From Candidatus Altimarinota bacterium (GTDB taxonomy: Bacteria > Patescibacteriota > Gracilibacteria > UBA1369): DNA of 64,000 nucleotides. The notes below the pieces were generated by a model, which saw only the letters and a program-made list of their open reading frames with translations, ran no database searches and was not told the origin of the DNA. Numbering within the stretch: the first letter of the stretch is position 1; each line of letters starts with the position of its first letter. Position numbers and translations under genes: made by a program. The stretch lies in NCBI GenBank assembly GCA_963677745.1, contig OY782391.1, forward strand, positions 416,001 to 480,000, read 5' to 3'. Shown piece after piece: positions 1 through 64,000 of this stretch.

Positions 1-155
1 AAAATGGTGAACACTCCCAAGCCCAGATAAAACACTCCGTAAATTTCCCTCAAAATCGATTTGGGAACATTGAGAGTGATCGCTGGTTTCGCCCTGCGGC
101 GGGAGGTCCTTCTGGAGGTATTTCTGGTGGTACTTCTATTTTTCCTTCTGGCCAT
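1..155 (-). CDS. 5' part of a membrane protein running off the window, possibly the FtsK/SpoIIIE DNA translocase N-terminus
   Basis: Manual translation from ATG at 155: MARRKNRSTTRNTSRRTSRRRAKPAITLNVPKSILREIYGVFYLGLGVFTI. A basic N-terminus followed by a TM segment is typical of FtsK; the diagnostic domains lie outside the window. Confidence 0.45.
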   Translation of the reverse strand, partial: MARRKNRSTTRNTSRRTSRRRAKPAITLNVPKSILREIYGVFYLGLGVFTI

Positions 156-270
156 ATTGAAAAACTATGTAAATTACTGCGCACTAAACTGCGCAGACAG
201 TATAAACAAATCCTAGTCTTGCGGCAAATCTTCTGCTATATTCGGCACGTTAAAATTTAAGTTCTCTCCC

Positions 271-1902
271 ATGACTGTTCGTACACGTTTTGCCCCTTCA
301 CCAACCGGATATTTGCACATCGGAGGCCTGCGCACCGCCCTTTACAGCTATTTATATGCCAAACAGCAGGGTGGAACATTTGTTCTGCGCATCGAGGACA
401 CCGACCAAACCCGTTATGTAGAGGGTGCCGTGGAAAAACTGATCAGGGTAATGGAACAGGTCGGACTTTCCTCTGATGAAGGTCCGGAAATCAGCACAAA
501 ACCAACCAACACTTACAAAGATACCCGCTACGCCCAACTGTCCGAAAAAGGCGACAAAGGCCCCTATATTCAGTCCGAACGCCACGATCTCTACACCAGA
601 TATGCCAATGAACTGCTGGAAAAAGGCCATGCCTACCACTGCTTTTGCACGCCCGAAGACTTGGACAAAATGAGAGCCGAGCAAACCGCCGCCAAGCTGG
701 CCCCCATGTATGACCGGCGCTGCCTGAAACTGACCGCCGCGGAAGTTGAGGCAAAACTCAAGTCCGGAACGTCGCATGTGATCCGTCTGAAAATGCCCCG
801 CGACCGCAAAATAGAATTCAAAGACCATGTCCGCGGCCGGGTTACCTTTATGGGAAATCAGGTTGATGACCAGGTGCTGATCAAATCAGACGGCCTGCCT
901 ACCTATCATCTGGCCAACGTGGTGGACGATCACCTGATGGAAATTACCCATGTCCTGCGAGCCGAAGAATGGCTGGCCTCCACTCCCAAACACATCGTCA
1001 TGTATGAAGCCTTCGGCTGGCCGGTACCCGAATATGCCCATTTGCCGCTAATCCTCAACGCCGACAAAACCAAACTTTCCAAACGCCAGAACGATGTGTC
1101 GGTGGAGTCCTATCTGGACAAAGGCTATTCCCCCGAAGCCCTGCTCAATTTTGTCGTACTGATGGGCTGGAATCCCGGCAAGGGCAGCGAACAGGAGATT
1201 TTTTCTCTTGATGAAATGATCAAAGCCTTCAGTTTGGAAGGCATCAATAAATCCGGCGCAGTATTTAATCCGGAGAAACTGGATTGGTTCAATCACCTTT
1301 GGCGCAAAATCAGATTCTTTGAAAAACTGGACGCGGAAGCCCAAAAAATCTCTCCGGAAATTGCCATTACCGTCAGCAAACACCACGATCATCTTTATCA
1401 GGTGCCCCAACGTAACGATTTCCACACCCTGCTGGAAAAACGCTCCGCGCTCCTGCTGGAACTCTGCCCGCAGATCAAGACACATCCCCTGTTTGCCGGC
1501 CATGAAAAGAAGTTTTTCCGCTCCCTGATCGTCACTGAAGACAAAATTTTACAAAACCCGGCGGATTGCTGGAATCAGATCGCCTACCTGTTTGAACCGC
1601 CCCAACTGGATCAAAAACTGCTTTTAAACGCCAAAATGGGTGTGGAAAATCAGGAACAAATACAGAAAGCCCTGAACATGGGCAAAGAACTTTTGGAAAA
1701 ACTGGTGCCCAGCCCCGATCTGGAAGAAATCAAAACGCTTTTCCTGGACACTATCAAGGAAAGAGGGCTTAAAAACGGGCAAATACTGTGGCCGCTGCGC
1801 GTCGCGCTAACCCACCAGGAATTCTCGGTAGGTGCGTTCGAAACTATCTGGACTCTGGGAAAAGATGAATCCCTAAAAAGACTTGCCGAAATTGGCTTTT
1901 AA
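271..1902 (+). CDS. gltX: Glutamate--tRNA ligase
   Basis: VRTRFAPSPTGYLHIGG (HIGH motif), LRIEDTD, KLSKR (KMSKS-like), C-terminal PLRVALT anticodon-binding domain. Confidence 0.97.
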   Translation: MTVRTRFAPSPTGYLHIGGLRTALYSYLYAKQQGGTFVLRIEDTDQTRYVEGAVEKLIRVMEQVGLSSDEGPEISTKPTNTYKDTRYAQLSEKGDKGPYIQSERHDLYTRYANELLEKGHAYHCFCTPEDLDKMRAEQTAAKLAPMYDRRCLKLTAAEVEAKLKSGTSHVIRLKMPRDRKIEFKDHVRGRVTFMGNQVDDQVLIKSDGLPTYHLANVVDDHLMEITHVLRAEEWLASTPKHIVMYEAFGWPVPEYAHLPLILNADKTKLSKRQNDVSVESYLDKGYSPEALLNFVVLMGWNPGKGSEQEIFSLDEMIKAFSLEGINKSGAVFNPEKLDWFNHLWRKIRFFEKLDAEAQKISPEIAITVSKHHDHLYQVPQRNDFHTLLEKRSALLLELCPQIKTHPLFAGHEKKFFRSLIVTEDKILQNPADCWNQIAYLFEPPQLDQKLLLNAKMGVENQEQIQKALNMGKELLEKLVPSPDLEEIKTLFLDTIKERGLKNGQILWPLRVALTHQEFSVGAFETIWTLGKDESLKRLAEIGF

Positions 1903-1935
1903 AGGCAGAATACTAATCGCAATAAGAGTAAAACC

Positions 1936-2316
1936 ATGAATTTTAGTGAATTGTCACAAATTGTGCGTTACCTGAGAAAGACTCTCCCCTGCGCCAACTG
2001 CAAATCCAATTATGAGGCCCCCAATATTGAGGTGCTCTCCACCTTTGACGATCAGGGATTGTTCAGTCTGGAATGCCCGGGCTGCCACAACCAGGTTCTG
2101 GTTCACATCACGGTCAGTGATGAGGAGAGAAATCTTTCCGAACCCAAAAGCCCCGGCAAACAGATTATCCGTGCCCACCGCTCCATCACCGAAAAAGAAA
2201 TTGATAAACACCTGCTGCAGGGCGCCCAGATTTCTTCCAACGACATCATCGACATGCATCTCTTTCTCAACCAGTTCAACGGAGACTTTAAACAACTCTT
2301 TTCCAAACTAAAATGA
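1936..2316 (+). CDS. Hypothetical Zn-ribbon protein
   Basis: Two CxxC pairs (CANC, CPGC); co-oriented with gltX. Confidence 0.75.
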   Translation: MNFSELSQIVRYLRKTLPCANCKSNYEAPNIEVLSTFDDQGLFSLECPGCHNQVLVHITVSDEERNLSEPKSPGKQIIRAHRSITEKEIDKHLLQGAQISSNDIIDMHLFLNQFNGDFKQLFSKLK

Positions 2317-2651
2317 AAAGCCACCCAATCAGACTCCTCGCCTTACTGCTCCTGCCCGCCGCCATCCTGGCCGGTTGCCAGACCATGCAGCAGTCCGCCC
2401 GCGAATTACGCTCCACCATCGATCAGACCGTCACCAACGTCCAGGACAAAGCCAACACCGTCAAAACCGGGATCGAGGACAAAGTGAATCAGGTGCAGTC
2501 GGGCGTGGAAAAGGTAAAAACCCAAGTTAATCAGACCTCGCAAGCCATCAATGAAAAAGTACTGCAGATTGACGAAGCCGGGCAAAAAATTGATCAAGCC
2601 AAACAGGCGCTGAGCGAAGCCAACCAGGCTGTGAGCAATATCGTTAAATAA
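2313..2651 (+). CDS. Small coiled-coil lipoprotein
   Basis: Signal peptide with LAGC lipobox, then an amphipathic helical repeat; ATGA overlap with the upstream gene. Confidence 0.75.
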   Translation: MKSHPIRLLALLLLPAAILAGCQTMQQSARELRSTIDQTVTNVQDKANTVKTGIEDKVNQVQSGVEKVKTQVNQTSQAINEKVLQIDEAGQKIDQAKQALSEANQAVSNIVK

Positions 2652-2693
2652 ACGGTCGGCCCCCCACATCAAATCACAAAACTCCTTCCATCC

Positions 2694-3890
2694 ATGCTCA
2701 TTCTCGTCATCAATTCCGGATCATCTTCCATTAAATTCCGGATTTTCAGCAAAACGGGAGGCCATTTTCAGTTGCTGGTAAAAGGACTGGCCGAAGCAAT
2801 CGGACTTCCCAACTCCCAGTTGGGTATGGAAAAAAATGATCAGACCAAACTGCTCAAAATCCCGCTTAGAAATCATCTGGAAGCGCTACAAACCATCTTT
2901 ACCTATCTCAAAAAATACCGTTTCCTCGCCCCTGGCGATCATTTCAGCCTGATCGGCCACCGCATCGTCCACGGCGGCGAAAAATACCGGCAACCCGTCA
3001 AAGTCACTCCTAAAATCCTCAAAGATATTGAGGATCTTTCGCGCCTGGCCCCGCTGCACAATCCCGCCCACATTGCCTGCATGAAAGCTTGCATCAAGCT
3101 TTTCCCCAGAGTACCGCAGGTGGCCGCCTTTGACACCTCTTTCCACGCCACCATGCCGGAGACCGCCTACTTATACGCCATCGACCCCCAACTGCACAAA
3201 AAATTCGGCATCCGCCGTTACGGTTTTCACGGCATCAACAATCAGTACGTCACTGCCGAAGCCACCAAAATTCTAAAAACCCTGCGGAAAAAGCATCAAA
3301 AAATGATTTGCGTGCATCTGGGTAACGGCTGCTCCATGACCGCCATCAAAAACGGCCGTTCGATTGAAAACAGCATGGGCTTCACCCCGTTGGAAGGTCT
3401 GATTATGGGCACCAGATCCGGCGATATTGACCCGGCACTGCTGGAAGTATTGAGCAACAGACTAAAGAAGAATCTCCACGACACCACCGAATTTCTGAAC
3501 AAGCAGTCCGGTCTGCTGGCTATGAGCGGAATCAGCTCTGACATGCGCACCATCTGGGCGGCCGTCCAAAAGAATAATCCCCGGGCCACCCAGACTCTGA
3601 ATTCTTTCTGCTATCGCATCGGTAAATATCTGAACGCTTACATCGGTGTACTCGGCGGCGTGGATGCCATAATTTTCACCGGCGGCATAGGCGAAAACGC
3701 CTGGTATGCCAGAGAACGCATCTTTACCTATCTGAAACACCTGGGCATCAGACTGGACGACCAGAAAAACCGGCACGGCGAGACTTTCATCAGCAGCCGC
3801 GGCAGCAAAGCATCCATCATGATGATCCCCGCCAATGAGGAACTGGAAATCGCCCGCCAGGCCACCCAGCTTTTAGCCAAAAAACCATGA
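2694..3890 (+). CDS. ackA: Acetate kinase
   Basis: ILVINSGSSSIK, GHRIVHGG, APLHNP, FDTSFH, HLGNG, GTRSGDID, FTGGIGEN, ANEE motifs. Confidence 0.96.
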   Translation: MLILVINSGSSSIKFRIFSKTGGHFQLLVKGLAEAIGLPNSQLGMEKNDQTKLLKIPLRNHLEALQTIFTYLKKYRFLAPGDHFSLIGHRIVHGGEKYRQPVKVTPKILKDIEDLSRLAPLHNPAHIACMKACIKLFPRVPQVAAFDTSFHATMPETAYLYAIDPQLHKKFGIRRYGFHGINNQYVTAEATKILKTLRKKHQKMICVHLGNGCSMTAIKNGRSIENSMGFTPLEGLIMGTRSGDIDPALLEVLSNRLKKNLHDTTEFLNKQSGLLAMSGISSDMRTIWAAVQKNNPRATQTLNSFCYRIGKYLNAYIGVLGGVDAIIFTGGIGENAWYARERIFTYLKHLGIRLDDQKNRHGETFISSRGSKASIMMIPANEELEIARQATQLLAKKP

Positions 3891-5326
3891 AACTCTATCC
3901 CAACACCTCACTCTACAAAGAACTCCTCAAGAGCATCGACCAGATCGACCAGCTTTTGACCGGTAAAACGCCTTCTGTGATCCTGCAGAAACTGGACTCG
4001 GAACTGGTTGACCTTTCTTCCGCCCTAGCTCTGTCCCTGGAGGAAAAAGAAATCGAGCAGGTGGATTACAAATTGTCGCTGCTGGAAGGCAACATCATCA
4101 AAATAATCCAGCTGGCGCATTTGGCCCATCACAAACATCAGATTGCCCTGACCGACCTGGAAAAAATCGAAGAAATTCTTAACCTGCTGCTCCAGAAAAT
4201 CAAAAACTTCCCCCGCAAAAGAAAAAACGTTCTGATCCTCAGTTCCATCATGGGACAAGGCCACATGAGCGCCTCCAAAGCGATTGTCCAGGGCGTGGAA
4301 TTTCTGTACGGCCGTGATTACAACGTCTCCATTATCGACTTCTACGAAGTAATCGGTTCATTGTTCAATAAAGCCACCGTCAAGGCCTATGAGGGCTCCA
4401 CCAAGTACCTGCCGGACGCCTATAAATATTTCTTTGAAGCCACCGATGCCAAATGGCCTGTCAAATTTCTGAACCTGATCAACTACCCTCTCAACGCAGC
4501 GCGCATCGAAAAACTTTTCAAATCCTACAATCCCGATATCATCATTTCCAATTATCCGATCTGGGAATATCTGGCCGAACTGATTATCAAAAAGATGGGA
4601 AACATTAAATTTTTGAGTCTGGTCACCGACTCCATTTCCATCCATAACGCCTGGGCTACAGCCAAGCCGGACGCGCATATCGTGGCCAATTTCGAGACAG
4701 CCATCTCCATGAAAAAACTGGGCGTGCCCGAGGACAAAATTCAAATACTGGGCTTCCCGGTCAAACTAGAATTTTCCACTCCCACCAATCGCACGGAATT
4801 TTTAAAGAGCCTCAACCTGGATCCAAACCAATATACGGTCGTTTTGATTCCGATCACCGAAAAAGCCAAGGCCACCATCAAACAGATTTCGGAAATCCGC
4901 GAAAACTTCAGTAACATCAATCTGATTGTGATTTGCGGCAGAAATGCCGAACTTTATCCCAAACTGGAGGAATTTGACCATCAGCCCAACACCCGCATTA
5001 TCGGCTGGACCGATCAAATGCCCGAATTCATCAAGAATTGCGACCTGGTTGTCACCAAAGCCGGCGGAGCCACCGTAATGGAATGTATCGCCTCCAAAAA
5101 ACCGATGGTGATCACCAATGTCATCCCCGGCCAGGAAATGGGCAATGCCGAACTGATCAAACTTCATGAACTGGGCATTATCCAGAAAGAAGCCAAAATG
5201 AGCATCAACGAATGCGTTGAATACATCCGCAAAAACCACGACCGCATCCTGGAAAACCTCTCCCGCATCAGCAACCCCGACGCCAGCCTGAAAATTGCCA
5301 GGTACATCCACGAGCAAATAAAATAA
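3887..5326 (+). CDS. MGDG synthase/UgtP-like GT28 glycosyltransferase with an extra N-terminal helical domain
   Basis: ILSSxMGQGH, VTD, GFPV, VICGRN, TKAGGAT, IPGQExGN motifs; ~110-aa helical extension before the GT core. Confidence 0.85.
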   Translation: MKLYPNTSLYKELLKSIDQIDQLLTGKTPSVILQKLDSELVDLSSALALSLEEKEIEQVDYKLSLLEGNIIKIIQLAHLAHHKHQIALTDLEKIEEILNLLLQKIKNFPRKRKNVLILSSIMGQGHMSASKAIVQGVEFLYGRDYNVSIIDFYEVIGSLFNKATVKAYEGSTKYLPDAYKYFFEATDAKWPVKFLNLINYPLNAARIEKLFKSYNPDIIISNYPIWEYLAELIIKKMGNIKFLSLVTDSISIHNAWATAKPDAHIVANFETAISMKKLGVPEDKIQILGFPVKLEFSTPTNRTEFLKSLNLDPNQYTVVLIPITEKAKATIKQISEIRENFSNINLIVICGRNAELYPKLEEFDHQPNTRIIGWTDQMPEFIKNCDLVVTKAGGATVMECIASKKPMVITNVIPGQEMGNAELIKLHELGIIQKEAKMSINECVEYIRKNHDRILENLSRISNPDASLKIARYIHEQIK

Positions 5327-5350
5327 GTCCTCACTTCCTGAATGAATTGT

Positions 5351-5782
5351 TTATTGGACTTTGATAAACCTCAATTCCCCTACCCCCAATTCTGTTTTAA
5401 ATCTCCCTTTACTGGAAACTTCCAGCAATCTTAAAACCAGATGTGGCATTAAGTTGAATGGCTGAAATAACATTTTTTCAATTAGTCGATAATTCTTTGT
5501 AGGATGATCGAAGTCTGTCCTTTTTTCTGGATCTATAATTTCTTCCATTGAGTAAACAAAATCAGACTCCTCAGCTCTCACTCTTGAACGAATTTCATCA
5601 ATAACATTTCTCACCAGGTCAGGTCTGGGCATATCTGGATAGCCCTTCAGACGAGCAATACGATCTAGCAAATCATCTGCTTCTTCAGTGGAGAAAACCC
5701 ATTTATGATCATTGGCTTCCTTCAATATGGAATTAAGGGGGGCCTTAACATCCCTTTGATAATCAAATTCAAATATCTCCAT
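5351..5782 (-). CDS. Hypothetical protein (orphan-like, AT-richer)
   Basis: 143-aa ORF filling the gap between genes; no motif recognised. Confidence 0.6.
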   Translation of the reverse strand: MEIFEFDYQRDVKAPLNSILKEANDHKWVFSTEEADDLLDRIARLKGYPDMPRPDLVRNVIDEIRSRVRAEESDFVYSMEEIIDPEKRTDFDHPTKNYRLIEKMLFQPFNLMPHLVLRLLEVSSKGRFKTELGVGELRFIKVQ

Positions 5783-5867
5783 AATCGTTTAGAAGAATAA
5801 AGTTAGAGTGTACTATAGACCACAATCTAACTTTTGTCAACAAGGTGTACCCCCCTCTAAATCATTA

Positions 5868-7877
5868 TCAAAGCGTTGTCCTGTAGACGGACTTACTGGT
5901 CAGCACATACATCGTATTGGTGTCTTTATCGACATATATATCCTTCAAATCCGTCAGATCATCCAGAATATATTGTCCGGTGTAGACTGCGCCTCCGGTC
6001 CGGTCGTCTTTGTTGTAAACCAGTACACGGCCTTCACCCGGTTCCAGCACAAAGATCTGGGTCATGTCGGCCTCGGTGAATATCTTGGTTGGTGAAATCA
6101 GATTCTTGACCGGCAGTTTCTTGATCGGAAAATCTTCTTTGTTACCCTGGAACAGCTTAGTGATATAGCCGTCCGATCCCAGTACATAGACATTGCCGTC
6201 AATTGCCAAATCAACGCCGTTCTTCAGATCCACGCCATTGGCATAGGGCTGCGCGGCGTCAAACTTATCGCGTCTGCGGGTGTATCTCCAGATCTGGCTG
6301 GCCAGCGGATCCAGGACATAAATCTTGTTGCTGTAGGCATCGATCACTTTGCCTTTCTTGAAACTCTCATCGGTAGTCTGCAAAAAGCTCATGCGGTCAT
6401 CCTTATATTCAATCAGCTTGCCCGATTCTGTGAAAAACAGCACCGAATCAAGATCATCATAATTCACGGCGGAAATGACTTTTTCATTGTCATCAATAGT
6501 CAGCGGATCGGCTACTTTATCCAGCAGAATCGGATAAAGAGCATTATATTCATAGGCAAATAACTTGTCCTTGAGGTTGACCAGCCCCAGGGCGCTCACA
6601 TTGGCGCGTTTCTGGGAAAGATCGGCCATTAATTCCATCTTGGGATGCATCACTCCGTCCAGCTTGTCACGGGTTTCCAGGATCATATCCAGTAAATCGC
6701 GCGCCTTGGACTTGTGATAACCGCTGTTTAGCACCTCAATGGCCTTTTGTTCGGCATCGGTAAGCATTTCTCCGGCTCTATCCTTGTCAAATTGCCCCGT
6801 GGTGATAGCCGAATTGATTTCCTCCCGGATCTGCACCAGATTATTGGCCAAAGTCTGGATTTTCTGATCTTCATCGGCTTTGGAACGCAGCCACCAGACC
6901 CCGAGCGTCAAGACAAACACCAGCAGGATAATCGAAACCAGAATCTTATCCTTGCCCCAGTTGCTGAAAGACCAGGGGTTTCCCGTCCCGCCCCGTTTGC
7001 TTCCCCTGTCCTCTGCACCCAGATCGGAAACTCGCTGCTTTACATTGGAAACGGTCTTCCCGAATAAAGTTTTCAGTTTACCCACCGACAGATTTTCCCG
7101 GGCGGCTTTCCAGTTCAGAGGCTTCCGCTGCGCGGGCACCTCCTCCTCCACTTCCTGAAAGCCCTCTTCGCGGTTATGAGCGTATTCTTCGGACATCACG
7201 ACCTTTTCCGCAGCCCTGGGTTGTCCGGCCTGCATGGCAATCAACCCGATTTTACTGATCACTTCACCGTGCAGAAAATCTTTGATGGTTACAGAGGTAT
7301 GTTGAAGATTGCCTCCCACATGTCTGGCCAGATCGGTTTTGGACACATACCGCAGCAGCCTGGTTGTACTGATCAATACAAAGTCGCCGGGTTCCAGATC
7401 GCCCGAGGCAATATTGGTAAAGATATCTTTGCTTTGTTCATCCTGTAAATCATCACTGATGGTGGTGGTAAGCCGTTTACGCACCAGATAAGCCTCCGCC
7501 TCACCGCATTGAGTCAGATAGAGTTGATTCCCGACCACCGCGGCAATTATCACATTCAGTTTGCCCAGCCAGTCATTGTCTCTTTCCTGTTTATATTCCT
7601 TAAGAGCCCGGTTAACCTCCTTCAGGGCTTCCTCAAAACGTTCGTACCCGTCAACTTCGCTGTCCGCAAAGAATATCCGGCGCATCCGGTCAAAAATAAT
7701 TTCGCCGATTTTATCGGGATCAATGTTGTTTTGGGCAATTTCCAGACAGATAAAAACCTTGCCGCTGTGTTCTCCTCCCTCTCCGAGGTCATAGGCGTAA
7801 TTTTCCACGAAACTGCCTTCATCGCTGCCTACAAATAAAAAATCGTATTGCGTAGTAAACTGCTGCTGGGTAGACAT
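5868..7877 (-). CDS. Membrane protein: degenerate PP2C-like domain + TM + coiled coil + beta-propeller (NHL-like)
   Basis: LYLTQCGEAEAYLVR and SGDLEPGDFVLIST resemble PP2C strands; TM ILVSIILLVFVLTLGVWWL; KIYVLD / DLAIDGNVYVL / DIYVD propeller blades. Confidence 0.75.
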   Translation of the reverse strand: MSTQQQFTTQYDFLFVGSDEGSFVENYAYDLGEGGEHSGKVFICLEIAQNNIDPDKIGEIIFDRMRRIFFADSEVDGYERFEEALKEVNRALKEYKQERDNDWLGKLNVIIAAVVGNQLYLTQCGEAEAYLVRKRLTTTISDDLQDEQSKDIFTNIASGDLEPGDFVLISTTRLLRYVSKTDLARHVGGNLQHTSVTIKDFLHGEVISKIGLIAMQAGQPRAAEKVVMSEEYAHNREEGFQEVEEEVPAQRKPLNWKAARENLSVGKLKTLFGKTVSNVKQRVSDLGAEDRGSKRGGTGNPWSFSNWGKDKILVSIILLVFVLTLGVWWLRSKADEDQKIQTLANNLVQIREEINSAITTGQFDKDRAGEMLTDAEQKAIEVLNSGYHKSKARDLLDMILETRDKLDGVMHPKMELMADLSQKRANVSALGLVNLKDKLFAYEYNALYPILLDKVADPLTIDDNEKVISAVNYDDLDSVLFFTESGKLIEYKDDRMSFLQTTDESFKKGKVIDAYSNKIYVLDPLASQIWRYTRRRDKFDAAQPYANGVDLKNGVDLAIDGNVYVLGSDGYITKLFQGNKEDFPIKKLPVKNLISPTKIFTEADMTQIFVLEPGEGRVLVYNKDDRTGGAVYTGQYILDDLTDLKDIYVDKDTNTMYVLTSKSVYRTTL

Positions 7878-7941
7878 TGGATTTTTTCTTTATTGTTATT
7901 TTTGCTGTTTTGGGCAGCCAGAGTTTAACATAAAAATATAA

Positions 7942-7970
7942 TTGACACAAAATAAACTAAAAGTTATCTT
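7942..7970 (+). promoter_or_regulatory. sigma70-type promoter of the rpmH operon
   Basis: TTGACA-N17-TATCTT. Confidence 0.6.
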
Positions 7971-7997
7971 CTGCTGGCCAATTCAACAATATCGACC

Positions 7998-8138
7998 ATG
8001 CCAATTGCCAAACTTCAAAAGAGAAAACATCTCAAAATCCACGGTTTCAGAGCCAGAATGAAGACCGCAGGGGGAAGAAAAGTCCTGTCCGCCCGCCGCG
8101 CCAAAGGAAGAAAACAGCTGACAGTAAGTGATAAATAG
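7998..8138 (+). CDS. rpmH: 50S ribosomal protein L34 (missed by the ORF track)
   Basis: Manual translation [46 protein letters not shown]; HGFRxRM...RRxKGR signature; lies upstream of rnpA. Confidence 0.95.
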
Positions 8139-8168
8139 CAGCGACCCCATCTTCGTTGAAAATTTTTA

Positions 8169-8510
8169 ATGCTCAAAAAAACTCAACGTATTTCCAAAAA
8201 TCAAATCTCCTGGGTGCAAAAGAAGGGTTCCCGCTTCTCCAACCAATACCTGTCTATAAAATTTTGCCTCAACAGGGAGAACTTTTGCCGCTATAGTGTG
8301 GTAGTCAGCAAAAAAATTGCCGCTTTGGCTACCGACCGCAATCTGCTGCGCCGTCAGCTTTACGAAATCATCGGTCAAAGACCTGCCGGCGGCCAAAATT
8401 TGGACTATATAATAATGGTCAATCTCCCGCTTATCCCCTTATCCTTTACGGAGAAAAAGAACCAGTTGCTATCTGCTCTGGAACAAATCTCCGCCAAAAA
8501 CAACCAATAG
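8169..8510 (+). CDS. rnpA: Ribonuclease P protein component
   Basis: RYSVVVSKK...ATDRNLLRRQLYE (RNR motif); rpmH-rnpA-yidC synteny. Confidence 0.92.
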   Translation: MLKKTQRISKNQISWVQKKGSRFSNQYLSIKFCLNRENFCRYSVVVSKKIAALATDRNLLRRQLYEIIGQRPAGGQNLDYIIMVNLPLIPLSFTEKKNQLLSALEQISAKNNQ

Positions 8511-8511
8511 T

Positions 8512-9867
8512 ATGGATAGTAAAGCCCTCAAAAACATTCTCAATCAGGCACTGACCTTTCTGGTCATCTTTTTGATTGTGAACTTCGTCTACAACCAGTT
8601 TTTCAATCAACCGGCCGAACCCAAGACCGGCCTGCAGTTTTACGTAGCCCAAAAACAGCTGGGCCAGAACGATCTGGTCGCGGCTCATCTGGATAACTTT
8701 ACCACTCAGGACATCATTCTTAAATCCCGCTGCCCGGAACCCTCTTTCCAGGTGGAAAAACTGGAAAACGGCCAATGGAAACCGGTTATCGCCACCGCCA
8801 AAATTGACTGCAGCGCCCATCCCGACCAAACCATCAAAGCCGGAGAAAAGTTTGTTTACAATTTCCGCAGCTGGAACCACGAAATCTTCGGCGAACTGGG
8901 AACCTACAAATTAAAAACAATCATCGGCGACCAGTCCCTGGAATCGACCCAGTTTGACATCGTCAATATGTCATTTTTCGGCTGGATCTGGACCACTCTA
9001 ATCCATCAGCCTATCTACAACGCCCTGGTTTTCTTTGCCAGCATCCTGCCCGGTAATAACCTCGGTCTGGCCATCATCCTCCTGACCATCTTAATCAGAA
9101 CCATCTTACTGCTGCCCAATCAGAAAGCTCTCAAATCCCAGAAGAAACTCCAGCATCTCCAGCCCAAACTGGCGGAACTAAAAGAAAAACACGGAGGAGA
9201 CCAGCAAAAAATCGCCCAGGAAACACTGTCCCTCTACAAAGAGCATAAAGTCAGTCCTTTTGGCAGCTGTCTGCCTCTGCTGATTCAGCTACCCATATTG
9301 ATCGGCCTCTTCAACGTCATCCAGACCGGCATGGATCCCGGCAGCAGTTACCTGCTCTACGGCCCACTGAAAAACTTTGATCTGAGTCTGGTACAAACCA
9401 ACTTTTACGGCCTGCTGGACCTGACTAAAATAGACTTTATAGTCCTGCCGGTAATTGTGGGCCTGCTGCAATTCCTGCAACTTCGCCTGAGTCTGGGCAA
9501 ACAGAAAAAAACTGTAAATACCGGCGAAAAAAAGAAGGGTTCCGAAATGGAAATTGCCAACCGCACCATGACCATGATTATGCCCTTTATGGTAGCATTC
9601 TTCACGGCCTCCATGCCTTCCGGCGTCGGTCTCTACTGGGCATTTTCCACGCTTTACGGCATCGGCCAGCAGGTAGTGGTCAACCGCCTGCATGACCAGG
9701 AAAACACCCGCATTCAGGTGGTTCCGGCCAAAGGCAATAAAGAGAAAAAACAGTTATACAAGGAACTGAATGAACAAAGAAAATCCGGCAACGAGCACGA
9801 CGGGCAGGAACCGAAAGATCAGGACTCCAACGACCAGGATCCGCCCGTAACCGTCATAAAAGCTTAA
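8512..9867 (+). CDS. yidC: Membrane protein insertase YidC
   Basis: GLAIILLTILIR, LQPKLxELKEK, GSCLPLLIQLPI, PSGVGLYW motifs. Confidence 0.95.
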   Translation: MDSKALKNILNQALTFLVIFLIVNFVYNQFFNQPAEPKTGLQFYVAQKQLGQNDLVAAHLDNFTTQDIILKSRCPEPSFQVEKLENGQWKPVIATAKIDCSAHPDQTIKAGEKFVYNFRSWNHEIFGELGTYKLKTIIGDQSLESTQFDIVNMSFFGWIWTTLIHQPIYNALVFFASILPGNNLGLAIILLTILIRTILLLPNQKALKSQKKLQHLQPKLAELKEKHGGDQQKIAQETLSLYKEHKVSPFGSCLPLLIQLPILIGLFNVIQTGMDPGSSYLLYGPLKNFDLSLVQTNFYGLLDLTKIDFIVLPVIVGLLQFLQLRLSLGKQKKTVNTGEKKKGSEMEIANRTMTMIMPFMVAFFTASMPSGVGLYWAFSTLYGIGQQVVVNRLHDQENTRIQVVPAKGNKEKKQLYKELNEQRKSGNEHDGQEPKDQDSNDQDPPVTVIKA

Positions 9868-9889
9868 TATCCTTAATTATTCAACCAGT

Positions 9890-10363
9890 ATGGAAAACAG
9901 AATCCATCAAACCCTGGAAAAAATTCTCAGCATCATGGGAGTCAGCATCAACAAAATCCGCGTTGAGACTCCGGAGGCCAACAGTTACAGAATCAATATT
10001 GAAACCTCCCACCCCAACCTGATGATTGGGCATCACGGCGAAAACATCGGTGCGGTACAGCATCTGCTGAAACTGATTCTGTGGGCCGAATTGGACCGTG
10101 AAGGCACACCCCGCCCCGAAATCAACCTGGACATTGAAAGTTACCGCCGCCGCCAGGAACAACATGTCATTCAGCTGGCCGAGAGAAAAGTGGAAATGGT
10201 CCGCAAATTGTCTTCACCTCAGAGTCTGCCGGCCATGGCCCCTTATTTCCGCAGAGTGGTACATCTGCATTTGGCCCAAGACCGTTATAATGACGTCCAG
10301 ACCGAAAGCCAGGGACAGGGCGAATATCGATTTATCGTGATCAAGCCCCAAATCACTATCTAA
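9890..10363 (+). CDS. jag: Jag/KhpB (EloR)-like KH + R3H RNA-binding protein
   Basis: MIGHHGE KH loop, LDIESYR, RRVVH R3H motif; follows yidC. Confidence 0.88.
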   Translation: MENRIHQTLEKILSIMGVSINKIRVETPEANSYRINIETSHPNLMIGHHGENIGAVQHLLKLILWAELDREGTPRPEINLDIESYRRRQEQHVIQLAERKVEMVRKLSSPQSLPAMAPYFRRVVHLHLAQDRYNDVQTESQGQGEYRFIVIKPQITI

Positions 10364-10372
10364 CCGGAATAT

Positions 10373-11404
10373 ATGTCTACCACCAGTTTCCGTTTGATTA
10401 TCTGCCTGAATCTGCTGCTTTTTTCCTCTTACAGTCTTGCCCCGCTCACCCTGGCCCAGGAGGCGGTAACAACTGCTCGCGTGGCCGCCACACCCGCCAC
10501 CGACCTCTTTCCGGATTTGCCGGTCGGCAACCCCTATTATGTGGGTGTGAAATATCTCAAAGACCAGGGGCTTATTCAGGGTTATCCGGACGGCACTTTC
10601 AAACCAAATCAGGAAATTAACCGCGCCGAAGCCCTGAAAATTCTGGTTGGTGCTATCAAATTCAACAGCATGAATCCGATTGAAAGGCCTTTGGTGACCC
10701 TCGAAGCTTCTCCCGACCTCACGGCCTCTCCCTCCTCCGAACCGTCCGACTGCCCCTTCCCCGATCTGGAAAAAGACACCTGGTATTTTCCTTATGTCTG
10801 CGAGGCCTATCTAAACAAAGTGGTATCGGGCTATCCCGACGGCACTTTCAAACCCGAACAAACCATCAATAAAGTGGAAGCCCTTAAAATGGACATACTG
10901 CAGGGAGGAATTCCGCTGCAAACCAAATACACCGACAATTTTGACGATATCAGCCCTTCCGACTGGTTCTGGGATTATGCCCGGATCGCCGACGAAAAAA
11001 GCTTCATCGTGGCAGACCGCACCGGTAAGCTGAACCCCGCTGAAACACTCAACCGCGGCGACTTTGCCATGCTGGTCTACCGCACCATCAGGGCGGTCCA
11101 GAATAACTCGGAATTTGGACGTGCCACCTTTTACGGAGGCCGCTTTGACGGCCAGAGTACCGCCACCGGTGAAACCTTTTTAAACAGTGCTATGACCGCC
11201 GCCCACAAGACCCTGCCTTTCGGCACCATCGTCCGCGTCACCAATCTGGCTAACGGCCAACAAACCGACGTCCGTATCAATGACCGCGGCCCCTATGTCA
11301 ACGGTACCATCATCGATCTGTCCAACTCCGCTTTCGCCGAAATTGCCAGCCTTTCCACCGGCGTCATTCACAGCGAAGTGGAAATCATCAAACCAGCACC
11401 TTAA
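10373..11404 (+). CDS. SLH-domain protein fused to an RlpA-family lytic transglycosylase (DPBB)
   Basis: Signal peptide; three SLH repeats (GYPDGTFKPNQEINRAE; GYPDGTFKPEQTINKVE; LNPAETLNRGD); TAAHKTLPFGT...INDRGP...IIDLS. Confidence 0.9.
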   Translation: MSTTSFRLIICLNLLLFSSYSLAPLTLAQEAVTTARVAATPATDLFPDLPVGNPYYVGVKYLKDQGLIQGYPDGTFKPNQEINRAEALKILVGAIKFNSMNPIERPLVTLEASPDLTASPSSEPSDCPFPDLEKDTWYFPYVCEAYLNKVVSGYPDGTFKPEQTINKVEALKMDILQGGIPLQTKYTDNFDDISPSDWFWDYARIADEKSFIVADRTGKLNPAETLNRGDFAMLVYRTIRAVQNNSEFGRATFYGGRFDGQSTATGETFLNSAMTAAHKTLPFGTIVRVTNLANGQQTDVRINDRGPYVNGTIIDLSNSAFAEIASLSTGVIHSEVEIIKPAP

Positions 11405-11409
11405 ACAAC

Positions 11410-11751
11410 ATGACGCTCTCCGAAGATCTCATCATCGGCAAAAGGGGAAAGACCATCCCGGTAAAAACTCCCCTCTCCCAGGAAATCAAAAAAAGCATCT
11501 ACATGCTTATTTTCACGCTCCTGGCTATCATGGTGCTGGTCAGTATGGCTTATCTGCTCAATTCCAGCCAGACCACCCAAAAAGGCTATTCCCTCAAGCA
11601 GCAACAGCTGGAAAAAGACCAGTTAACCCAGCAGACGCACGACCTGGTGGGAAAAATCATCCAGGCCCAGTCCTTTTCCAGCATCCAGAACAACGAATTG
11701 GTCAAAAAAATGACCAAACCGGAAAAACCCGTTTATCTGGACGTAAAATAA
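11410..11751 (+). CDS. FtsL-like bitopic coiled-coil protein
   Basis: Basic N-terminus, one TM, KGYxL followed by a coiled coil; similar to 26417..26818. Confidence 0.65.
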   Translation: MTLSEDLIIGKRGKTIPVKTPLSQEIKKSIYMLIFTLLAIMVLVSMAYLLNSSQTTQKGYSLKQQQLEKDQLTQQTHDLVGKIIQAQSFSSIQNNELVKKMTKPEKPVYLDVK

Positions 11752-11764
11752 TACTTTAATTGGT

Positions 11765-11792
11765 TTGACTTCAGAAAAGATCACAATATAAT
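11765..11792 (+). promoter_or_regulatory. sigma70-type promoter of tRNA-Glu
   Basis: TTGACT-N16-TATAAT. Confidence 0.6.
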
Positions 11793-11849
11793 AAACCTGC
11801 TTCGCGGAGGTACGGGTGCAAAGCAATGACAGGCTCAAAAACAATTCAA

Positions 11850-11924
11850 GGCGATATCGTCTAGTGGTCAGGACAGAAGGTTTTCAACCTTTAAACCGGG
11901 GTTCGATTCCCCGTATCGCTACCA
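11850..11924 (+). tRNA. tRNA-Glu(TTC)
   Basis: Acceptor stem GGCGATA/TATCGCT, D arm GTCTAGTGGTCAGGAC, anticodon arm GAAGG-TTTTCAA-CCTTT, T arm CGGGG-TTCGATT-CCCCG, encoded ACCA end. Confidence 0.96.
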
Positions 11925-11927
11925 AAT

Positions 11928-12473
11928 TTACTTCTTCGACTCTTTGGAATCCTGGGAATCTTTAGGCTCTGTTGGTTCCTTGGCCTCTTCCTGATCATCA
12001 CTGTCATCCAGAAATCTATATTTAATCTCACCATTTTCATCTTCGATCGTTTCAATTTTGCGTCTGGTGCTCTTTCTGGCGCCTAAAGCCGACCCGTTTC
12101 CACTTTGCTGATCCGAACTTGGAACAGCCCACTTCTCACAAAGTTTTCCGGCTCCGGCCAAATAATCCGCAATTCGTTCGACTCTTGATGGCTCTCTTGA
12201 AGCCTCTTCGGTTAGTACAACCAGAGTGCCTAACAGTCTGTGTACATGCATTTCAATTTTATTTCTTAACGTCTGGTCCTCAATTTTACTAACCTGCGAA
12301 ATTATCAAATCAACAACTTCCTGATTTTTCAGGTTCTTTGCCTCATCCAGAGAACGGGCAGAATCCAAAGATTCTCCATCGAATTCAACCACCGGCTCCT
12401 GCTTGACTCCTTCCTCGGCTGAAGACCCTTCTGCACTACCTTTGGACAAATTATTTGATGCTGCCATATACAA
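11928..12473 (-). CDS. Hypothetical acidic low-complexity protein
   Basis: 181-aa ORF convergent on the tRNA 3' end; no motif recognised. Confidence 0.6.
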   Translation of the reverse strand: MYMAASNNLSKGSAEGSSAEEGVKQEPVVEFDGESLDSARSLDEAKNLKNQEVVDLIISQVSKIEDQTLRNKIEMHVHRLLGTLVVLTEEASREPSRVERIADYLAGAGKLCEKWAVPSSDQQSGNGSALGARKSTRRKIETIEDENGEIKYRFLDDSDDQEEAKEPTEPKDSQDSKESKK

Positions 12474-12638
12474 TAAATTAGCTTATTGAATTAATTTGAA
12501 GAGCTAAATTAAACATAATTTATAGGATATTGCAAGTTTTTTGTAAAAAAAATACAATAATTCATCTCTATTATTATCATTCTTTGACAAAGAAGGCCAA
12601 AATAATGCAGAATAACCACCAATCATTGAAAAATCCCC

Positions 12639-13520
12639 ATGAAAAGAGAAATTATCGGCGTAATAACTGATATCGACGATACCCTGATCCCTTGGGAACC
12701 TCCCCATGCCAAAGCCTACCCGGCAATGGCCCGTGCGCTTAGCGAGGCCAGCGGACTGCCTTTCGAAACAATCCGCAGTAAGATTCAGGAGGTAAACACC
12801 AAACATGGAACTATTGAATATACCGCTCTGATACAGGAAATGTTTCCCCTTCCGTCCGGCCTGACCGATAAAAAAGCGCTGAAGGAAGCCCGGGCACAAC
12901 AACACCTGCTGATCGAAATTGCCCGGGAAAGCAGTGCCAAAGCCAAAGAAGGTTTGATTGAACCCTTCCGGGGAATTGAAATTTTACTGCAAATACTGCA
13001 TACCAACCGGCTCGCCCTGGTGGCCCTCAGCGATGCTCCCAAAAACCTGGCTTACCTGCGTCTGAAAAAAGCCGGCCTCCTGCCCTATTTTGACATGATA
13101 ATCGGATCCGAATCCCCTGACGACAGCAAATTTGCGCCGGCCCATCGCATGGAAGATAAAACTTTTGAAGTCCCTACCAAAACATCTGAAAAGAAAAAAC
13201 CCCACGCCGAATTGGACCGCTTGCTTGGAATAACCGCAACCGGAATCGGAAAACATTATTTTTTCATGGGAAACAGCGGCTTTTCCGATCAGGGAGAGGC
13301 CCAAAAATACGGCAGTCTCTTTTATCATACGCTCTGGGACACCGGCACTCCTGAAGAACGTGCCATATTACTGCAATATGCCCCACAGGTTTCCCTCGAC
13401 GATCAGAACAGCAACGATCCTGATTCAAAGGTTCTGATCAAACCCGCTTTCGAAAAAATTGAAGCAAAAAACACCCAAATACTGATCGACGATTTACAAC
13501 GGAGAAAAATCATCAAATAG
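12639..13520 (+). CDS. HAD-superfamily hydrolase (C1 cap)
   Basis: Motif I ITDIDDTL, motif II LSD, motif III KKP, variant motif IV MGNSxxSD. Confidence 0.85.
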   Translation: MKREIIGVITDIDDTLIPWEPPHAKAYPAMARALSEASGLPFETIRSKIQEVNTKHGTIEYTALIQEMFPLPSGLTDKKALKEARAQQHLLIEIARESSAKAKEGLIEPFRGIEILLQILHTNRLALVALSDAPKNLAYLRLKKAGLLPYFDMIIGSESPDDSKFAPAHRMEDKTFEVPTKTSEKKKPHAELDRLLGITATGIGKHYFFMGNSGFSDQGEAQKYGSLFYHTLWDTGTPEERAILLQYAPQVSLDDQNSNDPDSKVLIKPAFEKIEAKNTQILIDDLQRRKIIK

Positions 13521-13682
13521 ACATTCTGAAATCTCCTGAAAATCATTGTGATTTTGATCGATTTTTTATTTTCATAACAATTCGGCATAAAAAGCCAGTA
13601 ATATTGCCGTGTGGAACAATACATTAATTTACTAATCTGACAAAATTGCCTATCCTTAAACGGCAATCCAATCAAACAAAAC

Positions 13683-13925
13683 ATGCTGATTCAAGTCGAC
13701 AGATCAAAATGTATCGGAGCCGCTCCCTGCGTGGCCATTGCCGGTGATGTCTTTCAACTGGATGATGAAGGTAAAGCAATCGTCGTCGCCCCGGTCAAAG
13801 ACGAGGCCAATGTCAGACTGGCCGCCGAATCCTGTCCGGTCAGAGCCATTTTTCTTTACGACGACCAAAAAAATCAGATATTTCCCCCTCCGGCGGAAAT
13901 CGCCCGCCCTTACCAGGAAAATTAA
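13683..13925 (+). CDS. Monocluster ferredoxin (probably [3Fe-4S])
   Basis: CIGAAPC (second Cys replaced by Ala)...AAESCPVRAI. Confidence 0.88.
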   Translation: MLIQVDRSKCIGAAPCVAIAGDVFQLDDEGKAIVVAPVKDEANVRLAAESCPVRAIFLYDDQKNQIFPPPAEIARPYQEN

Positions 13926-13926
13926 T

Positions 13927-14901
13927 ATGACCACTCTTACGCAGACATACCGTATTGACCCCGAACTCGCCCGCCAGGCCTGGTCTGCCATCTGCGAAGC
14001 CTCCACCATCGCCATTATTTCCCATCGTCACCCCGACCCGGACAGTGTCGGCAGTAATCTGGCGCTGCGGGAACTTCTGCAATCCGAAGGAAAAAAAGTT
14101 GATTCATATTCCCTTGATTCCCCGCCCCCCTCCTGCCGGGAATTGATCCCTGACTGTTGCGAATTTTCCTCAGAATTTGATCCGCAAAATTACGATTTGA
14201 TCATCTGCGTCGACTGCGGCAGCCTTTCTCAGGTTGCTTTTGATCTTTCCACCAACCGGACCATGCCCCTGATCAATATTGACCACCACACTTCCAATAA
14301 TAATTACGGCCAGCTTAATCTGGTTTTTCCAAGTGCCTCTTCCACCTCCGAAATAATTTTCAAACTGCTGGAGATCTGGGAAAAACCGGTCACCGTCAGT
14401 CAGGCCACCGCACTGTTAATGGGGATTTATTTTGATACCGGCAGTTTTATGCATTCCAACGTCAGTTGTGAACTGCTCGAAATTGCCTCCGGCCTGATTC
14501 TTCGCGGTGCAGACCTGTCACTGATCAAACGCAGCCTTTACCGGAATTTCAGCGAAAAAAAATTCCACCTGTGGGGAGATGTTCTGGGAAGCGTCAGGGT
14601 AACTGACGAAGGAGCGGCTGTGGCGGTAATTACACCGGAAAATGTCCGGAATCATCTGACCGGGCCGGAAGACACCGGCGGCCTGATCGATTATGTCTGC
14701 ATGGCCAAAGACAGCCGGTTCGCACTTATGGTAACCGAAGAAGAAAAAGGCCAGCTGCGGGGTTCCATCCGCACCCGCCACGACCAAGTTGACGTCTACA
14801 AAATTGCCCAGACTCTGGGAGGCGGCGGCCACAAAAAAGCCTCCGGTTTCAGCTTCCCGGGCACCATGAGAAAAGAATCCCTTTGGAAAATAACCAACTA
14901 A
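13927..14901 (+). CDS. DHH/DHHA1 phosphoesterase (NrnA-like nanoRNase/pAp phosphatase)
   Basis: HRHPDPDS, VDCG, IDHH, DTGSF, GGGGHKKASG. Start moved to ATG 13927, just after the ferredoxin stop. Confidence 0.92.
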   Translation: MTTLTQTYRIDPELARQAWSAICEASTIAIISHRHPDPDSVGSNLALRELLQSEGKKVDSYSLDSPPPSCRELIPDCCEFSSEFDPQNYDLIICVDCGSLSQVAFDLSTNRTMPLINIDHHTSNNNYGQLNLVFPSASSTSEIIFKLLEIWEKPVTVSQATALLMGIYFDTGSFMHSNVSCELLEIASGLILRGADLSLIKRSLYRNFSEKKFHLWGDVLGSVRVTDEGAAVAVITPENVRNHLTGPEDTGGLIDYVCMAKDSRFALMVTEEEKGQLRGSIRTRHDQVDVYKIAQTLGGGGHKKASGFSFPGTMRKESLWKITN

Positions 14902-14904
14902 ACT

Positions 14905-16839
14905 ATGAATCAGATCATAGTGATTAAAGACAATGGGCAGGAAAGCCCGTTAAACCAGAATGAGCTGTTGTCGGCTCTGCAAAAAATCGCCGTGGAAGAA
15001 GGTCAAAACAACTTTTCCACGGAATTTCTCTGGGAAAAAACCGGCAAGTATCTGGAGATTTTTCTGACCGGACCCCAAAAACAACTTACCGAAATTCAAC
15101 TGATCGGCCTCCTGGCCAATATTTGTCTGGAAAACGGCTTTGAAAAGGTCGCCCGGGCCTTGCAAAAAATCCATTCACTGGCACCCGGCAGTGCCGATTA
15201 CGCAGGTTCATCCACCGGTAAACTGACCAAAAACACCCAGGAAAAGATGAAAAAGCTTTATCTGCCCCCTGCCCAAAACAACTGCGAAACAGAGATCCTG
15301 GTCAACAAAATCGCCTCCCACAAAACTTCGGAAGAATTGACAGCCAGAATCGCCGCCCTGATCGGACAAAACAAGTTTTTCCCCCATCAAAACGTCCTCA
15401 AAGGCCCCCACGCCTACGAATCGATGCAGATTACACTGGAAGACAATCTGAACGATATTTTCGACCAGCTCAAACAGGCGGCCATCAATTTTCAAAATCT
15501 CATTTCCACCAATCTGGACTTTTCCAAAATCCGCCAGAAAATGGCCATGATCAAATCCACCCGGGGCTTTTCCTCCGGGCCGATTTCTTTCATTAAAATT
15601 TACACTTCGACTTTTGAAACGCTGCGCCAGAACCTCAGTACGGAGCTGATTCCCCAGCAAAGTTTCACCCTAAGCATTCATCATCCCGACATTCTGGAAT
15701 ACCTGATCTTTATCAAGAATTTCCAAAAAAACTCCCTCAACAAACACCTGCGCTTTTTTATTGAGATATCCCCCCAGTTTCTGGATGCACTGGCCAGAGA
15801 GGAAGATTTTGAACTGATCAGCCCCGAGAACGGACAGACCGTCAATCTGCTCAGTGCCAAAAACACTTTTGATCTGATCGTCTCCACCATTGTGGAAAAC
15901 CCCCAGCTGGGCATCAAACAAAACAAAAGTTCACACAGTAATTTTCTGACCGTTTCCGGCCTGATCAATCTGGCGGGCTATCAACCGGGCCCTAACTTTC
16001 CCGGGGACCTGTTAAACGACCTGAAAACCATCCAGGATTACCTGCTTAAACAAAAACACCAGCTGGAAAAACTATCCAAAACGGAAATTCACACCGTGAT
16101 TTTCTTCAGCGGCTGGATGGACTTTCTGATGGCCAGAAAAATTGCCTACGGATCGGTCAATTCCATTCAGGAAGCCGGCACGCTGTTTGCCGAAATCCGC
16201 AAATCAGCCGACCAGTCCCTGGAACTCTCCATCAATTTGCATTCTCCTTTGCTCAACCTGGTCGAAAGCCACAAAGGCCTGGAATGTTTCGAACAGCTGG
16301 CCACCCTTAAAACCAATCTGGACGGACAGGAAATTCATCAACTGGACCCGATCCTGAGGGACTATTTGTCGGAGCTGGGAATGGCCACCAATGATATCAC
16401 GCGACTGATCTACGATACCAATTCCTTAAACGACCTCTACCAGATCCCTCTCAACATCAGGACACTCTTCAAGACTTCCCGCGAAATCGACGCCCATTTC
16501 CATCTGGAACTGCAGAGAGAAATCGAAAACATTCTGCAGGGAGAAGTGGAAAAAAAGATTTACTTCGAAAATCCGCTCGACACCGAAAAACTCAAAGAAA
16601 CTTTGCTGGGGAAACTGAAACTTGGTATAAAGAATATCGGATATTTCCATTTTGGTCCGGTCAGCAAATACCAGGAAAATACCGAAACGGACCAGGGAAA
16701 AAACTTTCTGTTAACCCTCAATAAAAACAAAAAACGCCGCCACCGCGAAATCCAGCCCCCGCTTTTTCAAATCAAAAAAACGGAAGAAATCTTCCTGCCT
16801 CCCGTCTCCAACCAAAGCCCCAGCCAAAATCAAAATTAA
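14905..16839 (+). CDS. Ribonucleotide reductase large-subunit homolog, predicted catalytically inactive (NrdJ/NrdA-like, degenerate ATP cone)
   Basis: RNR blocks in colinear order (EDNLNDIF, DFSKIR..IKSTRGFSSGPISF, HHPDILEY, FELISP, LINLA, FKTSREID), but no SAC Cys, no NPCxE and no CNL Cys. Confidence 0.8.
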   Translation: MNQIIVIKDNGQESPLNQNELLSALQKIAVEEGQNNFSTEFLWEKTGKYLEIFLTGPQKQLTEIQLIGLLANICLENGFEKVARALQKIHSLAPGSADYAGSSTGKLTKNTQEKMKKLYLPPAQNNCETEILVNKIASHKTSEELTARIAALIGQNKFFPHQNVLKGPHAYESMQITLEDNLNDIFDQLKQAAINFQNLISTNLDFSKIRQKMAMIKSTRGFSSGPISFIKIYTSTFETLRQNLSTELIPQQSFTLSIHHPDILEYLIFIKNFQKNSLNKHLRFFIEISPQFLDALAREEDFELISPENGQTVNLLSAKNTFDLIVSTIVENPQLGIKQNKSSHSNFLTVSGLINLAGYQPGPNFPGDLLNDLKTIQDYLLKQKHQLEKLSKTEIHTVIFFSGWMDFLMARKIAYGSVNSIQEAGTLFAEIRKSADQSLELSINLHSPLLNLVESHKGLECFEQLATLKTNLDGQEIHQLDPILRDYLSELGMATNDITRLIYDTNSLNDLYQIPLNIRTLFKTSREIDAHFHLELQREIENILQGEVEKKIYFENPLDTEKLKETLLGKLKLGIKNIGYFHFGPVSKYQENTETDQGKNFLLTLNKNKKRRHREIQPPLFQIKKTEEIFLPPVSNQSPSQNQN

Positions 16840-16842
16840 ATC

Positions 16843-17436
16843 ATGCTCGATATCATCAGCACTCTGCTCGTAATAGGCGTATTACTGCCCATCCTTTATT
16901 TCACCAGCAGTAATTTCAATAATATTTTTGCCCTGGTCGCCCTCATACTGATTTCCGTTCCGACCATCATGGCTATGATCAACGGGGCGCCCTTTGTCCC
17001 CACCCCCATGAAACGGGTCAAAGAAATGGTGGCCCTGGCCAAAATCAAAAAAGGCCAGGTAGTTTATGACCTGGGCTGCGGGGACGGCCGTTTTGTCTAC
17101 GTTGCCGCCAATCATTACGGGGCCAGGGCCACCGGAATTGAACTTTCCCCCCTGGTTTATGCCTTCGCAGTGATCAGAAAATGGTTATGGAGATCCAAAG
17201 CCAAAATCAAATTCGGCAACTTCAAATTTTACGATCTGTCCGACGCCGATATCATTTTCTGTTATCTGCTTCCCGACACCCTCAAAAAAATCCAGCCCGA
17301 ACTGGATAAACAATTCAAATCCGGCACCAGAATTTATTCCTACGCCTTCACCATCCCCGGCTGGAAACTGGTGGAAACAAAAGAAAGGGTTCAAAATCTC
17401 AACCTTGGACCGATTTTCGTTTACGAAAAACCATAA
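16843..17436 (+). CDS. Membrane-anchored class I SAM-dependent methyltransferase (FAM173-like)
   Basis: Two N-terminal TMs, GAPFVPT, YDLGCGDGR, GIELSP, IFCYL, SYAFTIPGW. Confidence 0.88.
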   Translation: MLDIISTLLVIGVLLPILYFTSSNFNNIFALVALILISVPTIMAMINGAPFVPTPMKRVKEMVALAKIKKGQVVYDLGCGDGRFVYVAANHYGARATGIELSPLVYAFAVIRKWLWRSKAKIKFGNFKFYDLSDADIIFCYLLPDTLKKIQPELDKQFKSGTRIYSYAFTIPGWKLVETKERVQNLNLGPIFVYEKP

Positions 17437-18856
17437 ACACCGCCAGATAATACAGACAGGCCAACCAGATCTGGCCCTGTCCGAACTCCACCTGGGCCAG
17501 CGGTACTGCGGCCAGAATTTTTACAATTCCCAGCATCAGATTTACCAGAACAGTTGATATTCCGGTAAAAACCAAAGCCAGAGGCACGGAAAACAGTCCC
17601 GTCAGCAACTGGATGGCACCGGAGAGCATCAGATAGGGAATCAAAGGACCCACCAGCAAATTGGCCAGAGGAGAAATCAACGAAATACGCCCGAAACTGA
17701 AAAAAATCAAAGGCAGCGTGATGACCTGCGCGGCCAGAGTCGTCACCAGTCCTTCCCACAAAATACTCTGCCAGCCGGAACCCGCCAGAAAATCCAGCCT
17801 CCCGGCGAACCAAATCAGACTGAGCGTCGCCAGCAATGAAAGCTGAAAAGAAAGATCGAAATTCAAAAGCCTCGGATCAACCACCACAATTAAAAAAGCG
17901 CTCAACAAAATAATCTTCATCAGATCCACCCGCCTGCCCATCGTTTTGACAAAAAGCAGCAAAAGCCCCATCACTCCCGCTCTGATCACGCTGGCACCGG
18001 CTCCCGTCAAAATCACAAAAAACGTCACCAGCAACACCGTAATCACAAATCGAAGTTTTCTGGAATATCGCTGCAAACAAATAATCACCATACTGATAAT
18101 CAATGTAATATTGAAACCGGAAATAGCCAGAACATGGGTCAACCCTGTAATCTGGAAATTTGCGGACACTTCCTGCGGCAAATCCCCCCTCTCACCAATC
18201 AATACCCCGTTAATCAATGAAGAAACCGGCTCGGACGACGTTTGTCTGACCGAAGACAGTAAAACCCCCCTGATCCGATAAATTATTCCGGGCAAATCGT
18301 ATGCGCCTTTCTGCAATTTTTTCACTATCACGGTTTGTTGGAGGAAACCCTTTAAATGACGTCTGAATAGAACGAGCTTTCTATTATCGGAAATTTTTTG
18401 GAGATCCGTCCACCGGCCCGCTATCAGGAGTTTTTCACCATAAGAAATCTGCTCCTGTACCACTAATGACACCAGTAATTTTTGTCCGGCCTCCCTCCCC
18501 TCACCGGAAATAACCTCCACAACCATTTCCTGCAGCTGACCCTTTTTCTCGGGCAGGGAAATAACCCTTACTATCCCCTCCCACCTCCCGGACAAATCCG
18601 CCGGAACTCCTTCTCCCAATAAATCCAGGGCAAACCTGCCCATCCCCAGAACAATAGCCGCAGCCAATACGGTCAAAAAAACCATTTTCTTTCCCGCATC
18701 AGTCAGACTTCTCCGGCTTTCCCAAAACCACAACAGGACAGCCAGATTCAACATATAAAATATAAAAGACTCCCCTGCCAGTAATGAACAATTACTGACC
18801 CCCGCCAGAAATCCCAGTACCGCCGTGGCAATCCAAAAATCCCGGTTTAAACGCAT
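17399..18856 (-). CDS. comEC: ComEC/Rec2 DNA uptake channel (no metallo-beta-lactamase domain)
   Basis: GLTHVLAISGFNI, GAGASVIRAGVM, SFQLS, ANLL motifs. Confidence 0.93.
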   Translation of the reverse strand: MRLNRDFWIATAVLGFLAGVSNCSLLAGESFIFYMLNLAVLLWFWESRRSLTDAGKKMVFLTVLAAAIVLGMGRFALDLLGEGVPADLSGRWEGIVRVISLPEKKGQLQEMVVEVISGEGREAGQKLLVSLVVQEQISYGEKLLIAGRWTDLQKISDNRKLVLFRRHLKGFLQQTVIVKKLQKGAYDLPGIIYRIRGVLLSSVRQTSSEPVSSLINGVLIGERGDLPQEVSANFQITGLTHVLAISGFNITLIISMVIICLQRYSRKLRFVITVLLVTFFVILTGAGASVIRAGVMGLLLLFVKTMGRRVDLMKIILLSAFLIVVVDPRLLNFDLSFQLSLLATLSLIWFAGRLDFLAGSGWQSILWEGLVTTLAAQVITLPLIFFSFGRISLISPLANLLVGPLIPYLMLSGAIQLLTGLFSVPLALVFTGISTVLVNLMLGIVKILAAVPLAQVEFGQGQIWLACLYYLAVFMVFRKRKSVQG

Positions 18857-18900
18857 AGACCAAGTTTAGACCGGCCACTTTAATCCAAACTAAATTACTC

Positions 18901-18942
18901 ATAAAAAATCCCCGGTAAGAAATTCTTAGCGGGGATTTTTAT
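18901..18942 (-). terminator. Rho-independent terminator of the lipoprotein gene
   Basis: AAAAAATCCCCG-G-TAAGA-AAT-TCTTA-G-CGGGGATTTTT hairpin with flanking A/T tracts, just past the stop at 18956. Confidence 0.75.
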
Positions 18943-18955
18943 CGACGGAAGAATA

Positions 18956-19924
18956 CTAGAGAGGCAGAGCGCCCAGAGCTTCAGTCGGGAAAGGTTGTGC
19001 ATCGGCGGGAACTTCAACAGTAACCGGTTTGTTCAGATCGGCAACCGATCCTTCCAAAGTAACAGTTCCGCTGGGAGAAGATTTTTCAGCATTCTCCTTG
19101 ATGGTCAGTTGACCTTTAACTTTGATCAAAGTTCCGGAAGTCTGTCCTACATAAAAATCACCGGTAAAATCAAAGCCTTCCAGACTGGCTTTCATTGAAG
19201 TCTTTTCTTCTTCGCTGATAGTCTGGCCCTGCAGTTCACTGGCTTTAACAATAAAAGTTGCAAAAGCATCCTTATCAAGAGCGCCGGTATAGTGGTAAGC
19301 TGTCTCACCGCTTACAGACTGATTGTCGACAAAAGCAACATTCTTGAAAAACTTGGTTTCCTCGATCAGAGACTTCATTTTCTTCTGATCTTCGGTCATG
19401 GTTGCAGCATCACCCTGGGGCATTGACTTGGACATTTCAGTCAGAGCTTCCGGAGGAATGGGTAAAGTCCACCATTTACCGACAAACTGGGCCTTCATTT
19501 CTTCAGGAATGGCTATTGCTCCCTTACCGGTTACATTGTCCAGGTTAAGGAAAAGAGCCTCTTTGTTCATTCGGAAGGCCAGGGAAGCGTCTGCTCCGTC
19601 CTGATCTGCCATCATGCTGCCCTTAAGGGTCAGGTTTAATTTGGGGTCAAGACTGTCCTTGGTATCAATTCCTCCAGTGGCCTTGACATCAAAAGTGACT
19701 TTCTCCGGCGGCTCATTGACTGGGCCTTTCAGATCTCCGGTCAAATTGACGTTATAAGTGTATGAAGTCAAAGCGGAAAGCTTGATCAAACCCTCCTGTA
19801 ATACTGCCTCGGGAGCCTTTTTCGGGGCTGCGGGAGCTCCGACATCCTGACATCCGGCTAGAGCAATGGACATCGCCAGAAGCCCGGTCACTGCCAGAAA
19901 CTTTGTAACATTTCTCATGTGCAA
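18956..19924 (-). CDS. Lipoprotein, probable LppX/LprG-like beta-sheet fold
   Basis: LAGC lipobox; alternating beta strands; C-terminal NKPVTVEVPADA. Confidence 0.7.
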   Translation of the reverse strand: MHMRNVTKFLAVTGLLAMSIALAGCQDVGAPAAPKKAPEAVLQEGLIKLSALTSYTYNVNLTGDLKGPVNEPPEKVTFDVKATGGIDTKDSLDPKLNLTLKGSMMADQDGADASLAFRMNKEALFLNLDNVTGKGAIAIPEEMKAQFVGKWWTLPIPPEALTEMSKSMPQGDAATMTEDQKKMKSLIEETKFFKNVAFVDNQSVSGETAYHYTGALDKDAFATFIVKASELQGQTISEEEKTSMKASLEGFDFTGDFYVGQTSGTLIKVKGQLTIKENAEKSSPSGTVTLEGSVADLNKPVTVEVPADAQPFPTEALGALPL

Positions 19925-20055
19925 TTGTTAAAAAAATAAATAAATTCGCCCCAGGATACTAACCAGAAAAACTTCTGGCGTCAAACTGAGAATTTGATTA
20001 GAATAGGCAGGCCAACTTTAAATCAAGGCCGAAATCCGGCTTAAATTTTCTTAGC

Positions 20056-21723
20056 ATGAATTTTAAAAAGCGCCGCATTCGCAATCATCTGCGCAAAATT
20101 GCCCAGAACACCACCTCCGACCAGCCCGTTTCCTTACTTCAGCAACACCGTCACGCCTCCGCTCTCGGCTCCCGTTACATCCACCTGATCACGATCGTCG
20201 CCGGAATTATTATTCTGCTCGGTTTTTTCTGGGTCACGGTCAGCATAATCAAGAGTCTCGATTTCGGATCACTGGTGTTTTCATTCGGCAAAGAATTAAA
20301 AAAAGACACTCATAAACAAACCAATTTTCTGCTGGTTGGCGTTGGTGGCGATGAACATGATGGATCCAACCTGACCGACACAATCATCATCGCCAGTCTT
20401 TCCGAAAAAGACAAAACAGTCAAAATGCTCTCCCTGCCGCGCGATTTATATATGGACGATCAGCAGACGGGCGGACAGAGAATCAATAAAATTTATGACA
20501 CCTATTACAATAAATATAAAAACTCCCCCAAGGCCATGACCAAACTGGGGCAAGTGATAACAGGAATGACAGGAATCCCCATCAATTACTATATTAAAGT
20601 TGATTTCAACGGATTCGTAAAAATTGTAGATGCCCTGGGCGGAGTAGACATCGATGTTGAAAAAGCCATTTATGATCCCAACTATCCAAGAGGTGAAACC
20701 GATAAATATGAAACCTTTTCCCTGCCGGCGGGACCGCAACTGCTGGACGGCAAAACAGCCCTCAAATTCGCGCGCAGCCGCAAAACAACCAGCGACTTCG
20801 ACCGGGCCAAAAGACAACAACAGTTACTCTCCGCAATCAAAGAAAAAGCCCTTAGTCTCAATCTTCTGACCGATCCCGGAAAGATCCAGAACCTCTATAA
20901 CTCCCTGGCCGACAGTCTGGAGACCGACCTGTCCGTTGCTGAAATAATTGAATTGGCCAAGATTTCCCGCGATATCAACAAAGACCAGCTGGAATCAAGA
21001 GTCTTTTCCGATGATTTCACCAGCTGCGGCGGACTGCTCTACACACCTGTCCGCGATTATTTTGCCGGAGCCGCCGTACTGCTGCCCGCCGGCAACAGTT
21101 TCGACGAATTGAAACGGTTCAGCGAAAATTATTTTTACCTGGCCGGAGATAACAAAACCGAAATCCAGGTTCTGAACGGAACAAAAATTCCCGGACTGGC
21201 TTTGGACTATCTAAACCGGCTTAGCAGGGATTGCCTGAATGTGGTTTATTACGGCAACGCCTCCGACAGAGACCTGAAAAAATCTACCATCTATTACCTG
21301 CCCGAAACCGGCCCCAATGGAGAAACCCAAATCCCCAAGGCCATTGAACTGATCAAACAGACAATCGACGCTCCACTGGTAGAAGGAATACCCCCCGATT
21401 ACCTGTCCGGCGATAAGCGGATCAACACCCGTATCGTTGTCGAAACCGGCGCAGACTACAAAAAGCTGACTTCCGAAGATCCTTTTAATAAATTGCTTTA
21501 TACAACCCCGGTCGCACCGGTTGAAGAAGTAATTCCGGAACCGGAAAAACCTTTGAACTCACCGGGTTCGACCAATGGGACTTCCACCAATTCCACCAAT
21601 GCGGACAGCTCCACCGCCGCTGCCGGAACCACAGCCCCCCCGGCCCCCGCCTCGCCCACTGTGCCCCCCCCCGCCCACGCTGTGTCCACAACTGTTCCAC
21701 CACTTTCATCCCCTCAACCCTGA
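20056..21723 (+). CDS. LCP (LytR-CpsA-Psr) phosphotransferase with LytR C-terminal domain and P/T/S-rich tail
   Basis: LTDTIII, LSLPRDL, VDALGGV, FARSR...DFDRAKRQQ, VLNGTxxPGLA. Confidence 0.93.
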   Translation: MNFKKRRIRNHLRKIAQNTTSDQPVSLLQQHRHASALGSRYIHLITIVAGIIILLGFFWVTVSIIKSLDFGSLVFSFGKELKKDTHKQTNFLLVGVGGDEHDGSNLTDTIIIASLSEKDKTVKMLSLPRDLYMDDQQTGGQRINKIYDTYYNKYKNSPKAMTKLGQVITGMTGIPINYYIKVDFNGFVKIVDALGGVDIDVEKAIYDPNYPRGETDKYETFSLPAGPQLLDGKTALKFARSRKTTSDFDRAKRQQQLLSAIKEKALSLNLLTDPGKIQNLYNSLADSLETDLSVAEIIELAKISRDINKDQLESRVFSDDFTSCGGLLYTPVRDYFAGAAVLLPAGNSFDELKRFSENYFYLAGDNKTEIQVLNGTKIPGLALDYLNRLSRDCLNVVYYGNASDRDLKKSTIYYLPETGPNGETQIPKAIELIKQTIDAPLVEGIPPDYLSGDKRINTRIVVETGADYKKLTSEDPFNKLLYTTPVAPVEEVIPEPEKPLNSPGSTNGTSTNSTNADSSTAAAGTTAPPAPASPTVPPPAHAVSTTVPPLSSPQP

Positions 21724-22598
21724 TGCTGGACGTCCTAATCAGCCTTCTGGCTGTACAAAACCTGATTTTCTCCGAACCCGCGTCAGAGGGTCTGTCTTCA
21801 CCGCCCCCGCTTCCCGAAAAAATTTCCGCCTATCCCGAAAAAACCGGGATTTCCCTGAGCCCCATCCTGGGCGCAAAATCCGTGCTGAGCCTGGATCTGG
21901 ACACCGGAAAATTTTTATTTGACCGGAATATCAATGAACGGCTGCCAATGGCCAGTCTGGCCAAACTGATGACAGCTCTGGTCATCCTGGAAAACCATTC
22001 GCTGGACGAGATCGTAACGGTCGACCCGCGGGCGACTCAGATTGAACCGGCCAAGATTTTCCTGCTGGCCAATGAAAAGATTACCGTCAGAGAACTGATC
22101 AAATCCCTCATTATCAAATCGGCGAACGATTCAGCCCTGGCTCTGGCCTATTACGACAGCCCGGACCTGGAAAATTTTATTGCCAAAATGAACAACCGGG
22201 CGCATCAGCTCGGCATGAATGACACTCATTTCCGCAATCCGGTCGGTTTTGACGATCCCGATCAATATTCTTCAGTCAGCGATTTGTCCATTCTGGCCCG
22301 CACCGCCTACAAACAACCGATCATCCGCCAGGCGGCCACCATCACCAAAACCACGCTTTCCTCCGTCAATCAACAACAAACCCACGAAGTTGAGGCAACC
22401 AACCTGCTTTTAAACAGTTATCTCAAAGTCTTCGGATTAAAGACCGGTACCACCGACCTGGCCGGACAATGCCTGATTACTATTGTCGAATCTCCCGACG
22501 GGCCAAAAATCATGAATATCATGCTCAACAGTCCGTCACGTTATGATGATAGCAAAATTCTCTCTCAATGGGTTTTTGATAATTACAAGTGGCTATAA
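21723..22598 (+). CDS. D-alanyl-D-alanine carboxypeptidase (peptidase S11)
   Basis: SxxK (ASLAK), SxN (SAND), KTG (LKTGTT). Confidence 0.93.
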   Translation: MLDVLISLLAVQNLIFSEPASEGLSSPPPLPEKISAYPEKTGISLSPILGAKSVLSLDLDTGKFLFDRNINERLPMASLAKLMTALVILENHSLDEIVTVDPRATQIEPAKIFLLANEKITVRELIKSLIIKSANDSALALAYYDSPDLENFIAKMNNRAHQLGMNDTHFRNPVGFDDPDQYSSVSDLSILARTAYKQPIIRQAATITKTTLSSVNQQQTHEVEATNLLLNSYLKVFGLKTGTTDLAGQCLITIVESPDGPKIMNIMLNSPSRYDDSKILSQWVFDNYKWL

Positions 22599-22607
22599 AA
22601 AACAAAT

Positions 22608-23666
22608 ATGAATAATTCAATTATTTTTGTAACTGAGAATCTGAGATACCTGATACTGATCTTCGGCTCACTGATAATGTCTTTTTTAATCTCCATCATG
22701 CTAGCCCCGCCCTTTATCCGGCTGCTGCATAAATACAAAATCGGGAAACAGCTGAGAGACAAAGCTTCAACCGGCGAAGAAGCTGTCATCTTCAAGGAAT
22801 TGCACGCCAAAAAAGCGGGAACACCCACCATGGGCGGAGTAATTATCTGGGGCACCACCCTGTTGGTCGTTCTGCTTTCCAGCGTATCAACCTGGTTTCA
22901 TATCACCGATAATCCCCTTTTCAACCGCGCCGAAACCCTGCTGCCCATCTTCACCCTGATCGCCACCGCCATCCTGGGCGCAATCGATGATTACATGAAC
23001 CTGAAAGGACATGGTAAGAGCAAAGGAATAGATATAAAACCAAAGTTTTTATTGCTGGCCATTTTTGCCACCCTGGGGGCCTTCTGGTTCTATTATCGTC
23101 TGGGCTACCAGAGCATACACATTCCTTTCTTTGGCGATGCTGTACTGGGCATCTGGTATATTCCTCTATTCATTTTAATCATCACGGCCACCGCTAATGC
23201 CGTCAATATTACCGACGGTCTGGACGGACTGGCGGGCGGACTGCTGACAATCGCCTTTCTTTCTTTTGCAGTAATCGCTTATTTAAAAGGATTATTGATT
23301 CTTTCCGCTTTCTGTACGGTCATTGCCGGTTCCACTATCGGTTTTCTATGGTTCAACATTATACCGGCCAAATTCTATATGGGTGATACGGGAGCCATCT
23401 CGTTGGGAGCAACACTGGGCGTAATAGCGATGCTGACCGACTCCGTATTGACTCTCCCCTTGATCGGCTTCATTTTCGTTGTCGAAACCGTCTCCGTAAT
23501 CATTCAGATTACTTCCAAAAAACTTTTTCACAAAAAAGTCTTCCTGATCGCCCCCCTTCATCATCATTTCGAAAAACTGGGCTGGAGTGAAGCCACTGTT
23601 GTCATGAGATTCTGGATAGTGGGAGGTTTTGCCTGTGTTCTGGGACTACTTCTGTGCGCATTCTGA
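22608..23666 (+). CDS. mraY: Phospho-N-acetylmuramoyl-pentapeptide transferase
   Basis: KAGTPTMGG, IDDY, NAVNITDGLDGL, MGDTG, APLHHHFE. Confidence 0.97.
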   Translation: MNNSIIFVTENLRYLILIFGSLIMSFLISIMLAPPFIRLLHKYKIGKQLRDKASTGEEAVIFKELHAKKAGTPTMGGVIIWGTTLLVVLLSSVSTWFHITDNPLFNRAETLLPIFTLIATAILGAIDDYMNLKGHGKSKGIDIKPKFLLLAIFATLGAFWFYYRLGYQSIHIPFFGDAVLGIWYIPLFILIITATANAVNITDGLDGLAGGLLTIAFLSFAVIAYLKGLLILSAFCTVIAGSTIGFLWFNIIPAKFYMGDTGAISLGATLGVIAMLTDSVLTLPLIGFIFVVETVSVIIQITSKKLFHKKVFLIAPLHHHFEKLGWSEATVVMRFWIVGGFACVLGLLLCAF

Positions 23667-25685
23667 CAGACAGCCACCCAAATCCTGACTGGCCTGGAAA
23701 TCTACGATTATTTTGGAACCGGTATCAATATTGTCGGTCAGGATTTCTTCCTGTTCTTTTTGCTGAACATATTCCGGATAATCCGCCAGTATTTTGTCCA
23801 GATCAGCCAAAAGCTGTTTCTTTTCGCGGGAATTTTCAAAGAATTCCTGACCGGTATTGCGCAACTCCATCACCATTTCCAGAGGAATGCCATTTTTGCG
23901 GTAATATTTGACGATTACGATCAATTTTTGCAGACTGTCCATTTTCACCTTGTTTACCATGGCTGAAAAGCGCTGATCCCCCTTGCTCTTCAATTCCGAC
24001 TCAATGGCAGTAAGCACTTTGAATTGTTTGATTTGCTCATTCAAAAGCTCAAACAAACTGCCCTCGATTTCAGCCACCTGGGAATTCTCCACCTCTTTCA
24101 CCAGTTCATCGAGCCCCTGCAAATAATTTCTGAATACAGCCTCCGCCTCCTTCAGATAATTTTTGGAAATAAGATTCTGCATTTCCAGCAATCTGTTCTG
24201 AGCCCGTTCCAGAAGATAAGAAGCCCGGTCGGCAGAATTGGCGATAAAATTGGAACTGGCCTCCATCACTGCTTCCTTGGCGGAATAAAGTTTCTCGCCG
24301 GGTAAAACCAGGCTCAAGGCCTTTTTCTGTAGTCCCACTTCTTCCCTGATCAACTGCATCAACCGGTCCGTCTGTCCGGAATCGGCTTTCTTTAACAAAT
24401 CATAACTGGCTGTTATCTCCCTGATGCCTGTCTTATACTGCAACAGCAAGGGCGTGGCCTGGCGGCGGATCAAAATATCCTCATCCGATTCATTCAAAAA
24501 TTCCTGTGCCTTGATAAATCCCAGATGTACGTCCAGAAACCTCTGGCGGGCTTTTTCCACCTCACCATTGTCAAAAATCGCTTTTGTACCGTCTTTGAAA
24601 TCGGCCAATAACCCCAGCGAGTTATCCGAAGCCACCGCCGACTCCACAAATTTTTGATTTTCCTCCTTTAAATTTTCCTGATGCTGTTTGTCCATAGCCA
24701 GATTGGTCAGGACCCATTGATCCTGGGCAGTATCACTTTTCTCCACCACAATCCCCCGGTCTTTGCCTTTAACCAGAAAAGGAGAGGAGGAAACCTCCGC
24801 GGTAAAACCGGCTACTACCGGTTGTATGTAAGTCACCTGGGCTGATTTTTTGCTTAAATCCACAACATTATCAAAAACCATCAATTCCGTGCTGTCATTA
24901 CTGGTAGTTAAAGCAAATACAGCCCGCGAATCCACGTCGGTCCGGACATTCTCCGTTTCAATCATAAAACTGGACTGGTTGCCCACCAGATTATAAACCG
25001 ACGCCCAAACACGGCCAGCCAGCAGGGACAACTCAACCTGGGTCTGAACGGCATCATCGGGCATCACATAAAGTTTCTTGATTTCCAGAGAGGTGTTCTC
25101 ACCCAGCCTGGTCACACTGTCGTCCAAATAACGGATTGCCACAAAGCTGTTCAGCTTGGTGAAAACCAGGTCTCCTTCCTGAAGACTGAAATTTTTATCA
25201 ACAGCCATTATGCGTCCGTCCCTGTTCACATAAACCTCTCCCTGCACATCCTCCAAAAAAGTCCATTTGGAAGCCCGCGTCACCCTCAGTTCCAGTGGGG
25301 ACGCCACAAAAAGTCCCAATACCAAAACAAAAACCAACGCCGAAGCCAATCCGGCGCGCCAATTCCGGGAATTCGCGAACATGGAAAACCCAAAACGGGC
25401 CCTGGATTGAATTTTTTCCATCAAAATCCGGTAGAGCAGATTTCTCTGGCCACTTGCCAGATAAGCAGGAGCAGAAACCTCCTCCACACCGTCCACCAGT
25501 GATTGCAGACTGACCGGCAGAGACTCCTGCCCGGACGACAGCCGGCCCATCAGACTGGCTTTCAGACCGGACCTCTGGCTGTCGGAAAGATACTCTTCCC
25601 GGCCGAGCCCGGCCAGGCTGTCGGACAACCCGCTCAGGTCCTTTTCCAACAGTCTATCCCCTGATTTTTTAAACAATTTCCACAT
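23646..25685 (-). CDS. Putative anti-sigma factor: single TM, FecR-like domain, helical C-terminal region
   Basis: GEVYV...LQEGDLVFT...DDSVTRLGENTSL...LLAGRVW FecR-type pattern; LPGEKLYSAKE motif; directly downstream of the ECF sigma gene. Confidence 0.72.
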   Translation of the reverse strand: MWKLFKKSGDRLLEKDLSGLSDSLAGLGREEYLSDSQRSGLKASLMGRLSSGQESLPVSLQSLVDGVEEVSAPAYLASGQRNLLYRILMEKIQSRARFGFSMFANSRNWRAGLASALVFVLVLGLFVASPLELRVTRASKWTFLEDVQGEVYVNRDGRIMAVDKNFSLQEGDLVFTKLNSFVAIRYLDDSVTRLGENTSLEIKKLYVMPDDAVQTQVELSLLAGRVWASVYNLVGNQSSFMIETENVRTDVDSRAVFALTTSNDSTELMVFDNVVDLSKKSAQVTYIQPVVAGFTAEVSSSPFLVKGKDRGIVVEKSDTAQDQWVLTNLAMDKQHQENLKEENQKFVESAVASDNSLGLLADFKDGTKAIFDNGEVEKARQRFLDVHLGFIKAQEFLNESDEDILIRRQATPLLLQYKTGIREITASYDLLKKADSGQTDRLMQLIREEVGLQKKALSLVLPGEKLYSAKEAVMEASSNFIANSADRASYLLERAQNRLLEMQNLISKNYLKEAEAVFRNYLQGLDELVKEVENSQVAEIEGSLFELLNEQIKQFKVLTAIESELKSKGDQRFSAMVNKVKMDSLQKLIVIVKYYRKNGIPLEMVMELRNTGQEFFENSREKKQLLADLDKILADYPEYVQQKEQEEILTDNIDTGSKIIVDFQASQDLGGCLSECAQK

Positions 25686-25723
25686 ATTACATTTACCCTA
25701 ACGGGAAAAGTCCCAATCTGTTA

Positions 25724-26311
25724 CTAAGATTTAATACCCATCTCCTGCAAAATCCTTTTCAACTCCTGAAGAGCCCTGAATTTCAATACACGCAAAGTCC
25801 CCTCACTTTTCTTTAATACATGCGACAATTCCGGATTATCCAACCCGTTGATATAAGCCAGCGTGATCACTTCCCGATAGCTCTCCTTAAGTTGTTGCAT
25901 GGCCTTTTTCAAACTGCGGCGGGACAGACTTTGTTCGGCCAGAAAAATCGGGCTGTTGTCATGACGCAAATCGGCCTGATCGGGATCAAGTTCGGAAGTT
26001 CCGCGATCATAGCGGTAATGGTCGATCAGGAGATTGTGGGCAATCCTGTACAGCCAGGAAGAAAAAGATGCCCCCGACTTGCGTTTGTAAATTCTGATAT
26101 TGTCCCAAACCTTGATAAACAGGTTCTCGGTCAAATCGAAAGCCTCCCCCTGAGTGGTTTTGAAATAAAAATATTTATAGACCCGATCAACATAATGGTC
26201 ATAAAGTTTCGAAAAGGACTGCATATCCCCTTTCTGCACCTGTGTTACCAATTGTTCGATCGTTTCTTTTTCCTGTTCCGTCTGGCTGTTTTTAACTGTC
26301 CGTTCTGGCAT
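25724..26311 (-). CDS. ECF sigma factor
   Basis: GDMQSFSKLYDHY, DLTENLFIKVW, FSSWLYRIAHNLLIDHYR (region 2); YREVITL...SEGTLRVLKFRAL (region 4). Confidence 0.95.
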   Translation of the reverse strand: MPERTVKNSQTEQEKETIEQLVTQVQKGDMQSFSKLYDHYVDRVYKYFYFKTTQGEAFDLTENLFIKVWDNIRIYKRKSGASFSSWLYRIAHNLLIDHYRYDRGTSELDPDQADLRHDNSPIFLAEQSLSRRSLKKAMQQLKESYREVITLAYINGLDNPELSHVLKKSEGTLRVLKFRALQELKRILQEMGIKS

Positions 26312-26416
26312 TCAAATTTTTCTAAACGGATAACAGCATACTACAAACATAGCAAAGTTCAAATTGTGCTTTTGTCAAAAGCGGCGTAAGTGATTCAAAC
26401 CGGTAAAAAATTCCAG

Positions 26417-26818
26417 CTAATTAGCCTTGGCAATTACATTATCGCCGTAAACAAAATTGACCTGACTGGGCTTTCTCATATGATCAATGGATCCGCTGGA
26501 AATAATCTGGGTCATGGATTTGGCCTTGGCCAGATTGAGTGTTCTGAGATCACTTTGACCCTTCAGCTCCTGATGGGAAACTTCCAGCCTTTTCAGAATA
26601 TAACCTTTGGTGGCAACTTTATTAAAATTCCACAGATAAAGACTGCCCAACAATAAAGTTGTAATAAACAGCGAAACAATCATAAAAACCGGACTAAATT
26701 TGATCTTCACCAGTTCCTTCCCGGCCCTTTCCTCTTCCTTCTTTTGGATAATTTCAGTCTGTTTGGCCTGTCTCAGGTCATTTCTATAGGGACTGTATCC
26801 GATGATTATATTGCTCAT
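26417..26818 (-). CDS. FtsL-like cell division protein
   Basis: Immediately downstream of rsmH; single TM, KGYxL, coiled coil. Confidence 0.7.
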   Translation of the reverse strand: MSNIIIGYSPYRNDLRQAKQTEIIQKKEEERAGKELVKIKFSPVFMIVSLFITTLLLGSLYLWNFNKVATKGYILKRLEVSHQELKGQSDLRTLNLAKAKSMTQIISSGSIDHMRKPSQVNFVYGDNVIAKAN

Positions 26819-26827
26819 TTTTACTTT

Positions 26828-27763
26828 TTATATTCGCTCCGCTACCCTCAGTTTTGCGCTGCGGGCACGCGGATTGGCCGATACTTCCTGTATTCCGGGA
26901 ACAATCGGTTTTTTTGTTATTATTTTTAATTTTGGCTCCAGATAACGGGTGGTCAGTTCATGGGGCAAATTGACATACTCCCGCGAATTATCGCGAAAAA
27001 AATTCTTCACAATGCGGTCTTCCAGTGAATGATATGAGACTACGGCAATCCTCCCCTTTGATCTCAATACCTCCAGTGAACCGTCCAGTACCTGCTGCAG
27101 GTTTTCCAGCTCTTTGTTTACCTCAATACGCAGAGCCTGGAAGATTTTCGTGGCGGGATGAATCCTGCCTTTTTTACCTCCCGACAATACTTCCACAAAG
27201 TCCGCCAGTTGTTTGGTGGTAACAAATAAAGCCTTCTGTCGCCCTTTGACGATACCCACCGCAATTCTTCTGGCCGATCTTTCTTCGCCGTATTCCCGAA
27301 AAATTTTGGTCAGCTGATCCAGCGAATAAGTGTTTACCACCTGGGCTGCAGTCAAAGACTGTCTCTGATCAAATCTCATATCCAGATTCCCTTCCTTGGA
27401 AAAGGAGAACCCTCTCTCAGCCTGATCCACCTGGGGAGAAGCCAATCCTAAATCCAGCATCAATCCGTCAATTTCTCTAATCTTCAAATCCTTCAGTTCA
27501 GGAACCATACCGGCAAAATTTCCGTGAACAAATTTGATCTGAGAATTAAATTGTTGCAATTTTTCTTTGGCCTGTTCCAGATTGTTTTTATCAAGATCAA
27601 AAGCGACCAGGTTGACTTTCCTGCCACTTGTTAAGACAGCCTCGGAATATCCTCCCAAACCCAAAGTTCCATCGACCACGGTCTGACCGTCAGACAAATT
27701 CAAAGAATCGATTACTTCCTTTAATAATACCGGCTGATGAGTTGGCTTTTTGTTTTGTTCCAT
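26828..27763 (-). CDS. rsmH: 16S rRNA m4C1402 methyltransferase
   Basis: HQPVLL, DGTLGLGG, LDLG, LDMR, FQALRIEVNKE, SYHSLEDR, NPRARSAKLR. Confidence 0.97.
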   Translation of the reverse strand: MEQNKKPTHQPVLLKEVIDSLNLSDGQTVVDGTLGLGGYSEAVLTSGRKVNLVAFDLDKNNLEQAKEKLQQFNSQIKFVHGNFAGMVPELKDLKIREIDGLMLDLGLASPQVDQAERGFSFSKEGNLDMRFDQRQSLTAAQVVNTYSLDQLTKIFREYGEERSARRIAVGIVKGRQKALFVTTKQLADFVEVLSGGKKGRIHPATKIFQALRIEVNKELENLQQVLDGSLEVLRSKGRIAVVSYHSLEDRIVKNFFRDNSREYVNLPHELTTRYLEPKLKIITKKPIVPGIQEVSANPRARSAKLRVAERI

Positions 27764-27803
27764 TTATTTTACCCAGTCTTGAGTAAATCTTATGTGCAGC
27801 CGC

Positions 27804-28001
27804 GTATAACTTTTTTGAACGTAGCGACTAATCTGAATTTATAGCCAAGAAAGGGCGATGTCAAAGATTTTGAACAAAACAGTATAACTTTTTTATACCA
27901 TCTTCTTTCAAAGCAGCTCTAAAACGGCTACGGACAAAGGCAAATTAAAAGAAATAAAAAATCTTGTCGCCTTATAGGCTTGTTGCATAGTTTTTTTATA
28001 C
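27804..28001. repeat. Three copies of a 17-bp palindromic motif GTATAA-N5-TTATAC
   Basis: 27804-27820 GTATAActtttTTGAAC; 27882-27898 GTATAActtttTTATAC (perfect); 27985-28001 GCATAGtttttTTATAC. Confidence 0.7.
27836..27864 (-). promoter_or_regulatory. sigma70-type promoter of rsmH
   Basis: Minus strand TTGACA-N17-TAAATT. Confidence 0.55.
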
Positions 28002-28130
28002 TAAAAGCACAAATCAGCCGTTTCCCATCCTTACAATAATTATTAAATCAACAAAAATTACCAAAACCACAGAAAACCGCACAAAAGTAAAAAATATTCA
28101 CTTGTCCCGCCATTTCTATGACTATATATA

Positions 28131-28141
28131 TGTGTTATAAT
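28131..28141 (+). promoter_or_regulatory. Extended -10 promoter of gap
   Basis: TGTG-T-TATAAT about 35 nt before the ATG. Confidence 0.55.
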
Positions 28142-28175
28142 AACACTGAGAAACAAAAATTTTAACAAAATAACC

Positions 28176-29195
28176 ATGGCAAATTCCAAACCAAAAGTGG
28201 CAATCAACGGCTTCGGACGCATCGGCAGACAAATCATGCGCATCAATATTGAAAAAGGATACCCTCTGGACATTGTCGCGGTAAATAATCTGGGCGACAA
28301 CAAGACCAGCGCCCATCTGCTGAAATATGATTCCAATTATGGCACTCTGTCCAATTCCGTTGTCTGCGAAGATGAAAAAACCATCACTGTGGATGGCAAA
28401 AAAATCCAATACCTGCAGATTAAGGACCCCACCACCCTGCCCTGGAAAGACCTGGGTGTGGACATTGTGATCGAATGCACCGGACTGTTCACCGATCGTG
28501 AAGGAGCCGCCAAACATTTGCAGGCCGGAGCCAAAAAAGTGGTAATTTCCGCACCCGGCAAAAATGTCGACATCACCCTGCTGATGGGAGTTAACCAGGA
28601 CCAATATGATCCTGCCAAACATAACATCATATCCAATGCCTCCTGCACCACCAACTGTATGGCCCCCGTGGTCAAGGCTCTCAATGACAAACTGGGTATT
28701 CAATTCGGTCTGATGACTACCGTTCATGCCTATACCAATGACCAGAGACTGCAGGATCTGGATCACAAGGATTTGCGCCGCGCCCGTGCCGCCGGCCAGT
28801 CCATCATCCCCACCACTACCGGCGCGGCGCAAACCGTCGGAGAAGTGATTCCCGAGCTTAAAGGCAAACTGAACGGCCATTCAATCCGCGTACCGATTCC
28901 GGTGGTTTCCATCCTGGACTTCACCTTCCTGGCCAAACGGGCCACCACCATTGATGAAGTCAACGCCATCTTGATCGAAGCTGAAAACGGCCCGATGAAA
29001 GGAATACTGGGCGTCTCCAACGAACCTCTGGTTTCCATCGATTATAAAAAGGACGAACGCTCCTCCATCGTCGACGCCCTGTCTACACTGGTCATGGAAG
29101 GCAACATGGTCAAAGTACTGTCCTGGTATGACAACGAATGGGGCTACTCCACCCGTACCGTGGAAGTGGTAAAACTGATTGGAGACAAGCTGTAG
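28176..29195 (+). CDS. gap: Type I glyceraldehyde-3-phosphate dehydrogenase
   Basis: [28 protein letters not shown]. Confidence 0.98.
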
Positions 29196-29204
29196 AATAC
29201 CGCC

Positions 29205-29597
29205 TCAAACCTTATCCTTGGAAAGCATCTGCTTTAATTTCAACAAATAATTTCCCCTGACCTCTTCGGACATCTGATAAAGGGGCAAAGATGCCACTTC
29301 GATCATTTTCCGGAGTCTCCCGGAGATCGGAGCGGCATCATTTTGTGCGTCAGAATATAAAAGCTGATAAAGTGGTTCCAGACTGCAATACAGTTTGATC
29401 AACGACTCCCTGCTTCCGTCCTTGATGAGTTCGCTGATTTTCCAGATTACCTTTTTCTCAAAAGTTAAAAAATCCCTGTTCAGATAAAACAGCCGCAGTT
29501 GAACAATAAACGAAACCACGTCTTCTCCCCCCATGTCTGCAGCAAACAACACCATAGTATCCCAATTATTTATCGGGATCACTATAAAATCCCCCAA
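29205..29597 (-). CDS. Hypothetical helical protein (start may be ATG 29555)
   Basis: Third ORF of the minus-strand cassette; no motif recognised. Confidence 0.55.
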   Translation of the reverse strand: MGDFIVIPINNWDTMVLFAADMGGEDVVSFIVQLRLFYLNRDFLTFEKKVIWKISELIKDGSRESLIKLYCSLEPLYQLLYSDAQNDAAPISGRLRKMIEVASLPLYQMSEEVRGNYLLKLKQMLSKDKV

Positions 29598-29627
29598 GCC
29601 TGGCGGCTACTGACAAAAAAAGACAAA

Positions 29628-30731
29628 TTAATTTTCCAGGCCTTTACCGGTATTGATAATCACCACCTTGGCGTTTTGTGGAATATCAGGTCTTTCTCTT
29701 CCCACAAAAGCCGCGAAAGCCGCAACTGCCGAATACTCCGACCTTATCCCGACATCCTTGAGAAGATTATAAGTTCTTTCCAATTCGTTATTATCCACTT
29801 CAATATAGGTATTTTCCCCGTCCCCGAAAATCTTGCATAAAATTGGCAATACAGCCGTAAACGGAGTGGTTAATTTTTCGGCATGGGAAGCCTCGTGATA
29901 GTCATCCAGCATCAGCTCGTCCTGCTTCTTTTTCAAAGCACTGCGCAACGGATGTTCCTGTTTCGGACCAACAGCGATGATTCTGGTTTTCAGCCCCAAT
30001 TCCTGGATTCCAAGCCATAAACCGATCACAATATCCCCGCTTCCGCAGGGCACTACCACATAATCGGGCGACTGATCGGCAATCTCGTAAAAAAGCTCTT
30101 TATACGCCACCAGACTGATCGGCTCAAAACTATTGGTCACGGCCCAGATGTTTTGCCAGCTCTTTTTACGTTCATATTTATCATATTCACGGACAATTTC
30201 CACGAAATCCCGGGGACGGAGTATTCCATTATAACGGCTGCCGTCAATGGTAATCACATGTCCCCATTCTGACAAAGTAGACTTTCTTTCCTGAGTCACC
30301 CAGGGAAAAACCAGGCTGGTATAATCAATTCCCGCCCGGGCGGCATAACGGCTCAAACTGTACCCGGCATTACCAGCGGTCAAACAAACAATCTTATCCA
30401 CTTTCTGTTCCAGAGCAACATTGATAATAATTTCGCTTCGGCGATCCTTATGCGTCCCGTAAGGCAGGCAACTCTCGTCTTTGATGTAAAGATTGGGCAG
30501 GTTAAACAGCTCGGCCAGCCGCTCAGACCGAATCAGAGGAGAATTTTGCGCTCCGTAAGCCACACTCAAAGAACTAAACGGCATCCGGGAACGAAACTTG
30601 GGCAAAGTATATCCGCCGGTGAATACCAGATTGGAATAATTTGGTGTATTACAATCCTCACAACAACACGAATTGAGCTTGAAGGGATATTCTTTCTGAC
30701 ATTTAACACAAGTCAAAGCTAAATCACTCAT
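29628..30731 (-). CDS. Threonine-synthase-like PLP-dependent enzyme (fold type II)
   Basis: N-terminal CxxC/CxxC, LYIKDE..PYGTHKDR (PLP Lys), TAGNAG, VPCGSG, INTGKG. Confidence 0.88.
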   Translation of the reverse strand: MSDLALTCVKCQKEYPFKLNSCCCEDCNTPNYSNLVFTGGYTLPKFRSRMPFSSLSVAYGAQNSPLIRSERLAELFNLPNLYIKDESCLPYGTHKDRRSEIIINVALEQKVDKIVCLTAGNAGYSLSRYAARAGIDYTSLVFPWVTQERKSTLSEWGHVITIDGSRYNGILRPRDFVEIVREYDKYERKKSWQNIWAVTNSFEPISLVAYKELFYEIADQSPDYVVVPCGSGDIVIGLWLGIQELGLKTRIIAVGPKQEHPLRSALKKKQDELMLDDYHEASHAEKLTTPFTAVLPILCKIFGDGENTYIEVDNNELERTYNLLKDVGIRSEYSAVAAFAAFVGRERPDIPQNAKVVIINTGKGLEN

Positions 30732-30738
30732 AATTAAT

Positions 30739-32589
30739 TTATTGATAGTCTTTAATTACTCCAATTTTCTGATCCTCCTGCAAGGTCAGCTTAAGGACAA
30801 AATCGGTATTGGTACCCCGACAGGTCAAACCCAACTTTTTTTGGGTTCTTTCCCTGATCAATTTCATTAGGGGAAGAACAATCTTCCCCTGCATCTCGTT
30901 TTTATTCTGGGAATAGGAAGACCGCGGAAAGTCCCTGCAGGATACTTCTTCGTTTCTTTGGTTCAACAAAACGGAAAGAAGGGTCAAAGTTGCCTTCTGC
31001 GAATGAAGATCGGCACCGGAAACCACTTTTCCCCCGATCATAATCGAATTATCCAGCTGATTGCACAAAATATCATATTCCTTGGCCAAATCGTCAACTA
31101 GATGCCCGCTGACAAATCTTCTGCTGTCACGTTTTCCGCTGTAGGTGAATAAAAGTACCGACGAAGCATCAATGAAAGCGGAGAATCTTTTGGTATCCAG
31201 ATTCTGTTCTACGCAGACTCCGCTGCGCCCATAGCCGTCCAACCAGCTCAGATAATCCACCGAGAGATTGGGAAAACTTTTCTGCATCTCGCTGAAAGCC
31301 TCCAGGAGATTCACCCTGTTCTGTTGCGAACCTGTCACAAATCCCACCCCTCCTCCCATCTGAATATTATTGGTATTAAATAAACCTACGGGCATAAAAG
31401 CATTTTTCTGAAGCAGACTGGCATTAAGTTTCAGCAAAAATTCACTCATGTAATGAGAAACCTCGTCCATAATTTGCGACACAAAATATCGTTTACCGAC
31501 CGTGCCGATAAATTTTCCCGCCTCATCTTCATGATAACCGTGCAATAATAGACAATGAAGCTGTCTGATCATGGTCAAAGACAACACCCCATACAGATCA
31601 TAGAACTTGTTAACAATGGGTTCATCGGTCAGCACGCAGTTTTCGTAAAAATCCGGAAACATCGGTGCCTTTTCCACATCATCCCCAAAAATATGCCGGA
31701 AATGAGCTTTAAAATCATCATACTGATTGAAATCGGAATAGGTTTTCTGAATCACCCTCTCCGCAATGCAGGGTTTCCCGGAAAACACCACTCCCATATC
31801 AATCGGCCAACAGGGTGCAGAATCCAGATCGGAATACAAATCATTGAGGCGGTATCCCCAAAATGGCACTTTCCCCAGTCCGGTAAAACCGTTTTCCTTC
31901 AAACTGCTGTAATCTCTTGATCTGATGGTCTTGGCGGGAAAGGTGATGATCGGGTAAGAACTGGATACCAAAGAAGCAAAAACGCCCGATCCGGTCGAAT
32001 CCCCGTTCTTGAAGATGTAGTTAATATTCCAGGCTAAATAAAAAACCTCGCTGAACAGTGAATCCTTGTTTTTCAACAACTCCATCGGCGGAAAATTTTC
32101 CCAGTGCGTCACCTCATCTTCAGTCAGACACCCCGACATGACATACAATAATGTAGCCAGCAGAGATGAAAAATTGCCCGGAAAACTATACCCGTGAGCC
32201 ATCGGTAACTCAGTCAGACAATGGATCTTGCCCCCTCTGACCTGACCGTTGGTCATCTTGTGTAATTTCCGGTTAACATAATCCCCGACTTCCGAAATCG
32301 GGAAGATCGCCCGTTTCAATGAACTGACTTCAAACCTCCCGTGGGCTGGTTGATATTGATACATATCACCAAACTCCAGAATCTGGCTACCGGTCGGTTC
32401 AATACCGATATAAGTTTTAAAAGGTATTTTTTGGGCTATGGAAATTCCCCGGTATCGTTTAACAAAGTCCTCAATCCAGTTAAAAGAAAGACTGGTGGAA
32501 AGAACAATGCTGCACTTTCCAAAAAACTCCTGATAATTTTCAGAAAAAGTCTGCTGCAACACGGCTGAATTTAGGGAAGTCCTTTCCAT
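30739..32589 (-). CDS. Degenerate GHMP-kinase-fold protein with a putative C-terminal winged-helix domain
   Basis: TELPMAHGYSFPG (motif-2-like), STGSG, MGGGVGF (motif-3-like); last ~110 aa patterned like an OmpR-type wHTH. Confidence 0.6.
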   Translation of the reverse strand: MERTSLNSAVLQQTFSENYQEFFGKCSIVLSTSLSFNWIEDFVKRYRGISIAQKIPFKTYIGIEPTGSQILEFGDMYQYQPAHGRFEVSSLKRAIFPISEVGDYVNRKLHKMTNGQVRGGKIHCLTELPMAHGYSFPGNFSSLLATLLYVMSGCLTEDEVTHWENFPPMELLKNKDSLFSEVFYLAWNINYIFKNGDSTGSGVFASLVSSSYPIITFPAKTIRSRDYSSLKENGFTGLGKVPFWGYRLNDLYSDLDSAPCWPIDMGVVFSGKPCIAERVIQKTYSDFNQYDDFKAHFRHIFGDDVEKAPMFPDFYENCVLTDEPIVNKFYDLYGVLSLTMIRQLHCLLLHGYHEDEAGKFIGTVGKRYFVSQIMDEVSHYMSEFLLKLNASLLQKNAFMPVGLFNTNNIQMGGGVGFVTGSQQNRVNLLEAFSEMQKSFPNLSVDYLSWLDGYGRSGVCVEQNLDTKRFSAFIDASSVLLFTYSGKRDSRRFVSGHLVDDLAKEYDILCNQLDNSIMIGGKVVSGADLHSQKATLTLLSVLLNQRNEEVSCRDFPRSSYSQNKNEMQGKIVLPLMKLIRERTQKKLGLTCRGTNTDFVLKLTLQEDQKIGVIKDYQ

Positions 32590-32677
32590 AATTCCGTGCA
32601 GTGAACGCTAATAATCTAATACCTATTTCTACAGGCTAAATGGTAATTATGCAATAGAATTCGTTTCCCGCATCATA

Positions 32678-32718
32678 TTGCCAGCGCTTTTTTAGCACTG
32701 TATAATCGCAGTTGCTAA
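32678..32718 (+). promoter_or_regulatory. hrcA promoter with overlapping CIRCE operator
   Basis: TTGCCA-N17-TATAAT; CIRCE-like TTAGCACTG-N9-AGTTGCTAA at 32692-32718. Confidence 0.85.
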
Positions 32719-32736
32719 TTTAATTATCGATCCCCC

Positions 32737-33450
32737 ATGAAACTCGACCGCCGTCTGGAAGTACTTAAAGCAATCGTGCAGCATTTTGTGGAAACCGCCG
32801 AACCGGTAGGATCCAATACCATTCTGGTTTCCTACAAGTTTCAGGTCAGCCCCGCCACCATCAGAAATGATATGGCCTCACTGGAAAAAGAAGGACTGAT
32901 TTACCAGCCACACACCTCCTCCGGCCGCGTACCCACCGATCTGGGGTACCGCTTGTTTGTGGAAGAATTAAACGAGAACCAGGACGAAGTAAACAAGGAA
33001 GCCAAACTGGCCATCGCCCTCGGCCAGAAAGAATTACAGATGCATAAGGTGAAACAAAAAATCCACGATCTGGTTTCACTGCTCGCCCATGTCACTAACG
33101 TTGCCAGCTTTGCCACTGTTCCGGATAATCCGCGCACTTTTTACATCGGCCTTTCCAATATCATCCGCCAGCCGGAATTCGTCGCCGACATGAGCCGGGC
33201 CAGCCAGGTAATTGAGGTGTTTGAGCAGGGCGACCGTTTTGTAAATATTCTCAAAGGTCTGGATATCGACGAAAATATCAAATTTTTCATCGGCAAAGAG
33301 AACCTCATCCCCGAAATTCAAAGCTGCACTTTGATGGTGACTACTATTCAATATATGGGACATACCAGTATCATCGGGCTGCTGGCCCCTACCCGCACCA
33401 ATTACGCCTTCAACCGGGCCGTACTGGAACAAATTAAATCACTAATATAA
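32737..33450 (+). CDS. hrcA: Heat-inducible transcription repressor HrcA (short form)
   Basis: [41 protein letters not shown]. Confidence 0.94.
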
Positions 33451-33462
33451 ATTTTTCTAATC

Positions 33463-34068
33463 ATGACTGACGAAAACACTGCCTCCACCGCAGGAGACGA
33501 TAACAATGTCGCGACCACCGCTAATCCCGCCACAGCAGGCAACGGCGACCAGGACTTCTCCGCCCTGCAAAACGAACTGGAAGACACCAAAAACAAACTG
33601 GACGACCTGACCCGGATCAGTCAGCACGCGCTGGCCGATCTGCAAAATTTTAAAAAACGCAGCGAGGAAGAAAAGGCCAAATTCATCGTTTTTGCCAACT
33701 CCCTGTTAATTACAGAACTCCTGCCGGTTCTGGACAATATCGACCGGGCCATCGTCCACCTGCCGGAAGACCCTGCCGCCAAGGAATGGGCTAATGGCAT
33801 CATCGCCATTCTCAAACAACTGGAAGAAACTCTCAAGAAACAGGGTCTGGAAAAAATTGTCACAGAAAACCTGCCCTTCGACCCCAATTTTCATGAAGCC
33901 GTGATGACCCGGCCCGGAGAAAAAGACCTGATCCTCCAGGAAATGGAAAAAGGCTACAAAATCCAGGACCGCGTTTTACGCCGATCCAAAGTTATCGTAG
34001 GTAACGGTGAATCCCCTGCCGCCCCCAACCTCACCACCCAGTCCGCCGCAGCCGGCAGCCCCAAATAA
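33463..34068 (+). CDS. grpE: Nucleotide exchange factor GrpE
   Basis: ADLQNFKKR, LLPVLDN, FDPNFHEAV, KGY..DRVLR. Confidence 0.96.
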   Translation: MTDENTASTAGDDNNVATTANPATAGNGDQDFSALQNELEDTKNKLDDLTRISQHALADLQNFKKRSEEEKAKFIVFANSLLITELLPVLDNIDRAIVHLPEDPAAKEWANGIIAILKQLEETLKKQGLEKIVTENLPFDPNFHEAVMTRPGEKDLILQEMEKGYKIQDRVLRRSKVIVGNGESPAAPNLTTQSAAAGSPK

Positions 34069-34071
34069 TAA

Positions 34072-34112
34072 TTGACAATTAAAAACTGGCACTCTATAAT
34101 TAAGAGTGCTAA
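34072..34112 (+). promoter_or_regulatory. dnaK promoter with overlapping CIRCE operator
   Basis: Consensus TTGACA-N17-TATAAT; CIRCE CTGGCACTC-N9-GAGTGCTAA at 34086-34112. Confidence 0.92.
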
Positions 34113-34161
34113 TAACAGATATACGAAGCCAACAAAGTAAAAAATTAATTTAATAAATTTT

Positions 34162-36126
34162 ATGTCTAAAATCATTGGAATCGATCTTGGAACAACCAAC
34201 TCCTGCGTAGCTGTAATGGAAGGCGCCGATGCCGTCGTTATCTCCAGCGTGGAAGGCGACCGCACCACTCCCTCCGTTGTTGCCATTAAAAACGGGGAAA
34301 GACTGGTAGGCACCATCGCCAAAGCACAGTCGATCACCAATCCGAAAAACACCATTTATTCGTCCAAAAGATTTATCGGACGACAGTTCAGCGAGGTCGG
34401 AGACGAAACCAAAAGAGTCTCCTTTGAAGTAATCAAAGGCAAAGGAGGTGAAGCCGAAATAATGCTTGACGGCAAACCGCGCGTCCCAGCAGAAATTGCC
34501 GCCATGGTTCTGCAAAAACTCAAAGCCGACGCCGAAGCCTACCTGGGAGAACCCGTCACCGAAGCCGTAATCACCGTCCCGGCTTATTTCAACGATTCTC
34601 AGAGACAGGCCACCAAAGATGCCGGTAAAATTGCCGGACTGGACGTAAAAAGAATCATTAATGAACCAACGGCCGCCGCCCTGGCCTACGGTATGGACAA
34701 GAAAGGGCAGAATAAAAAAATTGCCGTGTTCGATCTGGGCGGCGGCACCTTCGACATTTCCATTCTGGAACTGGGTGACGGAGTATTTGAAGTATTGTCG
34801 ACCAACGGGGACACCCACCTGGGCGGCGACGATTTCGACGCCAAAATTATGGACTGGATCATTGCCGAATATAAAAAGGAAAAAGGCGGAGATTTGTCCA
34901 AAGACCCGATCGCCCTGCAGAGAATCAAGAACGCCGCCGAAAAAGCCAAATGTGCCCTCTCCACCCAGCACGAAGTAGAAATCAGTGAACCTTTCATCAC
35001 TATGGACGCTTCCGGCACACCCCAGCATCTGAATTTAAAATTAACCAGAGCCAAACTGGAAGATCTGGTGGCCGATCTGGTGGAACGTTGTGCGGGACCC
35101 TGCAAAAAAGCCATGGACGACGCCAAAGTATATGCTTCCGATCTGGATGAGATAGTTCTGGTTGGCGGAGCCACCAGAGCCCCGGCAGTACAGGCCAAAG
35201 TAAAAGAATTGTTCGGTAAAGATCCTCACCGCGGAGTAAATCCGGATGAAGTAGTGGCGCTGGGAGCCGCCATCCAGGGCGGAGTACTGCAGGGCGACGT
35301 CAAGAACGTAATTTTGCTGGACGTCACTCCCCTTTCCCTGGGTATTGAGACACTGGGCGGAGTCAGCACTAAACTGATTGATCGCAACACCACCATCCCA
35401 ACCAGCAAATCACAGGTTTTTTCAACCGCCTCCGACAGCCAGCCGGCTGTGGAAATTCACGTATTGCAGGGCGAACGCCATCTGGCCGCCGATAATAAAT
35501 CTCTGGGTAAATTTGTTCTGGACGGAATTCCACCGGCTCCGCGCGGGGTGCCTCAGGTTGAAGTAACCTTCGACATCGACGCCAACGGTATTTTGAACGT
35601 CAAAGCCACCGATAAAGCCACCAGCAAGGTTCAGCACATTACCATCACCGGTTCCTCCAACATTTCCAATGAGGAAATTGAAAGGATGAAGAAAGAGGCC
35701 GAACTACACGCCGAGGAAGACAAGAAGAAAAAAGACTACATCGAAGCCAGAAATCATGCCGAAGGTCTGATCCTTCAGTCTGAAAAAACCATTAAGGAAG
35801 CCGGTGACAAAGTTCCCGAAGACCAGAAAAAACCGGTACAGGAAAAAGTTGATGCCCTCAAAAAAATTCTGGAAAACCACGAAGCCAAAATCGAGGAAAT
35901 CACCAAAGGTACCGAAGATCTTTCCGAAACCATTCAGAAACTGGGAGCTGCCCTCTATCAGCAGGCCCCCGGCACAGGAGCTCCGGGCTCTACTCCGGAC
36001 GATGGTGTCCGCGTAAAAGAAGATCAGCACACCGATGGTACAGCTGAAGGTGCTTCCAACTCCTCTTCCGACAACGTCACCGAAGGAGAAATTGTGGAAG
36101 AAAAGAAAGACGAGGACAAAAAATAA
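34162..36126 (+). CDS. dnaK: Chaperone DnaK
   Basis: [34 protein letters not shown]. Confidence 0.99.
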
Positions 36127-36136
36127 CCCTTTCCCC

Positions 36137-36367
36137 ATGTCTGAAGAGACGCCCAATCCCAAATATAAAATTGGGGACATTGTTGTCGTAAACCGTAAAT
36201 CCGGAACAGAACACAAAGCAGCCCAAGCTAAAATAGTCAAAGCCCTGTACAACCAGCAGGGAAATGAACAGTGGTATTATTATGTGGAAATATTCAGTCT
36301 GAGAACCGGACGACCCGAAGTCGACTCCCAGGCTTATTCAGAAACGGAAATAATTTCCAGAGCCTGA
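36137..36367 (+). CDS. Small hypothetical protein, SH3-like barrel
   Basis: From ATG 36137: MSEETPNPKYKIGDIVVV...WYYYV...YSETEI, an SH3-like beta pattern. Confidence 0.6.
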   Translation: MSEETPNPKYKIGDIVVVNRKSGTEHKAAQAKIVKALYNQQGNEQWYYYVEIFSLRTGRPEVDSQAYSETEIISRA

Positions 36368-36453
36368 ATTAAAACCTCAATTATTCAAAAATAATAGCAT
36401 CATTGCCCTGTTTTGTGTTATAAATTTCACGCACTAGAAGTTATACAAAATTT

Positions 36454-37731
36454 ATGCTCGACCTCAAAGCTCTCCGCGAAGACACAGCCGCCTGCAAACA
36501 AGCCCTTGCTAAAAAAAGAGTATCCCCCGAAAGCGTCGACAGAATGCTCACACTGGATGAGGAAAAAAGACAAATTCAAACCCAGCTGGAAAATTTGCAG
36601 GCCGAACACAACCGCCGGGCCGAAGCCATCTCCACCGCCACTCCCGCCGACCGCCCTAAAATGGTCGAGGAAAGCAAAGCCCTCAAAGACAAATTCAAAT
36701 TTCTGGAACCCACTTTGCTCAAGCTGGGAAACGAACTGAATGAACTGCTTTTCACTACCCCCAATCTGGCCCACGATTCGGTACCGGAAGGAAACAACGA
36801 AGATGATAACGTGGAAATCAGCCGCTGGGGCACTCCTCCGGACATCAAAAATCCCCAGGACCATGTAGCCCTGGCCACCAGACTGGACATTCTGGATCTG
36901 GACCGCGCCGCCAAAATTGCCGGTGCCAGATTTTCCGTCCTAAAAGGCTATGGTGCCAAACTGGAAAGAGCTTTGGGGGCCTTCATGCTGGACACTCAGA
37001 CCAAAGCCGGTTACCAGGAGGTTATCCCACCTTATCTCGTCAACCCCGAATCAATGTTCGGAACGGGACAGCTGCCCAAATTCGAGGAAGATCTTTTTAA
37101 AGTGCCTTTTGGCGACGACAAACTTTACCTCATCCCCACGGCCGAGGTGCCGGTTACCAATCTCTATCGCGATGAAATCCTGGATGAAACCATTCTCCCC
37201 CTGCGCCATTGTGCCCTAACTCCCTGTTTCCGCAGCGAAGCGGGCAGTGCCGGCAAAGATACCAAAGGTATTATCCGCCAGCATCAATTCCACAAAGTGG
37301 AACTGGTCAGTTTCTGCAAACCCGATCAGGCCGAACAGGAACTGGAAAGATTGACCGGCCATGCCGAGGCAGTTTTACAGGCTCTGGAACTCCCCTACCG
37401 CAAAATCGTTCTTTGTGGCGGAGATATGGGCTTCAGCGCACACAAAACTTATGATCTGGAAGTCTGGATTCCCTCCCAAAATACATACCGGGAAATCAGC
37501 TCCTGCTCATGGTTCAGCAATTTCCAGGCCCGCAGAGCCTCCATCCGCTATAAAGGTGAATCAACCGGCGGAAAAACCCAGCTGGTCCACACCCTCAACG
37601 GCTCGGGATTGGCTGTGGGACGCACTTGGGTGGCAGTTATCGAGAATTATCAACAGCCGGACGGCAGCATCACAATACCGAAAGTACTCCAGCCCTACCT
37701 GCACGGACTGGAAAAAATCACTTCCCTCTAA
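36454..37731 (+). CDS. serS: Serine--tRNA ligase
   Basis: [47 protein letters not shown]. Confidence 0.98.
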
Positions 37732-37784
37732 ACTTTCCTCAGAAAAAATGCTAAAATATAATTAGACAATCAACAAAAACAAAC

Positions 37785-38558
37785 ATGCTTGCAATTTGTT
37801 CAGACAGTCTCAAGGGGTACGGCCTAAACCGCATTTTCAAGTTGGTCAAGGAAGCCGGTTTTGACGGCCTGGATCTGAATATCGATCCAAAAAACTTCGA
37901 CACCCAGAACGCCGAATACGTAAAAACACTGGTCGATCAGTATCAGTTACCGGTTCTGGCACTTTCCACCCCTATCACCAGTTCCGCCAAAAAAATCCAG
38001 GGAGCAGTGGATATGGCCAAAACACTCGGTACCAAAGTAATTGTCATCCAGCCCCCCAAGATTTTTGATTTTCAATATTCGACCTGGCTCAAAAACGAAA
38101 TCCCCAAGATCAGACAACGTGAAAACATCTCCATTGCGCTGGAAAACGCCCCCTCGGAAACTTTCCTGGGAATTATTCCGGAGCATTCCATGAACAATGT
38201 GATCGACCTGAAAAAATTCAAACATGTCTGTGTCGACACCACCCGCGTGGCCACCAGAAAAGAAGACCTGATCCGCATTTATAAAGCCCTCAAGCCTTAC
38301 CTGGTCCATGTCCACCTCAGCAACCTCAAAAGCGGTACTCCTTACAGCCTGCCGGATACCGGTATTCTGCCCATCGAGAGTTTTCTGACCAAACTGAAAC
38401 AGGACGGTTTCCCGGGTACCATTTCCATGAAAATCAATCCGAAATTTTTGGATCTGGAGGACCTCAACAAACTCAAAAAACATCTGGATGATCTGCTGAA
38501 GTTCTACACCACCTACTTCACCAATATCAAAACCCTAAAATCAACCGAGTCAGCGTGA
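37785..38558 (+). CDS. Xylose-isomerase-like (AP endonuclease 2) TIM-barrel protein with degenerate metal ligands
   Basis: AGFDGLDL, IALEN, VDTTR, HVHLSN, PDTGILP, GFPGTISMK. Confidence 0.78.
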   Translation: MLAICSDSLKGYGLNRIFKLVKEAGFDGLDLNIDPKNFDTQNAEYVKTLVDQYQLPVLALSTPITSSAKKIQGAVDMAKTLGTKVIVIQPPKIFDFQYSTWLKNEIPKIRQRENISIALENAPSETFLGIIPEHSMNNVIDLKKFKHVCVDTTRVATRKEDLIRIYKALKPYLVHVHLSNLKSGTPYSLPDTGILPIESFLTKLKQDGFPGTISMKINPKFLDLEDLNKLKKHLDDLLKFYTTYFTNIKTLKSTESA

Positions 38559-39265
38559 AAAACCTGATCGAACTTTCCGGCGTCGGTAAAATTTATCACC
38601 TGGGACGGGAAAAAATCCCCGCTTTGAAGGACATTGACCTGTCCATCCGGAAAGGCGAATTTTTAAGTATTATCGGGCCATCCGGTTCCGGCAAATCCAC
38701 CCTGTTGCATCTGATCGGTCTGATGGACAAACCCGACCACGGCAATATTATTTTTGAGGAAAACGATACAAAAAAACTGAACGAATCGGAGCTGGCCAGG
38801 TTCCGCTCGGAAAAAATCGGTTTTGTCTTTCAGGATTTCAATCTGATGGAAGACCTGACCCTGGAAGATAACATCGCCTTGCCCTTACTGATCCAATCGG
38901 GCAAAAACAGTCTCTCTGACATCGAAAACAAAAGACTGAAGTTTTTTCTGCAAAAAATGGATCTGGAAAACCGCAAAAAACACAAACCGCGACAGGTTTC
39001 CGGCGGACAGAAACAGCGCGCGGCCATAGCCCGCGCGCTGATCACGTCCCCTTCCCTGCTCCTGGCCGACGAACCGACCGGCAATCTGGACCCGCACACC
39101 GGCCATCAGATCATCGAATTGCTGCAGGCGCTGTGCCGTGACAACCAGACCACCATGATCATAGTCACCCATGACCAGCAGGTCGCCGATCGGGCCGACC
39201 GGCTGATCCAGCTGAGCGAAGGCCGCATCAGTTCACATTTATCCGCCAAAAAATATCTCGGTTAA
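38555..39265 (+). CDS. ABC transporter ATP-binding protein (LolD/MacB-like)
   Basis: [31 protein letters not shown]. Confidence 0.95.
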
Positions 39266-40533
39266 TGTACATCAAACTAATTAAAAGCAGCTGGAAAGCC
39301 GAACCAAGGAAAATTATCCTGATGTTTTCCGCGCTGACACTGGGACTGGTACTGATCACCCTGCTGTCCGCCCTCAACAGCGGACTGAAAAATTTCTTTT
39401 TTGCGGAAAGCCAGCAGGAAAAGATTCTCCGCGAATTGAATGTTAAAACCAAAAGCCAAACCCTGGGACTAAGCCTGGTTAACCTGATTCCGCATGCTGA
39501 ACTGACCACCGCCACCCTCGATCAGATCAAAAAGATACCCGGTGTGGCGGAAGTTCTTCCCACCAATACCATCAGCGGCATTTCCTCTTTGCAGATCGGC
39601 ATCCTGGGACAGTGGTTTCAAACCGACGCTCTATTATATGGGGCAGGTTATGAACTTCTGGACAGTAAAACCGTCACGGCCAACGCCTGGAACAATTATC
39701 AGGAACCTTACCCCGCTGTAGTTTCGTCCAAACTGATCGATCTCTATAATTTTTCTTTCGCCAATGCCAACAACCTGCCCCAGTTGACCGAAGAAAATTT
39801 TCTGGGTTCGGAAGTCAGAGTCCTGCTCAATCAATCCACCTTCTTTGCCGCCAATACAGGAGAGGTAAAGGAACTGCGGGCCAAAATTATCGGATTCTCT
39901 CCCAACGTAAAATTAATCGGCCTGACACTGCCGCTACCGGCCATCGAAAGAATCAACCGTGACTTCCTCAACAAAAACGACTCCTACTTCCTGGACGCAA
40001 CCGTCCGGGTCAAGTCCCCCAAAGAACTCAGTGCGGTAAAAAGCCGCCTGGAAGAATTGGGACTGGATGTGAAAACCGCCGAATCAAGTCTCAAGTCACT
40101 GGAAAAACTGTTTTTTCTGACTGATCTGGCCCTCAATATTTTCCTGGCAATCATGATCATCATGGCCGGCCTGTTGATCTCATCAACTTTCCTGGCCAAA
40201 ATTGCTGAAAAAAGCAGGGAAATTGCCATTCTCAAAACACTGGGAATGACCGGACCAAGAATTTCACTTCTTTATCTGCTGGAAGCGGCTCTGGTAGGAC
40301 TGGGGGCCAGCATCGCCGGAATCATCCTGGCCTATTTAATCTCCCTGCCCCTGGAATCTTTGATCGCCTATTCGGTAAAAACTCTCATCAATAAACCCGA
40401 AAGATTTTTCCAGTTCAGTCCGGGACAAAATTTATTGTTAATTTTATTCGCGGTTTTAATATCCTGCCTGTTCGCCTATTTTCCCTCTCGCAAAGCGGCA
40501 AAACTCGATCCGATAGAAATCCTGGCCAGGTGA
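39265..40533 (+). CDS. ABC transporter permease (MacB/FtsX family)
   Basis: 1+3 TM architecture, REIAILKTLG, PSRKAAKLDPIEIL. Confidence 0.92.
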   Translation: MYIKLIKSSWKAEPRKIILMFSALTLGLVLITLLSALNSGLKNFFFAESQQEKILRELNVKTKSQTLGLSLVNLIPHAELTTATLDQIKKIPGVAEVLPTNTISGISSLQIGILGQWFQTDALLYGAGYELLDSKTVTANAWNNYQEPYPAVVSSKLIDLYNFSFANANNLPQLTEENFLGSEVRVLLNQSTFFAANTGEVKELRAKIIGFSPNVKLIGLTLPLPAIERINRDFLNKNDSYFLDATVRVKSPKELSAVKSRLEELGLDVKTAESSLKSLEKLFFLTDLALNIFLAIMIIMAGLLISSTFLAKIAEKSREIAILKTLGMTGPRISLLYLLEAALVGLGASIAGIILAYLISLPLESLIAYSVKTLINKPERFFQFSPGQNLLLILFAVLISCLFAYFPSRKAAKLDPIEILAR

Positions 40534-40591
40534 ATGGATAATCACTATTCGATCAAGTCAAGTTGTTTTTGTAGTGCATCCGATAAATGTT

Positions 40592-40619
40592 TTGACAACC
40601 GGACCGTGGTACCTATACT
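40592..40619 (+). promoter_or_regulatory. rpoB promoter
   Basis: TTGACA-N16-TATACT. Confidence 0.65.
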
Positions 40620-40638
40620 GGCGCTAGGCTGTCAGAGA

Positions 40639-40770
40639 AGTATCAGGAGTTGATTTTACTTACAACCAAGGCAACTGATCATTGCTGAAGTTTATCACCC
40701 TGCGATACTGTCGATTGCGTTGTTGAAGATAGCAATACCATCATACGGAGAGACTCTCCCGATTATGGTA
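40639..40770 (+). ncRNA. Candidate structured 5' leader of rpoB
   Basis: Helices paired by eye: AGTATC/GATACT, CAGG/CCTG, AGTTG/CAACT, TGAT/ATCA; second hairpin TACCAT/ATGGTA + GGAGA/TCTCC. Confidence 0.4.
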
Positions 40771-40801
40771 ATTGTCCCAGTATATTCATTATTTCAAGAA
40801 T

Positions 40802-43800
40802 ATGCCGAAGAAAAAATCTTCCACATCGAAAGCCAAGAAGCCACTAAAAAAAGCCGCAGCGTCAAAAAAGACCGCTTCGGTCAAAAAGCCGGTTAAGATT
40901 AAGAAAGCCCCGGCCAAAACTTCCAAACCGGTAAAAAAGACAGCAGCCAAACCAGCCCAGAAAAAGAAGGCTGTAAAGAAGGTTTTGAAAAAGACCGTCT
41001 CCAAAGCTGCCAAAAAAGCTTCCCCCGCCAAGAAAAAGCCCGCTGTCAAAAAAGCACCGGTTAAAGTTAAAAAACCGGCCGCCAAAGTCAAAGTCAAACC
41101 GGCTCCCCAGAAAACGGTCAAAAAAAACGTGCCCGTCAAACCCGTAAAAACGGTTAAAGCCAGCACGCCCAAAGTTCCGGCCAAAAAAGTTGAAAAGCCC
41201 GCCAAGGAAATCAAGGCCGTACAGCCAAAAGCCGCTCCTCAAACCGCCGCCAAGAAAACGGAAAAAGAACTTCCGGCCGCTCCTGCCAAAAAAAGCAAAG
41301 AAAACGTCCGGGAAATTCCCCGCAAATTAAACAAAGACTTTTCTCTGGCCGAAGAAGTTTCAAGACTGCTGCCCAAGGAAAACATTATCATGAAAGAATC
41401 GTCCAACCGGAGATTCTTCACCGATCGTATTGATAAAGACATTGTTCTCCCCAACCTGATCGAAATCCAGCTGGATTCCTATCGCTGGTTTCTGGACATC
41501 GGTATCCGTGAACTGCTGGATGAAATTTCTCCGATTACCGATTTCTCCGGTAAAAAACTGGAACTCCAGTTTTTGGAACATTCCGTGGACGAACCGAAAT
41601 ACGACCCTGAAACCTGCCGTCTAAAAAATCTGACTTACGAAGCTCCCCTCAAAGTCCACGTACAGCTGATCAACAAGGAAACCGGTGAAATCAAGGAACA
41701 GGACGTCTTTTTGGGCGCCATTCCGCTGATGACTCACAAAGGAACCTTTATCGTTAACGGAATCGAAAGAGTAGTTGTTTCCCAGATCGTCCGCTCCCCC
41801 GGCGTGTTTTTCTCAAGAAATGCCGGTGCCCTGAACTCCTTCAACGCCAAGATCATCCCCAAACGCGGTGCCTGGCTGGAAATCGAAACCGATAAAAAAG
41901 GTATTATCAGCGTGAAAATCGACCGCAAAAGAAAAATCCCCGTGACTTCGCTGCTGCGCGTTTTCGGTTATCCCACTGACGACGAAATCCGGGATGTTTT
42001 CAAGGATGTGATCGGAGGTCCGGATAAAGACTATATATTAAATACTCTGGACAAGGACACCTCCAAAACCGTCGACGAGGCATATCAGAACATTTACAAA
42101 AAGATCCGCCCCGGCGACCTGGCTACTCCCGAGAATGCCAAATCACTGATCCAGTCGATGTTTTTTGATTACAAGAAATACGATATGGGACCGGTGGCCA
42201 GATACAAACTCAACAAACGTTTCAACCTCAACACTCCCAACACCAAAGATTTTCATACCCTGCAGGTTGAAGACATCGTTTATATTCTGAAACATCTGAT
42301 TCAGCTCAATAACGGCATCGGCAGAGAAGATGATATCGATCATCTGGCCAACCGCCGCATCCGTGCCGTGGGTGAACTGGTGCAAAACAAATTCCGCGTG
42401 GGTTTGCTGCGCACCGACCGTATCGCCAAAGACCGCATGACAGTGATGGATCTGGAAACGGTTACCCCCACCCAGCTGATCAATTCCCGCCCGATCACCG
42501 CCGCCCTGCGCGAATTCTACGCCAGCTCACAACTTTCCCAGTTTATGGATCAGACCAATCCGCTGGCCGAACTGGCACACAAACGCCGTCTGTCCGCCAT
42601 GGGTCCCGGAGGTTTGACCAGAGAAAGAGCCTCCTTCGACGTACGTGACGTGCATCCGTCCCATTACGGAAGAATCTGCCCGATCGCCACTCCCGAAGGT
42701 CCGAACATCGGTCTGGTCGTGCATCTGGCCACTTATGCCCGCGTCAACAAATACGGCTTCATTGAAACTCCTTACCGCACCATGAACGACACCATCGCGG
42801 TCAAAGATATCAAGAAACTGAAAGGCAAGAAACTGCGCTCCGACCTGATCAATCCCGCCAACGGCAAAATTATTCTGACCAAGGAAACAGTGCTCGGTGA
42901 AAAAGAAATCGCCAAGATCAAGGATTTGGGATTTGAAACCATCAAAGTTTTCAAACACACCACCGACGACGTGCGTTATTATGCCGCCGACGAGGACAAC
43001 GACAAAGTGATCGCGCAGGCCAACACCAGACTGGATGAGGAAGGACAGATAGTCGATTCGCTGGTTTCCGGAAGACAAAACGGAGAACCGGAACTGGTTC
43101 CGGCCAAGAACATCACGCACATGGACATCTCCCCGAAACAGATTATCTCCGAGACCACGGCCCTCATTCCGTTTTTGGAACACGATGACAACACCCGCGC
43201 CTCCATGGGTTCCAACATGCAACGTCAGGCCGTCTCACTGATCTCTCCGGATGCTCCGGTGGTCGGTACCGGTATGGAAGAAATAGTCGCCAAGAGTTCC
43301 GGCCAAATCTATCTGGCCGAAAACAACGGTACGGTTTCCTACGTTGATGCCGAACAGATAGTAGTGATCTACGACAATGGTAAAAAAGCCATCTACAAAC
43401 TCAACAATTACGTCCGCTCCAACCAGTCCACCTGTATTCATCACCGGGCCAGAGTCAACAAAGGCCAAAGAGTAACACGCGGTGATGTCCTGTCCGACGG
43501 TCCGGCCACCGAAAACGGTGAATTGGCCCTGGGCAAGAATGTCCTGGTCGCCTATATGGCCTGGAAAGGTTACAACTTTGAAGACGCCGTAATAGTATCC
43601 GACCGCATCGTTAAAGCCGGCTATTTCGATTCAGTACACATTGAAGCATTTACCATCGACGTCCGCGACACCAAGCTGGGCCCTGAAATTATTACCCGGG
43701 ACATTCCCAATGTCGGTGAAGCCAGACTGAAAGATCTTGATGAAAACGGAATAGTGAGAATCGGTGCCACCGTCCGCGAAGGTGACATCCTGGTCGGTAA

Positions 43801-45088
43801 AATCACCCCCAAGGGCGAAACCGAACTTTCCGCTGAAGAAAGACTTCTCCGCGCCATTTTTGGCGACAAGGCCAGAGATGTTAAAGACACCTCGCTGCGT
43901 CTGCCCGGAGGTGAAGGCGGCAAAGTGGTGGGAGTTCAGATCTTCTCACGCTCCAACGGCGATGAACTGCCGACCGGAGTCAATCAGCAAATTAAAGTAA
44001 ACGTCGCCCAGACCAGAAAAGTATCGGTAGGTGACAAAGTGGCCGGAAGACACGGAAACAAAGGTGTCATCTCGGTCATCGTGCCTCAGGAAAATATGCC
44101 ATTTTTGGCAGACGGCACCCCGATCGACATCATTCTCAACCCGTTGGGTGTGTCATCCCGTATGAATATCGGACAGATTCTGGAAGTGCATCTCGGCTGG
44201 GCCGCCAGAAAACTTAATTTCACGGTTGCCACCCCCGCCCTTAACGGTATTCACACCGACCAGATCAAAGAACTGCTCAAACAGGCAAAACTGCCCGAAG
44301 CCGGTAAAATTCAGCTTTATGACGGTATTACCGGTGAGCCTTTTGATCATCAGACCACAGTGGGAATTGCCTATATTATGAAACTATCCCATCTGGTTGA
44401 AGATAAAATTCACGCCCGTTCAGTCGGTCCTTACTCTCTGGTCACCCAGCAGCCGCTCGGTGGTAAAGCCCAACACGGAGGACAGAGATTCGGAGAAATG
44501 GAAGTATGGGCACTGGAAGCTTATGGTGCCGCCCATACCCTGCAGGAAATGCTGACCATCAAGTCCGACGATATCTATGGCCGCGCCAAAGCCTACGAAT
44601 CAATTGTCAAAGACGAACCGATCAAGAAACCAAAAACCCCTGAATCGTTCAACGTTCTGGTACGGGAACTGCAGTCATTGGGTCTTTCCGTTAAATTTGA
44701 AAACTCACACACCTCGGCTGAAGATGAATACGAAGGTAACCCCGAACTGGAAGATGTGGCCGAAATAGAACCCGAGACCAGAGAAAGTCTGGCCCTGCAG
44801 GCGGAGATTACTCAAAAAATTGCTGCCGAAGGGGAAGAAACGGATAAAGTTGAAAAGAATGTTTCCGGAATTGAAGTGGTGAAAGACACCGAAGAAGAAA
44901 ACCTGGAAGTCAAAGAGATCAAGGAAGAAGGAGATCCTGCCGACCTGGAAGATTTCGCCAAGATGGAAGCGGAACTGGATCTGGATCAGATCGACGCCCC
45001 GGAAGAGGAACTGCGGGCTATGGAAGAAAATCCCCTGCCCCTGGAAGATCTGGATATCCCTGAAGTAGATGAAGACGTTAAGCCCTAA
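40802..45088 (+). CDS. rpoB: RNA polymerase beta subunit with K/A/P-rich N-terminal extension and acidic C-terminal tail
   Basis: [59 protein letters not shown]; ATG at 40802 (internal ATG at 41390). Confidence 0.97.
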
Positions 45089-45112
45089 AATACTTCATAA
45101 CACAGATGGCCT

Positions 45113-45538
45113 ATGAGAAGTGTCAATAAAGTAATACTCATCGGAAATCTCACCCGCGACCCCGAACTGAGACAAACTCCGGGAGGGCAGGCGGTCTGCA
45201 CCTTCTCAATTGCCACCAACAGGGAATGGATCACCAAGGACGGCGGTAAACATTCCCTCACCGAATATCACGATCTGGTCGCCTGGGCCAAACTCGCCGA
45301 AATCTGCAGCACTCACCTCAAAAAAAGCAAACTGGTCTACGTGGAAGGATACCTGAAAACCCGCAGCTGGGAATCTCCGGAAGGAATAAAGAAATTCAAG
45401 ACGGAAATTGTCATTCAGGATCTGATCATACTGGACCGCAAAGAATACACAGCCTACAGCAGCGAAGAATTTGTCCCCCAGGATTATCCCGACGCACCGC
45501 CCGCCGCCACCGACATCGATCTGAACCTTGGTCTGTAA
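45113..45538 (+). CDS. ssb: Single-stranded DNA-binding protein (short, non-canonical tail)
   Basis: SVNKVILIGNLTRDPELR, FSIATN, VYVEGYLKTRSW. Confidence 0.95.
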   Translation: MRSVNKVILIGNLTRDPELRQTPGGQAVCTFSIATNREWITKDGGKHSLTEYHDLVAWAKLAEICSTHLKKSKLVYVEGYLKTRSWESPEGIKKFKTEIVIQDLIILDRKEYTAYSSEEFVPQDYPDAPPAATDIDLNLGL

Positions 45539-45590
45539 AAAAATCACCAAGTTAAAAACCCCCCGTTTAAACAATTAACTTCAAAGTAAA

Positions 45591-48500
45591 ATGAGTTTCA
45601 ACGACAATAGTAATTCAGCCCAAAACAAAGCCCGAGAGGCCTTCGATAAAATTTCCATTTCGGTTGCTTCACCCGAAGAAATTCTGTCCTGGTCATTTGG
45701 GGAGGTAAAGAAACCGGAAACAATCAATTACCGGACACAGAAACCGGAAAGAGACGGTTTGTTTTGTGAAAAGATCTTCGGTCCCACCAAAAACTGGGAA
45801 TGTTATTGCGGAAAATACAAAAGAATCCGTTATAAGGGAATCATTTGTGAAAAATGCGGAGTCGAAGTCACCCACTCCTCAGTCCGCCGCTCCCGCATGG
45901 GACATATTAAACTGGCCGTGCCGGTAACCCATATCTGGTTTCTGCGTTCCACACCTTCCAGAATCGGCCTGCTTTTGGATCTGCCCATCAAAGCCATTGA
46001 ACAGGTCGTTTATTTTGCCGCCTATGTCATCACCGAAGTTGATGAAAAAGCCAAGGAAGAGGCCCGTGAACAGCTGACCAACGAATACAAGAACCTCCGC
46101 AAAAAAATCCAGGAAGACTCTTCCCGTGCCACCGCCGGTGCCAATAATGAAAAAGGCAAAACCGACAAAATCGAAAAAGATTACTCCCATAAACTGGACG
46201 AACTGGACAGCCAGCACAAAAAGACCAAGGAACAGCTGGAAGGAATCCGCATCACAGCCATCTACTCCGAACTGGAATATCGTGAACTTTCAACCAAATT
46301 CGGTCAGATCTTCAAGGCTGGCATCGGCGCCGAAGCCATCCGTCATATTATCCAGAACCTCGATCTGGAAGTGATGATCAAAAATCTGGACAAAGAACTG
46401 GTAAAATCTTCCGGACAGAAGCAGAAAAAAATCATCAAAAGACTGAAATTGGCCGGAAGCCTGCTCAAAGCCGATATCCGACCGGAATGGATGATCATGA
46501 CTGTCTTACCGGTAATTCCACCGGATCTGCGTCCGATGGTACAGCTGGACGGTGGAAGATTTGCCGCCTCCGACCTGAATGACCTTTACCGCCGTGTCAT
46601 CAACAGAAACAACCGTCTGAAGAGACTGATGGCCATCGGCGCTCCCGAAGTGATCTCGCGCAATGAAAAGAGAATGCTGCAGGAAGCCGTAGACACACTT
46701 TTAAATAATTCCGCCCGCGCCGGCAAAACAGTTTTCAATTCCGGGGACAAACGGAAACTCCGCTCCCTCTCCGACATGCTCAAAGGTAAGCAGGGACGCT
46801 TCCGCCAGAACCTGCTCGGTAAACGTGTCGACTATTCCGGCCGCTCCGTAATCGTGGTAGGTCCTTCGCTGAAACTGGATCAATGCGGTTTGCCAAAACA
46901 GATGGCCATGGAACTTTTCAAACCGTTTGTGATCGGCAGACTGATCCGCGACGGACTGGCCCACAACATCAAGAGCTCGGAAAAACTGATTCAGGCCGGT
47001 ACCAAGGAAGTCTGGGATATTCTGGAAGAGGTCACCTGTGACCGCTATGTACTTTTAAACCGCGCCCCGACACTGCACAGACTGGGTATTCAGGCTTTCC
47101 GTCCCGTACTCGTTGAAGGTAAAGCCATTCAGATCCATCCGCTGGTTTGTACCGCTTTCAACGCCGACTTTGATGGAGACCAGATGGCCGTCCATGTGCC
47201 GCTTTCCAAACCGGCCCAGGAAGAAGCCAAGAATCTGATTTGTTCCAGTCACAACCTGCTTAAACCATCGGCCGGCGAACCAATTGTTACTCCGGTACAG
47301 GACATGGTATTGGGCTGTTATTATCTGACCAAGGAAACTCCGGGCAAAAACGGTGAGGGCACCAACTATACCGATCTGAATGAGGCAATCCTGGCCTGGA
47401 GAACCAGCAATCTTCACCTGCAGGCCAAAATCAAAGCCCGCTTCCGCGGAGAAATCCGTGAAACCACTCTGGGCAGACTGATTTTCAACAGTTTCCTGCC
47501 GGAAGAACTCCCCTATTACAATCAGACTTTTGGCAAAAAACAATTGAGCGCACTGCTTAACGACGCCTTTCTGATAGTCGGCGGCGCCAAAGTCGCCGAG
47601 ATCGTCGACCATCTGAAAAAAATCGGTTTTGAATTCGCCACTTATTCGGGTCTATCCATCGGCGCCGCCGACATGATCATCCCCCCCACCAAGGGCAAGA
47701 TCATCGACGATGCTTCGGGACAGATCAAACAGATCAACAATCTGTACCAAAGCGGTCTGATTACAGACAACGAGCGTTACAACCACACTATTAAGACCTG
47801 GAACAAAGCCAAAAACGAAATCTCCAAAGTGATGATCGACGGTATCGATCCCGAGAATGATCTGCACTATATGATCAACTCCGGAGCCCGTGGTAACTGG
47901 GGACAGATTACCCAGCTCTGCGGAATGAAAGGCTTGGTGGCCAATCCTTCCGGTAAGACGATCGAACTTCCCATCAAATCCAACCTCAAAGAGGGCTTTA
48001 CCATTCTGGAATACTTCATCGCCACTCACGGAGGACGTAAAGGTAAATCCGATACCGCCTTGAAAACCGCTGAAGCCGGCCATTTGACCCGTCGTCTGGT
48101 CGATTCGGTACAGGATATCATCATCAAAGAAATCGATTGCGGGTCCGTCCATTCCCATATTGTCACCAAAACCGAATCCGACCGTATCGGTGAAAAACTG
48201 GAAAACAGAATTTTCGGACGTGTTCTGGCTGAAAACGTGGTTAACCCCAAAACCGGAGAAATAATTGCCGAAAAAGGCCAGGAAGTTGACCGGAAAATCA
48301 TCAAACAGATCGAAGACTTCAACGTGGAGGAAGTTAAAGTCCGCTCAGTCATCACCTGCCGCACCCGCGGCGGTATCTGTGTCCGTTGTTACGGCAGAGA
48401 TCTTGGTACCAACAAAACCGTCGAACCCGGAACAGCCGTCGGTATCATCGCCGCACAGTCAATCGGAGAACCTGGTACGCAGTTGACGATGAGAACCTTC

Positions 48501-49493
48501 CACATGGGTGGAGTTGCTTCCGAAGAAGGAGACATCACCCAGGGTCTGACCCGCGTGGAAGAACTGTTTGAAGCCCGCGCCCCCAAATCACCGGCCATCA
48601 TGACCGAACTGTCGGGTATCGCAGAAATTACCAGCAAAGGCCAACTGACCGAAATCAAAGTCACCACCGAAGAACCTCTCGAAAAAGACTATCTGCTGAT
48701 CGGAGATCTGGAAGCCACCGTCAAAAAAGGTGACGTGGTAAAAGAGAAAGAAATCATTGCCAAGTCCCCGCTGAGCAAGAATATGATCAGAGCCGAATTT
48801 AACGCCAAGATTCTGGAGGTTAACACCAATCACGTTCTGCTCCGCAGCATGGATCTGATTTCCCGCACCTATAAGATCCCCTTTGGTAAAATCATCAAGA
48901 TCAAGAACAAGGCCAAAGTTCAAAAAGGCCAGTCATTGACTTCCGGCCACCTCAACCTGCGCGATCTGATCAATCTGACCGACGTCTACACCGCCCAAAA
49001 ATATCTGGTTTCCGAGGTCCAAAGCATCTACGCCTCACAGGGACAGACCATCAACGACAAACACATTGAAATCATCGCCCGCCAGATGCTCTCCAAAGTC
49101 AGAATTGTCGACCCCGGAGAAACGCATTATCTGCCCGGTGAAGTGGTAGACATCCTGGAAGCCGAAGACGCCAACCTGAAAATGGAAAAAGAGAACAAGA
49201 AAATGGCTTCCGTGGAAAGACTGCTTTTGGGTCTAACCCGCATCTCGCTCCACACCGACAGCTGGCTCTCCGCAGCCTCATTCCAGGAAACAATCCGTGT
49301 TCTGGTCGAGGCTTCCACCACCAACAAAGTGGATGTACTGGAAGGTCTGAAGGAAAATGTTATCATCGGTAAACTGATTCCCGCCGGCGAAACCTACAGA
49401 AAACGCCACCCGGAACTGGTCGATGAATTTGCCAACCTGGGAAATAAAGAACCTCAAATGATCGAAAGGCCGAAATTCTATCCGGCCATCTAG
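45591..49493 (+). CDS. rpoC: RNA polymerase beta' subunit
   Basis: Zn-finger [43 protein letters not shown]. Confidence 0.99.
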
Positions 49494-49504
49494 TTCAAAA
49501 AAAC

Positions 49505-49533
49505 TTGCAATATCAAGTATCGTTGTGTAGATT
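49505..49533 (+). promoter_or_regulatory. rpsL promoter
   Basis: TTGCAA-N17-TAGATT. Confidence 0.5.
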
Positions 49534-49596
49534 GTTGCAGCATTTACCACCTCGGAATCACTAAAAAACTTCATAAATATCACCTAATTCAAGACA

Positions 49597-50013
49597 ATGC
49601 CAACCATTAATCAATTAATCCGCAAACCCCGCAAGCCAAAACTCAAGAAGAGTAAGTCCCCGGCCTTGCTGACCGCTTTCAACTCGCTGAAAAACCGCTC
49701 GGTTAAAAACTGCAGCCCGTTCAAGAGAGGCGTTTGCATTAAGGTTGGAACCATGACTCCCAAGAAACCTAACTCAGCTCTCCGCAAATTCGCCAAAGTC
49801 AGACTCACCAATATGGTTGAGGTTAATGCCTACATTCCCGGTGAAGGACATAATCTGCAGGAACACAGCGTCGTGTTGATTCGCGGCGGCAGAGTAAAGG
49901 ATCTGCCAGGTGTACGTTATCACATTGTCAGAGGCATTCTTGATACACAGGGAGTTCAGAACCGCAAACAGGGTCGTTCCAGATATGGAGCCAAGAAACC
50001 CAAAAAAGCATAA
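49597..50013 (+). CDS. rpsL: 30S ribosomal protein S12
   Basis: [29 protein letters not shown]. Confidence 0.99.
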
Positions 50014-50043
50014 TCAGTAAAAAAATTTAATCGACACTAAGCA

Positions 50044-50499
50044 ATGGCACAGAAAAGACTACATATTATCCCGGAAAATTCTTCCCCGCTGCAGGAAAAA
50101 TTCATCAACTGCGTTATGAAACAGGGCAAGAAGAGTACCGCCCAGAGAATATTTCAGGACGCTATGGATTTAATAGCCGCCAAAGGACACAAAGAACCGG
50201 TCAAAATTTTTGAGAAAGCTTTGGAAACAATCAAACCGACTCTGGAAGTCAAAGCCAAGAGAATCGGCGGCGCCGTTTATCAGATTCCAATGGAAGTAAA
50301 AGCCAACCGCCAGACCACTCTGGCCATCCGCTGGCTGCTGGAAACCACCCGCTCCAAAAGAAACGCCCCCATGGCCAAGAAACTGGCCGACGAATTGATT
50401 CTGGCTGCCAACAACGAAGGCGCCGCCATCAAAAAGCGTGACGACGTAATCAAGATGGCCCAGGCCAACAAGGCTTTCGCCCATTACGCCAAATACTAG
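50044..50499 (+). CDS. rpsG: 30S ribosomal protein S7
   Basis: GKKSTA, RIGGAVYQIP, MAQANKAFAHY. Confidence 0.98.
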   Translation: MAQKRLHIIPENSSPLQEKFINCVMKQGKKSTAQRIFQDAMDLIAAKGHKEPVKIFEKALETIKPTLEVKAKRIGGAVYQIPMEVKANRQTTLAIRWLLETTRSKRNAPMAKKLADELILAANNEGAAIKKRDDVIKMAQANKAFAHYAKY

Positions 50500-50541
50500 A
50501 AGCAGACCCGCGGCTTTTTGGCCGAAGTAAAAAAACAATCA

Positions 50542-50574
50542 AAAAGAGGCCCCCGCTACGCGGGGGCCTCTTTT
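50542..50574. terminator. Bidirectional rho-independent terminator
   Basis: Perfect hairpin AAAAGAGGCCCCCGC-TAC-GCGGGGGCCTCTTTT between convergent genes. Confidence 0.9.
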
Positions 50575-50582
50575 AAAACAAT

Positions 50583-51452
50583 TTATCTGTCCCAATCTTG
50601 GCGGACCTTGACTTTGACCAGCTTCATCTTTTTAACCTTTTTCTTCCTCCAGACCAATATTCCTAACGGAAAGGGTGCAATAGTCAGTAAGATGATTGCC
50701 AGCCAGACCAAAAGAGCATCCTGACAACTAACTGTGATCTGATAACCGCCAAATGTATAAATCCTGCAAACTGCCCCCTCCGCCCCCAGCCGTCTGCCGG
50801 GAGCAGCCGGCCTGAACAGATTCACCTCGCTGCAGGTCAGATCCTCACAAATTTCCGGTGCCACCGCCTTCAGAATTTCAGCCCCTACCTGCTGACCAAC
50901 AGCCTGCACCTGTTGGACAATCTGTTGCTGTTGCTGTTCCGTCAATTGGGAAACCGGAGCCGGCTCTTCTATTTCTGTAACCGGTTCGACCGGAGTGGCA
51001 GGCTCCTTGATGTCGGGCAATTTAAAAGGCTTCTTGACGGGAGGTTTTTCTACAACCTCGGGAACAGTTGGCCCTTCGGGACAATCACCCGTTAACGAAC
51101 AGGCCGGAGTTCCCCAGTTTATCGATCCGCTGCCACCGCCACCGCCCCCACCGGCTGGCGGTGGAGGTGGCGGTGGTGTGACAGTACCGCCACAAGCACT
51201 TAATACGGCAAAATCCCCGGTACACTCGGTATAACCGGGGCTGGCATTTACACCTCCGTAATAGTCAATGCTGTCATTAAGTTTGTAACCGCTGGAGCTA
51301 CTGATATTGGCTTCAGGATTAACAAAATCAACCGCCTTATAGCTGGCGGAGCTGCTCTGGGCGTTAGCCAAGGCTAAACTCGCCAGAAATATGGCTGCCG
51401 CAAGGGAAATTCTAAACATTTCCAGTCCCAATTGTCTTATGTTAATTTTCAC
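50583..51452 (-). CDS. Secreted/surface protein with Pro/Gly-rich linker and C-terminal membrane anchor (start may be ATG 51419)
   Basis: Signal peptide ending ANA; PPPPPPPAGGGGGGG; paired Cys; TM LLVWLAIILLTIAPFPLGILVW followed by a basic tail. Confidence 0.75.
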   Translation of the reverse strand: MKINIRQLGLEMFRISLAAAIFLASLALANAQSSSASYKAVDFVNPEANISSSSGYKLNDSIDYYGGVNASPGYTECTGDFAVLSACGGTVTPPPPPPPAGGGGGGGSGSINWGTPACSLTGDCPEGPTVPEVVEKPPVKKPFKLPDIKEPATPVEPVTEIEEPAPVSQLTEQQQQQIVQQVQAVGQQVGAEILKAVAPEICEDLTCSEVNLFRPAAPGRRLGAEGAVCRIYTFGGYQITVSCQDALLVWLAIILLTIAPFPLGILVWRKKKVKKMKLVKVKVRQDWDR

Positions 51453-51518
51453 TACAGCTGTTAAATCTCTAAATTATAACACAAAAAGCCCCTCCTGCAT
51501 ATACCCGGAAGCTGTTTC

Positions 51519-51546
51519 TTGACTTCTCAATAACAAAACTTATAAT
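51519..51546 (+). promoter_or_regulatory. fusA promoter
   Basis: TTGACT-N16-TATAAT. Confidence 0.65.
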
Positions 51547-51588
51547 GGCCGCGACTTTTTAAATTTCTAACCTTTTTTCCAAGTTATC

Positions 51589-53673
51589 ATGTCGAACTTT
51601 GACCTCAGCAAGCTCCGTAATTTTGGTATCATTGCACATATTGATGCCGGTAAAACAACTGTTTCCGAAAGAATCCTCTACTACACCGGAAGATCCTACA
51701 AAATCGGTGAAGTGCACGAAGGTGCCGCCACCATGGACTGGATGGAACAGGAAAGAGAAAGAGGTATTACCATTACCTCCGCGGCCACAACCTGCCACTG
51801 GAAAGATTATCGTTTTAATCTGATTGACACCCCAGGCCACGTGGACTTCACGGCCGAAGTCGAACGCTCCATGCGCGTACTGGATGGTGGAGTAGTGGTT
51901 TTTGATTCATCCCAGGGCGTTGAACCCCAATCTGAAACAGTCTGGAGACAGGCTGATAAATACGGCGTTCCCCGTATCGCTTATGCCAACAAACTGGATA
52001 AAATCGGCGGTGATTTTGTCATGACCATCAATACCATCTGGCAGAGACTTTCCAAAGACGCCGTAGCAATTCAGTTACCGGTAGGCATCGAAGGAGATTT
52101 TCACGCCATCATCGATCTGATTGAAGAAAAATGTTATGAATTCCACGGGAAACTGGGAGAAGACGTGGTGGAAGTCCCGATTCCGGAAAACATGATGGCT
52201 CTGGTAGCCGAATATCGAAATACATTAATCGAGAAAGTGTCCGAAACCGACGACGCACTGATGGAAAAATATCTGAAGGGTGAAATCCCTACAGTACCTG
52301 AAATTAAAGCTGCACTTCGCAGTGCCGTACTGGCAACCAAGCTCTTCCCGGTCATGTGCGGATCAGCTTTAAGCAACAAAGGCATTCAGCTGGTGTTGGA
52401 TGCAGTCATTGAGTACCTTCCTTCCCCCGTTGATATCGGCGTAGTCAAAGGAACCAATCCCGATACCGGCCTGGAGGAAAGCCGCCGTCTGGTCGACGAC
52501 GAACCATTTTCCGCCCTGGTATTCAAAATCGCCACCGACCCTTATGTCGGGAAACTGGCTTATTTCCGGGTATATTCCGGAAAGCTGGAAGCCGGCAGTT
52601 ATACTACTAATATGAACAACGGCCGCAAGGAAAGAATCGGCCGCATCCTGCGCATGCACGCCAATCAGAGAGAAGAGATCAAAGAAGTACACGCCGGAGA
52701 CATTGCCGCGCTGGTAGGTCTGAAAGAAAGTATGACCGGCAACACACTGGCTGATGAAAACCGCCCGATTATTCTGGAATCCATTGATTTCCCGGAACCG
52801 GTTATCAAGATCGCCATTGAACCTAAAACCAAGGCTGACCAGGAAAAGATGGGCATGGCCCTGCATAAACTGGCCGAAGAAGATCCGACTTTCCGCGTTT
52901 CCACCGATGAGGAAACCAGCCAGACTCTGATCGAAGGTATGGGAGAACTTCATCTGGAAATCATCGTTGACCGTATGCGCCGCGAATTCAAGGTTGAGGC
53001 CAACGTCGGCCAACCGCAGGTTGCCTACCGCGAAACCATCACCCAGGCCGTCAAAGCCGAGGAAAAATACGCCAAACAAACCGGTGGCCGCGGTCAGTAT
53101 GGTCACGTACTGATCAACCTGTCCCCCAACGAATCCGGTAAAGGATACGAATTCGTCAACGCCATCGTCGGCGGTAAAATCCCCCGTGAATTTATTCCGG
53201 CCGTTGATAAAGGTATTCAGGAAGCCCTGACCCGTGGCATCCAGGCCGGATTCCCGGTTGTGGACGTGAAAGTGGAGCTCTATGATGGTTCCTACCATGA
53301 CGTGGACTCCAATGAGCTGGCCTTTAAGATTGCCGGTTCCATGGCCTTCCAGAAAGGCTGCCGCTCCGCCACCCCCATTATTCTCGAACCAATTATGAAA
53401 GTAGAAGTTACCACCCCCGATGAATATTTCGGTGATGTTATGGGTAATCTTTCCTCACGCCGCGGGCAGATTTATGAAACCAGCAACCGCGGTATGGCCA
53501 AGGTGATTGCCGCCTATGTCCCGCTTTCGGAAATGTTCGGTTATGCCACCGATCTCCGTTCCATCTCTCAGGGACGCGCTGCCTATGCCATGGAATTCAA
53601 CCGTTACGAAAGAGTCCCCAACAATGTTGCCGAAAAAATTATCGCCGAAAGAGCCAAAGGAAAAGCCTCATAA
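51589..53673 (+). CDS. fusA: Elongation factor G
   Basis: [33 protein letters not shown]. Confidence 0.99.
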
Positions 53674-53679
53674 AAAATA

Positions 53680-53708
53680 TTGCAATCAAAAATCTTTTCG
53701 GTTAATAT
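53680..53708 (+). promoter_or_regulatory. tuf promoter
   Basis: TTGCAA-N17-TAATAT. Confidence 0.5.
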
Positions 53709-53759
53709 CACGGGGCACTTGTCCCAAAAGACAATTTATTAATCTAACTCTCTAACCCT

Positions 53760-54947
53760 ATGACTGAAGTTTTTCAAAGAAATAAGACGCACGTCAACGT
53801 AGGTACAATCGGCCACGTAGACCACGGTAAGACTACTCTGACTGCCGCTATCACCTTCTACTGTGCTGAAAAGGGTATGGCCAAAGCAAAGAAATACGAT
53901 GAAATCGACAACGCTCCGGAAGAAAAGGCCAGAGGTATTACTATCAATACCAACCATTCCGAGTACGAAACTGACAAGAGACACTACGCTCACGTGGACT
54001 GCCCCGGTCATGCCGACTATGTAAAGAACATGATTACCGGTGCCGCTCAGATGGACGGTGCAATTCTCGTTTGTTCCGCTGCCGACGGACCGATGCCTCA
54101 GACCCGCGAACACATTCTTTTGGCCAAGCAGGTAAATGTCCCCTATATAGTAGTGTTCCTGAACAAGATGGACATGGCCGATCCTGAGATTGCCGATCTT
54201 TCCGAGATGGAAGTACGCGACCTTCTGACCAAATACGGTTACGACGGTGCCAAGACTCCGATCATCCGCGGTTCCGCTCTCAAAGCTCTGGAAAATCCAA
54301 AAGACCCTGCTGCCACCAAATGCATCCAGGACCTGCTCGACGCTCTCGACACCTGGATTCCCGACCCTGTCCGTGAACTCGACAAACCTTTCATGATGGC
54401 TATTGAAGATGTCTTCTCCATCAAAGGCCGTGGAACTGTAGTTACAGGAAGAATTGAAACAGGCATTATCAAAGTAAATGAAGAAGTTGAAATTATCGGT
54501 TATCGTGAGACCAGAAAGACAGTTGTAACTGGCGTTGAAATGTTCAAGAAACTGCTTGATCAGGGTCAGGCCGGTGACAACGTTGGTCTGCTGCTCCGCG
54601 GTATTGAAAAAGACGACGTGGAAAGAGGCATGGTTTTGGCCAAGCCCGGATCCATTACTCCTCATACCAGTTTTGAAGCTCAGGTTTACGTACTGACCAA
54701 GGAAGAAGGCGGCAGACACACTCCATTCTTCAAGGGATATAAACCACAGTTCTATATCCGCACCACCGATGTGACCGGTTCAGTTGAACTTCCGGCCGGC
54801 GTAGAAATGGTTATGCCCGGTGACAACGACATCAAGATGACTATTACTCTGTCCGTCCCCGTAGCTATCAATGACGGTCTGCGCTTTGCCATCCGTGAAG
54901 GCGGCAGAACAGTCGGTGCAGGTGTTGTAACCAAGATTCTTAAATAA
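53760..54947 (+). CDS. tuf: Elongation factor Tu
   Basis: [34 protein letters not shown]. Confidence 0.99.
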
Positions 54948-55006
54948 CCACGCACGAAGCGAATGCGTCCCCCCTCTCCATCCCCCATAATCAATCAAAG
55001 TAAGCA

Positions 55007-55336
55007 ATGGCAACTTCAAAGCAGAAAATCAGAATCAAAATTCAGGCCTACGATCACAAAATCGTTGACGATTCCTCCCGCCTGATCATCGACACGGCAG
55101 AAAGAACCGGTGCCATCGTGGCCGGACCAATCCCCTTGCCTACCAAAATTGAAAAGATCACCGTGAACAGGTCAACTTTTGTTCACAAGAATGCCCGCGA
55201 TCAGTTTGAAATCAGAACCCATAAAAGATTAATTGACATCACCGAATGTACTCCCAAGACGGTAGACTCTCTCACCAATCTGAGTCTGCCGGCCGGAGTA
55301 GACATAGAAATTAGAATGCTCCAGAACGCAGAGTAA
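55007..55336 (+). CDS. rpsJ: 30S ribosomal protein S10
   Basis: [29 protein letters not shown]. Confidence 0.98.
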
Positions 55337-55355
55337 AATCTACAATCTGACTCTA

Positions 55356-55450
55356 ATTTTATGTTACCAGGACTGCGGGTTTCCCCAAATCTTCAGTCCA
55401 AATCTCTGCCCACCAAGCTTTAATCAGGGCAAAGAAGTAACCTCTAAAAT
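55356..55450 (+). ncRNA. Candidate three-way-junction cis-regulatory RNA before rplC
   Basis: ATTTTA/TAAAAT + GTTAC/GTAAC closing stem; GGACTG/CAGTCC arm; TCTCTGCCC/GGGCAAAGA arm. Confidence 0.55.
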
Positions 55451-55453
55451 AAT

Positions 55454-56038
55454 ATGAAAGGAATACTAGGGAAAAAACTAGGAATGACAAGGGTTGTACG
55501 CGAAGACGGCAATTATGTGCCTGTCACCATCGTACAATGTGCCCCCAACACCATCCATCAGCTCAAAACCACCGAGAAAGACGGCTACAATGCCGTGGTT
55601 TTGGGTTTTGAACCAAGAAGAAACCCCACCAAAACCAAGAAATTCTACTATCTCAAAGAGGTCAGGGAAGATTCTCTGGATCAACTGGAAAAAGGAAAGA
55701 CCGTTGATATTGCCGCTGTTTTTGTGCAGGGTGACAAGGTCGCTGTAACCGGAACCACCAAAGGTAAGGGTTTCCAGGGTGTAATGAAAATGTGGAACTA
55801 TCATGGCGGTCCCGGAGGTCACGGCTCACATTTTAAGAGAGAACCGGGATCTGTAGGTTCACGCGCCAAACCGGGAAAAATCCACAAAGGTCATAAAATG
55901 GCCACTCATATGGGCAGCGATACTCAGACCCTCAAATCGGAGGTTGCCTATATCGACACCGAAAATCACTTGCTCGGAATCAAAGGCCCGGTACCCGGTT
56001 CCATCAATTCGTACGTAACCATTAAGAAACTCTCCTAA
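55454..56038 (+). CDS. rplC: 50S ribosomal protein L3
   Basis: GKKLGMT, DGYNAV, KGKGFQG, KGPVPG. Confidence 0.97.
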   Translation: MKGILGKKLGMTRVVREDGNYVPVTIVQCAPNTIHQLKTTEKDGYNAVVLGFEPRRNPTKTKKFYYLKEVREDSLDQLEKGKTVDIAAVFVQGDKVAVTGTTKGKGFQGVMKMWNYHGGPGGHGSHFKREPGSVGSRAKPGKIHKGHKMATHMGSDTQTLKSEVAYIDTENHLLGIKGPVPGSINSYVTIKKLS

Positions 56039-56043
56039 ACATC

Positions 56044-56682
56044 ATGGCAAAGATTACTATATACAATCAGGAAGGTCAGCAGGTTCATGAAGTAGATGCT
56101 CCGGCAGCCATCTTTGATGTCAAATTCAACAAAGACCTGGTACAACAGGCACTGATCCGACAATTATCCAACCGCCGTCTGGGCATGATTGCCCATACCA
56201 AGACCAAAGGAGAAGTCGCTATCGGTCAGAAAAAGCCCTTCCGTCAAAAAGGAACCGGCAACGCCAGACAGGGTGCCACCAACAACCCCCATCAGATTGG
56301 CGGAGGCGTATCAATGGGCCCCCGCAACAACCGCAACTTCAAACGGGACATGCCTAAGAAGCAAAGAAGATTAGCCCTTTTCTCCGCTCTTTCCGAAAAA
56401 CTGAGAGAGAAAAAAGTGATCGGTCTGGATAAATATGACGGGGCCGAAATCAAAACCAAGCTTCTGGCCACCGCCATCGGGAAATTACCGGTGGAAAAGG
56501 ATCTGCTGCTTGTGATGCCCGCCAAAAATGAAGTATTGGTAAAATCCGCCAACAATCTTCCCCACGTTAAAACCATCCTGGTCAATTATCTGAATATTGC
56601 CGACCTCCAGAAATACGATACTGTCGTTTTCCTGGAAGAAGCCATTGGAAAGATGGAAAAGATTTTTCTATCCGCCAAATAA
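56044..56682 (+). CDS. rplD: 50S ribosomal protein L4
   Basis: KPFRQKGTGNARQG; S10 operon synteny. Confidence 0.97.
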   Translation: MAKITIYNQEGQQVHEVDAPAAIFDVKFNKDLVQQALIRQLSNRRLGMIAHTKTKGEVAIGQKKPFRQKGTGNARQGATNNPHQIGGGVSMGPRNNRNFKRDMPKKQRRLALFSALSEKLREKKVIGLDKYDGAEIKTKLLATAIGKLPVEKDLLLVMPAKNEVLVKSANNLPHVKTILVNYLNIADLQKYDTVVFLEEAIGKMEKIFLSAK

Positions 56683-56695
56683 CTCATCTTAAAAA

Positions 56696-57100
56696 ATGCA
56701 CGCACTTAACATCATCAGAAAACCAGTCGTCACTGAAAAAACCGCCATCCTGGAGGAAAAAAGAATTTACACTTTTTGGGTCAGCCCCAAATCCACCAAG
56801 ATCGACGTTAAAAAAGCTTTTCAGGAACTCTATGGAGCCGAAGTAGCAGCAGTACGCATAGTAAAAACCAGCGAGAAGATGCGCAAACTGCGCAAAGGCG
56901 TCTACAACAAGAGAAAAGAATCTCAGAAAGCCTATATCACGCTCAAGGGTAAAACCAAGCTAGACCTGAACAGATTCGGAAAAGCGGAAAAAGAAAATAA
57001 GGTCAAGCTGGCCGTTTCCAAGTCCGCCGATAAAACCGAAAAGGCCGCCAAGGCCCCCAAAGCAACCAAGAAAACCGACAAACTTCCCAAGTCAAAATAG
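56696..57100 (+). CDS. rplW: 50S ribosomal protein L23 with K/A-rich C-terminal tail
   Basis: PVVTEK, TKIDVK, KAYITL. Confidence 0.95.
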   Translation: MHALNIIRKPVVTEKTAILEEKRIYTFWVSPKSTKIDVKKAFQELYGAEVAAVRIVKTSEKMRKLRKGVYNKRKESQKAYITLKGKTKLDLNRFGKAEKENKVKLAVSKSADKTEKAAKAPKATKKTDKLPKSK

Positions 57101-57124
57101 TAATAGTTCTTAATCACTACGACC

Positions 57125-57973
57125 GTGCCAGTAAAAAAGTTCAAAGCCACAACACCAGGTAGAAGACACATGAGTGTTCTGGACTACTCAATCATCACCC
57201 GTCGCAAACCGGAAAAAAGCCTGACCACAGGCAAAATGAGCCAAGCCGGCAGAAACAACCAGGGCAAAATTACCGTGCGCCATCAGGGCAGCGGCCATAA
57301 GCAACTGCTTCGTCTGGTGGATTTCCGTCAAACCGACAAAATCGGTATCCCCGGCAAAGTTACCAGCATCGAATATGATCCAAACCGGACCGCTTTGATA
57401 ATTCTGGTCACTTATGCCGACGGCGACAAACGCTATCATCTGGCTCCGGAAGGCATTAAGGTCGGAGATCCCGTTATCACCAAGGAAAAAGCCAAGATTG
57501 TTCCCGGAAACCGCATGATGCTCAAGTATGTTCCCACCGGTTATAATGTTTTCAATATTGAACTGGAGAGAGGTAAGGGCGGCCAGATCGTAAGAAGCGC
57601 CGGAGCCCGCGCCAATCTGATCGCAGTTGAAAAAGACCTGGCCCAGTTACAGCTGCCTTCCGGTGAAATCCGCACCGTCCACAAAAACTGCTACGCCACC
57701 GTCGGAATCGTCAGCAATATCGACCACAGCCTGGTGAAAATCGGAAAAGCCGGCCGCAACCGCTGGTTGGGCATACGTCCGTCCGTCCGTGGTAAAGCCA
57801 TGAATCCGGTTGACCATCCGCATGGTGGAGGTGAAGGAAACCAGCCTTGCGGTCTCCCCCATCCCAAAACCCCCTGGGGCTATGCCGCTCTCGGCGTCAA
57901 AACCCGCAAACGCAAGAAGTTCAGCAACAACGCCATCGTCACCCGACGCCATGGCAATAAATTAATGAAATAA
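57125..57973 (+). CDS. rplB: 50S ribosomal protein L2
   Basis: GRNNQGKIT, EYDPNR, AMNPVDHPHGGGEG. Confidence 0.98.
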   Translation: MPVKKFKATTPGRRHMSVLDYSIITRRKPEKSLTTGKMSQAGRNNQGKITVRHQGSGHKQLLRLVDFRQTDKIGIPGKVTSIEYDPNRTALIILVTYADGDKRYHLAPEGIKVGDPVITKEKAKIVPGNRMMLKYVPTGYNVFNIELERGKGGQIVRSAGARANLIAVEKDLAQLQLPSGEIRTVHKNCYATVGIVSNIDHSLVKIGKAGRNRWLGIRPSVRGKAMNPVDHPHGGGEGNQPCGLPHPKTPWGYAALGVKTRKRKKFSNNAIVTRRHGNKLMK

Positions 57974-58004
57974 ATTAACTATCGTTAACTAATCAAACTG
58001 CCAT

Positions 58005-58349
58005 ATGTCCAGAAGTTCAAAGAAAGGACCGTACGTAGACCCAAAACTGCTCAAGAAAGTCAATATTCTCAATGAGACAGGACAAAAGAAGGTTATCAAA
58101 ACCTGGGCCAGAGACAGTGCAATTTCCCCTGAATTTGTCGGCCACACACTGGCCGTACACAACGGGAAACAGCATGTGCCGCTTTATATCACGGAAGAAA
58201 TGGTCGGCCAAAAACTCGGAGCATTTGTTCACACCAGAAAATTCAAGGGACACGGTGGCAAATTGGCCGCCCTGACCGGAGCAGGCAGTGGATCCGTATC
58301 GTCAGCTACAGCACCAGCGGCAGCCGCACCATCTACACCAGCCAAATAA
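58005..58349 (+). CDS. rpsS: 30S ribosomal protein S19 with A/S/P-rich tail
   Basis: [21 protein letters not shown]. Confidence 0.97.
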
Positions 58350-58374
58350 ACATTCATCCTATTAAGCAAAAGCA

Positions 58375-58839
58375 ATGAAAGCAATTCTCAGATCAATAAG
58401 AATCACCCCCAAGAAAGCCAACCTGATCGCCGGCATGGTACGCAACAAGCCGACCCAGGAAGCCCTCACTATTTTGAAATATACTCCCAAAAAGGCTGCC
58501 AAACTCCTGCATAAACTGCTGGCCAGCGCCGTAGCGAACGCCGTCAATAATTTCAAACAGGATGAAGCCGGTCTGCTGGTCAAGGAGATTGTAGTGACCA
58601 AAGGCCCCACTTTCAAACGAGGCGTACCGGTCTCCCGCGGCCGTGTTTACCCTATCTTAAAGCGAACTTCCAACATTACCGTTATTCTGGAGATCAATCC
58701 TGACGCCGCCTCCCCCAAGACTTCCAAAAAAGCCGCCGCCGGAAAATCTGTCAAAAAAAGCGAGCCGGCCGCCGAAGTCAAAACCGACAAGAAAGAGTCC
58801 GGGAAGACTAAAAAAGCCGCTAAATCAACTGCTAAATAA
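58375..58839 (+). CDS. rplV: 50S ribosomal protein L22 with K/A-rich tail
   Basis: RITPKK, SAVANA, KRTSNITV. Confidence 0.96.
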   Translation: MKAILRSIRITPKKANLIAGMVRNKPTQEALTILKYTPKKAAKLLHKLLASAVANAVNNFKQDEAGLLVKEIVVTKGPTFKRGVPVSRGRVYPILKRTSNITVILEINPDAASPKTSKKAAAGKSVKKSEPAAEVKTDKKESGKTKKAAKSTAK

Positions 58840-58873
58840 ATTGCCAACTAACTATTTATAATACTCTCCACTC

Positions 58874-59533
58874 ATGGGACAAAAAGTAAATCCAATCATT
58901 CAAAGAATCGGCATTATCAGAACTTGGGACTCCAAATGGTTTGCCCCCAAGAAAAAATTTGCCAAATACCTCCACCAAGACCTGCAGATTGAAAAAATCA
59001 TCAGCAAGGAATTGGTCGATTCAGGCGTGGGTAAAATCGAAATTCAGCGCAGCGCCAACAAATTCAACATCATCATCCACACCGCCAAGCCGGGAACTAT
59101 CATCGGCAAACAGGGTGCCAACGTGGATGTTCTGCGCGACAAACTGAAAAAGATTTTCAATGAAGATTTTGTCATCAGCATCCGTGAAATCAAGAAACCG
59201 GCCATGAGCGCCAAACTGCTGGCCGAAAGTATCGCCGCCCAGGTTGAGAAGAGAGTTTCTTATCGCCGCGCCTGCAAAATGGGTATAGAAAGAGCTCTCG
59301 AATCCGGCGCCAAAGGTGTGAAAATTGCCGTATCGGGCAGATTGAACGGAGTGGAAATTTCCCGCAGCGAGTTTTTCAGCCAGGGAAAAATACCTCTGCA
59401 TACTTTCAGAGCCAATATCGATTATGCCGTTTATCACGCCAAAACAGAATACGGTACCATCGGTGTCACCGTCTGGATTTACAAGGGAGACGTCTTCCTG
59501 AAAAAAGGTGAATATATCAGCACCGAGGAATAA
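58874..59533 (+). CDS. rpsC: 30S ribosomal protein S3
   Basis: MGQKVNP, KPGTIIGK, SGRLNG, PLHTFRANIDY. Confidence 0.98.
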   Translation: MGQKVNPIIQRIGIIRTWDSKWFAPKKKFAKYLHQDLQIEKIISKELVDSGVGKIEIQRSANKFNIIIHTAKPGTIIGKQGANVDVLRDKLKKIFNEDFVISIREIKKPAMSAKLLAESIAAQVEKRVSYRRACKMGIERALESGAKGVKIAVSGRLNGVEISRSEFFSQGKIPLHTFRANIDYAVYHAKTEYGTIGVTVWIYKGDVFLKKGEYISTEE

Positions 59534-59600
59534 TCATATTTCATTGACCTTAAACTAAATCAATAGTAAATTTCACAGGCCTTAATTAAATCAGAATAAT

Positions 59601-60020
59601 ATGTTCGGACCAAGAAAAACTAAATACAGGAAAACTCAGAGACTCAGAGGCGGCGAAGAAGGCATTGCTACCAAAGGGTTTCGCCCGGCCTTCGGAGCTC
59701 ACGCCCTCAAAGCGCTGACCGGATCGGAAATATCTGCACGACAAATCGAGGCGGCCCGCCGCGCCATGAGCAGATATATCAAACGCGGAGGAAAAATCTG
59801 GATCAGAATTTTCCCCCACAAGCCGATCACTCAGAAAGCCGCCGAAGTACCGATGGGTTCCGGAAAAGGCGCCCTGGACCATTATGTGGCCGTCGTCAAA
59901 AAGGGAACAATTCTCTTTGAGATGGATGGAGTCGACGACGCTACTGCCAAAGAAGCCATGAGACTGGCTGGACAAAAACTGCCGGTCAAATGTAAATACA
60001 TTAATGCTAACGAAATATAG
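59601..60020 (+). CDS. rplP: 50S ribosomal protein L16
   Basis: [20 protein letters not shown]. Confidence 0.98.
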
Positions 60021-60025
60021 TGAAT

Positions 60026-60226
60026 ATGATGACACTTGATGAAATCCGCAACATTTCGGCCGCCGAACTGGAAAAGGAAATTGCCAGTAAAAAGCAGGAA
60101 CTTTTAAAGCTGAAAATCCAGACCGGCTCCGGCCAGTCCAAGGAAACAGGCAAAATTTCCGAACTGCGCAAAACAATTGCCAGAATGCAAACCGTTAAAA
60201 AAGAACTTACCAAATCAGCCAATTAA
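60026..60226 (+). CDS. rpmC: 50S ribosomal protein L29
   Basis: [10 protein letters not shown]; position between rplP and rpsQ; ATG 60026 preferred. Confidence 0.93.
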
Positions 60227-60237
60227 TTCTCTCTAAT

Positions 60238-60474
60238 ATGGTCAGAAGTAAAAAAGGCACAGTAGTAAGTGATAAAATGGACAAAACCATCGTGGTGGTC
60301 GTCCACACTTACAAAATGCATCCCAAGTACAAGAAGAAATACCGGACTTCCAAGAAGTTCTATGCCGACGATCCAAACAAATCCTTCAAGATCGGCGATG
60401 AAGTCACTATCTACGAAACCAGACCACTCAGCAAACTGAAAAGATGGACTGTGGTAGAGCCAGCCAAGCAATAA
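60238..60474 (+). CDS. rpsQ: 30S ribosomal protein S17
   Basis: [24 protein letters not shown]. Confidence 0.97.
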
Positions 60475-60498
60475 CCAAGACAATTAAATTACCCAACT

Positions 60499-60867
60499 AT
60501 GATACAGTTAAGATCAATGGTCAATGTGGCCGACAACTCCGGCGCCAAACTGGCCCAATGCATAAAAGTCCTGGGCGGACATCACAGAAAATATGCCGGT
60601 ATCGGTGACATAGTAGTAGTAAGCATCAAGAGCGCCGCGCCAAAAGGTGCCGTCAAGACACATGCCGTGGAAAAAGGCGTAGTAATCCGCTGCCGCAAAG
60701 AAACCCGTCGCAAAGACGGCAGCTACATCCGTTTCGACGAAAACGCCATTGTGATCATCAACAAAGACAACGAGCCGAAGGGAACCCGTGTTTTTGGTCC
60801 GGTCGCCAGAGAATTGCGTGAGAAAGGTTTCCAGAAAATTATCTCCCTGGCACCCGAAGTATTATAA
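60499..60867 (+). CDS. rplN: 50S ribosomal protein L14
   Basis: [30 protein letters not shown]. Confidence 0.98.
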
Positions 60868-60897
60868 CTCATTTCAGACGTCCTAAATTTTACAATT

Positions 60898-61251
60898 ATG
60901 AAATTAAAGGTTAACGATCAGGTAATGGTGATTGCCGGCAAAGACAAAGGAAAGAGCGGCAAAATCATCAAAATCAGCCACAAGAACAACAAGGTTACAG
61001 TGGAAAAACTGAACCTGCGCAAAAAACACATCAAGAAACGCCAGAATCAGCCGGGAGAAAAAATCACTTATGAAGCACCACTCTCCGCCTCCAACGTGAT
61101 GGTTATTGATCCCAAAACCGGCAAACCGACCAGAATCAAATATAAGAAACTGGCCAGCGGAAAAAAGGAAAGACTGTCCGCCAAAGGTGAAGTTTCCCTG
61201 GATAATCTCTCCGGAACCGTTGCCGCCAAGACCACCCGCAAAAAATCCTAA
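60898..61251 (+). CDS. rplX: 50S ribosomal protein L24
   Basis: VIAGKDKGKSG, EAPLSASNV. Confidence 0.97.
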   Translation: MKLKVNDQVMVIAGKDKGKSGKIIKISHKNNKVTVEKLNLRKKHIKKRQNQPGEKITYEAPLSASNVMVIDPKTGKPTRIKYKKLASGKKERLSAKGEVSLDNLSGTVAAKTTRKKS

Positions 61252-61288
61252 TACCCGCCCACCAAGTTAACAGACTAATTTGACCCAA

Positions 61289-61858
61289 ATGACCAAAGCA
61301 CTCAGCCTTAAAGAAAAATTCGTTACGGAAATCGCTCCCGAATTGAAGAAAAAAATGAACGTAAAGAACATCAACGCGGTTCCCAAGCTTTCCAAAATCG
61401 TAATCAATGTCGGTATCGGCAAGTTGATGGCCGGAGGCAAGGACTACTCCGACGTGGAAAAAAACATTACTCTGATCGCCGGACAAAAACCGGTAGTCGC
61501 CAAAGCCCGCAAAGCCATTTCCAATTTCAAACTGAAACAGGGCATGCCGGTGGGAGTACACGTGACTCTGCGCGGCAGCAAAATGTATGATTTCGTCTCC
61601 AAATTTGTAAACATAGTATTACCCCGGACCCGTGACTTCCGCGGAATCTCTCCCAAGAGTTTCGACGGGCAGGGCAACTACTCCTACGCCATCAAGGAAC
61701 ACACCGTTTTCCCGGAAATCAACCCCGATGACATTATCAAACATCACGGTCTGCAACTGACTTTCGTGACCACAGCCAAAAACAACGAGAACGCCTACCT
61801 GTTGTTGAAAGCACTCGGATTCCCCTTCCAGGAAAAAAAGGCAAAAACCATCAAATAA
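61289..61858 (+). CDS. rplE: 50S ribosomal protein L5
   Basis: KIVINVG, GQKP, VTLRG, LPRTRDFRG, FDGQGNY; ATG 61289 (TTG 61280 possible). Confidence 0.97.
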   Translation: MTKALSLKEKFVTEIAPELKKKMNVKNINAVPKLSKIVINVGIGKLMAGGKDYSDVEKNITLIAGQKPVVAKARKAISNFKLKQGMPVGVHVTLRGSKMYDFVSKFVNIVLPRTRDFRGISPKSFDGQGNYSYAIKEHTVFPEINPDDIIKHHGLQLTFVTTAKNNENAYLLLKALGFPFQEKKAKTIK

Positions 61859-61885
61859 TTATTCTAATTCAATAATCGCTGCACA

Positions 61886-62110
61886 ATGGCCAGACTCTCT
61901 CTAAAGGTAAACACCGAAAAACTCAAAAAGGCATTACTCTCGGCAATCGCCCGGGGTAAAAAACCCCTGTTCCCCACACGCGTCTACAACCGCTGCAAAA
62001 TTTGCGGTCGTAAAGGCGGCTATCTGAGAAAATTTGAAATGTGCAGAATCTGCTTCAGAGAAAATGCCAGATCCGGTAAGATCATGGGCGTTCGTAAATC
62101 ATCCTGGTAA
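61886..62110 (+). CDS. rpsN: 30S ribosomal protein S14, Zn-binding type
   Basis: RCKICGR...CRICFRE...KSSW. Confidence 0.96.
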
Positions 62111-62139
62111 AAATATCATCTCCCTCTAATCCTAAAACT

Positions 62140-62529
62140 ATGTACACAGATCCCATCGCAGACTTGCTCACCCGCATCAAAAATGCTTCCAGAGCCAGAA
62201 AAGAACAGGTCTCCGCACCATATTCCAAAATCAAGGAACAAATCCTGATGAACCTGAAGAAAAAACACTTTATCGAAGACTTTCAGGTTGAAACTGGCAA
62301 GCGGGCCCATTGGAAGTCCCTGGTCATCACTCTCAGCCCAGCCCATATGGACATTGAAACCAAGAGAATCAGTAAACCGGGCCAGAGAATCTACCAGACA
62401 GCTGCCGAGATTAAAAAAGTCAACGGCGGACTGGGCACCTCCATCATCTCCACGCCCAAAGGAATCATTACCGATGACGAAGCCAGAAAGATGAAAGTGG
62501 GAGGAGAAGTCATCTGCCAAGTATACTAA
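62140..62529 (+). CDS. rpsH: 30S ribosomal protein S8
   Basis: DPIADLLTRIKN, SKPGQRIY, STPKG, GGEV. Confidence 0.98.
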   Translation: MYTDPIADLLTRIKNASRARKEQVSAPYSKIKEQILMNLKKKHFIEDFQVETGKRAHWKSLVITLSPAHMDIETKRISKPGQRIYQTAAEIKKVNGGLGTSIISTPKGIITDDEARKMKVGGEVICQVY

Positions 62530-62558
62530 TCAATTAAACTGCTAAGCACCCAACAACC

Positions 62559-63110
62559 ATGTCAAGAATTGGAAAAAATCCGATAGCGGTTCCCGCCGGA
62601 GTCACAGTGACCATCAACGGGAATACCATATCAGTCAAAGGCCCGAAAGGAGAATTGACCCAGAATTTTCATCCCAACATGAAAGTTACTCTGGCCGACA
62701 ATCAAATTACCGTTGCCCGTCCCAATGAGATGAAACTGAACCGCTCACTGCACGGACTGACACGCACCCTGCTCGCCAATATGGTGGAAGGGGTAACCAA
62801 AGGTTACGAAAAACAGCTGGAAATCCTCGGCGTCGGTTACAGAGCCAGCGTCAGCGGAGCCAAACTTAACCTCAGCCTGGGTCTGTCTCATCCGATCGAC
62901 TTTGAAATCCCCAAAGGCATTACCATCGAACAGGACAAAGAGAAAAAGAACATTCTGATCATCAAGGGATTTGACAAACAATTGCTGGGCGAAGTTGCAG
63001 CCAAAATCAGATCTTTCAAGAAACCAGAACCATACAAAGGTAAAGGTATCCGCTATGTCGGTGAATATGTGGCTCAGAAAGCCGGTAAAGCTGCTGGTAA
63101 AGATAAATAA
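62559..63110 (+). CDS. rplF: 50S ribosomal protein L6
   Basis: MSRIGK, KGPKGEL, PEPYKGKGIRY. Confidence 0.98.
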   Translation: MSRIGKNPIAVPAGVTVTINGNTISVKGPKGELTQNFHPNMKVTLADNQITVARPNEMKLNRSLHGLTRTLLANMVEGVTKGYEKQLEILGVGYRASVSGAKLNLSLGLSHPIDFEIPKGITIEQDKEKKNILIIKGFDKQLLGEVAAKIRSFKKPEPYKGKGIRYVGEYVAQKAGKAAGKDK

Positions 63111-63141
63111 GCCAATATCCGCACTAAAATAATCTAATTCC

Positions 63142-63480
63142 ATGAAAAACACTAAACTCATCCAGAGAGAAAGACGAAAAATCAGGGTAAAGGGAAATAT
63201 CAAGTCCGATAAACCCCGACTGATCGCCTTCAAAAGTCTGAACTTCAACTATCTGCAACTGTTTGATGATAAAAAGGGAGTAACCTTGGCCGGTGTATCG
63301 GACATCAAAGCTAAAAAAGGCCCCAAAGTCGACAGCGCCAGACAGGTCGGCCTGGAAATAGCCAAAAAAGCCAAAGAACTCAAAATTGACGAAGTAGTAT
63401 TCGACAGAAACGGCTACAAATATCATGGACGCATCAAGGCCATGGCCGACGGGGCCCGGGAAGGCGGCCTCAAGTTTTAA
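63142..63480 (+). CDS. rplR: 50S ribosomal protein L18
   Basis: KPRL, VFDRNGYKYHGRIKA, AREGGLKF. Confidence 0.97.
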   Translation: MKNTKLIQRERRKIRVKGNIKSDKPRLIAFKSLNFNYLQLFDDKKGVTLAGVSDIKAKKGPKVDSARQVGLEIAKKAKELKIDEVVFDRNGYKYHGRIKAMADGAREGGLKF

Positions 63481-63506
63481 TTTTAAAATAATTAATTTTC
63501 ACAGTA

Positions 63507-64000
63507 ATGATGAAAAAAGGCAGAGCACCAATCAGGGAAGTCAAAGAATTTGAAGAGGAAGTTATACAGATCGACCGTGTTACCCGCGTGGTAAAAGGTG
63601 GCCGCAGACTTCGTTTCAGAGCAACTTTGGTTATCGGAAACAAAAAAGGCAAAGTAGGAGTGGGAATCGGAAAATCCACTGAAGTTACCGGTGCCATTTC
63701 CAAAGCCATTGCCCAGGCCAAAAAAAATATGATCACCGTACCGATGGCCGGTCAAACCATCCCGCACCGCGTACAGGTTAAGTTCAAAAGCGCCAAAGTT
63801 CTGTTGATGCCTGCCATTCCCGGTACCGGTATCAAAGCCGGCGGCAGCGTACGCAAAGTAATTGAACTGGCCGGTATCAAAGATATTATGGGAAAATGTT
63901 TCGGAGCTCCCAACCGTCTGAACAACAGTCAGGCTGCCATCGAAGCCCTCAAAAAGCTGCGGGCAATCCCCTGGCTTAAGACCAAAGCTCCTGCCGCCGG
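63507..64000 (+). CDS. rpsE: 30S ribosomal protein S5 (truncated by the window end)
   Basis: Manual translation MMKKGRAPIREVKEFEEEVIQIDRVTRVVKGGRRLRFRA...GTGIKAGG. Confidence 0.97.
   Translation, partial: MMKKGRAPIREVKEFEEEVIQIDRVTRVVKGGRRLRFRATLVIGNKKGKVGVGIGKSTEVTGAISKAIAQAKKNMITVPMAGQTIPHRVQVKFKSAKVLLMPAIPGTGIKAGGSVRKVIELAGIKDIMGKCFGAPNRLNNSQAAIEALKKLRAIPWLKTKAPAA

What the first reader, a model, noticed from the sequence alone, without database searches (positions are those of the whole stretch)
14905..16839. Intact but catalytically stripped ribonucleotide reductase homolog: candidate dNTP-sensing pseudoenzyme
Seen: an uninterrupted 644-aa ORF that follows class II/Ia RNR alpha subunits block by block. 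The blocks are an ATP-cone-like start (IVIKDNG...LENGFEKVARA), KLYL (cf. KRYL), FFPHQNVL (cf. FLPNSPTL), EDNLNDIF, DFSKIR..IKSTRGFSSGPISF, HHPDI, FELISP, SGWMDFL..IAYGS and FKTSREID. The catalytic elements are gone. The first redox Cys (SAC) reads YESMQ and the GGG loop reads LIS. The NPCxE finger loop with the thiyl-radical Cys is deleted between PQLGI and SGLINLA, CNLGSINL reads VSGLINL, TIAPTGT reads SINLHSP, and there is no C-terminal CxxC. The protein has only 3 Cys, none at these sites. Established: RNR catalysis needs these residues, and betaherpesvirus M45/UL45 are inactive R1 homologs repurposed for signalling. Inference: the best-kept part is the specificity-site region (the Asp of ED, the Arg of KIR, loop 1) plus the dimer helices. 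The protein may therefore be a dNTP sensor, a scaffold, or a dominant-negative partner of a real RNR in a nucleotide-scavenging symbiont.
Basis: partly seen in the sequence, partly recalled or inferred. Interest (0 to 1): 0.85.

Follow-up and report, generated by a model that had tools for sequence, protein, structure and literature searches.

The report
Dead ribonucleotide reductase kept for regulation
This gene encodes a ribonucleotide reductase relative that has lost every catalytic residue yet is preserved by selection in a group of tiny-genome bacteria, apparently for its nucleotide-sensing surface and a conserved docking tail rather than for making DNA building blocks.

Summary
Window 14905-16839 (+) is an intact 644-aa ORF with a confident RNR alpha fold. 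It lacks the radical Cys finger, both redox Cys, the GGG loop, the phosphate loop and any C-terminal Cys pair.

It is not a pseudogene. It is the positional ortholog, directly after a DHH/NrnA-like gene, of intact class II NrdJ enzymes in related Candidatus Peribacteria genomes. Against G002, omega is about 0.17.

Selection concentrates on two parts: residues 176-337, which hold the dimer helices, loop 1 and the start of loop 2 (88% identity, omega about 0.06), and a disordered C-terminal tail.

Ten related genomes have miniature versions of 186-409 aa that keep only that block plus the tail. These show omega 0.02-0.08 on unsaturated pairs and fold confidently.

The tail carries QPPLF (QxxLPF or QLSLF in relatives), which matches the sliding-clamp-binding consensus QxxLF, followed by EE[IV]xxPP[IV]. 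Neither occurs in 60 ordinary RNRs.

All 14 genomes with the full-length dead form also hold a real RNR, of three different kinds. dNTP sensing and clamp docking remain inference.

The parts
14905..16839 (+). Whole ORF (644 aa + stop): catalytically stripped class II RNR (NrdJ) descendant
   Evidence: AlphaFold2 mean pLDDT 87.9; Foldseek to RNR alpha subunits, probability 1.00
14905..15189 (+). aa 1-95: diverged ATP-cone-like N-terminal domain
   Evidence: Predicted hairpin plus four helices. No Pfam ATP-cone match. Intact orthologs have PF03477 here. 47% identity and omega about 0.26 against G002
15190..15429 (+). aa 96-175: linker and remnant of the all-alpha N domain, ending where the first redox Cys should be (reads YESMQ)
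   Evidence: The least constrained part: 50% identity, omega about 0.41. aa 94-104 have pLDDT below 50
15430..15915 (+). aa 176-337: conserved block, the first half of the barrel with both dimer-interface helices, loop 1 and the start of loop 2 (specificity-site region), HPDI and ELISP..NLLSA
   Evidence: Pfam match 177-336. 88% identity and omega about 0.058 against G002. As conserved as, or more conserved than, the same region in active enzymes. D180 and R210 kept. It is the only body part retained in the mini forms
15916..16665 (+). aa 338-587: degenerate second half of the barrel. Finger loop deleted, CNLGS reads VSGLINL, TIAPTG reads SINLHSP
   Evidence: 57% identity, omega about 0.16. 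Still predicted folded. Deleted entirely in the mini forms
16666..16836 (+). aa 588-644: disordered C-terminal tail that carries the two short linear motifs
   Evidence: pLDDT below 50 for 588-617 and 619-623. Tail conservation
16753..16767 (+). aa 617-621 QPPLF: motif resembling a sliding-clamp-binding motif (QxxLF)
   Evidence: Q617 and F621 invariant, L620 97% in 34 clade proteins. Present in 41 of 42 stripped-clade proteins and in 0 of 60 ordinary RNR representatives outside the lineage. Consensus from PMC12309361. Occurs once in the genome
16774..16806 (+). aa 624-634 KKTEEIFLPPV: second tail motif, consensus [EQ]E[IV]xxPP[IV]
   Evidence: E628, P632 and P633 invariant in 34 clade proteins. 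Shared with intact tailed NrdJs and mini forms. Occurs once in the genome
13738..14901 (+). Upstream DHH/DHHA1 (NrnA-like) gene; its stop lies 3 nt before the RNR-like start. Conserved neighbour of every form
   Evidence: Pfam DHH + DHHA1. Best NCBIfam is NrnA, 75.7 bits, below the cut-off of 350. Adjacency holds in all loci examined. Junction sequence
16843..17436 (+). Downstream SAM-methyltransferase-like gene, starting 3 nt after the RNR-like stop
   Evidence: Adjacent or near-adjacent in the relatives

Best explanation
The gene encodes a non-catalytic descendant of a class II (B12-type, NrdJ) ribonucleotide reductase.

Shown: it cannot reduce nucleotides, because the radical Cys loop, both redox Cys, the substrate phosphate loop and the reductant-shuttling C-terminus are all gone. 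It is nevertheless kept by purifying selection. Selection is concentrated on the first half-barrel, which in real RNRs forms the four-helix dimer interface and the dNTP specificity site, and on a disordered C-terminal tail with two short motifs.

Inferred: the protein still dimerises and binds a nucleotide effector at the retained Asp/Arg/loop-1 site. The tail docks it to a partner. The best candidate partner is the beta sliding clamp (DnaN), through QPPLF. The protein would then act as a nucleotide-state sensor or adaptor at the replication machinery rather than as an enzyme. The intact relatives already carry the same tail in place of the usual Cys-rich domain, so this second role probably predates the loss of catalysis.
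For: Fold and loss of catalysis:
- Pfam barrel at E 8e-26.
- AlphaFold2 mean pLDDT 87.9.
- Foldseek to T. maritima NrdJ: TM 0.63-0.66, probability 1.00.
- All catalytic motifs are absent in the window protein and in all 32 closest database proteins, P0001-P0032. P0031's one regex hit, at residue 136, lies outside the finger position.
- No Cys is conserved in the clade.

Orthology:
- The slot after the DHH gene is the same in stripped, intact and mini forms, within a collinear YidC..LytR neighbourhood.

Selection:
- G000 against G002: pN 0.227, pS 0.660, omega about 0.17, equal to the DHH neighbour.
- Block 176-337: omega about 0.058 and 88% identity.
- Minis on unsaturated pairs: G020-G049 dS 0.56, omega 0.083; G013-G044 dS 0.28, omega 0.021.

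Module:
- 10 of the 36 family genomes have 186-409-aa forms made of the block plus the tail, with or without an ATP-cone.
- The 212-aa form folds with pLDDT mostly above 90 over residues 7-168. It superposes on the NrdJ first half-barrel at rmsd 2.4-2.9 A.
- At least 15 further cone-less clusters exist.

Effector site:
- The D141 and R171 equivalents are each kept in 13 of 14 stripped, 8 of 10 mini and 6 of 6 intermediate forms. F167, S168, S185-G186-P187 and F190 are also kept.
- The specificity site lies at the four-helix-bundle dimer interface, with loops 1 and 2 (PMC4728125, passages read).

Tail:
- It is disordered in both models.
- Q617 and F621 are invariant and L620 is at 97%. These are positions 1, 5 and 4 of the QxxLF clamp-binding motif, which are the critical ones (PMC12309361; Hda QLSLF/QLSLPL in PMC5397184).
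- G005's intact NrdJ reads QLSLF exactly.
- In this genome the Y-family polymerase has QLSLF near its C-terminus. The flap exonuclease ends QPSLFE and RNase H ends QSSLF.
- 26 of 28 complete flap-exonuclease orthologs end in QxxLF.
- 41 of 42 stripped-clade proteins carry the tail motifs, against 0 of 60 ordinary RNRs outside the lineage.
Against: - No binding of any nucleotide or partner has been shown.
- Loop 2 beyond its first residues (the R207/R208/G209 equivalents) is lost, and the ATP-cone is strongly diverged in this protein. Nucleotide binding may therefore be weakened or changed.
- QPPLF has Pro at positions 2 and 3, which is atypical against QL[S/D]LF.
- The clamp-like motif is missing in 3 of 10 minis and 3 of 6 intermediates. 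The second motif is the more universal one, and its partner is unknown.
- With my query, the gene was not found in 4 of the 36 family genomes, so it is dispensable in some lineages.
- The residue roles of D141, K158, R171 and K202/Q203/R207 in T. maritima NrdJ are recalled from the literature.
- The synteny is part of a wholly collinear region, so neighbourhood says little about function.
- dS for the G000-G002 pair is close to saturation (1.6).
Confidence: 0.5

Rival explanations
1. Decaying pseudogene: a former nrdJ that became redundant and is drifting. Its open frame is a matter of chance or recent inactivation.
For: The catalytic residues are all lost. The protein evolves faster than housekeeping genes: 63% identity to G002, against 92% for NrdA and 90% for DnaN.
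Against: - The frame is open in all 14 genomes that carry the full-length form, down to about 30% identity.
- pN 0.23 against pS 0.66, equal to the functional DHH neighbour.
- The block has omega about 0.06.
- Tail residues are invariant across 34 proteins.
- Mini forms have omega 0.02-0.08 at unsaturated dS.
Confidence: 0.02
2. Still an enzyme: it reduces nucleotides, or performs other radical or B12 chemistry, with substitute residues.
For: The barrel fold is retained with high predicted confidence.
Against: - The finger loop is deleted.
- No Cys column exceeds 12 of 34 in the clade.
- The phosphate loop and the GGG loop are lost.
- The second half of the barrel is dispensable, since the minis lack it.
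Confidence: 0.02
3. Regulatory or poison subunit: it heterodimerises through the retained four-helix interface with the cell's real RNR alpha subunit and modulates it.
For: The dimer-interface helices are the best-conserved body part. Every genome with the stripped form also holds a real RNR.
Against: - The real RNR differs between genomes. Class I with or without class III occurs in 7, a long class II in 5, and an RTPR-like enzyme in 2.
- The RTPR type is described as a monomer whose own insertion mimics the dimer interface (PMC5704485 introduction passage).
- The stripped protein is only about 25% identical to the class I enzyme in this region.
- This model gives no role to the conserved tail.
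Confidence: 0.1
4. Scaffold for nucleotide salvage: the tail, especially EE[IV]xxPP[IV], binds the NrnA-like DHH phosphoesterase encoded immediately upstream, or another non-clamp partner. The block acts as a nucleotide-binding regulatory subunit of that enzyme.
For: - The DHH gene directly precedes every form (intact, stripped, mini) with a 3-nt gap or an overlap.
- The second motif is more universal than the clamp-like one.
Against: - The whole region is collinear across the family, so adjacency is weak evidence.
- With my query, no form of the RNR-like gene was found in 4 family genomes. I did not check whether those genomes hold the DHH gene.
- This model does not explain the conserved QxxLF or QxxLPF motif.
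Confidence: 0.15

Closest known systems
Class II adenosylcobalamin-dependent RNR, dimeric NrdJ (T. maritima NrdJ, PDB 1xje)
   Same: The best sequence and fold match. Same domain order: cone, all-alpha N region, barrel. Positional ortholog of intact NrdJ in related genomes. The specificity-site Asp and Arg and loop 1 are retained.
   Different: No radical Cys finger, no redox Cys pair, no GGG loop, no phosphate loop and no Cys-rich C-terminal domain. Scores lie far below the family cut-offs. It carries a tail found only in this lineage.
Betaherpesvirus inactive R1 homologs (MCMV M45, HCMV UL45, HHV-6B U28)
   Same: RNR large-subunit homologs that have lost enzyme activity and been repurposed (PMC11772975 and PMC5469499; I saw the abstracts in the search listing).
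   Different: Those descend from class Ia R1 in animal viruses and act on host signalling. This one descends from bacterial class II NrdJ and is chromosomal. It exists as reduced forms down to a stand-alone half-barrel. Its conserved features are the allosteric and dimer block and a replication-type docking motif.
CRD-less NrdJ paralogs described by Loderer et al. 2017
   Same: That paper reports that NrdJd enzymes lacking the Cys-rich C-terminal domain occur only in genomes that encode another NrdJd which has it (PMC5704485, discussion passage). Here, the intact tailed NrdJs of G005, G016 and G022 lack it and co-occur with a ~1,210-aa NrdJ that has one.
   Different: Here the missing domain is replaced by a conserved motif-bearing tail, and the lineage goes on to lose catalysis altogether.
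Beta-clamp client proteins carrying QL[S/D]LF / QxxLF or QLSLPL motifs (for example Hda and DNA polymerases)
   Same: A short motif in a disordered terminal tail, conserved at positions 1, 4 and 5. The same motif type sits on DinB, the flap exonuclease and RNase H of this genome.
   Different: My searches found no paper reporting an RNR or RNR homolog as a clamp client. Binding is not shown here. Positions 2 and 3 are Pro-Pro.

Membership tests
Active ribonucleotide reductase alpha subunit (class II NrdJ) | Ten-stranded alpha/beta barrel RNR fold | tested here: met
   PF02867 at E 8e-26. AlphaFold2 pLDDT 87.9. Foldseek to 1xje: TM 0.63/0.64, probability 1.00
Active ribonucleotide reductase alpha subunit (class II NrdJ) | Thiyl-radical Cys on the finger loop with its Asn and Glu (T. 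maritima N320, C322, E324) | tested here: not met
   The loop is deleted between PQLGI and SGLINLA. Numbering anchored
Active ribonucleotide reductase alpha subunit (class II NrdJ) | Redox-active Cys pair (T. maritima C134 and C333) | tested here: not met
   Positions read M/Q and V-S-G. No Cys is conserved in the clade
Active ribonucleotide reductase alpha subunit (class II NrdJ) | Substrate phosphate-binding loop (TIAPTG) and the GGG loop | tested here: not met
   They read SINLHSP and NLISTN
Active ribonucleotide reductase alpha subunit (class II NrdJ) | C-terminal Cys pair or Cys-rich domain for re-reduction | tested here: not met
   No Cys in the tail. Requirement taken from PMC5704485 passages
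Active ribonucleotide reductase alpha subunit (class II NrdJ) | Score above the curated family cut-off | tested here: not met
   Best NCBIfam hit is NF006417 at 139.1 bits against a cut-off of 961. TIGR02504 scores 99.9 against 399.95
Active ribonucleotide reductase alpha subunit (class II NrdJ) | Allosteric specificity site at the four-helix dimer interface | tested here: inconclusive
   The D141 and R171 equivalents, loop 1 and the SGP motif are kept. The distal half of loop 2 is lost. Nucleotide binding and dimerisation were not measured
ATP-cone domain (PF03477) | Significant match to the ATP-cone profile | tested here: not met
   No hit for aa 1-95 at E <= 0.01, nor for the whole protein at E <= 1. 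Intact, intermediate and cone-bearing mini orthologs match at E 1e-20 to 1e-24. Predicted secondary structure is compatible
RNR-derived pseudoenzymes (betaherpesvirus R1 homologs) | R1 fold with loss of catalytic residues, kept under selection | tested here: met
RNR-derived pseudoenzymes (betaherpesvirus R1 homologs) | Common descent with the viral class Ia R1 homologs | tested here: not met
   The tree places it within bacterial class II NrdJ, next to intact Peribacteria NrdJ
Beta sliding-clamp clients | QxxLF or QLxLxL-type motif in a flexible region, conserved at positions 1, 4 and 5 | tested here: met
   QPPLF at 617-621 in a tail with pLDDT below 50. Q and F invariant, L at 97%. Consensus from PMC12309361
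Beta sliding-clamp clients | Physical binding to the hydrophobic cleft of DnaN | not testable with these tools
   This needs a binding experiment or a validated complex model. See Tried and rejected

The most novel reading that the evidence does not exclude
The RNR specificity site has been freed from the enzyme to become a stand-alone dNTP sensor. In Peribacteria, a class II RNR first swapped its redox tail for a sliding-clamp-docking tail, which placed it at the replisome. It then lost catalysis, probably more than once, and in some genera shrank to a ~200-aa half-barrel plus tail. This module would bind the clamp and report or buffer local dNTP status, coupling the precursor supply to replication in bacteria with minimal regulatory repertoires.
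Probability: 0.15. Interest if true: 0.9.

Novelty: new variant of a known kind. Interest (0 to 1): 0.75.

Why it matters
RNR is one of the most studied enzymes, and its allosteric specificity site is regarded as inseparable from catalysis. Here a bacterial lineage shows a natural dissection series in a single genomic slot: intact enzyme, then full-length dead enzyme, then a stand-alone half-barrel. Selection stays on the allosteric and dimer module and on a docking tail.

If the module still binds dNTPs, it would be a new kind of nucleotide sensor and a minimal model for RNR allostery. If the tail binds the sliding clamp, it would be the first direct physical link between an RNR-family protein and the bacterial replisome. 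That link bears on the old 'dNTP channelling / replication hyperstructure' question.

The finding also matters for annotation. These proteins are named 'ribonucleoside-diphosphate reductase alpha chain' or 'hypothetical protein' in public sources. Counted as enzymes, they would inflate metabolic reconstructions of CPR genomes.

Tried and rejected
- Complex prediction, DnaN alignment A3 against tail residues 596-644 of A2: 'no answer', score 0.01, controls not run. This is neither support for binding nor evidence against it.
- The look-up of sequencing runs, kind rna: no RNA holder listed, only five DNA-type holders. Nothing can be said about expression, and read laying was not used.
- The search for related loci on metagenome contigs with A2: the 80 loci kept were ordinary RNRs at 20-36% identity, picked up through a generic SGPxSF pattern. 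It gave no close relatives and no use for dN/dS.
- Genetic code 25 (TGA = Gly). I considered this because one hit is named Candidatus Altimarinota and two orthologs showed an in-frame TGA in the search output. TGA ends 7 of 40 long ORFs in the window and never occurs in frame in them, so the standard code holds here.
- My regex first labelled P0148 and P0174 as 'stripped'. Inspection showed an intein-like insert in the finger and an NLCGE variant. Both are intact, and the counts were corrected.
- P0031's regex hit NTCKE@136 lies outside the finger position and is a chance match.
- The number of independent catalytic losses is unresolved. The full-length tree puts all 30 non-catalytic rows in one clade (SH-aLRT 98), which may reflect long-branch attraction. 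Genus g19 holds an intact form (G051) and minis in the same slot. The cone-only tree is unresolved, though the mini cones are most similar to G051's. The AU test does not reject g19 minis plus G051 as one clade (p 0.156).
- The last three rows of the site table (H222, P223, D224) were mis-mapped past an alignment gap and are not used.
- Literature: searches for 'ribonucleotide reductase' with 'pseudoenzyme' (4 papers), with 'clamp-binding motif' (3 papers) and with sliding clamp/DnaN/replisome/dNTP (114 papers, 15 listed) turned up no title or abstract that mentions a bacterial RNR pseudoenzyme or an RNR that binds the clamp. In one of these papers, PMC5397184, I read passages: it links the two only through RIDA control of nrdAB expression. 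'Peribacteria' with 'ribonucleotide reductase' found one review, which I did not read. Supplementary files were not consulted and could hold relevant tables, for example the RNR subclass lists of PMC5704485.
Full report
**1.

Window 14905-16839 (+) is an uninterrupted 644-aa ORF. It matches the RNR barrel family PF02867 at E 8e-26. The match covers only residues 177-336 and a weaker C-terminal stretch. The best curated models are B12-dependent class II RNRs, far below their cut-offs (139 bits against 961). The best solved relative is T. maritima NrdJ (1xje, E 1.5e-10).

The genome reads the standard code. TGA ends 7 of 40 long ORFs and is never in frame in them.

An AlphaFold2 model built on a 63-row alignment is confident: mean pLDDT 87.9 and pTM 0.76. 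The exceptions are residues 94-104 and the tail from about residue 588. Foldseek returns only RNR alpha subunits at the top. For T. maritima NrdJ the figures are TM 0.62-0.66, rmsd about 4.5-5 A over about 625 columns, and probability 1.00.

**2. Catalysis is gone**

I anchored T. maritima numbering with a tool alignment of an intact relative to 1xje, which gives C134, D141, N320, C322, E324 and C333. In alignments with intact relatives, the window protein shows these changes:
- No Cys at the C134 position.
- NLISTN in place of GGGTGF.
- A deleted N-P-C-x-E finger loop.
- VSGLINL in place of CNLGSINL.
- SINLHSP in place of TIAPTGT.
- No C-terminal Cys pair or Cys-rich domain.

It has three Cys, at positions 74, 127 and 461. 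No Cys column exceeds 12 of 34 in its clade. The same losses hold for all 32 closest database proteins, P0001-P0032. P0031's single regex hit at residue 136 is not at the finger position.

**3. Where it comes from**

Record titles of the orthologous loci name Candidatus Peribacteria / Peregrinibacteria, within the Patescibacteria. The genome is a single 1.336-Mb contig.

Around the gene the order YidC, Jag, SLH/DPBB, HAD, DHH, RNR-like, methyltransferase, ComEC(-), lipoprotein(-), LytR is collinear in all loci examined. Intact ~730-770-aa NrdJ enzymes of related genomes sit in exactly the same slot after the DHH gene. The stripped protein is therefore a positional ortholog of a real class II RNR.

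In 1.84 billion representative proteins, 2,026 match at E <= 0.001 but only 19 at E <= 1e-30. About 17 of those are full-length relatives.

**4. Census of the family** (36 genomes, this one included)

| Form | Genomes |
|---|---|
| Full-length stripped (583-675 aa; G004 is cut by a contig end; G007 is an intermediate that keeps the first Cys and a canonical ATP-cone) | 14 |
| Intact-length tailed NrdJ with all catalytic motifs | 7 |
| Miniature forms, 186-409-aa frames | 10 |
| No match with my query | 4 |
| 53%-complete genome with only a class I-type hit | 1 |

All 14 genomes with the stripped form also hold a real RNR, of three kinds:
- Class I NrdA in 7, six of which also have class III NrdD.
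- A ~1,200-aa class II enzyme in 5. The 3 I examined have NPCSE, CNLAS, [VI]APTGT and a Cys-rich end.
- An RTPR-like enzyme in 2 (TIGR02505 at 311 bits against a cut-off of 340).

This genome has class I NrdA next to NrdB, and class III.

**5. It is under selection, and the selection has a shape**

- G000 against G002 (Nei-Gojobori): pN 0.227, pS 0.660, omega about 0.17. The neighbouring DHH gene gives the same value. DnaN gives about 0.03. dS is near saturation there.
- Congeneric mini pairs are not saturated. G020-G049 gives dS 0.56 and omega 0.083. G013-G044 gives dS 0.28 and omega 0.021. Both are as tight as, or tighter than, DHH.

Within the window protein against G002:

| Region | Identity | omega |
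|---|---|---|
| Cone, 1-95 | 47% | 0.26 |
| 96-175 | 50% | 0.41 |
| Block, 176-337 | 88% | 0.058 |
| Rest of barrel, 338-587 | 57% | 0.16 |
| Tail, 588-644 | 71% | 0.14 |
| Tail motif segment, 612-634 | 91% | not defined (pS above 0.75) |

Column conservation tells the same story. In the stripped clade, residues 180-335 are as conserved as, or more conserved than, the same region in active enzymes, while the catalytic-core segments are relaxed.

**6. The miniature forms identify the module**

In G012, G013, G044 and G045 (186-217 aa) the gene after DHH encodes only the equivalent of residues ~176-337 plus the tail. In G020, G048, G049, G050, G021 and G046 (316-409-aa frames) a canonical ATP-cone precedes the block. 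Pfam finds the ATP-cone at E about 1e-23 and barrel positions 5-156. The second half of the barrel is deleted.

The 212-aa form is predicted to fold with pLDDT mostly above 90 over residues 7-168, again with a disordered tail. It superposes on the first half-barrel of T. maritima NrdJ over about 161-165 columns at rmsd 2.4-2.9 A.

The large protein collection holds at least 15 further cone-less clusters of 183-212 aa. Those that carry a name are called 'hypothetical protein'.

**7. What the block is**

[quoted passage not shown] Loop 1 lies beside the effector, and loop 2 bridges to the active site (PMC4728125, passages read). The block contains both helices, loop 1 and the start of loop 2.

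- The D141 and R171 equivalents are each kept in 13 of 14 stripped, 8 of 10 mini and 6 of 6 intermediate forms.
- F167, S168, S185-G186-P187 and F190 are kept.
- The K158 position is Gln already in the 8 intact tailed enzymes.
- The distal loop 2 residues (R207, R208, G209) are lost in all non-catalytic forms.

Retained dimerisation and effector binding are therefore plausible inferences, not results.

**8. The tail**

The last ~57 residues are disordered. They carry HREIQPPLFQIKKTEEIxLPPI.
- Q617, P618, F621, E628, P632 and P633 are invariant in 34 clade proteins, and L620 is at 97%.
- Intact tailed relatives read QLSLF (G005) or Q[VIA][SA]LPF, followed by EE[VI]xPPP[IV].
- The minis read Q..LPF ... 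EEI.PPPV.

The clamp-binding consensus is QL[S/D]LF, or more generally QxxLF, with positions 1, 4 and 5 critical (PMC12309361, passage). Hda uses QLSLF/QLSLPL (PMC5397184, passages).

In this genome the Y-family polymerase has QLSLF 42 residues from its end. The stand-alone flap exonuclease ends QPSLFE, and RNase H ends QSSLF. Of 28 complete flap-exonuclease orthologs, 26 end in QxxLF.

Of 61 ordinary RNR representatives, only one carries either tail motif in its last 60 residues. That one, P0070, belongs to the tailed Peribacteria lineage. By contrast, 41 of 42 stripped-clade proteins carry both.

Against a universal clamp role, the clamp-like motif is missing in 3 of 10 minis and 3 of 6 intermediates. 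The second motif is more universal and has no known partner.

**9. Evolutionary path**

A 69-row tree puts 32 fully stripped proteins in one clade (SH-aLRT 100). After correcting two mislabelled rows, all 39 non-catalytic rows lie on one side of a branch with support 100.

Intermediates show stepwise erosion. P0061 keeps the first Cys, a PNCE remnant and C333. P0152 keeps a C333-like Cys. G007 keeps only the first Cys.

A 47-row tree that includes the minis groups all 30 non-catalytic rows (support 98). However, genus g19 contains an intact enzyme (G051) and minis in the same slot. The mini cones are most similar to G051's (65-73%). The AU test does not reject g19 minis plus G051 as one clade (p 0.156). 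One loss or several are both possible. Taxonomy plus synteny favour more than one reduction.

The intact tailed enzymes already lack the Cys-rich domain. Loderer et al. report that this domain mediates turnover, and that its absences in the NrdJd subclass occur only in genomes that encode another NrdJd with the domain (PMC5704485, passages). G005, G016 and G022 hold such a second enzyme. The tail-dependent role may therefore predate the loss of catalysis.

**10. Verdict**

dNTP sensing and clamp docking are reasoned inferences. The dominant-negative idea and the scavenging-symbiont framing are not supported (PMC4736985, passages).

The closest known analogues are the inactive R1 homologs of betaherpesviruses (PMC11772975 and PMC5469499, abstracts as listed). 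Those descend from class Ia and act in host signalling. My searches found no report of a bacterial RNR pseudoenzyme or of an RNR-family clamp client.

Noticed in passing
G000:C1:770031-770960, G000:C1:1112789-1113316 and G000:C1:5860-7104 (outside the window); loci L207-L236: Clamp-binding-like motifs sit on the C-terminal tails of several replication and repair proteins. The stand-alone 5'-3' flap exonuclease ends in QPSLFE, and 26 of 28 complete orthologs in the order end in QxxLF. RNase H ends in ...KKTEEKIDNQSSLF. The Y-family polymerase has QLSLF 42 residues from its end.
   Followed up: partly
L018-L021, L267, L273, L274 (G005, G022, G011, G016, G051, G042, G047): The intact ~730-770-aa NrdJ enzymes of Peribacteria have all catalytic motifs but no Cys-rich C-terminal domain. 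It is replaced by the QxxLPF ... EE[VI]xPPP[IV] tail. How these enzymes are re-reduced is open. G005, G016 and G022 also encode a ~1,210-aa NrdJ that has a Cys-rich end.
   Followed up: partly
L203/L205 (G003:C4:156011-158341) and L206 (G024:C2:76269-78542): An RTPR-like (monomer-type) class II RNR with an N-terminal ATP-cone-like start and a C-terminal CxxxxC. It scores just under the TIGR02505 cut-off (311 against 340 bits). In these two genomes it is the only real RNR I found.
   Followed up: partly
protein P0148 (from the search of protein representatives): A class II RNR with an intein-like insert of about 130 residues placed exactly between the radical Cys and the following Gly-Glu of the NPCGE finger.
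   Followed up: no
window 16843-17436 (+): The methyltransferase immediately downstream, 3 nt after the RNR-like stop, has as its best NCBIfam match an archaeal protein-lysine N-methyltransferase. The match is weak (75.5 bits against a cut-off of 200). Whether it modifies the Lys-rich tail next door is pure speculation.
   Followed up: no
L012:3287-4414, L016:3239-4315 and the gaps in L034, L035 and L046: In several relatives, an extra ORF of about 360-376 aa, or a 1-1.6-kb gap, sits between the RNR-like gene and the methyltransferase. It is absent in this window.
   Followed up: no
window 1-64000: GC skew is negative in every 2-kb bin (-0.04 to -0.20), AT skew is mostly positive, and most long ORFs lie on the + strand. 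This fits a position on one replichore. Two very long ORFs, 40772-45088 and 45591-49493, were not examined.
   Followed up: no
window 13738-14901 (+): The listed TTG start gives a 387-aa DHH protein, whereas most of the orthologous frames I examined are about 320-335 aa. The true start is probably further downstream.
   Followed up: no

Follow-up and report, generated by a model that had tools for sequence, protein, structure and literature searches.

The rpoB gene described here, from a small Peribacteria-like bacterium, raises the question of whether a long lysine-rich stretch of codons at its 5' end is a genuine part of the RNA polymerase beta subunit and, if so, what such an appendage might do. 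The gene lies on the forward strand at 40802..45088 of the window, the whole 64,000-nucleotide stretch of DNA that was analysed, where the longest open frame extends from a TTG at 40772 to 45088 and the first ATG, at 40802, begins a protein of 1428 aa. This protein is the beta subunit of a bacterial RNA polymerase: six Pfam families of the Rpb2 type match aa 218-1300 above their cut-offs (E-values 8.5e-128 to 4.2e-18), comprising the complete Rpb2-type domain set of protrusion, lobe, fork, external 1, hybrid-binding and anchor, in order, and no other rpoB match is found in the genome. The catalytic core spans 41453..44701 on the + strand, with the first of the Pfam RpoB domains, RNA_pol_Rpb2_1, beginning at residue 218, at LPNLIEIQ.

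The 268-nt spacer 5' of rpoB contains a promoter-like site (40592..40619, + strand; TTGACA, 16 nt, TATACT) recognised purely by its 11/12 matches to the consensus; shuffled sequence gave an expectation of 1.1 such sites, and three were found. A search of sequencing runs listed none of RNA. An Rfam scan of 40300-41500 at E<=1 identified no known leader RNA, the sole match being a Yersinia sRNA at chance level (14 bits, against a gathering score of 428 bits). Downstream, on the same strand, are an ssb paralogue (45113..45538; Pfam SSB, E 8e-34), one of the genome's three SSB genes, and rpoC (45591..49493), a 1300-aa ORF identified solely by reading its translation. Of 30 relatives, 23 have the ssb paralogue after rpoB and five have rpoC directly there, and two were unreadable.

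Ahead of the core, the first-pass annotation had described an in-frame polycationic arm of about 190 aa without a stop, rich in lysine, alanine, proline and valine, almost devoid of acidic and aromatic residues for around 130 aa and resembling histone H1 in composition, all of which was borne out. There are 196 open codons between 40802 and an internal ATG at 41390. Residues 1-130 include 50 lysines and no arginine, aspartate, glutamate or aromatic residue, and aa 1-180 consist of 34% Lys, 17% Ala, 12% Pro and 11% Val, with a net charge of +57. AlphaFold2 predicts the same 180 residues to be coil (pLDDT 40-50), with neither secondary structure nor a folded element. Based on composition, this prediction and comparison with relatives, the disordered arm can be delimited to aa 1-177 (40802..41332, + strand); it is joined to the core by a conserved linker, aa 178-196 (41333..41389, + strand), defined by alignment, codon usage and a short predicted helix.

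H1 C-terminal-domain-like tails, which constitute a compositional class and no homologous family, are lysine-rich (~30-40% Lys), contain alanine and proline with hardly any acidic or aromatic residues, and are disordered; the arm shows each of these properties. The winged-helix globular domain of linker histones H1/H5 is absent from RpoB, as judged by Pfam (E<=0.01) and by the AlphaFold2 model of aa 1-180. The Pfam scan of the whole protein matched only the six polymerase families, finding none in the arm at E<=0.01, and detected no relationship to the Hc1/Hc2 or AlgP families. A word-seeded homologue search with aa 1-180 recovered none of 8000 candidates (proteins of 785-2499 aa) at E<=0.001, a null result that says nothing on uniqueness since the method is weak for low-complexity queries. 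Likewise the best ESM Atlas matches to residues 1-200 (0.77-0.80) were all to RpoB N-terminal clusters and fell under the meaningful level. Under a strict scan of 1210 ORFs, lysine-rich segments were found in only four proteins, the longest by far being that of RpoB (161 aa). The second longest belongs to GreA, another RNA polymerase partner with a lysine-rich arm in the same genome.

A missed stop or frameshift, the first concern that had been attached to the earlier description, could be set aside. Logan contigs from four runs in two studies contain no differing letter and no gap over 40500-41700, with three runs spanning the region in one piece, although the four may include the source sample and are not fully independent. 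The start codon is most likely the ATG at 40802..40804 (+ strand; protein MPKKK), as indicated by conservation and start context: its context score of 4.90 lies at the 67th percentile of genome starts and the 99.6th percentile of internal ATGs, while the TTG at 40772 scores -3.31. Relatives share MPKK or MAKK as their first in-frame start and, in locus L003, a stop is located one codon upstream of it. Hence the right start of rpoB, here and in relatives, is most likely the upstream MPKK/MAKK codon, not the canonical-length start.

The N-termini of RpoB in related genomes, which the first-pass annotation had also proposed comparing, agree with this. All 24 family loci, G000 included, keep a lysine-rich arm that starts MPKK or MAKK, is 98-241 aa long and contains 25-33% Lys; one more family genome, 70% complete, has no rpoB match and is outside this count. 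The arm is taken to be more than chance because the same open lysine-rich extension is present throughout these loci. A further 28 loci from records named as Peribacteria or Peregrinibacteria have arms of 106-259 aa; sister families possess shorter arms, and short arms are seen across the order, whereas among 96 genomes sampled from Patescibacteria outside the class the open-frame length leaves no room for one. These length ranges exclude the loci missed by the motif regular expression (3/30, namely L026, L028 and L031, all from other families, and 15/80 and 11/40 in two further sets), and in at least six loci (L040, L041, L044, L050, L055 and L106) the first ATG precedes a short, non-lysine-rich stretch ahead of M[AP]KK, such that their arm lengths may be 9-17 aa too long. 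Changes in length are always in frame, with no internal stop listed among relatives. Arm identity among close genera is 43-53%. As synonymous saturation made dS incomputable in most pairs, comparison relied on pN against pS and on the ratios with G002, G017 and G024: relative to G002, the arm has a pN of 0.39 and a pS of 0.72, and the core a dN/dS of 0.03. Selection on the arm appears to be limited to its composition, with sequence and length drifting fast, a pattern that a mostly neutral expansion of low complexity might also produce.

The linker behaves differently from the arm in these comparisons, its dN/dS against G002 (aa 176-215) being 0.04. Its consensus, AEEISKLLPKENI in alignment A1, lies 5' of the internal Met and includes a Leu and a Pro found in 32/32 sequences and a Lys and a Glu found in 31/32, encoded by six, four, two and two different codons respectively; the eight codons before Met197 are kept at the protein level, and AlphaFold2 places a helix at 182-188. 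Because these amino acids are fixed while their codons vary freely, the linker must be translated. Together with the identical contigs and the family-wide lysine-rich arm, this rules out assembly or annotation error as the source of the arm: the extension is real, translated, in frame, conserved in the lineage and, by prediction, disordered.

At the opposite end of the protein, the last 134 aa (44684..45085, + strand) form an acidic tail with 36% Asp+Glu and a net charge of -37. Acidic C-terminal tails were present in 30/30 relatives read, ranging from 73 to 166 aa with 27-45% Asp+Glu. The acidic C-terminal region of the Firmicute delta subunit and region 1.1 of sigma-70 are polyanionic, disordered polymerase segments that compete with nucleic acids, and are possible analogues of this tail; unlike it, they belong to a separate subunit or to a sigma factor and not to beta.

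Among bacteria, H1-like tails rich in lysine have been described on nucleoid proteins, topoisomerase I, Ku and CarD; the chlamydial Hc1 and Hc2, for example, are H1-like Lys/Ala/Pro-rich nucleoid proteins. The lysine repeats of Streptomyces TopA are reported to make its complex with DNA more stable and to increase processivity (PMC5714199). The resemblance to the present case is that of a long, lysine-rich, low-complexity tail fused to a DNA-tracking enzyme, but the host enzyme, phylum and terminus all differ (the TopA tail being C-terminal and the arm N-terminal), and no homology is detected or expected. CarD binds RNA polymerase beta and combines an acidic region with a basic, disordered DNA-binding domain, for which histone H1 or the H1 C-terminal region can substitute (PMC8156234). 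Both the myxobacterial CarD, whose basic domain is HMGA- or H1-like, and the protein described here bring a basic disordered tail and an acidic stretch to polymerase beta; however, CarD is an independent protein docking on beta through its CarD_CdnL_TRCF domain, whereas here both tails belong to beta and lie at its opposite ends. Other reports describe an H1-like, lysine-rich C-terminal extension on mycobacterial HU (HupB/MtHU; PMC13010138), an H1-like Pseudomonas protein, AlgP, that organises polyphosphate granules (PMC9239181), and a similar tail on PhaF that binds RNA (PMC12818456). The arm shares the Lys/Ala/Pro-rich disordered composition of the HupB/MtHU, AlgP and Hc1/Hc2 tails, but these are small architectural proteins and not a catalytic polymerase subunit. 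No description of a lysine-rich H1-like tail on a core RNA polymerase subunit was found in the literature, although the supplementary tables of one survey of beta and beta-prime architecture might list such extensions; according to the figure legends of that survey, terminal residues lying outside the core common to bacteria were masked for clarity (PMC11515920). RpoB would be a host not described before for a tail of a familiar type, with a putative role in DNA binding or condensation suggested by the arm's likeness to H1 tails.

The best reading of the locus, which we consider probable if some way from secure, is of a translated, disordered, polycationic arm that gives RNA polymerase a non-specific nucleic-acid affinity in the manner of an H1 tail, such binding being the most economical role that can be proposed for it. 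Translation from the ATG at 40802 would generate a single 1428-aa polypeptide composed of an arm of ~177 aa (~+57), a linker of ~20 aa, the beta core and a polyanionic tail of ~130 aa. The arm would act in the same way as other lysine-rich tails of the H1 C-terminal-domain type that are attached to DNA enzymes, lending the polymerase an electrostatic attraction to DNA, and perhaps also to nascent RNA, that does not depend on sequence; this could keep polymerase on the nucleoid and stabilise its complexes, and the acidic tail may dampen the attraction or compete with it. Since the genome also encodes HU and an alpha C-terminal domain, the arm fills no missing standard part, and its interpretation as a stand-in for either was rejected.

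The first-pass annotation had further suggested that ribosomes also start at the internal ATG (41390..41392, + strand; Met197), a candidate secondary start, yielding a normal-length, unarmed beta beside the armed one and consequently two kinds of polymerase. Its location is consistent with this, as Met197 occupies the canonical RpoB N-terminus position, 19 aa before LPNLIEIQ, the residue is Met in 28 of 32 relatives, and its upstream context beats that of 91% of 5531 internal in-frame ATGs. The AAGGA sequence on which the argument was founded does exist, at 41375-41379, 10 nt ahead of the ATG, but its role as a ribosome-binding site does not stand: SD-like motifs are depleted ahead of starts in this genome (41/914, against 133/914 inside genes), as is G at positions -15..-1, and the key lysine codon is AAG in 12/31 relatives, indistinguishable from the 28% AAG over the arms (p=0.23). 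Ile or Leu replaces Met in three relatives and one relative respectively, hence the internal start is not found in all of them and at least those four make the armed beta only; being replaceable in this way, the Met may be kept merely as a hydrophobic residue. The context score of 0.52 corresponds to the 22nd percentile of real starts and is matched by ~9% of internal ATGs. As no conserved initiation signal was found before ATG 41390 by codon test, SD counts or context score, the argument for two isoforms failed on this point, and their existence is judged unlikely.

A second alternative leaves the arm in place but assigns it a chief ligand other than DNA, whether nascent RNA or ribosomes (in coupling or chaperoning) or polyphosphate, or else has arm and acidic tail together make beta a block polyampholyte that clusters polymerase. 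Because tails of this kind reportedly bind RNA in PhaF and organise polyphosphate granules in AlgP, DNA is not the sole candidate. The lysine-rich arm of GreA is also compatible with such a role, as is the occurrence on beta of an arm of +57 together with a tail of -37, the mean charges across 26 relatives being +35 and -36. This alternative is opposed by the lack of covariation between arm and tail charges (Spearman rho -0.17, p=0.42, n=26), which therefore offer no support for a coupled acid-base mechanism, and by the retention of acidic tails alongside very short arms, such as the 93-aa tail and 34-aa arm of G031. Overall, a principal ligand other than DNA seems a minor possibility.

In a specific form of this idea, which we regard as quite doubtful, beta would be a block polyampholyte in which the tail masks the arm, within or between molecules, until displaced by DNA, acting as a switch or a means of clustering. 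Were this true, it would amount to a salt- and DNA-sensitive switch or to self-clustering of polymerase on the nucleoid, and to a core-subunit-encoded bacterial counterpart of transcription hubs driven by disordered tails. Such behaviour may be common to the GreA arm and linked to the ssb paralogue between rpoB and rpoC.

The arm might instead be a low-complexity expansion that is tolerated and close to neutral, having arisen by repeat slippage in A-rich coding sequence and serving no specific function, as its low identity and its range of 98-241 aa within one family could suggest. Short tandem repeats are present, with 2.6 copies of an 18-nt unit at 40847-40891, and the arm of locus L018 has an obvious repeated unit. 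A tandem-repeat origin was nevertheless rejected for the arm described here, in which there are two weak arrays in all and not a clean repeat array. The retention of an arm with 25-33% Lys by every family locus, and of shorter arms across the order, argues against neutrality, as does the excess of pS over pN; furthermore, with lysine-rich segments in only 4/1210 ORFs, there is no genome-wide drift toward them. Neutral expansion consequently appears very unlikely. Least plausible of all, to the point of being negligible, is that the gene starts at 41390 and the upstream frame is an untranslated leader or an artefact of assembly or annotation, for while the A-rich low complexity leaves other frames open (including two opposite-strand ORFs of 126 and 141 aa), the frame is kept in every relative despite many length changes, amino acids before Met197 are fixed as codons vary, relatives without the internal Met exist, contigs of four runs are identical and 40802 has the context usual for a start.

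The favoured reading remains that of an H1-like arm conferring non-specific nucleic-acid affinity on polymerase. If the arm does bind DNA, the polymerase of a small-genome, uncultured lineage would carry its own non-specific DNA anchor, accompanied by an acidic counter-tail. This would matter for promoter search, for processivity and for how the nucleoid is organised in minimal cells, and would provide a natural system for the study of disordered tails on a bacterial polymerase.

The rpoB open reading frame of the window runs on the forward strand from a TTG at 40772 or an ATG at 40802 to 45088, encodes 1428 aa counted from the ATG, and is the only rpoB in the closed genome of 1,335,835 bp (G000). 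Residues 218-1300 correspond to six Pfam RNA polymerase Rpb2 domains, the only Pfam matches in the whole protein, and the 196 stop-free in-frame codons that precede an internal ATG at 41390 all lie upstream of the first of these. The N-terminal arm encoded here (40802-41332, forward strand) is strongly polycationic: Lys makes up 34% of residues 1-180, Ala 17%, Pro 12% and Val 11%, for a net charge of +57, and residues 1-130 include 50 Lys and 0 Arg, Asp, Glu or aromatic residues. The first-pass annotation had reported the open frame, the Lys-rich composition and an AAGGA before the internal ATG, and every element proved correct on re-reading, the motif lying at 41375-41379, 10 nt 5' of 41390. 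The concern that a stop or frameshift had been missed at the junction of arm and rpoB was answered by contigs from independent assemblies of four public runs, drawn from two studies, which keep the frame open with 0 differing letters and 0 gaps across 40500-41700, three of the four covering it in one piece; these runs may include the source sample of the window, and the comparative argument is the stronger. An AlphaFold2 model of residues 1-640 (33-row alignment), mediocre overall partly owing to truncation of the protein (mean pLDDT 59.7, pTM 0.46), predicts residues 1-180 to be coil with pLDDT of 40-50, followed by a short helix at 182-188. Directly upstream of rpoB, an ABC ATPase and an FtsX-like permease (38555-40533, forward strand) occupy the place of the usual rplKAJL genes.

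The nearest named records are metagenome-assembled genomes of Candidatus Peribacteria or Peregrinibacteria, within the Patescibacteria. Matches to rpoB were found in 23 of the 24 other genomes of the family, the exception being 70% complete, with open frames of 1308-1464 aa (one, G007, cut at 1013) and 0 internal stops; frames in other families of the order span 1182-1338 aa. The Lys-rich arm, measured between the first ATG and LPNLIEIQ, was present in all 24 family loci read, G000 included; it is 98-241 aa long, 25-33% Lys, and begins MPKK, MAKK or a close variant. Among species-representative genomes (65 measurable of 80 loci), arms are 106-259 aa in the 28 closest loci and 29-159 aa in the other 37. 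Sampling of the class gave 29 measurable N-termini among 40 fetched regions; most are 18-57 aa, those of families f19, f22, f32 and f33 are 72-99 aa, and those of f24 are approximately 126-153 aa, with a fourth f24 locus at 216 aa when counted from a first ATG itself upstream of the Lys-rich start. Outside the class, RpoB frames are 1067-1219 aa in 94 of 96 Patescibacteria, the remaining two being fragmentary, and are therefore too short for an arm and tail of the size seen here. Judged from these sequences, the arm is a lineage trait; it is long in this family, whereas the order as a whole has short arms and several other families in the class have intermediate ones of about 72-153 aa.

Arm and core are joined by a conserved linker with the consensus AEEISKLLPKENI(I/V)MKE (alignment A1). 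Among 32 distinct relatives, four of the residues shortly before the internal Met are Leu and Pro, each conserved in 32/32 with 6 and 4 different codons respectively, and Lys and Glu, each conserved in 31/32 with 2 codons; amino acids that stay fixed while their codons vary freely are a hallmark of selection on a protein. In comparison with G002, a genome of the same genus, the dN/dS ratio is low in the core (0.03) and over residues 176-215 (0.04) and reaches about 0.2 in the arm (pN 0.39, pS 0.72), although synonymous sites are near saturation and alignments of the low-complexity arm uncertain. The start context of the ATG at 40802 scores 4.90, which places it at the 67th percentile among 710 starts of this genome and at the 99.6th among 5531 internal ATGs; the context upstream of the TTG at 40772 is not typical of starts in this genome, and in G002 the preceding stop falls one codon before the MPKKK start. 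Because the linker is under protein selection, the context of 40802 typical and the G002 stop so placed, we conclude from these comparisons that full-length, armed RpoB is made. The 30 nt before the MPKK/MAKK start (40772-40801 in the window, and at rpoB starts in loci L003-L058) are T-rich and G-poor, and a TTCAC-like word recurs approximately 15-20 nt upstream of rpoB in many genera, possibly as a conserved element of a leader or promoter.

Scanning the 1210 ORFs in the genome with strict composition criteria retrieved only four Lys-rich segments, so a bias of the whole genome does not account for the arm. These were 161 aa of the RpoB arm; the N-terminal 47 aa of GreA (outside the window, contig C1, 197004-197657, reverse strand, L182), where the extension is about 47-58 aa; the C-terminal tail of a 93-aa protein without a Pfam family (also outside the window, C1, 378157-378438, forward strand, L183); and the tail of a YtxH-like protein. 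GreA is a second polymerase partner with a similar, shorter arm, which by open-frame length appears limited to the closest genera, where open frames are 208-233 aa versus about 170-190 aa elsewhere. The gene next to greA is, on inspection by eye only, a likely rpoD. The 93-aa protein, its C-terminal half a Lys/Ala-rich tail, is a candidate stand-alone H1-like nucleoid protein. RpoB itself ends in an acidic tail (44684-45085, forward strand; 134 aa, 36% Asp+Glu, net charge -37) conserved across the order, being found in all 30 relatives read, those with very short arms included, at 73-166 aa and 27-45% Asp+Glu. Mean charges of arm and tail nearly cancel (+35 and -36, n=26), and no correlation between the two was seen (rho -0.17, p=0.42, n=26). 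The genome also encodes one copy of HU, the alpha C-terminal domain and three SSB genes; one of the three (45113-45538, forward strand) separates rpoB from rpoC, an order shared by 23 of the 30 relatives, with rpoC directly next in 5 and 2 unreadable, and a link between this ssb and transcription is possible.

The data show an arm that is translated, lineage-conserved, compositionally constrained, polycationic, predicted to be disordered and followed by a conserved linker that connects it with the beta core. The N-terminus of beta lies on the outer surface of the polymerase, and an arm of approximately 180 residues could be long enough to contact DNA on either side of the enzyme. By precedent, the arm would bind DNA, and possibly RNA, electrostatically and independently of sequence, lengthening the stay of the polymerase on the nucleoid and stabilising its complexes. 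There are three precedents: the lysine repeats of Streptomyces TopA (PMC5714199); the H1-like extension of mycobacterial HU (PMC13010138); and the beta-binding factor CarD, whose basic disordered domain adjoins an acidic region and is replaceable by histone H1 or the H1 C-terminal region (PMC8156234). An alternative by analogy is that the ligand may be RNA or polyphosphate, as described for the similar tails of PhaF and AlgP. Of the earlier proposal of a nucleic-acid-binding module, the arm is real and its binding of nucleic acid plausible from these precedents; the accompanying two-isoform idea is weak.

That idea, in which ribosomes starting at 41390 would also yield a minor, unarmed beta, is improbable, and nothing singles such an isoform out. 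Its main argument is the Shine-Dalgarno (SD)-like AAGGA, and the context score of the internal ATG, 0.52, is at the 91st percentile of internal ATGs but only the 22nd of real starts. However, translation starts in this genome do not rely on SD motifs: SD-like 4-5-mers occur at -20 to -4 in 41/914 ORFs versus 133/914 control windows inside genes, counting ORFs of at least 150 aa with start positions that are longest-ORF guesses. Across -15 to -1 of starts, G falls to 7-10% as A and T rise; the 16S 3' end (L218:1501-1530, reverse strand) keeps CCTCC despite this depletion of SD motifs. AAGGA also coincides with Lys-Glu codons of the conserved linker, in which the Lys codon is AAG in 12/31 relatives and AAA in 19, no significant enrichment over the 28% AAG of arms overall (binomial p=0.23). 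Furthermore, four relatives lack the internal Met, three having Ile in its place and one Leu.

Membership of the linker-histone family is rejected, the arm having no globular domain in the AlphaFold2 model and no Pfam match, and 'H1-like' describes the RpoB arm in composition only.

Searches of the open-access and bioRxiv literature turned up no account of a lysine-rich RpoB extension, whether from Patescibacteria or from any other group, an earlier mention outside that literature being possible. A survey of beta and beta-prime architecture reports internal insertions only, and its figure legends explain that, for clarity, terminal residues past the core common to bacteria were masked (PMC11515920). 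This type of tail is already known; the host protein, RpoB, is new and central. With a function argued by analogy, the arm is a conserved, specific and apparently undescribed feature of the RNA polymerase in this lineage.
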